Source: a virus (Duplodnaviria; Caudoviricetes). Taken from it: a DNA stretch of 29,186 bases. A model generated the notes under the pieces. It ran no database searches. It was not told the DNA's origin and worked only from the letters and a program-made list of their open reading frames with translations. Position 1 is the first letter of the stretch. Each line of letters starts with the position of its first letter. The position numbers and the translations under genes are program-made. Below, piece by piece: positions 1 to 29,186 of the stretch. Location of the stretch: the IMG/VR virus record IMGVR_UViG_3300037467_000879, positions 1 through 29,186 of that record; one strand, written 5' to 3'.

Positions 1-1589
1 ATGGTCGCCGAACTTGTCTCAGCATCCGCAGCCGTGGCGCTTTCCGAAAGCGTGTTCGGCGCAACCTGCGCGCTGCTATCGGCGTCTGCCGCCGCTGCAG
101 TCTCACTGACCGCCGGCGCCCAAGTGACCTGCGTTGCAAGTGCCGCGCCGCTTGCCGCTGTTTCGTTCAGGCTCGTCGCGATCGTGACGCCACCCGCGAA
201 GCTCGCCGCCGAAGCCGCGGTCTCGGTGATGGTGTCGTTATACGTCGTCGCGCCCGAGGTCTCGGTATCTGCCGCCGTCGCGGATTCGCTCAGGCTGGCG
301 GTGATCGTCGTTCCGCCGGTGACAACAGCACCCGCCGCAGCGCCTTCGCCAAGCGCGTTCGGGAACGTCCCCGAGCTCGTCTCAGCGTCGCCAGTGGCGG
401 CGCTCTCGCCGAGTGGGGACGCAAACGTCTGTGTCGCCGTTTGGCTATCGCCGGCGGCAGCACTTTCGGCGCGTGTCGCAGTGATGACCAGGCCAGCGTT
501 CAGCGCATCGGCACTGGCCGCCGTCTCGCCGAGCAAGTTGCCGAATACGCCCGTGCTCGTGACCGCGTCCGAAGCCGCCGCGCTTTCAGCGAGCGCCGGT
601 CCCCATGTGACGACCGTCGTGGACGAATCGGCCGCTGCAGCCGTCTCATTGAGCGACCCACTGACGAGCAAACCGCCCGCGAGGCCGTCTGCCGCCGCGC
701 TCGATTCCGCGAGCGTGTTGACGAACGTCTGAGCACTCGCCGGACTATCAGCGGCGGCAGCGCTCTCGCTGAGCGGAACGCCGAAGGTGCTTCCCGCCGG
801 ATTGAGGCTATCCGCTGCAGCCGCGCTTTCGCTGTCCGTCGGCGCGAACGTCTCGGTATTGGTCTCGCTGTCGCCGGTTGCGGCGGTTTCTGTCAGCGTG
901 TCGTTGTAAGTGGTCCCGCTCGCAGCGGCCTTGAGCACCAGAATGATGCCGGCCCAAATCGAGCTGGTAATCGAGCAACTGAAGGTCGCAGCCGCAGTCT
1001 CTGCGCCGGATGGCGAGAGTTGGTTGACGATAATGCCGCCGCCGGCACCTGTCGCGCTGCTGGAATTGACGATGAACGCGTTCGAGCCGCTGACGTTCGA
1101 CCAAACCGGAGAAGTGTTGGTCGAGGCCGTGGTGCTGTCGCGATCGGTGGCGATGATCGCCAGCGCCAGGTCGTTGGCCCCGACTGCCGACGTTCCGAAC
1201 GCGGTGTTCAGGCTAACCGAAGTCGTCGCGGGCGAGGCCGTCCCGGCCATCGTCCGGACCATCGGCGTTGTGCTGTCGAGTCCGCTGAAGGTCAGCAGCA
1301 CCGCATTCTGGTGATCGCCGCTGTCGCTGATCGAAACGCCGGAACTGATGTCCGTCGAGGTGATATTGACCTTGCGAAAGACCAGCAGATTAGTGGCGCC
1401 GGCAGCGCCCGCTGTTCCTACGCCGGGGTTGTCAACAAGGGTGAACCCGGTGGGCGTCGTGATGCTCTGATTGGCGGTCTCGACAATCAGGAGCGCAGTA
1501 TCGCCCGCTGTTGCTCCTGTCCCAAATGTCGCCGTGGTCGCAGAAAGACTGCTGACCATTGTCCCGACCGAAGTGCGGGTTGCGGCCAT
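1..1589 (-). CDS. Ala/Ser/Thr-rich virion fibre/decoration-like protein with 20-aa repeats (3' end beyond window; not in ORF track)
   Basis: ATG at 1589 after GGAGGG. Reads MAATRTSVGTMVSSLSATTATFGTGATAGD..., then repeats such as TLTETAATGDSETNTETFAP, TDSESAAAADSLNPAGSTFG and VPLSESAAAADSPASAQTFV. The same frame is still open at position 3 (...LSESATAADAETSSAT). Confidence 0.85.
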   Translation of the reverse strand, partial: MAATRTSVGTMVSSLSATTATFGTGATAGDTALLIVETANQSITTPTGFTLVDNPGVGTAGAAGATNLLVFRKVNITSTDISSGVSISDSGDHQNAVLLTFSGLDSTTPMVRTMAGTASPATTSVSLNTAFGTSAVGANDLALAIIATDRDSTTASTNTSPVWSNVSGSNAFIVNSSSATGAGGGIIVNQLSPSGAETAAATFSCSITSSIWAGIILVLKAAASGTTYNDTLTETAATGDSETNTETFAPTDSESAAAADSLNPAGSTFGVPLSESAAAADSPASAQTFVNTLAESSAAADGLAGGLLVSGSLNETAAAADSSTTVVTWGPALAESAAASDAVTSTGVFGNLLGETAASADALNAGLVITATRAESAAAGDSQTATQTFASPLGESAATGDAETSSGTFPNALGEGAAAGAVVTGGTTITASLSESATAADTETSGATTYNDTITETAASAASFAGGVTIATSLNETAASGAALATQVTWAPAVSETAAAADADSSAQVAPNTLSESATAADAETSSAT

Positions 1590-1620
1590 TGCCCCGCCCT
1601 CCGGTCAGAATCAGGTCAAA

Positions 1621-2229
1621 TTAGGTGAAGCTGACGGTTAGCGTGACGTTGAGCGTGTCGCCGCTGACGACGCTGCGGGATGCCGCGAAGTCGCCGGCGC
1701 TGTAGAGAATGCCGGTCGTGCCAGTGTTCACCGACTGAACGAAAGCGCCCGCGACAGTCGCCGTGGCATTGATCGTGTAGCTGACTGCTGTCGCGGTGTT
1801 CGATCCCGCCGAGCTCGTGCCGAACGTGATCGCCGGACGGTTGCCTGAGTACGGGTTAACCTCCGACCAGCCGGCATGCGAGGCGGCCGTGTCGCCAGCA
1901 GCCGCCGAGCCCGTGCCCTTGAGGCCGAGAAACCAGCTCGCGGTGTAGGCCGAACCCTTGAAATATTTGTCGAGCAGGTCGTTCTTGCCGACCGTCGTAA
2001 CCAGGTTGTGGATCCGCTCGTGCCAGCGGACATGCCCGTCGGCGGCGCGATCGGTGATGTCGTAGATGAAATGCGGGCCAGCGACGACCTCGACCTGGCC
2101 GGGTCGCGCGACCATCCCTGCGCCAAAATGTGCGCTCGCCTGCGCATGCTCGACGCCAGCAAAGGCGGGGCTGACAAGGCCGCTCAGCAGCAGCGCCAGC
2201 GAGCAGAGGAATGTCGCGAACTTCTTCAT
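1621..2229 (-). CDS. Putative virion structural protein with an N-terminal signal-peptide-like leader
   Basis: AAGGA RBS. The HNLVTTVGKNDLLDKYFKGSAYTASWFLGL...GDTLNVT beta-rich body resembles phage head/tail accessory proteins. It lies in the late operon after the capsid gene. Confidence 0.75.
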   Translation of the reverse strand: MKKFATFLCSLALLLSGLVSPAFAGVEHAQASAHFGAGMVARPGQVEVVAGPHFIYDITDRAADGHVRWHERIHNLVTTVGKNDLLDKYFKGSAYTASWFLGLKGTGSAAAGDTAASHAGWSEVNPYSGNRPAITFGTSSAGSNTATAVSYTINATATVAGAFVQSVNTGTTGILYSAGDFAASRSVVSGDTLNVTLTVSFT

Positions 2230-2253
2230 GGCTTTTCATCCTTTTCAATGAGG

Positions 2254-2380
2254 TGCGGCAGTTCCCGGCCTTCGGTGCTTCATGCGCGCTCGAAAGCACG
2301 ACCCAGGCTCACCGTTGACTTCGAAAAGCAGGACGGGCGTTCAGGCCGCCGCCGCAGTCGGCCCGGGGAAACGCCCGGGC
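2254..2380 (-). ncRNA. Candidate structured cis-regulatory RNA (multi-stem junction plus upstream hairpin)
   Basis: Nested stems 2254-2261/2349-2356, 2266-2271/2343-2348, 2275-2280/2294-2299, 2312-2315/2333-2336 and 2318-2321/2326-2329, with a UUCG loop on the minus strand. Separate hairpin 2361-2367/2374-2380. Confidence 0.4.
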
Positions 2381-2390
2381 ATGAAACTGA

Positions 2391-2588
2391 TTATTCGGCG
2401 GCCGGCTCTTCGGCTGCCTCAGGCGCCTCATTCTCGACGCCGAGCGTCTTCGCGTAGGCGACGGCGGCCGGATCTGCGTCCGCCCAACCTTCCTTCACGC
2501 CGCGTTCTGCGTCAGCGCCGGTGACGACAGAATCGGCCTTGAAGCCATCATGATTGAGCAAAACTCGCGCTTCGGTTGCTTTCGGCAT
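2391..2588 (-). CDS. Small hypothetical protein immediately downstream of the major capsid gene
   Basis: 65-aa ORF with a strong AAGGAGGA RBS and an acidic Ala/Glu/Pro tail; typical post-capsid position. Confidence 0.8.
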   Translation of the reverse strand: MPKATEARVLLNHDGFKADSVVTGADAERGVKEGWADADPAAVAYAKTLGVENEAPEAAEEPAAE

Positions 2589-2630
2589 TTGTCTTCCTCC
2601 TTGCCGGAACGCCGTTGATCGGCGCTCGGG

Positions 2631-2665
2631 GAAAGAGGAGAGGGCCGGCCATCGCTGGCCGACCC
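2631..2665 (-). terminator. Hairpin/weak intrinsic terminator after the major capsid gene
   Basis: 10-bp stem 2642-2651/2656-2665 with one G-U pair on the minus strand, GCGA (GNRA) loop, followed by pyrimidine-rich TCTCCTCTTTC. Confidence 0.5.
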
Positions 2666-2682
2666 CCTCATTTGACGCTGAA

Positions 2683-3915
2683 TTAGGTAGCGCTGTTCGC
2701 GTAGTAACGAACGGCGCCGCCGACGTCGGTCAGGTTGCCGCCGGAGCGCAGGAAGGCGAGGAAGCCGACCTGGCCATTCTTCGCATATGCAGAGTCCGTG
2801 AAGCGGAACATCTGCATGTCGAGCACGTCGCGGATCTTGTAGAAGCTGAAGTCTCCGTAAAGGATCGACTTCGCATTCGCGGCCATCGTCGCAACGTCCT
2901 GGTTGATCTGGATCGGATCACCGAGCAGCGAGTCAGGAATGCCGCCGGCCTTGCCGCTGGCCGGGATTGCTTCCTCATAGCCAGGTATGAAGAGAGGCCG
3001 GCTCTGTCCGTCCTTGATCTTGCGGATGACCTTCACCGAGGAGTCGTTCATCATCCAGCCGCAGTTGCCGAGCTCGCGATAAGCCGGATCGACACTGTGC
3101 TGCAGGTCGATCAGATCGTCATAGATGACGGTCGCGGTCTGACCTGTCGTCCCGGTCTTGCCGACGCTCGAGGCGGTGACGATGCCGTTCGGCTCGCCGC
3201 TGCCCGACCCGACCGTGAACTTCGTGTTCGTGATACGGCCGAGACGCATCGCCAGGCGGCGATTGATCCACGCCTCGATGTCGACGACGCTGTCCTGCAG
3301 CAACTCGATCGGCACCGCCACGACCTTCGAACTGAACTTGAAGGTCGAGAGGGTGACGCTGCCCATCGAAGGATCGAGAGCAGCAGCTGTCGCGTTCTGC
3401 GCGAGGATTTCTCCGGTCTCGCTCGTGCCATCGGTCGTCGGGAAGTTGAGATCGTTACCCGCGGAGGTCTGGAACACCTCGGCGACCTTACGCATCCCGC
3501 CATACTGCTTGAGCAGTTCGATGAGCTGCGCTGCGATTTCAGTCGGGACCGAATAACCGCCCTGCGAGCCCGTCGTGGTCGACATGGTGTTGCGGATGGC
3601 GATCGTCTCTTCAGCCGACAGCCCTTCCGTGCCGAAGCGCGCCCATTTGGCCCACAACTTCATCCCGTCCGACTTGTTGTCGACGCCAAGCTGCAGCGCG
3701 CGCTCTGAAACGCTCGAATTCAGCGCATCCTCGGCAACCCGGGCATTCATGTCGGTGATGCGCTTGATGCGAGCGTCGAGTTCGTCGATTTCCGCGAGGC
3801 CGGCGTCATAGACGCCCTGCTTCGTGTCATTCCACGCCTCGTTTTTGTTAGAAACGAGGTCGTGCAGCTCCTTAGCCTTTGCCGCGCGCTGCTCGCGGAG
3901 AGCCTGAATGCTCAT
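2683..3915 (-). CDS. Major capsid protein, HK97 fold
   Basis: N-terminal coiled-coil delta domain, GGYSVPTEIA, ELLQDS, GSGSGEPNGI, IKDGQSRP, LLGDPI and YGDF motifs. AAGGAG RBS. Confidence 0.97.
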   Translation of the reverse strand: MSIQALREQRAAKAKELHDLVSNKNEAWNDTKQGVYDAGLAEIDELDARIKRITDMNARVAEDALNSSVSERALQLGVDNKSDGMKLWAKWARFGTEGLSAEETIAIRNTMSTTTGSQGGYSVPTEIAAQLIELLKQYGGMRKVAEVFQTSAGNDLNFPTTDGTSETGEILAQNATAAALDPSMGSVTLSTFKFSSKVVAVPIELLQDSVVDIEAWINRRLAMRLGRITNTKFTVGSGSGEPNGIVTASSVGKTGTTGQTATVIYDDLIDLQHSVDPAYRELGNCGWMMNDSSVKVIRKIKDGQSRPLFIPGYEEAIPASGKAGGIPDSLLGDPIQINQDVATMAANAKSILYGDFSFYKIRDVLDMQMFRFTDSAYAKNGQVGFLAFLRSGGNLTDVGGAVRYYANSAT

Positions 3916-3934
3916 TGCTTCAATCTCCTTGGGG

Positions 3935-3961
3935 ATAAAAAATACCCGCCAAAAGGCGGGC
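3935..3961 (-). terminator. Intrinsic terminator-like element between protease and capsid genes
   Basis: Minus strand reads GCCCGCC-TTTT-GGCGGGT followed by ATTTTTTAT. Confidence 0.55.
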
Positions 3962-3990
3962 CCGGTGCTCTGCGTCGGCGCGGCTTGCGC

Positions 3991-4785
3991 TTAGGCAGCT
4001 TGTCGGAGGCGTAGGCCGGCGACACGCTGCCGCTGTCCTGCCTCGATCTCTTCGGATTCCGCGGCGGCGCGCGACGCTTCGTCGTCGGCCACCTTCGCCC
4101 TTAGTTCGGCCAGTTCGGCACGAAGCGCTTCCGCTTCGCGGTTCGGCTCGCTGCCGGGCGCGCGCTCATATGCGCTCAGATCCCAATCGACCCGCGCCTT
4201 CGGCTTCTCTTCGGCCTGCTCGTCGGCGAGGCCAAGATCGATAGCTTCCTGCGCGCTCAACCAGGTCTCGCCAGCCATCATCTTTGCGAAGTCAGCTGGA
4301 TCCACGCCGCGGCGCTGGGCTGCCGCCCCGTACGCATCGACGATCGTGCCGTCGATTTTGTCGAGGAGGTCGGCCGTCGACCGGAAATCGTCCGAATTCC
4401 CGATGTCGATCGTCCAAGCCTTATGGATCATCTGCATCGAGCCCGGCGCCATGACGGTCTTGTCAGCGACAGCGGTCAGGAATGTTGCGGCCGATGCGGC
4501 GATGCCGTCGACGTGCGCCGTCACCTGCCCCGGATAATCGCGGATCGCCTGCGCCATCGCCTTGGCGCCGAACACGTCACCCCCCGGAGAATTGATGCGC
4601 AGATCGACGTCGCCGCTCATCCCCTTGAGGGTCTGGACAAAGCTCTCGGCCGACACGCCGCCGAACCACTCTGCGTCGGAATCGGCGGAGACGATCACAT
4701 CGTAAAGGTAGATCGTGTTGCCTTCGGCCTTGAACTCACCCTTCTTCGCGTTGCGGGCGAGCAGGTTAAGCAGCTTGCGGTGCAT
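3991..4785 (-). CDS. ClpP-like (S14) prohead maturation protease
   Basis: INSPGGDVF, VDGIAASAA, MIHKAW and ETWLSAQEAIDLGLAD motifs. Likely start MHRKLL at 4785 after AAGGAG. Confidence 0.95.
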   Translation of the reverse strand: MHRKLLNLLARNAKKGEFKAEGNTIYLYDVIVSADSDAEWFGGVSAESFVQTLKGMSGDVDLRINSPGGDVFGAKAMAQAIRDYPGQVTAHVDGIAASAATFLTAVADKTVMAPGSMQMIHKAWTIDIGNSDDFRSTADLLDKIDGTIVDAYGAAAQRRGVDPADFAKMMAGETWLSAQEAIDLGLADEQAEEKPKARVDWDLSAYERAPGSEPNREAEALRAELAELRAKVADDEASRAAAESEEIEAGQRQRVAGLRLRQAA

Positions 4786-6067
4786 TGTCCGTCGCTCCTT
4801 GCTTTGCGTTTGGATCCTGTGCCGGGGCGAGTGAGCCATGCGCCGGCGAGCGAGTGAGGTTGAGCTTCGCGCGAACCTCTTCGGCCGTCATGAAACCCGG
4901 CTTGCCTTGGCCACCGAGGGCGGTGCTGAAGGCGCTGAAAAGCGTCTCCATGCTGGCTTTTTCGAGCTCAAAAGTGTCGAATTCGACGAATTTTGCAGAG
5001 GTTCGGAAGAACTTGCGGTTAATTTCCTTCTCGATCTTGGTCAGGTGCTGGCGAAGCGTGAATCGCACGAAGCCCTGGCCCATCGTCTCGATGCCGCTGC
5101 CCCAGCTAGTCGTCTTTTCCATCTGCCCGATCATGAAGGGCGGGACTCCGTAGATTCGGGCGATTTCCTCGACCGCGAACTTGCGCGTTTCGAGCAGCTG
5201 CGCTTCTTCGATCGGAAGGGTCAGCGGCTTGGCTTCAAAGCCGTTGCCCAGCACCGCCGGCCGGTGAGAATTTTCGAGGCCCCCATATTGCCGCACCCAT
5301 TCGTCGCGGATGCGATCGGCAGTCTCTTGGTTGATCGCCTGGTCGGACTTCAGAATGATGTCGGGCCGCGCGCCATTGGCAAAGAAGCGAGCCGCGAATT
5401 CCTGCGTCGCCAAGCCGACGGCGCCGGTCATCCTTAGCTGGTGACGGAGCGGCGAAAGGCCGCGAAAACCGTTAAAGCCGAAGCCGGGGACATGCAGAAT
5501 GTCGTCCTGGTCGTAAACCTCGACCGCACCCCATGGCCGAGCAGTTAGATAGACGAGCCGCCTGTAATCGGCCGAAGGCAGGATCGTCGTTGCAAGCGGA
5601 TGGATTGGATCCAGCCCCTCGATCGTGCCGGCGTTCAGGCTCTTGTTCGGCTTCCGCTGAATTATCGCCAGGCCATCGCCGTGCAGCAGCAGCGACTGCC
5701 CGATGTATTCCCAGCCGTTCGCGGCATTCCACCGCGGCGAAAATTCCTCGTTGAGCGTCCACCAGAGCGGGTCGCCATGGATTTGCTGGCTCTCGCCTTC
5801 ACCCTGACGATGGTAGAACTGCGTCGTCAGCGCCGAGATCGCGCCAGCAATGAGGTTCACACACGAGAAAATCGCCGAGACGGTAAGAGCCGTCTGCTCG
5901 CTGACCAGCGGAAGCCCGACGATCCCTGACGTCCCGAAAAGGTCAAACCAAGCATCGCTGCCGGGGACGTAGCTCGCGATGGGCGTTTGCGGGTGGCTGT
6001 TATAGACCGGATCGCTGTAGCGCGGGCTGTCGTCAATCCACGCCGCGAGCGCTGAACGCAGGCTCAC
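4766..6067 (-). CDS. Portal protein, HK97 family
   Basis: SCVNLIAGAIS, LLLHGDG, GLSPL, FFANGARP, IARIYGVPPFMIG and SWGSGIE motifs. GTG start at 6067 overlaps the terL stop (GTGA). Confidence 0.95.
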   Translation of the reverse strand: MSLRSALAAWIDDSPRYSDPVYNSHPQTPIASYVPGSDAWFDLFGTSGIVGLPLVSEQTALTVSAIFSCVNLIAGAISALTTQFYHRQGEGESQQIHGDPLWWTLNEEFSPRWNAANGWEYIGQSLLLHGDGLAIIQRKPNKSLNAGTIEGLDPIHPLATTILPSADYRRLVYLTARPWGAVEVYDQDDILHVPGFGFNGFRGLSPLRHQLRMTGAVGLATQEFAARFFANGARPDIILKSDQAINQETADRIRDEWVRQYGGLENSHRPAVLGNGFEAKPLTLPIEEAQLLETRKFAVEEIARIYGVPPFMIGQMEKTTSWGSGIETMGQGFVRFTLRQHLTKIEKEINRKFFRTSAKFVEFDTFELEKASMETLFSAFSTALGGQGKPGFMTAEEVRAKLNLTRSPAHGSLAPAQDPNAKQGATDNAPQAA

Positions 6068-7704
6068 ATGAACACCTGCAGCTCCAGGGGAGCTTCGACC
6101 TTTGCTCCCATCGCCACCCCCACTGCCATGATCAGCGACACGATGCCGTCGATCTTGTCGAACGACCGGCGCTTGTCCGGCTTGCGATTCCCCGCCTCGT
6201 CGCGCTGCACGATCAGGTTCGACGCCTGCCAACGAAGCACTGGAGAGCCGCCATGCTTGAGCTTGCGGTCGATCAGCAGCGTCTCGAACTGATCGAATGC
6301 CGGCGCCATTTCCTTGAAGCCCTGGCCGAACGGCGACAGCTTCGCGGCAACCTCGCCCAAGTTCTCATCCTCGAGCTGCTTGACCAGATCCTCGATCCGC
6401 CAGCGGTCGAAGCCGATGCCGATGACGTTGAACATCGTGCAAGCCCACAAGAGCTTGCGGATGATCGAAGCATTATCCCGGGCCCGTCCTGGCGTCGCGA
6501 TGATGTGCCCTTCGCGCTCCCAGGCGTCGTAAGGCACGCGGTCAGTCTCGACCCGCTGCCTGATCCTTTCCCGCGGCACCCATTGCCACGTCCATGAAGC
6601 GCAGACTTCCGGCCAGTAGAGCGACATCGCGCACAGATCGCTGGTCGAGCCCAGGTCGAGCCCGCCGAAGCATTTCATCCCCTTCAGGTCGTCAAGCTCG
6701 ACGCGCGCCTCGCATGCATCCCAATCGGCGCGGTTGATGGCCCGCTCGACGGCGTCCACACGCTGATTGAGGTACAAATTCCTGAACGCGCTTTCGAAGC
6801 TCGGCGTTCGCATCGCCCGCTTCGCCAGCGTCTCGAGGTCCGTCTCGTCGCGGAACACGCCGAGCGCCGGATTCGACGTCAGCCATGCTTCGCGATCGAG
6901 CAGGTCGCAGCCTTCCGGCGAGGCATACACCCGGCAGACGAACGTCGCGTCATCGTGCATGCCGGCGTTCACCTGCTCGCCGTAGTCGATCAGCTCGCTC
7001 AGCGGATGGTTCGTGAGCGCCGACTGCGTCGAGATCACGATGCCGAGCGGCTCAGAGCGACCGCCCTGCGAGGTCGAAAGCGTGTCGAGCAGCTCTCGCT
7101 TCTGCGACTGCGCGAGCTCGTCATAGATCCACAGCGACGGCGACATGCCGTGCTTGGTCTTCGCGTCGCTCGACAGCGCCTCGTAAACGCTGCCCTGGCC
7201 CTTGTCGTCGGGCGGCGTGCCGATCACCTCGATCAGCTTCTTGAACCGCTGGACGTTGCAGATCGCCTGCATCCACGGCGTTCGATCGATAATCGCTTCG
7301 ATCTCTTCGAAGACCAACGCGGCCTGCTCGCGATCGTTCGCCGCAGAGCCGATCTCGCCGCGGTCCTCGGCTTCGGGCCCGAGGAGGTGCGCCAGCGCGA
7401 TGCCGACGATCAGCCCGGTCTTCCCGTTCTTCCGCCCGATCGACAGCAGCGCCAGCCTGACCAGCCGCCGCCCGTCCTCCGCCTTCGGATCGTAGATCGC
7501 CCGAATGAATTCCTTCTGGAACTCGAGCAGCGCCATTTTCGAGCCGGCGAGGATGCCCTTCGTGACGGGCAAGTCCTCGATGAAGGCGATGACACGCTCG
7601 GCGCGGCTCAGCCCTTCGGCTTGCCACGGGAACGACGCCGGCCGTTCGGGCAATTCGGCTTTCGCCTTGAGGCCCGGCCGCGCGCCAGGTCCGCGCATCC
7701 CCAT
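6064..7704 (-). CDS. terL: Terminase large subunit
   Basis: Walker A GRKNGKT, Walker B IYDEL, ISTQ coupling motif, nuclease motifs GLDLGSTSDL and KIDGIVSLIMA. Likely start MGMRGPG at 7704. Confidence 0.96.
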   Translation of the reverse strand: MGMRGPGARPGLKAKAELPERPASFPWQAEGLSRAERVIAFIEDLPVTKGILAGSKMALLEFQKEFIRAIYDPKAEDGRRLVRLALLSIGRKNGKTGLIVGIALAHLLGPEAEDRGEIGSAANDREQAALVFEEIEAIIDRTPWMQAICNVQRFKKLIEVIGTPPDDKGQGSVYEALSSDAKTKHGMSPSLWIYDELAQSQKRELLDTLSTSQGGRSEPLGIVISTQSALTNHPLSELIDYGEQVNAGMHDDATFVCRVYASPEGCDLLDREAWLTSNPALGVFRDETDLETLAKRAMRTPSFESAFRNLYLNQRVDAVERAINRADWDACEARVELDDLKGMKCFGGLDLGSTSDLCAMSLYWPEVCASWTWQWVPRERIRQRVETDRVPYDAWEREGHIIATPGRARDNASIIRKLLWACTMFNVIGIGFDRWRIEDLVKQLEDENLGEVAAKLSPFGQGFKEMAPAFDQFETLLIDRKLKHGGSPVLRWQASNLIVQRDEAGNRKPDKRRSFDKIDGIVSLIMAVGVAMGAKVEAPLELQVFM

Positions 7705-7709
7705 CGGAG

Positions 7710-8186
7710 CTACCGAGGAACGATGGTGTAGCTGTTCTGCCGATGCTTTCTGCGGCCGACGATAAACAGCGTCCACACCTCCCCAGCATCCTCTGGAATT
7801 TCGAATGCGTGAATGGCTCTGTGGGAGCGAAAAACAACCGACCCCGGCTTCAGATGTCGATCGCCCCACGGCGTTCGCTCGATCAATTTTCCCTTGAGAC
7901 AGACGGTGATCGACCAGCGTGGGTGGTCGTGAAAGCTCTCAGGGGTATTCGGGCCAAGTCGCCAATGGTGCAGAAACGCGTTGACCGGCAGCCACCACGG
8001 GAGCGCGTTTGGTCGTTTGGCAGTAGGATCGGACTGCAGCTTTCGATCGAACCATTTGTCCGGCCACTCGTCTTCGCGGAAGAATTCGTAGCGCGTGAAC
8101 AGATCATCGCCAGCGAATGTGACGACGTTCGCAACGTCCTTGGAGTGGGTCTTGGCCCAGTTGATGAGGCCATCGACGAGGGTCAT
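7710..8186 (-). CDS. Cupin-fold protein (HDHP motif)
   Basis: FLHHW...FHDHPRWSITVCLKG...PGSVVFRSHRAIHAF...WTLFIVG matches cupin motifs 1 and 2. ATG at 8186 overlaps the HNH stop (ATGA), with a GAGGAGG RBS. Confidence 0.75.
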   Translation of the reverse strand: MTLVDGLINWAKTHSKDVANVVTFAGDDLFTRYEFFREDEWPDKWFDRKLQSDPTAKRPNALPWWLPVNAFLHHWRLGPNTPESFHDHPRWSITVCLKGKLIERTPWGDRHLKPGSVVFRSHRAIHAFEIPEDAGEVWTLFIVGRRKHRQNSYTIVPR

Positions 8187-8515
8187 TTTTCCTCCTCGCT
8201 GGCCGCACCCCACGGGTGAGCCGGGTCGATCGGGTTTCCCGCCGCGTCGCAGCCCTTCATCGGCTTGTCCGTTCGTGCCGCTCCGTGCTCGGCACCGCGA
8301 GCCGTCTTACGCGAGTGACACGGCCAGCATTTGCTCGAAAGCTCGTCGAGCTGTGGGAAGGCTTCGCCGCCGTCGCTGATCGCCCGTTTATGGTCGACCG
8401 CTTTGGCCGCCGTCACCATGCCGATCGTCAAGCAATCTTCGCAGAGCGGATCGCGCGCCAGCTTGGCCGAACGGAGACGCTGCCAGGCCGCCGTGTTGTA
8501 GGGCCAGTCGGCCAT
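8183..8515 (-). CDS. Packaging-associated HNH endonuclease (HK97 gp74-like)
   Basis: WQRLR...PLCEDC...VDHKR...CWPCHSRKT and C-terminal GCDAAGNPIDPAHPW; adjacent to terminase. Confidence 0.92.
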   Translation of the reverse strand: MADWPYNTAAWQRLRSAKLARDPLCEDCLTIGMVTAAKAVDHKRAISDGGEAFPQLDELSSKCWPCHSRKTARGAEHGAARTDKPMKGCDAAGNPIDPAHPWGAASEEEK

Positions 8516-8529
8516 CAGCGACCCTCATT

Positions 8530-8600
8530 TTGAAATTAACTCTGTTTTTGAGCACCGGCGCGCTCCGCGCGGTAAACGCCGCAGACTTTTACCACCCCCT
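8530..8600 (-). other. Candidate cos (cohesive-end) region
   Basis: Minus strand GGGGGTGGTAAAAGTCT...GAGC-GCGCCGGT-GCTC-AAAAAC...TTAATTTCAAAAT: G-run, A-tracts and a hyphenated dyad resembling HK97-type cos regions. Confidence 0.4.
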
Positions 8601-8659
8601 GCCTTGGGATGGGTGAGCGCCGGGGGATGGTGCTGCTGGCCAGCGATGATCGCTGAGGG

Positions 8660-8710
8660 CCAGATATGAAGACGCCCGCTCTGACCTGTTGGCCGGCGGG
8701 CGTAGCTTCA
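8660..8710 (-). terminator. Hairpin downstream of the putative late promoter (tR'-like)
   Basis: ACGCCCGC 8672-8679 pairs with GCGGGCGT 8696-8703, extended by TGAAG 8667-8671 / CTTCA 8706-8710. Confidence 0.45.
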
Positions 8711-8722
8711 ACGAATAGCTGC

Positions 8723-8752
8723 GTTATCGTTTAAGGGTGCACCGACTGTCAA
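8723..8752 (-). promoter_or_regulatory. Putative late promoter (pR'-like)
   Basis: Perfect TTGACA at 8752-8747 with a weaker CGATAA/GATAAC 17-18 nt downstream, directly after the late-regulator gene. Confidence 0.5.
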
Positions 8753-8759
8753 CTGGCAT

Positions 8760-9356
8760 TTAGCCAAGCCTCCAACGGTACGCGATCTGATCAGCGATGA
8801 ACTCGCAGATGGCACGGGCTGATGCCTCGGCGCCCTTGTTCTTGAAGCCGAGACGGGATCCCGCGACACCTGCCGCTTCGTCATACAGCACGACCATCTG
8901 CCAGCAATCCTTCCACTTGGGGTTGCAGAGGCTGAAGATGTCTTTGTCGACCTGGTCGAGGAACTCCTTCGCTTCGATCTGGCTGTCGATGAACACGGAT
9001 GGATCGGCGGGGATGCCGCGAATGGTGCCAGCCACATGGTAGTTGGCGATGACGCGCTGCTCGGTACCGAAGCGCAGACGGTACGACCAGCAGTAGAGCG
9101 AGATCGCCTCAGTCTGTCCGCGGGTCAGCGCGCCCGCACTGAGCCATCGCTCGACGGTTGTGCCGGCCCGGTTGCGCAGGACGCGAAACGTGCGGTTGCG
9201 CCCGTGCCCAAGCTCGTTGTTGAGGTCGACGATCGTCTCGTCGGCGTAGTCGCCATGTGCTGCAGCGAAGCGATTCACCGGCGGCTCCTGGACGAGCGGC
9301 TGCTTGGGCGCATTTGCCCGTCGCTGCTTGCGAGCCCGTGAACGCTTTGCACCCAT
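8760..9356 (-). CDS. Putative late-gene regulator (Q position, DUF6456-like)
   Basis: Last gene before the late promoter. TVERWLSAGALTRGQTEAI motif and C-terminal HTH-like segment resemble alphaproteobacterial prophage late regulators. ATG at 9356 after GAGGG. Confidence 0.6.
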   Translation of the reverse strand: MGAKRSRARKQRRANAPKQPLVQEPPVNRFAAAHGDYADETIVDLNNELGHGRNRTFRVLRNRAGTTVERWLSAGALTRGQTEAISLYCWSYRLRFGTEQRVIANYHVAGTIRGIPADPSVFIDSQIEAKEFLDQVDKDIFSLCNPKWKDCWQMVVLYDEAAGVAGSRLGFKNKGAEASARAICEFIADQIAYRWRLG

Positions 9357-9423
9357 ATCACCCTCCCCTGACGCATCACCCACCCGCCACCGATAGTCGC
9401 TTGGCCACTCCGCTCGCCAATGC

Positions 9424-10269
9424 CTAAGCATCGGCGCTCGTGACAGGCAGCCCACCGCCGAGCTGATCGAGCCGCATGCCGCGAACCGTGCTGTCGAAGC
9501 GCTTGAGCGACTTCGTTGGCGAGGCGTCGCGTTTGCGTGCTTTGGCGATGGCGGACAGGATCAGCTCGAGCGTGCAGCCCAAAGCCAGCCAGCCATTGAT
9601 TATTGAAATTCCATTCTGCCGCTGCGTGTCGTTCGCTGCGCGCCAATCGGCGGCTCGGCAGACGTACTCGAAAGCGAGGTGCGGATCGGTGATGCCCGGC
9701 GGCGGCTTCTCGTGCACGTGCACGCGCGAAGGCTCAGGCTTTGGAATTGAATCACTAAGGGCTGGCTTAGACTCAGCCTTTCCCTTTACTGTCCCTGTCC
9801 CTCTCCCTTGCATTGCCGCGTCCGTGGCGCTGGCATTGCCATGGCTATGCCGTGGCATTGCCGTGGCAGTACCGGATGACTGTCCTTCGGCATTACCCCA
9901 ACGCTTGTTCGCGCGCTCTCGCTGGGCCAGCCTGTGCTTCCATGCTTCGGTCGCTTTCTCGGCCACGACAGGGTGATAGAAGCGGCCGTCGCTGCACTTG
10001 ATCCAGCCGCGCAGCGCCATGTCGCGCAGCTTGCGCCAACGGCCGCAGGCGCCGGACAGATGGGCAAGAACGCGATCGTCGTCCGGCAGGCTAGCCGCCG
10101 GAACCTGAAGCCATGCCTTGCACCATAGCGCCAGCGCGGCCTTGAATTCTTCGCCAGTGGAAAGCGCGAACAGGTCACTGTCGAGCACGCGAACGACGTC
10201 CATGGGCATGAACGGCAGTCCGCGCAGATCGCAGTCAGGCGGCGTGAGAGGATCGGGGAGGCTCATCAT
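9424..10269 (-). CDS. Replication initiator, DUF1376/YdaU family
   Basis: PLTPPDCDLRGLPFMPMDV...LWCKAWLQVPAASLPDDDRVLA...GWIKCSDGRFYHPVVAEKA; internal iterons; start coupled to the upstream stop. Confidence 0.88.
   Translation of the reverse strand: MMSLPDPLTPPDCDLRGLPFMPMDVVRVLDSDLFALSTGEEFKAALALWCKAWLQVPAASLPDDDRVLAHLSGACGRWRKLRDMALRGWIKCSDGRFYHPVVAEKATEAWKHRLAQRERANKRWGNAEGQSSGTATAMPRHSHGNASATDAAMQGRGTGTVKGKAESKPALSDSIPKPEPSRVHVHEKPPPGITDPHLAFEYVCRAADWRAANDTQRQNGISIINGWLALGCTLELILSAIAKARKRDASPTKSLKRFDSTVRGMRLDQLGGGLPVTSADA
9808..9898. repeat. Iteron cluster / probable replication origin inside the initiator gene
   Basis: Four tandem 11-bp units at 9831-9874 (TGGCATTGCCA, TGGCTATGCCG, TGGCATTGCCG, TGGCAGTACCG) plus related copies at 9808 and 9888, next to a pyrimidine-skewed tract at 9778-9809. 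Confidence 0.7.
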
Positions 10270-10922
10270 CCACGCGCCTTCTGCCGCGCTGCGTGCTCGA
10301 CCTTGGCAATGGCGAGAATTGATGGTCGAATCTCGGGCGCGGCGTCGTCGAACGCCAGGACTCGGCGATAACGGTTTCCTCCTGCAAGGCGCGGCAGCAA
10401 AGAGCGCGAAACGACCTCCCAATTAGACGGGTGCGTATTGAGCTTGTCTCCGTCCAGGCATTTGAGCACGTGGCCTTTCGGGATCGAGCCGTTCGCGGCC
10501 TCCCATTCGATCAGATGAACCGCTCGCCAGCGCGATTGAAGCGGCATTCCGTCGTGAATCTTGCGCTCGATGTAGCCGTCCTTGCTGACTCGTTCGGTGC
10601 CAATCGGCTTGTAAAGCCTGATCGCCACGCCTCTGCGCTCGCCCTTCGTGAACTGCGTTCGCCGAGCGTTCGGATGATTGCCGCCGCGCCCTGGCTCGCA
10701 TTGCTTGCCTTTGTTGTGGGGTGCTTGCCCCTTTTCGAAGCAGCCCGTTCGGCCAGTTTTCCAGCCCTTGCGCTTTCTGAGGGCGCGCAGGTTTGCGTCG
10801 GACACATCATCACGGCCAAAGCGCCCGCGGAAGGCGCGGCCATAATCGCCAATCACCATCAGGCGGTTAGCCTCGAGCCACGCCGATTCCTCGGCGCTGT
10901 AGATGATCTGCCGGCCCTTCAC
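10266..10922 (-). CDS. HNH_3-like phage protein
   Basis: FEKGQAPHNKG, KPIGTERVSKDGYIERK and VHLIEWEAANGSIPKGHVLKCLDGDKLN...NWEVVSR motifs. Confidence 0.85.
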   Translation of the reverse strand: MKGRQIIYSAEESAWLEANRLMVIGDYGRAFRGRFGRDDVSDANLRALRKRKGWKTGRTGCFEKGQAPHNKGKQCEPGRGGNHPNARRTQFTKGERRGVAIRLYKPIGTERVSKDGYIERKIHDGMPLQSRWRAVHLIEWEAANGSIPKGHVLKCLDGDKLNTHPSNWEVVSRSLLPRLAGGNRYRRVLAFDDAAPEIRPSILAIAKVEHAARQKARG

Positions 10923-11179
10923 GCCGCGTCTGAAACTGGCCTTGGAGCCGGCTGCTCGAGCATCGTCAGGTGCGGCTTGAAGCGGTCTCCGTGATTGGCG
11001 AGGATAGTCACAGCCTTCAGCTGCAGATCGGCATTGCGAACGATTTGGTCGGCGACGGCCACGACGGCGTCAGCGCGCTTCACTTCATCCGTGATCTGCT
11101 CGCTCGTTAGATCCTCGTCGGAAAGCCGCTCGAGCTGAGCGAACAGGTGGTTGTTCAAGTCCGTCAGCTTGTTTTTCAT
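10919..11179 (-). CDS. Conserved phage protein (KNKLxDLNNHLF type), partner of the HNH-like gene
   Basis: MKNKLTDLNNHLFAQLERLSDEDL motif, GGAGGG RBS, 4-bp overlap with the next gene. Confidence 0.85.
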   Translation of the reverse strand: MKNKLTDLNNHLFAQLERLSDEDLTSEQITDEVKRADAVVAVADQIVRNADLQLKAVTILANHGDRFKPHLTMLEQPAPRPVSDAA

Positions 11180-11346
11180 AAAATCCCTCCTGTCGTGTGA
11201 TCGCCATATTCCCGCCGCAGCTCATCGAGTCGCGCCTGCAGTGTCTGACCAGGCCGCCTCGTCTGCCGTGCAAGCGCGGACAGGTATCGGATCAGGTCGA
11301 CGTCCATCAGTTCCGACCTGCATCCGGCGTGGAGGACGCGGTTCAT
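11176..11346 (-). CDS. Hypothetical protein (56 aa)
   Basis: MNRVLHAG... with ATGA overlaps at both ends. Confidence 0.65.
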   Translation of the reverse strand: MNRVLHAGCRSELMDVDLIRYLSALARQTRRPGQTLQARLDELRREYGDHTTGGIL

Positions 11347-11807
11347 AGCTCGACCGCCGTCAGCTCGAGCCGCGGGCGCGAGGAATAGAATTTGTCGACG
11401 GTCAGGCTGACGACCTGGCTGTCGTCGCGCCACACGATACCGTTCAGCGCGTCGATCACCTTGGCGAAGTTGTCCACGTCGGGCTTCGTAAGCGGGCGCA
11501 GTTCGCCGGTCTCAGCGAGCGGCCCTTTCGCCTTGTGCTTCGCGATTGCCTGCGGCGTCTGCATGAAAGCGCGGATCTTGACGCTGAGCGCGCCTTGGAG
11601 CTGCGGAAGCGTGAACAGCTCCATGTGCTCGGCGGCCTTGAGCCTGATCAGATCCTCATAGCGCCGCGTTTTAGCAGGAGTGAAAGCGCGAGCGAAACCG
11701 CCCCGTGTCGTAACGCGAGGGCGCCCCTTTGGCACTGGCGGACCAGGCACGACGATGCGAACGCCCGGATAGACGTCAGGCAAGGAAAGAGGCGCCAGCG
11801 CGAGCAT
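11343..11807 (-). CDS. rusA: RusA-family Holliday junction resolvase
   Basis: PVPKGRPR, KPDVDNFAKVIDALNGIVWRDDSQVV catalytic Asp motifs. Confidence 0.93.
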   Translation of the reverse strand: MLALAPLSLPDVYPGVRIVVPGPPVPKGRPRVTTRGGFARAFTPAKTRRYEDLIRLKAAEHMELFTLPQLQGALSVKIRAFMQTPQAIAKHKAKGPLAETGELRPLTKPDVDNFAKVIDALNGIVWRDDSQVVSLTVDKFYSSRPRLELTAVEL

Positions 11808-12182
11808 CTAAGCGGCCATCGCGTTCGCGTAGCGCTTCAGGTCGCGCTGCAAGATCGGACTGCGCGGCTCGCGCATGTTCTGGAATTTCTGCCGGATGCG
11901 CCGGCGCTCGGCGCTCGTCGCGTGCCGTTTCAGAGGCGCCGGGAATGTCGCGATGATCAGTTCGATTTCTGGCACGATCGTGAACCATTCCCCGCGAACG
12001 CGATGTTCTGCGAACCGGCGATGAAGCCCGCGCTCCTCGGCGTAAGAGCCTTGCATGACGGCTTCGATGACAATTTCTACGGGGCTTGCGGTGCTCAGCT
12101 TGTCCAGGCGATCATAGGGATCGTCGGCGCATCCGATCTTCACTAAGCCGACTTGGCGGGCGGTGATGAAATAGACGCTCAT
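11808..12182 (-). CDS. GIY-YIG superfamily protein (T5orf172/MUG113-like)
   Basis: MSVYFI...VKIG...RL..L...ERGLHRRFAEHRVRGEWF; ATG at 12182 overlaps the upstream stop. Confidence 0.88.
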   Translation of the reverse strand: MSVYFITARQVGLVKIGCADDPYDRLDKLSTASPVEIVIEAVMQGSYAEERGLHRRFAEHRVRGEWFTIVPEIELIIATFPAPLKRHATSAERRRIRQKFQNMREPRSPILQRDLKRYANAMAA

Positions 12183-12502
12183 GCCGCAAGCTCCTGCGGC
12201 GCTGGCATCGGTAGGTTCAGCGAGCGCTGCCTCGCGCGGAAAGCCTTCTCGGCTTCGTCCAGGTTGTAGATCAGCCGATCCTCGAGCTCGGGAAATTCGG
12301 CGGTGAGTTTCAGCCAGCACGACGCGGGCATTTCCGTGTCGGTGCAGATGTAGGCGTGCACTGACTGAGGCTCGCGCTCGATCAAGCGCCCGATCTTCTT
12401 GAGCGTCATGTCGGCCCGCGAGTTTTTGAAGTGCAGCAGCGTGACCGCCATCGCAGCTTGGATGGCGTCGCAATCATATTTCGTGATTATTGAAGGGGAC
12501 AT
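12179..12502 (-). CDS. Putative HTH regulator at the cII position
   Basis: TLKKIGRLIEREPQSVHAYI HTH-like segment; first gene after cro. Confidence 0.6.
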   Translation of the reverse strand: MSPSIITKYDCDAIQAAMAVTLLHFKNSRADMTLKKIGRLIEREPQSVHAYICTDTEMPASCWLKLTAEFPELEDRLIYNLDEAEKAFRARQRSLNLPMPAPQELAA

Positions 12503-12562
12503 CGATTAGTGACGCCCCCGTTCCGAGTGCGAACGGAGCGTGTGATGAGTACCCGGGATTAC

Positions 12563-12604
12563 AAGGCAGCCGTTCGACTCCCTCCCCCAGTCGGCGGCTG
12601 CCTT
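12563..12604. terminator. Long hairpin between cro and the cII-like gene
   Basis: AAGGCAGCCG 12563-12572 / CGGCTGCCTT 12595-12604, plus inner CGACT/AGTCG stem. Confidence 0.5.
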
Positions 12605-12618
12605 CAAATTAGAGCAGC

Positions 12619-12828
12619 TCATGCCGCTTCCGACTTCGGCTCAATGGGCTCCCATTCGCGCGGCGGAACCTTGCCGTCGGTCGCCCGCTCGATCCTCAAC
12701 GCTAGATCGAGGCCAGGCCGAAGATTGCCCGCGACCAAGCGACTGACCGTCGCATCGGTGGTGCCAACGCGAGCAGCGAATTCCGTCTGCTTCTCGCCGG
12801 TCTCTTCCAAATAGTCGGTGAGTTTCAT
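12619..12828 (-). CDS. cro: Cro-like XRE HTH protein
   Basis: MKLTDYL...QTEFAARVGTTDATVSRLVAG...IERATDGKV; divergent from cI. Confidence 0.9.
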   Translation of the reverse strand: MKLTDYLEETGEKQTEFAARVGTTDATVSRLVAGNLRPGLDLALRIERATDGKVPPREWEPIEPKSEAA

Positions 12829-12836
12829 GACCGCGC

Positions 12837-12872
12837 ACATTACGCATTGCGAAAATTTACGCAAGCCGCAAT
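12837..12872. promoter_or_regulatory. OR-like operators and cro promoter
   Basis: TTACGCATTGCGAAAA at 12840-12855 and TTACGCAAGCCGCAAT at 12857-12872. Minus-strand TTGCGT...TAATGT lies just upstream of the cro ATG. Confidence 0.7.
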
Positions 12873-12886
12873 TTTCGTGCGGCGGC

Positions 12887-13570
12887 ATGGATTTGATCTT
12901 CGCTGTGGATGAATTGTCGCCCGTGGCGGGGAACAATCTCAAGGCAATACGAAAACGCGCCAAGCTCACCCAGGGCGACATTGCCGAGCGCCTCGGCGTG
13001 TCTGTTCCACAGGTCAGCCGTTGGGAAGCCGGCGGGGACAATATCCCGAGCAACCGGCTGTCAGCCATCGCAGAAGCCTACGGCACTTCGATCGGCGAGA
13101 TTTTCGCGACCGCGGAAGAATATCAACCTGCCGGACCGCGGCTATTCGTAAAGGGCCGCGTGGCTGCGGGCATCTGGATTGACGCCTGGCAGGTGAATGC
13201 AGACGATTGGGAGGTTTACACCGGCCGCGCGGACGTAAGCGCCTCCGTCAGAAAGCGGTTCGGGCTCCGCGTTGTCGGCGATAGCATGAACCTCATTTAT
13301 CCTCCGGGCACCATCCTCGATTGCGTCGAATATGACGGCGAGCACATGATAGAATCGGGGAAGCGGGTCATCGCGGTTCGGCACCGCCAGGATGGGAGCG
13401 TTGAGGCGACGGTGAAGGAGCTCGTGCGCGACGAAGACGGCACTGAATGGCTCGTGCCGCGCTCGACGAATCCACAGTTCAACGCCTTCAGAGGTGATCG
13501 ACCAGATTCGCCCGACATCACGCGGGTTGAAATCGTCGGCATTGTTGTGGCTTCAATTAGACCGGAGTGA
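12887..13570 (+). CDS. cI: CI-like repressor (XRE HTH plus S24 autopeptidase)
   Basis: LKAIRKRAKLTQGDIAERLGVSVPQVSRWEAG HTH, VAAG cleavage site, GDSM Ser and TVKEL Lys. Exact start uncertain (ATG 12887 or a downstream GTG). Confidence 0.93.
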   Translation: MDLIFAVDELSPVAGNNLKAIRKRAKLTQGDIAERLGVSVPQVSRWEAGGDNIPSNRLSAIAEAYGTSIGEIFATAEEYQPAGPRLFVKGRVAAGIWIDAWQVNADDWEVYTGRADVSASVRKRFGLRVVGDSMNLIYPPGTILDCVEYDGEHMIESGKRVIAVRHRQDGSVEATVKELVRDEDGTEWLVPRSTNPQFNAFRGDRPDSPDITRVEIVGIVVASIRPE

Positions 13571-13573
13571 GCG

Positions 13574-13825
13574 ATGCGCTACGCGCTCTCGATACCCGCT
13601 TTCCTGCTCTTGGTCGGCGCGGCGTGGTTTCTCTTCGCCGGCCTGACGATCGACACGACAGTCCCGACCAGCGAGCCTGCTTTCGGCGGAGGCATCGCGA
13701 ACCTTCAACTGATGCACATTCAGATGCTGGACATCGTGATCGGGCTCGTCTCTGGCCTGACGAGCGCGGTCCTCTTTACCGGGGCCGCCATTGTTGCGAC
13801 GGTTCAGGACCGCGCAGCTGAATAA
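13574..13825 (+). CDS. Two-TM membrane protein downstream of cI (superinfection-exclusion candidate)
   Basis: GGAG RBS; hydrophobic segments ALSIPAFLLLVGAAWFLFAGL and IVIGLVSGLTSAVLFTGAAIVA. Confidence 0.7.
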   Translation: MRYALSIPAFLLLVGAAWFLFAGLTIDTTVPTSEPAFGGGIANLQLMHIQMLDIVIGLVSGLTSAVLFTGAAIVATVQDRAAE

Positions 13826-13826
13826 A

Positions 13827-13877
13827 TTACGCAATGCGAAAATACTGCTTGACCTAATTTTTCGTAATACGTAAGAA
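13827..13877 (+). promoter_or_regulatory. OL-like operators and pL-like early promoter
   Basis: TTACGCAATGCGAAAA at 13827-13842 and inverted copy TTTTCGTAATACGTAA at 13859-13874. TTGACC (13849)-17 nt-TAAGAA (13872). Confidence 0.75.
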
Positions 13878-13912
13878 ATCCTCAAGCGGCCCGTTGCCGC
13901 TGGGGAGACGCC

Positions 13913-14233
13913 ATGCTTCAGCTTCCTGAATGGGCGAGATCGCAGATCGCGAGCGAACTGATCGCCGCCATTCTCGCCGACCCGCCCGAAGGCCGCCCGA
14001 TCCGCGACGATTGGGGCACGCGCGATCATCGCTCGTTCGCTGGCAAGATCGCGGGGCGGTTGCGCCGTCTGCACAAGGAGTGGGTTGAGCGCGAATATTC
14101 GCATCTGAGCCGGAAGTTCGCGATCTACCACAAATGGGATCACGAGCGCGCGCGGGAGGTACTGAGCGCGCCGGATGGCAACCAGCTGATTGAGCAGCTG
14201 CTGAGCCAAGAGCAGCGGAGGGCGGCAGCATGA
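13913..14233 (+). CDS. Hypothetical early protein
   Basis: GGGGAG RBS, first gene after pL, ATGA coupling to the next gene. Confidence 0.8.
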   Translation: MLQLPEWARSQIASELIAAILADPPEGRPIRDDWGTRDHRSFAGKIAGRLRRLHKEWVEREYSHLSRKFAIYHKWDHERAREVLSAPDGNQLIEQLLSQEQRRAAA

Positions 14234-14463
14234 AGCTGGCGGACCTCACCAAGCCGCAGTGGGACGCAGCTCGGAACGCTGCTGACTGCCTGATGCGCGG
14301 CAATCCGGATCGCGAGCACGACCGCGCGGCCTATCGCGCCTCGGTAACAGTGTTGCGTGCGCTGCTGCCCGAGGGCGCCGACGAGAAAGAGATCATCAAA
14401 GCCGCCGCGCATTGGCGGATGGTCAACGACATCGCGGCCTCGATCGCTGGAATTCCGGCATGA
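14230..14463 (+). CDS. Hypothetical early protein
   Basis: 77 aa with ATGA overlaps at both ends. Confidence 0.75.
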   Translation: MKLADLTKPQWDAARNAADCLMRGNPDREHDRAAYRASVTVLRALLPEGADEKEIIKAAAHWRMVNDIAASIAGIPA

Positions 14464-14606
14464 TCCGCCTCTTCCGCATGTACATCGCCCGCCGCCGTTT
14501 GGAGCGGCTGATCCGCAAGCAGCGCGCGCAGTTCGCTGCCGCGCATCCCGATTACGCCGAGCGTCGGAAAGCGGCGCTGCGGCATCAGCCGAGGAGTTGG
14601 GCATGA
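14460..14606 (+). CDS. Small basic hypothetical protein (48 aa)
   Basis: MIRLFRMYIARRRL... with ATGA overlaps at both ends. Confidence 0.65.
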   Translation: MIRLFRMYIARRRLERLIRKQRAQFAAAHPDYAERRKAALRHQPRSWA

Positions 14607-14815
14607 GCCGCTTCGTCACCAGCCCGGTCGACCCGCGCAAGCTCAGCATGCTTCCGCATCAGATCGCGCGCCAGCATCCGGGCCGGCGCCAGCATCTGCA
14701 CGGCCGCATTCAGCCGATGGAGCAGCCGCGCGACCCTAGCGCCAAGCTGTTCGTCGCGCTTGCCTCAGCTATCGCGCTGCTCTTCGCCCTTCAGCTTTTG
14801 CGCGGCTGGCTATGA
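14603..14815 (+). CDS. Small protein with C-terminal TM segment
   Basis: GAGGAG RBS; MSRFVTSP...LFVALASAIALLFALQLL; ATGA coupling. Confidence 0.7.
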   Translation: MSRFVTSPVDPRKLSMLPHQIARQHPGRRQHLHGRIQPMEQPRDPSAKLFVALASAIALLFALQLLRGWL

Positions 14816-15018
14816 CCCTGCACCTCGTCAGCGATAACCAGCACCCGGGCACGAGCCTGCACGAGAGATTCGAAGCCCATGATCGGCACTGGCACGACGT
14901 CGAGCCCCGCACCTTCGCGCTGACGGCCGACGAGATCACGCTCTTCTGTGGCGCGTGCTTCGGCGCCGGATGCCTTTTCACCACTGCGGCCGCTTGGGTG
15001 CTGTCATGGTACATCTGA
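14812..15018 (+). CDS. Small protein with C-terminal hydrophobic segment
   Basis: MTLHLVSDN...; ATGA coupling. Confidence 0.65.
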   Translation: MTLHLVSDNQHPGTSLHERFEAHDRHWHDVEPRTFALTADEITLFCGACFGAGCLFTTAAAWVLSWYI

Positions 15019-16007
15019 CCGAGGGCGTTCACGACATCAGCGAGGCGGAATATCACGCCGACTGCTGTCCCGCGCCGTCGCTGAGCTCGACCATCGCCAA
15101 ACTGCTCGTCGATCGCTCGCCCTGGCACGCTTACTGGAATCACCCGCGCCTAAACCCGGCTTTCGAGCCGAAGGAAAAGGAGGCGTTCGACCTCGGCTCC
15201 GCATTCCACAAGCTGATGCTTGGCAAGGGCGCGGACATTGCCGAGATCGCCGCTGACGATTGGCGCACTAGCGCGGCCAAGCAAGCACGCGAGACGGCGC
15301 GAGCGATGGGGCACATTCCGATGCTCTCGCGCCAGCTGCGCGCTGCCGAGCGCATGGTCGAGGTCGTGCAAAGCCAGGTCGAGCGGCACGAGGAAGCGCA
15401 TGACGCGCTGAAGGCTGGCATTCCCGAGCGAACGCTGATCTGGCGCGAGGACAATGGCGTGTGGTGTCGTGCGCGCCTCGATTGGATGCCACACTTCGGC
15501 ATTGCCTATCCGGATCTGAAAACGACCGCCGCCGCGGCGTCGCCCGACCAATGGGGCCGCAAGGTGATGTTCGACACCGGCTGCGACATTCAGGACGCCT
15601 TCTATCGGCGTGGCCTGAAGAAGCTCGGCATCAATGAGCACGCCTTCCTGCTGTTTGTCGTCGCTGAAGTCGACGAACCGTTCGCCATGGCCACGCATCG
15701 CCTTGCCCCCGGCGCGATGGCCATGGCGGACAGGAAGGTCGAGCACGCGATCAAGCTGTTCGGGCTGTGCCAGGAACGGAACTGGTGGCCGGGTTATCGG
15801 ACGGAAACGGCCTGGCATGACCCGCCGCCGTGGCACGAGCAGCGCTGGATTGAGCGCGAGGACGACGGCAGCTTCGACGCCGCGCTCGCCGAACTGGCTG
15901 CAATCAAGCCGCGCCAACGAACAGCAGAGGACCATCAGGCATTCGAGGACGCAGACCAGCGCGACGCCTTCGGATTGCTGCCAGTGAAAGAGGGAATTGC
16001 GAAGTGA
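15006..16007 (+). CDS. RecE/ExoVIII-like PD-(D/E)XK exonuclease (DUF3799-like)
   Basis: EYHAD...SLSST, LGSAFH, PERTLIW, CRARLDW, PDLKTT and IQDAFY motifs. Confidence 0.9.
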   Translation: MVHLTEGVHDISEAEYHADCCPAPSLSSTIAKLLVDRSPWHAYWNHPRLNPAFEPKEKEAFDLGSAFHKLMLGKGADIAEIAADDWRTSAAKQARETARAMGHIPMLSRQLRAAERMVEVVQSQVERHEEAHDALKAGIPERTLIWREDNGVWCRARLDWMPHFGIAYPDLKTTAAAASPDQWGRKVMFDTGCDIQDAFYRRGLKKLGINEHAFLLFVVAEVDEPFAMATHRLAPGAMAMADRKVEHAIKLFGLCQERNWWPGYRTETAWHDPPPWHEQRWIEREDDGSFDAALAELAAIKPRQRTAEDHQAFEDADQRDAFGLLPVKEGIAK

Positions 16008-17401
16008 AGCTCAGGATGCAAGGCGCAGAGCGCAAGGCGAAGATCACGAAGCTCAGCGACGAGCAATGGGCGGAAATCCTCGCATATCGTGACGAGGCGC
16101 TGAGGAAGGCGCTGACGCCCGGCCCCGCCGACATCGAGGCGGCGCGCCTGGCCTTCGACAAAATGTGCGATGCCGTCGGGGAAAAGCGTCGGCCGATCTT
16201 CCGCTTCAGCAGCCCCCTGATCGCCATCCTGGCAATGCCGTTCGTGATCTCGGCGCTGACGCAGCAGCAACTCCCTACAGTTGCTGAACGCCAGCTCGAC
16301 AGCCAGCTCCGCAGCCAGCTCGGCAGCCAGCTCGGCAGCCAGCTCGACAGCCAGCTCTACAGCCAGCTCCGCAGCCAGCTCGGCAGCCAGCTCCGCAGCC
16401 AGCTCGACAGCCAGCTCGGCAGCCAGCTCCGCAGCCAGCTCGACAGCCAGCTCGGCAGCCAGCTCTACAGCCAGCTCGACAGCCAGCTCCGCAGCCAGCT
16501 CCGCAGCCAGCTCGGCAGCCAGCTCCGCAGCCAGCTCGACAGCCAGCTCGGCAGCCAGCTCGACAGCCAGCTCTACAGCCAGCTCCGCAGCCAGCTCGGC
16601 AGCCAGCTCTACAGCCAGCTCGACAGCCAGCTCCGCAGCCAGCTCCGCAGCCAGCTCGGCAGCCAGCTCCGCAGCCAGCTCGACAGCCAGCTCGGCAGCC
16701 AGCTCGACAGCCAGCTCCGCAGCCAGCTCGACAGCCAGCTCGACAGCAAGCTCGGCAGCCAGCTCGACAATGCGACCTATTATCGCCGTTACGGTCACTG
16801 CGAGATGGGCTGGTGGGCCTACTGGCGCGGCGGAGAAATGGCCGGTGCATTCTACTCGCACGCCGAGCGCGAACGACTCGGATGGTGGCTCACGGTCAGC
16901 GAGACCTGCGGCTGGTGGTGGCCAATGGAGAGCTGCATCATCGTCGCCGGTAGACCTGAAACGCGCTGGGACGATCAGCGGCTCCTGCACTGCGAGAACG
17001 GCCCGGCGATCGACTTCGACGATGGCTGCGAGGTTTATTCATGGCACGGCGTCCAGGTCCCCAAGGAATGGATCACCGAGAAGGCGATTACGCCGCAGCA
17101 GGCTCTTACCTGGGAGAATATCGAGCAGCGCCGCGCGGCCTGCGAGATCCTCGGCTGGAACCGTATCATCAGCGAGCTCGGCGGCATCACCATAGACCGG
17201 GACGACGACCCGCAAGTCGGCGAGCTGATCCGCGTAGCCATTCCCGAGATCGGCGAGGAAAAGTTCCTGCGCGTGCGCTGCGGAACCGGGCGCGAATTCG
17301 CGCTGCCGGTGCCTCCGAACATGAAGACGGCACTCGAGGCAAATGCATGGACCTACGGGATCGACGGCAACGCGCTGCGCGGTCTCGAAGTACGAACCTG
17401 A
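16004..17401 (+). CDS. DUF6745-type protein with 40 internal SQL[D/R/G/Y] tetrapeptide repeats
   Basis: N-terminal KLSDEQWA..YRD...PAD...SP, then the repeat block, then CGWWWP...LHCENGPAIDFDDG..VYSWHGV...NIEQRRA...VPP...A.AWTYG...RT. GTG start overlaps the nuclease stop. Confidence 0.85.
   Translation: MKLRMQGAERKAKITKLSDEQWAEILAYRDEALRKALTPGPADIEAARLAFDKMCDAVGEKRRPIFRFSSPLIAILAMPFVISALTQQQLPTVAERQLDSQLRSQLGSQLGSQLDSQLYSQLRSQLGSQLRSQLDSQLGSQLRSQLDSQLGSQLYSQLDSQLRSQLRSQLGSQLRSQLDSQLGSQLDSQLYSQLRSQLGSQLYSQLDSQLRSQLRSQLGSQLRSQLDSQLGSQLDSQLRSQLDSQLDSKLGSQLDNATYYRRYGHCEMGWWAYWRGGEMAGAFYSHAERERLGWWLTVSETCGWWWPMESCIIVAGRPETRWDDQRLLHCENGPAIDFDDGCEVYSWHGVQVPKEWITEKAITPQQALTWENIEQRRAACEILGWNRIISELGGITIDRDDDPQVGELIRVAIPEIGEEKFLRVRCGTGREFALPVPPNMKTALEANAWTYGIDGNALRGLEVRT
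16289..16768 (+). repeat. 40 x 12-bp in-frame tandem repeat AGCCAGCTC(GAC/CGC/GGC/TAC)
   Basis: Counted directly: 480 bp, variable codons D x13, R x12, G x11, Y x4. The constant part differs only in unit 1 (CGC) and unit 39 (AAG). Confidence 0.98.
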
Positions 17402-17424
17402 ACGATCAATCAAGGAGAGCGGCT

Positions 17425-17790
17425 ATGAAGGAATTCAAGAAAATTGCGGCGCAGGGCGACATGATGCTGATCCGCATCGAGGTACTGCCCGAGGGCGCGC
17501 AGGAAGTTGCGGCGGTCAACGGCCGGCACACGCTGGCCCATAGTGAGACGGGCCACGATCACATAGTGATGGAGCGGCCGACCGTTCGCGCCTTCAAGGC
17601 GATGGATGAGTTTCAGGCAATGCTCGAAGGTCGCCCGGCGCTCTTCCTCGTGGTCGAGGACGAGCCAGCAGAGCTTAAGCACTTGCGCGATTTCGACACG
17701 CACGAGAGCGTCAAAATCGAGCCCGGCATCTACGAGGTCAGGCGCCAGCGGGAATATACGCCCGAGGGCTTCCGGCGGGCGGCTGACTGA
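17425..17790 (+). CDS. His-rich conserved protein (QGD...HSETGHDH...H...RRQREY), partner of the DUF6745 gene
   Basis: AAGGAG RBS; MKEFKKIAAQGDMML...LAHSETGHDH...LKHLRDFDTHESVKIEPGIYEVRRQREYTPEGFRRAAD. Confidence 0.85.
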   Translation: MKEFKKIAAQGDMMLIRIEVLPEGAQEVAAVNGRHTLAHSETGHDHIVMERPTVRAFKAMDEFQAMLEGRPALFLVVEDEPAELKHLRDFDTHESVKIEPGIYEVRRQREYTPEGFRRAAD

Positions 17791-17792
17791 CC

Positions 17793-18809
17793 GTGACCTT
17801 CTCATTCCGTCCCGCACGCCGCGAAGGCGTTCCGCTACTCATCGGGCTTGCTGGCTCGTCGGGGAGCGGCAAGACCTACAGCGCGCTCGAGCTCGCCACC
17901 GGCATTGCATCCGTGACCGGCGGCAAGATCGCCTTCATCGACACGGAGCGGCGGCGCGGGCTGCATTACGCCGACCGCTTCGACTTCATGCACGCCGAGC
18001 TGGACCCGCCGTTTCGTCCTGGCCGCTACGAGGAAGCGCTGAAGGCCGCCGAGGACGCGGGCGTGTCTGTCGTCGTCGTCGACAGCTTCAGCCACGAATA
18101 TGAAGGCGAAGGCGGGATCCTCGATTGGGCCGCCGAAGAGGAGCGCGCGGGCAAGAAACCGCCATCGCAATGGATCGTGCCGAAGTCCGCGCACAAGGGT
18201 CTCGTCAACCACATGCTGCGCGCCAAGCCGCACATCATCGTCTGCCTGCGCGCCGAAGAGAAGATGCAGCTCGTCCGCAAGCCGAAGCTCGACCGCGACG
18301 GCAATCAGGAAATCTGGAAGGGCAAGCCGCAGTTCATCACAGAAGTGATCGCCGCCGCCGACAGGCCGATCGACGAGCGCTGGCATCCGATCTGCGAAAA
18401 GCGCTTCCCGTATGAAATCACGACGTCGCTGCTGCTGCTGCCGAGTAACCCGGGCGTGCCAGTCCCGCTGAAGCTGCAGGAGCAACACAAGGCAGCGTTT
18501 CCGAATGGCCAGCCGATCACGCGCGAGGCCGGGCGCTTTCTCGCTGCCTGGGCAAAGGGCGAGCCGGTGAGCACACCGAGTCCGCAAGCCGAAGGGCGCG
18601 CTCCCTCGCGAGACGAAGCCAGTGAGGACTGGACGCGCAAATATATCGCCAAGGTCGAGCAGTGCCCCGACATCGAGGCGCTGATGGCGCTGCAGGCGCG
18701 CTGGTCGGAGAACCTGGCTGGGCTCAAGAGCGCTCGGCCGGACCTGCACGATCAGGCCGTCGACGCCGGCAGCAAGCGGGCGCGCGAGCTTCAGGAACTG
18801 GCGGCATGA
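17793..18809 (+). CDS. AAA_24/Sak4-like P-loop ATPase (phage recombination)
   Basis: Walker A GSSGSGKT, IDTE, Walker B VVVVDSFSHE; in the same operon as the RecE-like nuclease. Confidence 0.88.
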   Translation: MTFSFRPARREGVPLLIGLAGSSGSGKTYSALELATGIASVTGGKIAFIDTERRRGLHYADRFDFMHAELDPPFRPGRYEEALKAAEDAGVSVVVVDSFSHEYEGEGGILDWAAEEERAGKKPPSQWIVPKSAHKGLVNHMLRAKPHIIVCLRAEEKMQLVRKPKLDRDGNQEIWKGKPQFITEVIAAADRPIDERWHPICEKRFPYEITTSLLLLPSNPGVPVPLKLQEQHKAAFPNGQPITREAGRFLAAWAKGEPVSTPSPQAEGRAPSRDEASEDWTRKYIAKVEQCPDIEALMALQARWSENLAGLKSARPDLHDQAVDAGSKRARELQELAA

Positions 18810-18976
18810 TCTACCTGGCCGTCGACAACACGAAGCCGCAGCTTCCACTCGCCGCGAACGACGATGATCCGGAGCACATGGCCGAGTTCGGTCGGGCGTT
18901 CAGCCGAGCCCTCAATCGCCTTGCTTGGCTGGCGTTCTGGATCGGGCTCGGGCTGGTCGCGGGAGTGGCGATATGA
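18806..18976 (+). CDS. Small membrane protein (56 aa)
   Basis: MIYLAVDN...LAWLAFWIGLGLVAGVAI; ATGA overlaps. Confidence 0.7.
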   Translation: MIYLAVDNTKPQLPLAANDDDPEHMAEFGRAFSRALNRLAWLAFWIGLGLVAGVAI

Positions 18977-19182
18977 AGTTCTACGTCAAGGTGATCGCCG
19001 CGCCGTCTGTCCCGGGCAAGAAGGCGCTCGCCCTCTGCGCCGAAGATGGAACGGTTGTGGGCAGGCAGCGCCAATGCACCGTTGATTGTGAGGCGTGCGA
19101 AATTGGTCTGCTGAAGGTGACGTTCTTCATCGACGGCGAGACGCTCATCTTCGCTGACAATGACGAGGAGGTCGCCGCTTGA
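18973..19182 (+). CDS. Hypothetical protein (69 aa)
   Basis: GGGAG RBS; MKFYVKV...; coupled overlaps. Confidence 0.7.
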   Translation: MKFYVKVIAAPSVPGKKALALCAEDGTVVGRQRQCTVDCEACEIGLLKVTFFIDGETLIFADNDEEVAA

Positions 19183-19382
19183 CCGCCCTCTCGCCCCTGA
19201 TCCACTTCGCCCTGACGCTAGCGGACGGCCTCGACGCCGCTTGCGATGAAATGCCGGAACCCGCGTGCACGGATGCGCGGATCACGCTCAGCGGCTTTGC
19301 GCGCGGGCTGCAGATAGCCGCAGAGAAGCTCAAGGGCGAAGAGGCCGAGCGCGAGCGTCGGATGATGGAGCGCGTTGAATGA
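19179..19382 (+). CDS. Hypothetical protein (67 aa)
   Basis: GAGGAGG RBS and TTG start overlapping the upstream stop. Confidence 0.7.
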   Translation: MTALSPLIHFALTLADGLDAACDEMPEPACTDARITLSGFARGLQIAAEKLKGEEAERERRMMERVE

Positions 19383-19525
19383 AGGCGCTGAGGGCCCTCT
19401 TCCGCTTCTACACGCACTTCGGCGCTGGCTTCGTGGTCGGCGGGATTTACGTCGGGATGCTCATGATGCTGTGGATCGCAGCGCCTGCTGCTGCTCACGC
19501 TCTGATGCGGGTAGTGATGCGGTGA
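19379..19525 (+). CDS. Small membrane protein (48 aa; not in ORF track)
   Basis: MKALRALFRFYTHFGAGFVVGGIYVGMLMMLWIAAPAAAHALMRVVMR; GGAG RBS; ATGA and GTGA overlaps fill the gap exactly. Confidence 0.65.
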   Translation: MKALRALFRFYTHFGAGFVVGGIYVGMLMMLWIAAPAAAHALMRVVMR

Positions 19526-19689
19526 GCGCGCCAATCAGACGAGCCTGCGACCAATGCCTCGGCACGGATACACAATACGAGTGCGAGCGCGGGCATTGCT
19601 ACGCAGAGCATTGGCAGCGGCAGCAGGAAGAGCGCTGGCGAGAGGAAGAATGGCAGCGCCGCCAAGACGACACTGAAGAGGATTGGTGA
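19522..19689 (+). CDS. Small Cys-rich protein (55 aa)
   Basis: GTG start; CDQC...CERGHC followed by an acidic Trp-rich tail. Confidence 0.55.
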   Translation: MSAPIRRACDQCLGTDTQYECERGHCYAEHWQRQQEERWREEEWQRRQDDTEEDW

Positions 19690-19868
19690 TGCCTGGTCCT
19701 GAAGCAATTCCGCCGCCTCGCGCTCCGTTCGCCTATCCACGAGGCGAGCGCTTCCGCAGGGATGATCCTGATGAGACTGAGGGTCGGCGCCTATATCGCT
19801 CGCTTGCTAGCGGCCAAGCTCGGATGGCGATGGCTCTTGCTCGCCGCATGGGACTGAAGTCCGCCTAA
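19689..19868 (+). CDS. Hypothetical protein (59 aa)
   Basis: GAGGA RBS; TGATG and TAATG coupling. Confidence 0.6.
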   Translation: MPGPEAIPPPRAPFAYPRGERFRRDDPDETEGRRLYRSLASGQARMAMALARRMGLKSA

Positions 19869-20074
19869 TGGCCACCCGCCTGCCTCAGACGCCAACCTTG
19901 CGCGCTCAGCGCTTCATCGAGGCGAATAGCACCGCGCGCCTCACGTACATGTCGACTGACGGCGACGGCTGCTCGTACCGGCTTGAGGACGGGCAGCGGT
20001 TCGATCTGTCCACGCTCGATTGCATGTCGATGGCGGATTATCAGCCGCGCTGGCGGCACTTGGAGGCGGCATGA
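19868..20074 (+). CDS. Hypothetical protein (68 aa)
   Basis: Coupled to both neighbours. Confidence 0.65.
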   Translation: MATRLPQTPTLRAQRFIEANSTARLTYMSTDGDGCSYRLEDGQRFDLSTLDCMSMADYQPRWRHLEAA

Positions 20075-20262
20075 CGGCGCGCGCCACCTTCCGCCAGGAT
20101 GACGTTTCCCGTGCATGTAAGGGCGTGAAGGCGGCCGGACTGCCGGTCGCCCGCGTCGTCGTTGTGGAAGGCCGGATCGAGGTTATTGTCGGCGATCCCG
20201 AGTCGGACATCGACGCGCCGGCTCCCAACCCGCTGGACCGGCTGCATGGCGAAGAATCGTAA
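20071..20262 (+). CDS. Excisionase-like small protein
   Basis: GGAGG RBS; FRQDDVSRACKGVKAAGLPVARV...GRIEV pattern typical of genes directly preceding alphaproteobacterial phage integrases. Confidence 0.65.
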   Translation: MTARATFRQDDVSRACKGVKAAGLPVARVVVVEGRIEVIVGDPESDIDAPAPNPLDRLHGEES

Positions 20263-21334
20263 GCGCGACAAATACACATCGTTCGTCGTTGACCGGCACG
20301 GCCGCGAGCGATGCCGCTTCAGGCATGGCGGCGTGGATTGCTATCTGCCGCACCCGGCGACACCCGAATATCGCGCGGCCTACCAAGCGGCCCTCGCTGG
20401 CATCGTGCCCGACGCCGAGCCGAGGCATGTCCCGAAGTCGATCGGCGACCTGGTCAGCCGCTTCTATCGCAGCGCCACGTTCCTGAAGGCAGGGGAAGCG
20501 CATCAGCGCACCGTGCGCGGGATCATCGAACCGTTCCGTGCCGAGTTCGCCAACGACCTGGTCCCCAACTTCAAGTTCGATCACGTCGAAGTCATCCTGA
20601 AGCGCAAGGCGAAGAAGCGCATCGTTGGCAACCGGACGATTGGCGGTCCCGCCGCATCGTCAAACCTTCACGAGCAGCTGAAGCGGCTGTTCGCTTATGC
20701 GATGCGGCTCGGATGGATCAGCCGCAACCCGGCAGAAGAGGCGGAGCTGCCGGTCAAGCCCGCGCGCGTTGGCTTCCACAGCTGGACCGAGGAAGAGATC
20801 GCGGCATTCCAGCAGCGGCACCAGCTAGGCACGAAGCCTCGGCTCGCGCTCGAGCTGATGCTGTGGACGGGCCTCAGGCGCAGCGATGCCGTCCGCGTCG
20901 GGCCGCAGCACATCAAGGGCGGCCGGATCCGGCTCACGGCGGGAAAGACCGGCAAAATGGTCGACATGCTCGCAGCGCCGCCGCTGATCGCAGCGATTGC
21001 CGCGATGCCGGCCGTCGGCATGACGACGCTGCTCGTGACGGAATATGGGCGGCCATTCACGGCCGCAGGTTTTGGGGGATGGTTCCGCGATAGGTGCAAC
21101 GAGGCTGGACTGCCTCATTGCACGGCGCATGGGCTGCGGAAGGCCCTGGCACGTCGCGCTGCCGACTTGGGCGCCACTCAGCAGCAGCTGAAGGCGGTCG
21201 GGCAGTGGTCCAGCGACGGCATTGTGGCGACTTATGTCGCTGATGCTGAGCAGCGTGCGCTAGCGGACTCAGCAGTCGGTAGAGTGATTGAGTGGAGCGC
21301 CGGATTGTCCAACCTTGAGGGGGAAAAACCGTGA
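20246..21334 (+). CDS. int: Tyrosine integrase
   Basis: DRHGR N-terminus, TGLRRSD (Arg), GKTG (Lys), HGLRK, GQW and ATY (Tyr). Confidence 0.96.
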   Translation: MAKNRKRDKYTSFVVDRHGRERCRFRHGGVDCYLPHPATPEYRAAYQAALAGIVPDAEPRHVPKSIGDLVSRFYRSATFLKAGEAHQRTVRGIIEPFRAEFANDLVPNFKFDHVEVILKRKAKKRIVGNRTIGGPAASSNLHEQLKRLFAYAMRLGWISRNPAEEAELPVKPARVGFHSWTEEEIAAFQQRHQLGTKPRLALELMLWTGLRRSDAVRVGPQHIKGGRIRLTAGKTGKMVDMLAAPPLIAAIAAMPAVGMTTLLVTEYGRPFTAAGFGGWFRDRCNEAGLPHCTAHGLRKALARRAADLGATQQQLKAVGQWSSDGIVATYVADAEQRALADSAVGRVIEWSAGLSNLEGEKP

Positions 21335-21469
21335 AGGTTGGACAATTTACGAGAGCGAATGGCAGGAGTGGAGGTTCTGCAGGAAGCCTTCGGAATCAAC
21401 GCCAAGATTGTCCAACCTGCCCCGTCGCGACCGCCTCTGCTCAGAGAGAGGCCCCGCGCAAATTGTCCA
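21303..21469. other. attP: core TGGCAGGAGTGGAGG (21360-21374) flanked by ATTGTCCAACCT arm-type repeats
   Basis: Core reverse complement CCTCCACTCCTGCCA looks like a tRNA 3' end (T-stem, acceptor strand, G discriminator, CCA). Repeats at 21304-21316, 21334-21346 (inverted), 21407-21418 and partial 21462-21469. Confidence 0.8.
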
Positions 21470-21485
21470 TGTTTTCACGCGCCAA

Positions 21486-22988
21486 CTAAGGCGCCGGCAC
21501 CACGACGTGATCGGGGAAATCCTGCGGCCACGGCGGACCGTTGGCGCCGATGATCTGCGTCCCGTTGCATTGGTCGCCGCCCGAGCCGCTGAGCTTCAGG
21601 TTGATACAGTTCGCGTGCCACGTCGCCTTCACCGTCGGGGACCAGGCTTCCCAATAATCCATGTGCCAAGTCGCGCCCGGAACGGCATTCGGCACCATCT
21701 CATCGCTCGACAAATGCCACTTGCCTGCGACGAAATTCGCGTCGGTGCGGAAGGCCGCCTGAACTTCGAGACTATCGATCAGGTACGGATGCGTTGTCGG
21801 GCAAGCGCGAAAGAACTGTCCCGCGTACATCGGCCCGTCAGCCATGCGCATGTGGCTGCGGTGGTCAGCTGAATCGACGTTCACTCCGTCCCAGCAGATT
21901 GGAGCAGCGGCGATGATCATCAGCAGAGCGCCGGAGGGACAGCCGGCCGCGCGCACCTCCTCGATATTGTGGTAGTAACCGGCGCCAGGGAAGCCCGGCG
22001 CGCCATCGTTTGTGGCCCAGCACTGATAGGTGATCGCGCCGCTGTCTTGGCTAGACAGATCGTTCGGGCCGCCGACGCCGGTTTTCATATTGTAGCCGAA
22101 CACGAAGCGGATGCCGTTGGGGAGATCCGTGCAGTTGCCGATGCCCCCCAGTTCCGGCGGCTTGCACATCGGATCGCTCTTCGGATTGCGCTTGTAATAG
22201 ACCTTGAGCCAGTTCGGCTTCACGACGCCATCTGCGCCGTCCATCATAGCCGGCATCCAATAAGCGGAGCGATTTTCCGGCACCGACCCGATGTCGCACG
22301 TCGAATCGCCAGTCGTGCGGAGCGAGGTGTAGTTCGAGCTCGCGTTCGCGCCCAGGTTGCCGAAGAACTGATGCAGGTGCGAAACGCCCGGCTGGCCCGG
22401 ATAGACGAGCGGATCGTCCTTGAGCAGCTGACCGGCGCCGCAGAAGAGGCGGAATGCGCCCACGGGATCAGCGCTCGCTGGCGCGATGCCACCGCGGCCG
22501 AGAGGTCCGTACCAAGTCTGCTCGATCCCTGCGGCCGTGTCGAAGTTGTCCGTGATGGCCGCCTCGCCAGTGGGACCGGGCAACGGCGTAGGCGTAGGCG
22601 TCGGCGCAGGAACTGGCGCGGGCTCAACGATGCTCCCGATCGCGCGCACAACCGACGATCCGCCGGCGACGGCCGCATTGAACGTGAGCGTGCCGGCCGC
22701 GTTCGCATTGGCCAGCGTGTGAACGGCTATGCTGAACGATGACGTGCCAGCGCTCAGATAAACCTGCTTGCTGACCGCCGTGTAGTCGGTGCCAGCTTTC
22801 GCGGTGTCGTCCGACGTCTGGAACAGGACATAGACGCCCTTGCCGCCCGAGACGCGGCTGATCGAGCACGGAACGTCCTGGCCAGCCGGAGCCGAGCCGC
22901 AGGCGAGAGAGAGTTGAGGGAGCGCCGCCCCGGCCGGAGTTGCGAGGGCAACGATGAATGCCGCAATGGCCGGCCGGAGCGCGCGCAT
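21486..22988 (-). CDS. Secreted Calx-beta + DUF1996 domain protein
   Basis: Signal peptide MRALRPAIAAFIVALATPAGA; TSDDTAKAGTDY Calx-beta motif; Pro/Thr linker; DDPLVYPGQPGVSHLHQFFGN, NRSAYWMP, PICWDGVNVDSADHRSHM and CPTTHP DUF1996 motifs. Confidence 0.85.
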   Translation of the reverse strand: MRALRPAIAAFIVALATPAGAALPQLSLACGSAPAGQDVPCSISRVSGGKGVYVLFQTSDDTAKAGTDYTAVSKQVYLSAGTSSFSIAVHTLANANAAGTLTFNAAVAGGSSVVRAIGSIVEPAPVPAPTPTPTPLPGPTGEAAITDNFDTAAGIEQTWYGPLGRGGIAPASADPVGAFRLFCGAGQLLKDDPLVYPGQPGVSHLHQFFGNLGANASSNYTSLRTTGDSTCDIGSVPENRSAYWMPAMMDGADGVVKPNWLKVYYKRNPKSDPMCKPPELGGIGNCTDLPNGIRFVFGYNMKTGVGGPNDLSSQDSGAITYQCWATNDGAPGFPGAGYYHNIEEVRAAGCPSGALLMIIAAAPICWDGVNVDSADHRSHMRMADGPMYAGQFFRACPTTHPYLIDSLEVQAAFRTDANFVAGKWHLSSDEMVPNAVPGATWHMDYWEAWSPTVKATWHANCINLKLSGSGGDQCNGTQIIGANGPPWPQDFPDHVVVPAP

Positions 22989-22991
22989 CGG

Positions 22992-23327
22992 TTAGGCCGC
23001 CGGCGGAGCTGCGTCGAGCAGCGCCTGCTCCATGTCGGCGATCTGCGAGGTCGCGTCGCTCAGCTTTTGCGTGAGGTCGGCAATCGTCGCTTCATGCCCG
23101 GCGCACTTCGCTTGCAGGTCGGACAGCTGCCCCTGAAGATCGCTGATCGTCTTGGCGTCGGCAGCGCTTTGGTCAGCGTGAGACGCGAGCGCGGCCTTGA
23201 TCCGTGCGATGGCGTCGGCAAATGCTTGGGATACCATTTCGAGTTCCTTCTCTGCTGTGTGGACGAGGGATTCGGCGGCGTGCTCGACCGCGAGGAATTC
23301 GCGTCGAAACCAATCGGCGAGGTTCAT
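22992..23327 (-). CDS. Coiled-coil hypothetical protein
   Basis: MNLADWF...; heptad-rich ISDLQGQLSDLQAK; ATGA overlap with the o-spanin stop. Confidence 0.75.
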   Translation of the reverse strand: MNLADWFRREFLAVEHAAESLVHTAEKELEMVSQAFADAIARIKAALASHADQSAADAKTISDLQGQLSDLQAKCAGHEATIADLTQKLSDATSQIADMEQALLDAAPPAA

Positions 23328-23608
23328 GGCTTGAGCACCTTCGGGCAGGCCGCATCTGCACCGCGCTCGACGTGCCAGCGGCAAACGCGGGCGAGCGCAT
23401 CCCGGCATGCCTGACCGGCTTCGCGCACGGCCTTGTCCCATGAAAGCCCGGTCGGATCGGCCGCCATCGCCGCGACGATGTCAGGCTCTGCGGGGCAGAC
23501 TAGGTCAGCAAGCGGGGGATGGCTGGCCGGCGTGGCGGGCGGCCTGTTGTTTGCGCACGCACTGATAGTAGGCAGCGCGAGGATCAGCGCCGCTGCGATG
23601 AGCTTCAT
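23324..23608 (-). CDS. o-spanin (Rz1-like lipoprotein)
   Basis: AGGAGG RBS; MKLIAAALILALPTISA-C lipobox; Pro-rich; starts inside the i-spanin gene. Confidence 0.8.
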   Translation of the reverse strand: MKLIAAALILALPTISACANNRPPATPASHPPLADLVCPAEPDIVAAMAADPTGLSWDKAVREAGQACRDALARVCRWHVERGADAACPKVLKP

Positions 23609-23885
23609 TGATCGCCTCCTGAGATTTGGTTTTTTCGTCCTGCAGCCGGAGCGCATCGGTGACGCGCTGATCGCCTGCGTTGTCGTCGGCGTGCTTGTCG
23701 GCGTTCGCGTTGGCCGCGCCCTGGCGGTCGTTCGCGGTAGCGACGACGCGGCGATCATGGATCTTCACTGCGACGAGGGCGGCGAACGCCAGTAGCAAAG
23801 CAGCGACGAGATAGATCAGCGGCCGCGCAAACCTGGCGAACTTCGGGCCAAGCCAGCCTTCGACAAGCGCGAGAAGCCAGGGCAT
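23505..23885 (-). CDS. i-spanin (Rz-like)
   Basis: N-terminal TM LIYLVAALLLAFAALVAV, helical periplasmic region, C-terminal Cys; overlapped-spanin architecture. Confidence 0.78.
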   Translation of the reverse strand: MPWLLALVEGWLGPKFARFARPLIYLVAALLLAFAALVAVKIHDRRVVATANDRQGAANANADKHADDNAGDQRVTDALRLQDEKTKSQEAINEAHRSGADPRAAYYQCVRKQQAARHAGQPSPAC

Positions 23886-24067
23886 CAGGCCACTCGCCCA
23901 ATGAGGGAGATGAGGAGGAGAATGGCGCCCAGTCCCAGCGGCAAAAGCGCGATGAAGTGCGCCATCGCCAAATTCTCCGAATTGTCCTCGGGCGCGAACC
24001 AGATCAGGACGCCAGCTGCCACGCTGAGCATCCCAACGGCGCCGAGAAGATCAAAGAAGAGTCTCAT
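23885..24067 (-). CDS. Small two-TM membrane protein (holin/antiholin-like)
   Basis: MRLFFDLLGAVGMLSVAAGVLIWF...FIALLPLGLGAILLLISLIG; AGGAG RBS. Confidence 0.65.
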   Translation of the reverse strand: MRLFFDLLGAVGMLSVAAGVLIWFAPEDNSENLAMAHFIALLPLGLGAILLLISLIGRVA

Positions 24068-24375
24068 AGCGGGTGATCTCCTGGCCAATTGCGGAAGCGG
24101 TGCGCATTCTCGTGGCAGACGATCCGCGCGTACTCGCCCGGGTAGGTGCAGGGGTCCGGCAGCACTTCGACCCCCTGAGTCGTCACGCACGCCTCAGTCG
24201 TCATGTTCTTCGGCGCGCGGCCGCAAAGATGGTCGACGGTTTCCTGCGATCGGGCATAGAGCACCGACGTCGTGCCAACGCCCCGCCAGCGAGCGGGCGG
24301 CCAGTGATCGTCGTATCGAGTCCCGAATCCGGTGGCGAGGGTCAGCGCGAGCAACGCGCTACGGAGCGCTATCAT
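24064..24375 (-). CDS. Small exported Cys-rich protein with HExxH motif
   Basis: Hydrophobic leader SALLALTLATG; four Cys; RIVCHENAH. Confidence 0.7.
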   Translation of the reverse strand: MIALRSALLALTLATGFGTRYDDHWPPARWRGVGTTSVLYARSQETVDHLCGRAPKNMTTEACVTTQGVEVLPDPCTYPGEYARIVCHENAHRFRNWPGDHPL

Positions 24376-24667
24376 CGCCTTGTTCGATCTTGAGCTTTGC
24401 GCTCAGCACTTCGGCCTCGATCGCGAGCTTGGAGCCGAGCAGCCGGTGCGAGCTGATCAGCACGATCGAGATCAGCGCCAGCATTCCGCACGAGATGTAG
24501 AACAGTTCGTTGGTGGCGCCGTGCTGCCGGAAATAGAGCAGGTTGCCGTAGAGGAAGAACGACAGCACGCCTGCGCCGCCGAGCGAGATCGCGAGCGCGA
24601 AGAACGCGAGCCCTTCTCGCCGCAGACAGGCGCGGCAGACGGCGACGATGAACTGCCCCGGGTTCAC
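24359..24667 (-). CDS. Two-TM holin candidate
   Basis: TM segments LAFFALAISLGGAGVLSFFLY and LFYISCGMLALISIVLI with a charged C-terminus; in the lysis cassette. Confidence 0.6.
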   Translation of the reverse strand: MNPGQFIVAVCRACLRREGLAFFALAISLGGAGVLSFFLYGNLLYFRQHGATNELFYISCGMLALISIVLISSHRLLGSKLAIEAEVLSAKLKIEQGDDSAP

Positions 24668-24867
24668 GACGCCACCGCCTTCAGGGTCGCCACAGCGCGC
24701 TCGTGAGCGAACGTCGGCACATGGATGGCGTGCAGCTCGGCGAGCGCTACCTCGGCGGCCAGGCGAAGCTCACCGCGCGTGCAATCGGCAACCTCGCTGA
24801 AGGGCGCGGCGGTCGGTTGCTCCCAAGGGCGCGGTCCGGTGTAGGTTCGCCTGACCACGCGCTTCAC
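24664..24867 (-). CDS. Hypothetical protein (67 aa)
   Basis: GTG start with GTGA overlaps at both ends. Confidence 0.55.
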   Translation of the reverse strand: MKRVVRRTYTGPRPWEQPTAAPFSEVADCTRGELRLAAEVALAELHAIHVPTFAHERAVATLKAVAS

Positions 24868-25085
24868 GGCCGCCGATCCCACATCTCGCCGCGGTGCTTG
24901 ACCGGGCGAAGGACCGTCACCGGCAGATAGTCCTTGCGGCCGCTCGGCCACGAAACCCACGTGAAGCCGTGTTCGACCTTGGCGACGATCAAGCCGACGC
25001 CCTTGCGCCCGGCCCACCGTACGAACTCGCCCGGAAGCGCATCGCCGCAATCGCGGATGGCGAGCAGCTTACGCAGCGAGCTCAC
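24864..25085 (-). CDS. Hypothetical protein (73 aa), possibly SH3/KOW-like beta barrel
   Basis: PGEFVRW...GVGLIV...TWVSW...YLPVTVLRPV; GTGA overlap with the lysin stop. Confidence 0.55.
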   Translation of the reverse strand: MSSLRKLLAIRDCGDALPGEFVRWAGRKGVGLIVAKVEHGFTWVSWPSGRKDYLPVTVLRPVKHRGEMWDRRP

Positions 25086-25513
25086 GACGCTTCGCCGAGA
25101 TAAAGGTGGGCTTCGGCCGCGCGGCGCTTGATCAAGCCGGGAAGCACCTTGTGATCGCAGTAGATCCACTTGCCGAATTCGCCGGCAGCAGCGGCATAAT
25201 CGCGCGCCCGGTGAAGGTGCAGCAGCGTCGACCCGGCGAACTTGGTCGGGCCCTCGTTGAAGACGAAGCTGACGAGCGCGTCGAATTGATTTTGCGTGCA
25301 GGGGAGCGCGAGGCGATTCACAGCCGCCTCAGCTTCCGCCAAGTCTTCCTCGAGCCAGGTCTCTGCCTGCGCCTCGGTGCAGGTCATGCCCGGCCTGACG
25401 CCGCGCGTGTGTCCGATGCCGATTGTCCAAACGCCGCGGCTGTCCTGGTAGGCTTTGAGCCTGCGGCCCTCGGCATCGCGGATCAGCCCTTCGCAGGCGG
25501 GCGACGGCATCAT
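25082..25513 (-). CDS. Endolysin, GH24 phage lysozyme
   Basis: EGRRLKAYQDSRGVWTIGIGHT (E-x8-D-x5-T triad), QNQFDALVSFVFN and LPGLIKRRAAE; no SAR anchor. Confidence 0.95.
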   Translation of the reverse strand: MMPSPACEGLIRDAEGRRLKAYQDSRGVWTIGIGHTRGVRPGMTCTEAQAETWLEEDLAEAEAAVNRLALPCTQNQFDALVSFVFNEGPTKFAGSTLLHLHRARDYAAAAGEFGKWIYCDHKVLPGLIKRRAAEAHLYLGEAS

Positions 25514-25914
25514 GGCTCGTCTCGCGCGGCCGTCCTGCGGTCGATCTCGGCAAGTTGTGCCAGCATGTCCGCCGGCGTCGTTTTCGTCTTGATGATCTCC
25601 TCGAGCTGCTCGACACGCCTGCGGAGGAAGGAGACCTCAAGCCGGAGCCGCTTATTCTCGGTTTCGAGAGCCGTCTTTTCGTCCGCTGCGGCGGCTTTCA
25701 CCGTCGCCAGTTCGGAACGCACCTCTTTCAGATCGCGGTCGAGGCGCTCGATTTCCGCCCATAGCCGGTCGGCGAGAAGGTCGTCGGCCTCGGCGTTGAG
25801 CTTGCGCGCCTCGGCTTCCTGTTTCGGATTGCGGGCGAGACGCCGCCAAAGCCATTGCAACCCGGGCACGAAGCCGACTGCGCCAGCCAGCGACGCCCAC
25901 CCGTCGACGCTCAC
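25510..25914 (-). CDS. Membrane-anchored coiled-coil protein preceding endolysin (holin-position gene)
   Basis: Short hydrophobic N-terminus then a long heptad region; ATGA overlap with the lysin. Confidence 0.7.
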   Translation of the reverse strand: MSVDGWASLAGAVGFVPGLQWLWRRLARNPKQEAEARKLNAEADDLLADRLWAEIERLDRDLKEVRSELATVKAAAADEKTALETENKRLRLEVSFLRRRVEQLEEIIKTKTTPADMLAQLAEIDRRTAARDEP

Positions 25915-26042
25915 GGGAGCATCCCATGTTCACGCATACTGACCCTCCCGGATGACCGCCCCCCCGGCGGCACTAGGTTGCTTCACCCATTATCTTGCAT
26001 TAGGAGAGCCCGCGCTCGGCCCTCGTGTGACGGAGGCTACGG

Positions 26043-26147
26043 TTGCTGCGCGGTGCTATTTGGCTGGTTGTGCTCGTTCTGCTCGCCGTTGCCGTCGTTG
26101 CATTCGCCCGCGGCGGATTGCCCTGGTGGCTCGACCTTCAGACTTAG
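26043..26147 (+). CDS. Putative 34-aa single-TM peptide antisense to the late operon (not in ORF track)
   Basis: GGAGG at 26032-26036, TTG start, MLRGAIWLVVLVLLAVAVVAFARGGLPWWLDLQT; stop overlaps the convergent stop at 26144. Confidence 0.5.
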   Translation: MLRGAIWLVVLVLLAVAVVAFARGGLPWWLDLQT

Positions 26148-26686
26148 GCGACCTCGATTTTCGTCACGAAGCAGTGCTGCGGATCAGTGCTGTAGCCGCT
26201 GGCAATTGTGGTTGACCCGTCGGCGCCGGACTTGAAGCCGATCGACGTTCCGGCGAGAGAATTGTGGCTCGCAAAGTTTGAGTTGGTGCCCATGTCGGCG
26301 CCTATGATGAGATCGTGCGTACCGTCGTAGGCAATCGAGAAGGGATCGCTGGTGATGCTGGCCGGCGCCGTGATGCTAAATCCAGCGTTGCCCCCGTTCC
26401 AGAAGACCTGAACTGGCGCACCAGAATAATCCCAAGTCCCTGAGCCCCGCGTGTTACAATAGCAATGGTTGAAGACCAGCACGGCGCCAGCCGAATTCCA
26501 AACTGAGAAAGTGATCCGCATCTGCGTCGCCGACATGTCAGTCAGCAGGGAAGCGGCAATCGCATTGCGCATGGTGAACCCGGCCCAACCGCCCTCATGG
26601 TCGTTGGGAGTCATTGAAAAGACGGTCGTCCACGAAAGCGCTGGCGCCGATGGATTTCTCATCCGAAGCGCTTTGAACGGCACCAC
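26144..26686 (-). CDS. Putative tail-fibre-associated / receptor-binding beta-rich protein
   Basis: AGGAAG then GTG just after the DUF2793 gene stop; Ser/Thr/Gly/aromatic-rich. Confidence 0.65.
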   Translation of the reverse strand: MVPFKALRMRNPSAPALSWTTVFSMTPNDHEGGWAGFTMRNAIAASLLTDMSATQMRITFSVWNSAGAVLVFNHCYCNTRGSGTWDYSGAPVQVFWNGGNAGFSITAPASITSDPFSIAYDGTHDLIIGADMGTNSNFASHNSLAGTSIGFKSGADGSTTIASGYSTDPQHCFVTKIEVA

Positions 26687-26688
26687 AG

Positions 26689-27360
26689 CTAGGCTTCCTG
26701 CGCTACGGCCACGACATCGATCTTGCTGTCGTCGGCGTTCCAGATGCAGCCGAGATACAGTGTCTTGCTGACAACTGTCGTTGTCGGCAGCGTCACGCCG
26801 ATAGCGCGGTATTGGGTGCCATAGGTGATCGCCCGAGCCGTGCCATTGTCCTTGATCCGGATTGCCATTCCCCACGCCGGAATTGACGTTCCGCTCCAAT
26901 TGGCGAGGGTCAGCGCGGCCGCCTGCGCGGTGATCTTCACCATGTCGTTGGAGAATGTCGGCGTAACGGTGGCCGCAGAAGTCACGGCCTGGACGTTGGG
27001 CGCGGCGGCCGTAACGCTCAGCGCCGCCCACGAGCTGCCGCCGTACTGAATCGCAGCGTTGCTCTCGTCAGCAACGGTCGCGACGAACCCCTGCTTCGCG
27101 GTCAGGAACACCCATGCGGTGTTCTCATAGAAGGCGATCTTTCCGTCCTTGCCGCTCCAATGTGTGCCGGTTGCGGACGTGGGCACGAGATAGCAATCGC
27201 CGTCTGCTGGCACCGCCGGCTCGGCCGTCGTCGTGCGGCTCTTGAAGGCGAAGGTGTTCGCGCCCTGCTCGACGTAGCGCGCGATCTCGTTGACCGTCGT
27301 CTCGGGCGTAGCCTGGCCGGAAACGAGCTCGGCGTAACCGAGGCGCGGTGATGTCGTCAT
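26689..27360 (-). CDS. DUF2793-domain tail fibre protein
   Basis: SPRLG...GQATPETTVNE...PADGDCYLVPTSATG.WSGKDGKIA...W.F; AAGGA RBS. Confidence 0.85.
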   Translation of the reverse strand: MTTSPRLGYAELVSGQATPETTVNEIARYVEQGANTFAFKSRTTTAEPAVPADGDCYLVPTSATGTHWSGKDGKIAFYENTAWVFLTAKQGFVATVADESNAAIQYGGSSWAALSVTAAAPNVQAVTSAATVTPTFSNDMVKITAQAAALTLANWSGTSIPAWGMAIRIKDNGTARAITYGTQYRAIGVTLPTTTVVSKTLYLGCIWNADDSKIDVVAVAQEA

Positions 27361-27399
27361 GCGCTAGAGTTCCTTGCTGTTTTCTGGTAGTCAGCGCGG

Positions 27400-27561
27400 G
27401 TGACTGACGATGAAAAGCGCTTGTTGATGCGGGTCGGTCAGGCCACAAATAAGATCGCGATGAACGTGATTATTCCGCCCGGAACATTTGCGATCGGCAT
27501 CGCCACCTCAATCATCGTGCCGCCTGGACTATTTTTGCTCGCACTAGTCCTAAGCCGCTAG
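27400..27561 (+). CDS. Putative 53-aa hydrophobic peptide antisense to the tail operon (not in ORF track)
   Basis: GTG...TAG open frame spanning a lower-GC intergenic gap: MTDDEKRLLMRVGQATNKIAMNVIIPPGTFAIGIATSIIVPPGLFLLALVLSR. Confidence 0.35.
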   Translation: MTDDEKRLLMRVGQATNKIAMNVIIPPGTFAIGIATSIIVPPGLFLLALVLSR

Positions 27562-29186
27562 CGCGAAGCCCCGGCCGACGGTCGAGCTGATCTGATAGGC
27601 TTTGATGTTCGGCGGCGTCGGCAGGGTGATGCCGTCCGCAGCAGCCATTGCCGCCGTGTAGGTGAAGATGTTCGTGCCGCTCAGTGGAATTGTCCGCTTG
27701 AACGTAACGCCGTTGTAGATGTCGACCTCATAAGCCTCGGTGGTCTCGCCGAGCGCAATCGTGCCGCCGCCGCTCGTCCAGGAGCCGCCAACGCGTGTCC
27801 GGCGCGTGATCGTGCCCGTGAGGTTCGTGCCATCCCAAGCCCATTTGACGCTTGCGGGCGCATAGGGCTTGAGCGTGTTCGCCGCGAAGGTCAGGTCGAT
27901 CTCCACGGCCGAATCCACATCGCGGCCGAGCGACTGCACCTTGAACGCCAGCCCCATCCCAATCTGGTCGGTGCCGATGGTCTCCGCTGCCGCCCCGTTC
28001 AGCACGAGCAGCAGGTCGCCCGCGGTGTGCGTTCCGACGTTCCCTTCAGTGCCGCGCCGGCCGCGTTTGAAGCCGCTGAGCGTGTAGAGGTTGGCGTTGC
28101 CGCTCGTGCCAGTCAGCGTGGCCGTAGCGAACTGCAAAAACTCCCACCTTCCCACGTCGCCGAGGGCAACGAGGTTCAGCGACGGGTCGGCATTGATTTC
28201 GGCTTCGGTCGCGCTCGTCAACGTCCCGAACACGGAAAGACTGAGCGTGTTGCCTCGGTCCCAAAGGTTCGGATTTGCCGAGCCGAGCGTCGATGAGGCG
28301 AGACCCCAGGTCGCGCGGTGAGCATCGTCGACCGAAGCGAAGATCGTACTGAAATCTCCGCCCACGCCTTCGTTGACAGTCGCGCCTGGCCATGTTCCGC
28401 CGTAGCTGCCGGCTGCATAATAGATTACCGGGTTGACGTCGTTATCGGCGTCACGAACGAGCGGAGCATCGAGAATGAAGCCCTTGCTCGGCGATGGAAC
28501 ATAAATCGTCTGCACTGGCTGATTGTTCGCCGGAGCGCCAGCTGTCGCCGAATTGAGCAGCGCAACCGAACTTTCGTCGCGCACCCATTCGCATTGCAGG
28601 CCGTCCTTGCCGATCGTCAGCTTATTCAGGCGGACGTTGCGCATGCGGCCGTCGAGCGAGAGCGTCGTCACGTCGCCGGGCTCAAACGCGAGGTGCTGCG
28701 CGGTGAGCTTGTTTTTAGTCGTGTCTCGGCTGATCCAGGAGCGCTGCAGATAGCGGTCCGCTTTCTGCTGCGCCCCGTCGGCATGATCCGCCCAGGTTGA
28801 GAGGTCGACGGTCTCTTCGCGCGTCGTATCGACGGCGTCGAACGGCCGCTGCGCGATGGCATTGTTCGGCTGCTGCTCGTGATCGACGTCGGCGAAGTTG
28901 AAGGTCAGCTTCCGCGGCAGATCCGTGTCCTGCGTGATCGTCACGGTGTAGCGATCTTCGGAGCCCGACCTCACGAAGTCTTCAGTCAGGATGGTGCCGG
29001 AAGGCGCGGCGCCACGGTTGACGAACTGGACGATGAAATCATGTGGGCGGCAGTCGACGTCGTGAATGTCGAGCAGCGGGCCGATCATGTCCTTGCCCGA
29101 GCCCTGGCTCACGGAATATCCGAGCACCGTCTGCGTCAGCGCCGACGTGTCCTGCCCGGTGAGGCCGCACCAGCCTGCCACGGTAT
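27550..29186 (-). CDS. GTA g15-like tail tip / host-specificity protein (5' end beyond window)
   Basis: QDTDLPRKL, LAFEPGDV, LDAP, WEFLQFATATL, LSGFKRGRRGTE, RRTRVGGSW, LGETTEAYEVDI and YQISSTVGRG motifs. Confidence 0.88.
   Translation of the reverse strand, partial: TVAGWCGLTGQDTSALTQTVLGYSVSQGSGKDMIGPLLDIHDVDCRPHDFIVQFVNRGAAPSGTILTEDFVRSGSEDRYTVTITQDTDLPRKLTFNFADVDHEQQPNNAIAQRPFDAVDTTREETVDLSTWADHADGAQQKADRYLQRSWISRDTTKNKLTAQHLAFEPGDVTTLSLDGRMRNVRLNKLTIGKDGLQCEWVRDESSVALLNSATAGAPANNQPVQTIYVPSPSKGFILDAPLVRDADNDVNPVIYYAAGSYGGTWPGATVNEGVGGDFSTIFASVDDAHRATWGLASSTLGSANPNLWDRGNTLSLSVFGTLTSATEAEINADPSLNLVALGDVGRWEFLQFATATLTGTSGNANLYTLSGFKRGRRGTEGNVGTHTAGDLLLVLNGAAAETIGTDQIGMGLAFKVQSLGRDVDSAVEIDLTFAANTLKPYAPASVKWAWDGTNLTGTITRRTRVGGSWTSGGGTIALGETTEAYEVDIYNGVTFKRTIPLSGTNIFTYTAAMAAADGITLPTPPNIKAYQISSTVGRGFALAA

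Follow-up and report, generated by a model that had tools for sequence, protein, structure and literature searches.

How does a phage gene come to carry forty near-identical copies of a twelve-base unit in which one codon alone is free to vary, and what might the encoded tract be for? The gene lies in a stretch of 29,186 nucleotides, here called the window, which spans positions 1 to 29,186 of the viral record IMGVR_UViG_3300037467_000879 (Duplodnaviria; Caudoviricetes). A first-pass annotation, made from the letters of the window, read the tract as a homogenised array that changes length in frame, and saw in it a possible modular code, ruler or long leucine-striped helix. I asked how these readings fare once the gene is compared with its relatives, their neighbours and predicted structures.

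The array and its gene

The array (16289..16768, plus strand) consists of 40 in-frame units of 12 bp, each encoding S-Q-L-[D/R/G/Y], inside the open reading frame 16004-17401, and is the sole tandem array in the window (TRF, score 723). Its 40 units, codon alphabet and unit order are exactly as first annotated, the variable codon being GAC in 13 units, CGC in 12, GGC in 11 and TAC in 4. The reported invariance of ten of the twelve bases extends to 38 of the 40 units and breaks down in unit 1, which starts with CGC (Arg), and in unit 39, which carries AAG (Lys); the reported lack of synonymous drift holds throughout, with no synonymous difference among the 40 units. Single-base steps join the four variable codons (TAC-GAC-GGC-CGC), so three point mutations are enough to yield them all. 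Identical units stand side by side less often than chance would have it (0.10 versus 0.25, p=0.014, for one of 20 lags tested).

Units 14-23 (16445..16564, plus strand) recur exactly as units 26-35 (16589..16708, plus strand), an identity of 130 bp at an offset of 12 units. This longest repeated block of 10 units compares with a shuffle mean of 4.5 (p=0.001), and recent change must therefore have included block duplication, beyond the slippage of single units. The figure of 40 units is that of the assembly: no listed public contig spans the array, and a 130-bp duplication can confuse short-read assembly. Pattern scans of viral and metagenome collections, from which near-identical records may be absent, gave no match to the window's own array start. 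Three long shadow ORFs over the array, at 15935-16990 (minus), 16275-16850 (minus) and 16281-17195 (plus), were rejected as genes; they are long because the unit is free of stops in those frames.

The gene that carries the array (16004..17401, plus strand) encodes 465 aa from a GTG that overlaps the stop of the upstream gene (GTGA), and the database protein starts at the ATG at 16016 and has 461 aa (P0002). It belongs to PF20530, or DUF6745 (E=8e-28; 97.6 bits versus a curated cut-off of 27), and to phrog_31813. Ahead of the array lies a conserved N-terminal domain (16004..16288, plus strand), recognised from alignments and modelled with a pLDDT mostly of 83-96. Behind it lies the C-terminal DUF6745 domain (16769..17401, plus strand), recognised from PF20530, alignments and models, which ends in an invariant E-x-R-T tail and is predicted to bind a partner. 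Database matches of the array itself to MSCRAMM, DUF826 and HsdS were rejected as compositional; the last of these, the only PADLOC match of the protein, puts the array on the HsdS helix and is likely compositional.

Arrays across the family and selection on the variable codon

The C-terminal domain has 938 relatives, and arrays, which had been treated as peculiar to the window locus, occur family-wide. Five or more units, by a loose pattern, were found in 29 of the 118 homologues retrieved with the C-terminal domain, and fewer than five in the other 89; arrays are present in 14 of 27 distinct viral loci retrieved with the same domain (L001-L029) and, among 76 cellular loci selected through the partner gene described below, in 43. 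The query behind the locus set L030-L109 was biased towards arrays. For allele counts I used 79 arrays, comprising 1,779 units, after dropping duplicates, the irregular arrays of L039, L105, L121 and L137, and arrays of fewer than eight units; the arrays share descent, and the counts are not independent events. The comparison among DUF6745 homologues that had been suggested as a check reveals a family trait, with 8-62 units per array, 42 different 9-bp constant cores and a recurring chemistry at position 4.

All four third-codon positions are monomorphic in 55 of the 79 arrays. Extra amino-acid alleles, each present in at least two copies, number 61, 10, 7 and 180 at positions 1 to 4 of the unit, and extra synonymous codons number 4, 3, 9 and 3. 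Scaled by opportunity, position 4 has 180 extra amino-acid alleles over 169 non-synonymous sites (about 1.06 per site), and all positions together have 19 synonymous alleles over 223 sites (0.085 per site). These family codon statistics support the earlier view that the units are homogenised.

The states allowed at position 4 are few and recurrent. Arrays whose variable codon ends in G (n=44) contain Trp in 41 cases, Arg in 41, Gly in 39 and Glu in 12, and those ending in C or T (n=35) contain Asp in 30, Tyr in 28, Arg in 24 and Gly in 12. The codon box switches at least 11 times on a FastTree tree, and an aromatic residue with Arg, Gly or Asp/Glu recurs across these switches; the C-terminal domains of L004 and L032, for example, are 81% identical and are attached to the alphabets D/R/G/Y and E/R/G/W, respectively. 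The window's four codons appear on the same core again in L004, L035 and L131. Measured against a one-step mutation walk, an aromatic residue is present in 31 of 34 arrays versus 8.9 expected, and any of V/L/I/M/A/P/T/C in 3 of 34 versus 23.4 expected. The array is a genuine feature that selection acts on, and the data support selection for variety at position 4, neutral drift predicting the opposite pattern.

Alternatively, the array might be a self-expanding minisatellite with no effect on fitness, sitting in a surface loop that tolerates it, and its length differences might partly be assembly noise. Such an element would fit the 89 of 118 homologues with fewer than five units, the contigs that often break inside the array and the mere three point mutations needed for four codons. 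However, its spread should favour synonymous variants, the reverse of what is observed; the alphabet departs sharply from the mutation walk, and arrays also appear in records titled like complete or long-read assemblies (L135 and L153). I give this explanation only a slight chance.

Length, order and shape

Four database proteins with letter-identical N- and C-terminal flanks carry 22, 28, 40 and 42 units, which bears out the in-frame length variation that had been proposed. The 22-unit form equals units 1-8 plus 27-40 of the 40-unit form, and the 28-unit form equals units 1-23 plus 36-40, both being deletions between internal repeats (of 70 and 130 bp, respectively). Collapse during short-read assembly could account for the 28-unit form, most easily, and possibly for the 22-unit form; recombination would also produce exactly these deletions. 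The 42-unit form has two units added after unit 22, giving unit triplets absent from the 40-unit form with only 22 bp of homology at the indel (the DNA being assumed from the protein), and since the triplets are new and the homology so short, an assembly-graph error is an unlikely cause.

Contigs from individual samples bear on the same point. Logan contigs of four runs end inside the array, and none of the pieces listed spans it. For run X2, the word depths of four listed pieces (1.06, 1.23, 2.85 and 0.88) are nearer to those of the 28-unit form (1, 1, 3.29 and 1) than to those of the 40-unit form (1, 2, 4.29 and 1.58), a weak hint that is independent of assembly. Word depth, again a weak guide, fits about 40 units in five of six pieces of run X1 and is too high in one; runs X3 and X5 have little depth, and no allele matches X5 well. 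Real variation of the array between samples is likely. The left-flank contig of X1 ends at window position 16309, ten bases before those of X2, X3 and X5, and immediately ahead of unit 2's variable codon, which would fit a branching of the population at that point. A frame shift lies inside the arrays of L029/L181 and L137, either through assembly error or as a real frameshifted allele.

The order of units behaves quite differently from their composition. Among pairs with at least 72% identity in the C-terminal domain, the longest shared run of units beats shuffles in only two (at 90% and 99% identity), and the same test of the window array against its two nearest relatives gives p=0.21 and p=0.95. 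Relatives keep the composition and not the order, which fits either an order that is irrelevant or one that is under diversifying selection.

This result weighs on the idea of a modular code, in which each unit would fold as a module and, through its variable residue, recognise a single element of some periodic target (DNA, a glycan or a filament, for instance). The four-state variable residue on a constant frame is what such a code would need, its chemistry is conserved across cores, and identical neighbours are under-represented family-wide (241 versus 279 expected of 964, with 34 of 46 arrays below expectation). Against it, a unit of four residues cannot be a folded module, a TALE repeat having about 34 aa. 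The AlphaFold2 model contains no solenoid; unit order in relatives at 72-93% identity does not exceed the shuffled level except in one listed pair, large blocks are deleted on identical flanks, and many homologues lack the repeat or have it detached. With its unit size, its model and its unconserved order, the array falls outside the TALE and PPR types, and a code of this kind seems extremely improbable.

As for shape, AlphaFold2 renders the array as two long helices at a pLDDT of about 50-77, versus about 90 for the core. On an alpha-helix a four-residue period drifts by 40 degrees per unit, so that a leucine stripe would circle the helix every nine units, and the 100-degree hydrophobic moment, 0.30 for 11 residues, is down to 0.08 for 36 and to 0.04 for the whole array of 160. 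This geometry contradicts the earlier picture of a long helix with its leucines in a single unbroken stripe. The strongest hydrophobic period is 180 degrees, where the moment stays at 0.65, and this suits a beta-strand no less than a helix. The array could consist of short amphipathic segments or make a beta-type ladder, but it cannot present one long amphipathic face.

A partner protein and its predicted complex

The first-pass annotation missed the gene that follows (17425..17790, plus strand), which encodes 121 aa with conserved QGD, His39/44/46/86/93 and RRQREY motifs and belongs to phrog_27831 (E=2e-11). This partner shares a locus with DUF6745 in 77 of 82 viral loci, downstream in 57 and upstream in 20; conversely, DUF6745 is present in 76 of 79 loci picked by the partner, and in the window the two genes are adjacent. 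The pair is also carried by the cultured Microcystis phage LMM01 (gp174/gp175) and the prophage prophiGD102-1 (gp38/gp37). In prophiGD102-1, gp38 has a 45-unit Q-L-x-x array at the same insertion site as in the window, whereas gp174 of LMM01 has the same domain and partner without an array. The pair is a widespread two-gene module for which I found no description in print: searches on DUF6745, PF20530, phrog_31813 and phrog_27831, to which most of the subscription literature was closed, found no paper describing function, array or partner, and a general literature search on phage tetrapeptide repeats returned unrelated works only.

The partner is modelled as mostly beta (pLDDT 86), and its His46, His86 and His93 are invariant in both alignments. 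Its best fold match by VIA-align (Z=4.1, rmsd 3.5, 84 residues aligned) is at the level of a common arrangement; the DUF6745 model gave only generic long helices in that search, which barely tested its core domains. Foldseek against the PDB returned nothing at E<=0.001 for either model, and sequence search found no solved structure, two glycine-cleavage H rows at E 0.35-0.41 being disregarded. A BFVD search with the partner found one uncharacterised homologue, the Atlas search returned only DUF6745 or unnamed clusters, and the partner matched none of the PADLOC models.

When the two proteins were modelled together from alignments of 55 loci, the complex scored 0.62, versus 0.01 for the best of three controls. 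Among solved complexes 116 of 157 attain that mark, and among mismatches 2 of 215 do, a rough calibration only, as the alignments were custom-made. Three runs share at least 90% of contacts, and the partner keeps a pLDDT of 81 in the complex. The closest predicted contacts involve W445-G448, L430-P433 and the L457-T461 tail of DUF6745 (P0002 numbering) and Q10/G11, I7-A9 and R106-Y111 of the partner, with His86 and His93 also at the interface, and they sit on conserved residues. The model thus supports binding of the partner to the C-terminal domain of DUF6745; a metal site at the interface is a guess. Among the confident contacts are no array residues, and L22 of the N-terminal domain is one of them, which suggests that the two domains come together on the partner with the array looped out.

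The geometry of this complex matters for a second alternative, a molecular ruler in which the number of units would fix how far apart, or at what angle, the N- and C-terminal domains stand. The precedent is the TAEL repeat of the type IC HsdS subunits EcoR124I/II, where an in-frame unit of 12 bp encodes four residues and specificity changes with the number of copies (as described in the available part of PMC3874165). Like TAEL, the array has this unit size and is inserted in frame between two domains; both of its arms are modelled as long helices, and a juxtaposition model has been proposed for gp54, a phage protein considered below (PMC9262239, in excerpt). Against this, TAEL has two or three identical units in the excerpted account, whereas DUF6745 arrays have non-identical units with a selected variable residue, which a ruler does not need, and lie in an unrelated protein, flanked by DUF6745 and not HsdS domains. 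The model puts L22 and the C-terminus on the same partner with the array between them looped out, many members have no repeat, and in some loci it stands apart in mini-genes. With array lengths anywhere between 8 and 62 units, the ruler floated in the earlier annotation is very unlikely.

Detached mini-genes

Among 31 viral DUF6745 genes without the repeat, 18 have small ORFs of x-Q-[V/L]-x units nearby, whereas none of 48 genes with an array does; the other 13 repeat-less loci have no mini-gene inside the 2.5-3 kb flanks examined. These putative mini-genes show that the repeat can exist in trans, and up to nine different versions stand side by side in one locus (L084). The exclusion comes mostly from one clade (14 of 19 in one 23-row group), and independent contrasts of mini-gene against array leave 3 pairs on starred branches (sign test p=1). 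I set aside a Fisher p of 7.5e-10 for the exclusion because it fails this phylogenetic test; repeated compensation is not supported by the contrasts. The mini-genes are tandem, of about 45-100 codons, with x-Q-V-x or x-Q-L-x units, and loci that have them include L005, L006, L010, L013, L058, L070, L072, L078, L084 and L108. Their alphabet looks wider than that of the fused arrays.

Comparison with known phage repeats

The combination found in the window, a 12-bp array between two domains with invariant third positions, non-synonymous variation and variable copy number, is also that of gp54 of mycobacteriophage Tweety. According to the available part of PMC2884959, gp54 has 48 units of 12 bp with invariant third positions, read there as selection for variation, and its relatives have 26 units in Che8 (gp57) and 15 in PMC (gp51); my count on the Tweety gp54 record agrees at 48 units. 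In gp54 as in DUF6745, N- and C-terminal domains surround a 12-bp in-frame array and, as far as the excerpted account goes, variation falls at first and second codon positions only, the states include aromatic, Gly and polar residues, and copy number varies between phages. The gp54 gene lies to the right of the integrase, among small non-structural genes. In contrast, two positions vary in the gp54 unit, A-A-x-x, and none of its residues is charged; the genes on either side of gp54 show no match to the His partner, and the 155 phage records matched are all mycobacteriophages. Since gp54 has no homology to the DUF6745 profile (E=1.4), the window locus is not a member of its family: as far as sequence comparison can tell, it is built like gp54 and lies outside the gp54 family. 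To a type of array known since Tweety gp54, the window adds four length forms on identical flanks and codon-level evidence that the alphabet is convergent.

What makes the likeness useful is that gp54 has a reported function. Two reviews report escape mutants that have gained or lost units and thereby adjust their counter-defence to particular prophage defences (excerpts of PMC9262239 and PMC8549241), the mechanism of the repeat being called obscure in the excerpted 2021 review (PMC8549241). A counterpart of that function in DUF6745 would be by analogy only, and it is by likeness to Tweety gp54 alone that a role in phage-host conflict is plausible.

Other variable phage loci resemble the array less closely in one respect or another. 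VR2 of Bordetella phage BMP-1 (bbp36) is described, in the available part of PMC2884959, as a non-essential in-frame repeat with a few alternative spacers and 9-20 copies by isolate; its unit is 24 bp, and it can be likened to DUF6745 by that description only. In the excerpted account of PMC12633550, phage contingency loci are hypermutable repeats in phage genes that are attributed to polymerase slippage and cause reversible frameshifts, whereas the DUF6745 array changes in length and content within frame. A target of a diversity-generating retroelement was also considered and rejected: the adenines of the AGC and CAG codons are constant and it is G and C positions that vary. There is no second copy of the 9-bp core in the window, and no match to the reverse transcriptase PF00078 in the record, which is 77% complete.

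A proposed role

A third alternative is that composition is all that matters. The array would then be a low-complexity, charge-balanced, sticky tract of aromatic residues plus Arg, perhaps disordered, a beta-ladder or condensate-forming, that serves as a spacer, multivalent scaffold or non-specific decoy with order and length nearly neutral. The conservation of composition without order is what it predicts; acidic, basic and aromatic residues occur together in 59 of 79 arrays, the window array has a net charge of +1, the 180-degree period is strong and model confidence modest, and such repeats have been linked to unstructured proteins (PMC2884959, in its available part). However, nine mini-gene versions side by side, as in L084, would be costly if any would do, charge balance is loose across the family (L041 has 3 basic versus 15 acidic residues), and the Tweety escape mutants are defence-specific (PMC8549241, in excerpt). 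On balance I regard this explanation as somewhat unlikely.

The explanation I favour, tentatively and at a little less than even confidence, is that the array is a variable binding arm on a heterodimer of DUF6745 and the His protein, which the phage would use against its host. Changes in length and order, and the homogeneity of the constant bases, would come from slippage or from unequal recombination among units and blocks, and selection would keep position 4 a mix of an aromatic residue, Arg and Gly or Asp/Glu. The place of the gene between repressor and integrase suggests expression early or in the lysogeny phase. The partner is predicted to be bound to the C-terminal domain, leaving the array outside the interface. 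Three to four units might form a short amphipathic segment seated on the core, and a long array might offer many interchangeable registers, with detached mini-genes giving the same in trans; both are guesses. Such an arm may then let the phage keep pace with a target in the host, which would most likely be a defence protein.

A broader version, which I consider unlikely, makes DUF6745 and its His partner a widespread counter-defence platform with a plug-in variable helix, either built from an array or supplied in trans from a library of mini-genes, whose alphabet has converged often through repeat recombination alone, with neither reverse transcriptase nor recombinase. If true, it would resemble a minimalist binder library. 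Either way, the build of gp54 recurs in an unrelated and far more widespread family with a conserved partner, and members in culture or in isolates (Microcystis phage LMM01; Sphingobium and Rhizorhabdus isolates), together with repeat-less and detached forms, make length, order and composition testable. If the arm recognises host defence proteins, it would represent a new route to rapid diversification besides diversity-generating retroelements, invertible segments and frameshift contingency loci.

Phage context and other family members

The record is a temperate phage. The arm that carries the pair is headed by a CI-like repressor (12818..13570, plus strand; HTH_3 plus Peptidase_S24) and ends with a tyrosine integrase (20162..21334, plus strand; PF00589, phrog_1), and the terminase, portal, protease and capsid genes lie on the opposite strand. 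The pair itself stands between an upstream exonuclease VIII-like gene (14955..16007, plus strand; PF12684, phrog_412) and a downstream AAA_24 ATPase gene (17793..18809, plus strand; PF13479, phrog_1366). Because the closest relative of the C-terminal domain (79-81%) is on a contig of a Sphingomicrobium MAG, the host is likely alphaproteobacterial. At least half of the region's words were found in 12 of the 13 runs listed, which are soil, rhizosphere or plant metagenomes; no RNA run holding the region is among those 13, and promoter and terminator scans gave results at chance level or uninformative. Beyond the integrase, on the minus strand, are a 500-aa protein with DUF1996 and Calx-beta domains, a signal-like start and a Pro-Thr linker (21486-22988) and a tail protein with Phage-tail_3 and Rcc01698-like domains (27550-29184), as in alphaproteobacterial gene transfer agents and related phages.

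Neighbours in 31 cellular loci (99 proteins) are mostly prophage recombination, integration and repressor genes, with no third gene common to these loci. Leucine-rich repeats replace everything ahead of the C-terminal module in two loci from Oxalobacter MAGs, L128 (2794-3966) and L141 (304-1548), and other cellular members have long non-repetitive inserts. In L139 and L146, a DUF6745 gene with such an insert lies right behind an HTH-S24 repressor-like gene in surroundings that do not look like phage. Four chromosomal regions from actinobacterial-sample genomes were examined, and in two (L202 and L203) a DUF6745 gene and a 108-codon neighbour adjoin STM4013/STM4015-family genes, a setting that shows no obvious tie to phages and counts against the favoured explanation. 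L120 and L188 each have two DUF6745 paralogues, with one partner gene found per locus. Finally, a hexapeptide-repeat protein lies beside the pair in L173 (5678-6340), and a protein with DUF7666 and collagen repeats in L181 (1221-2477).
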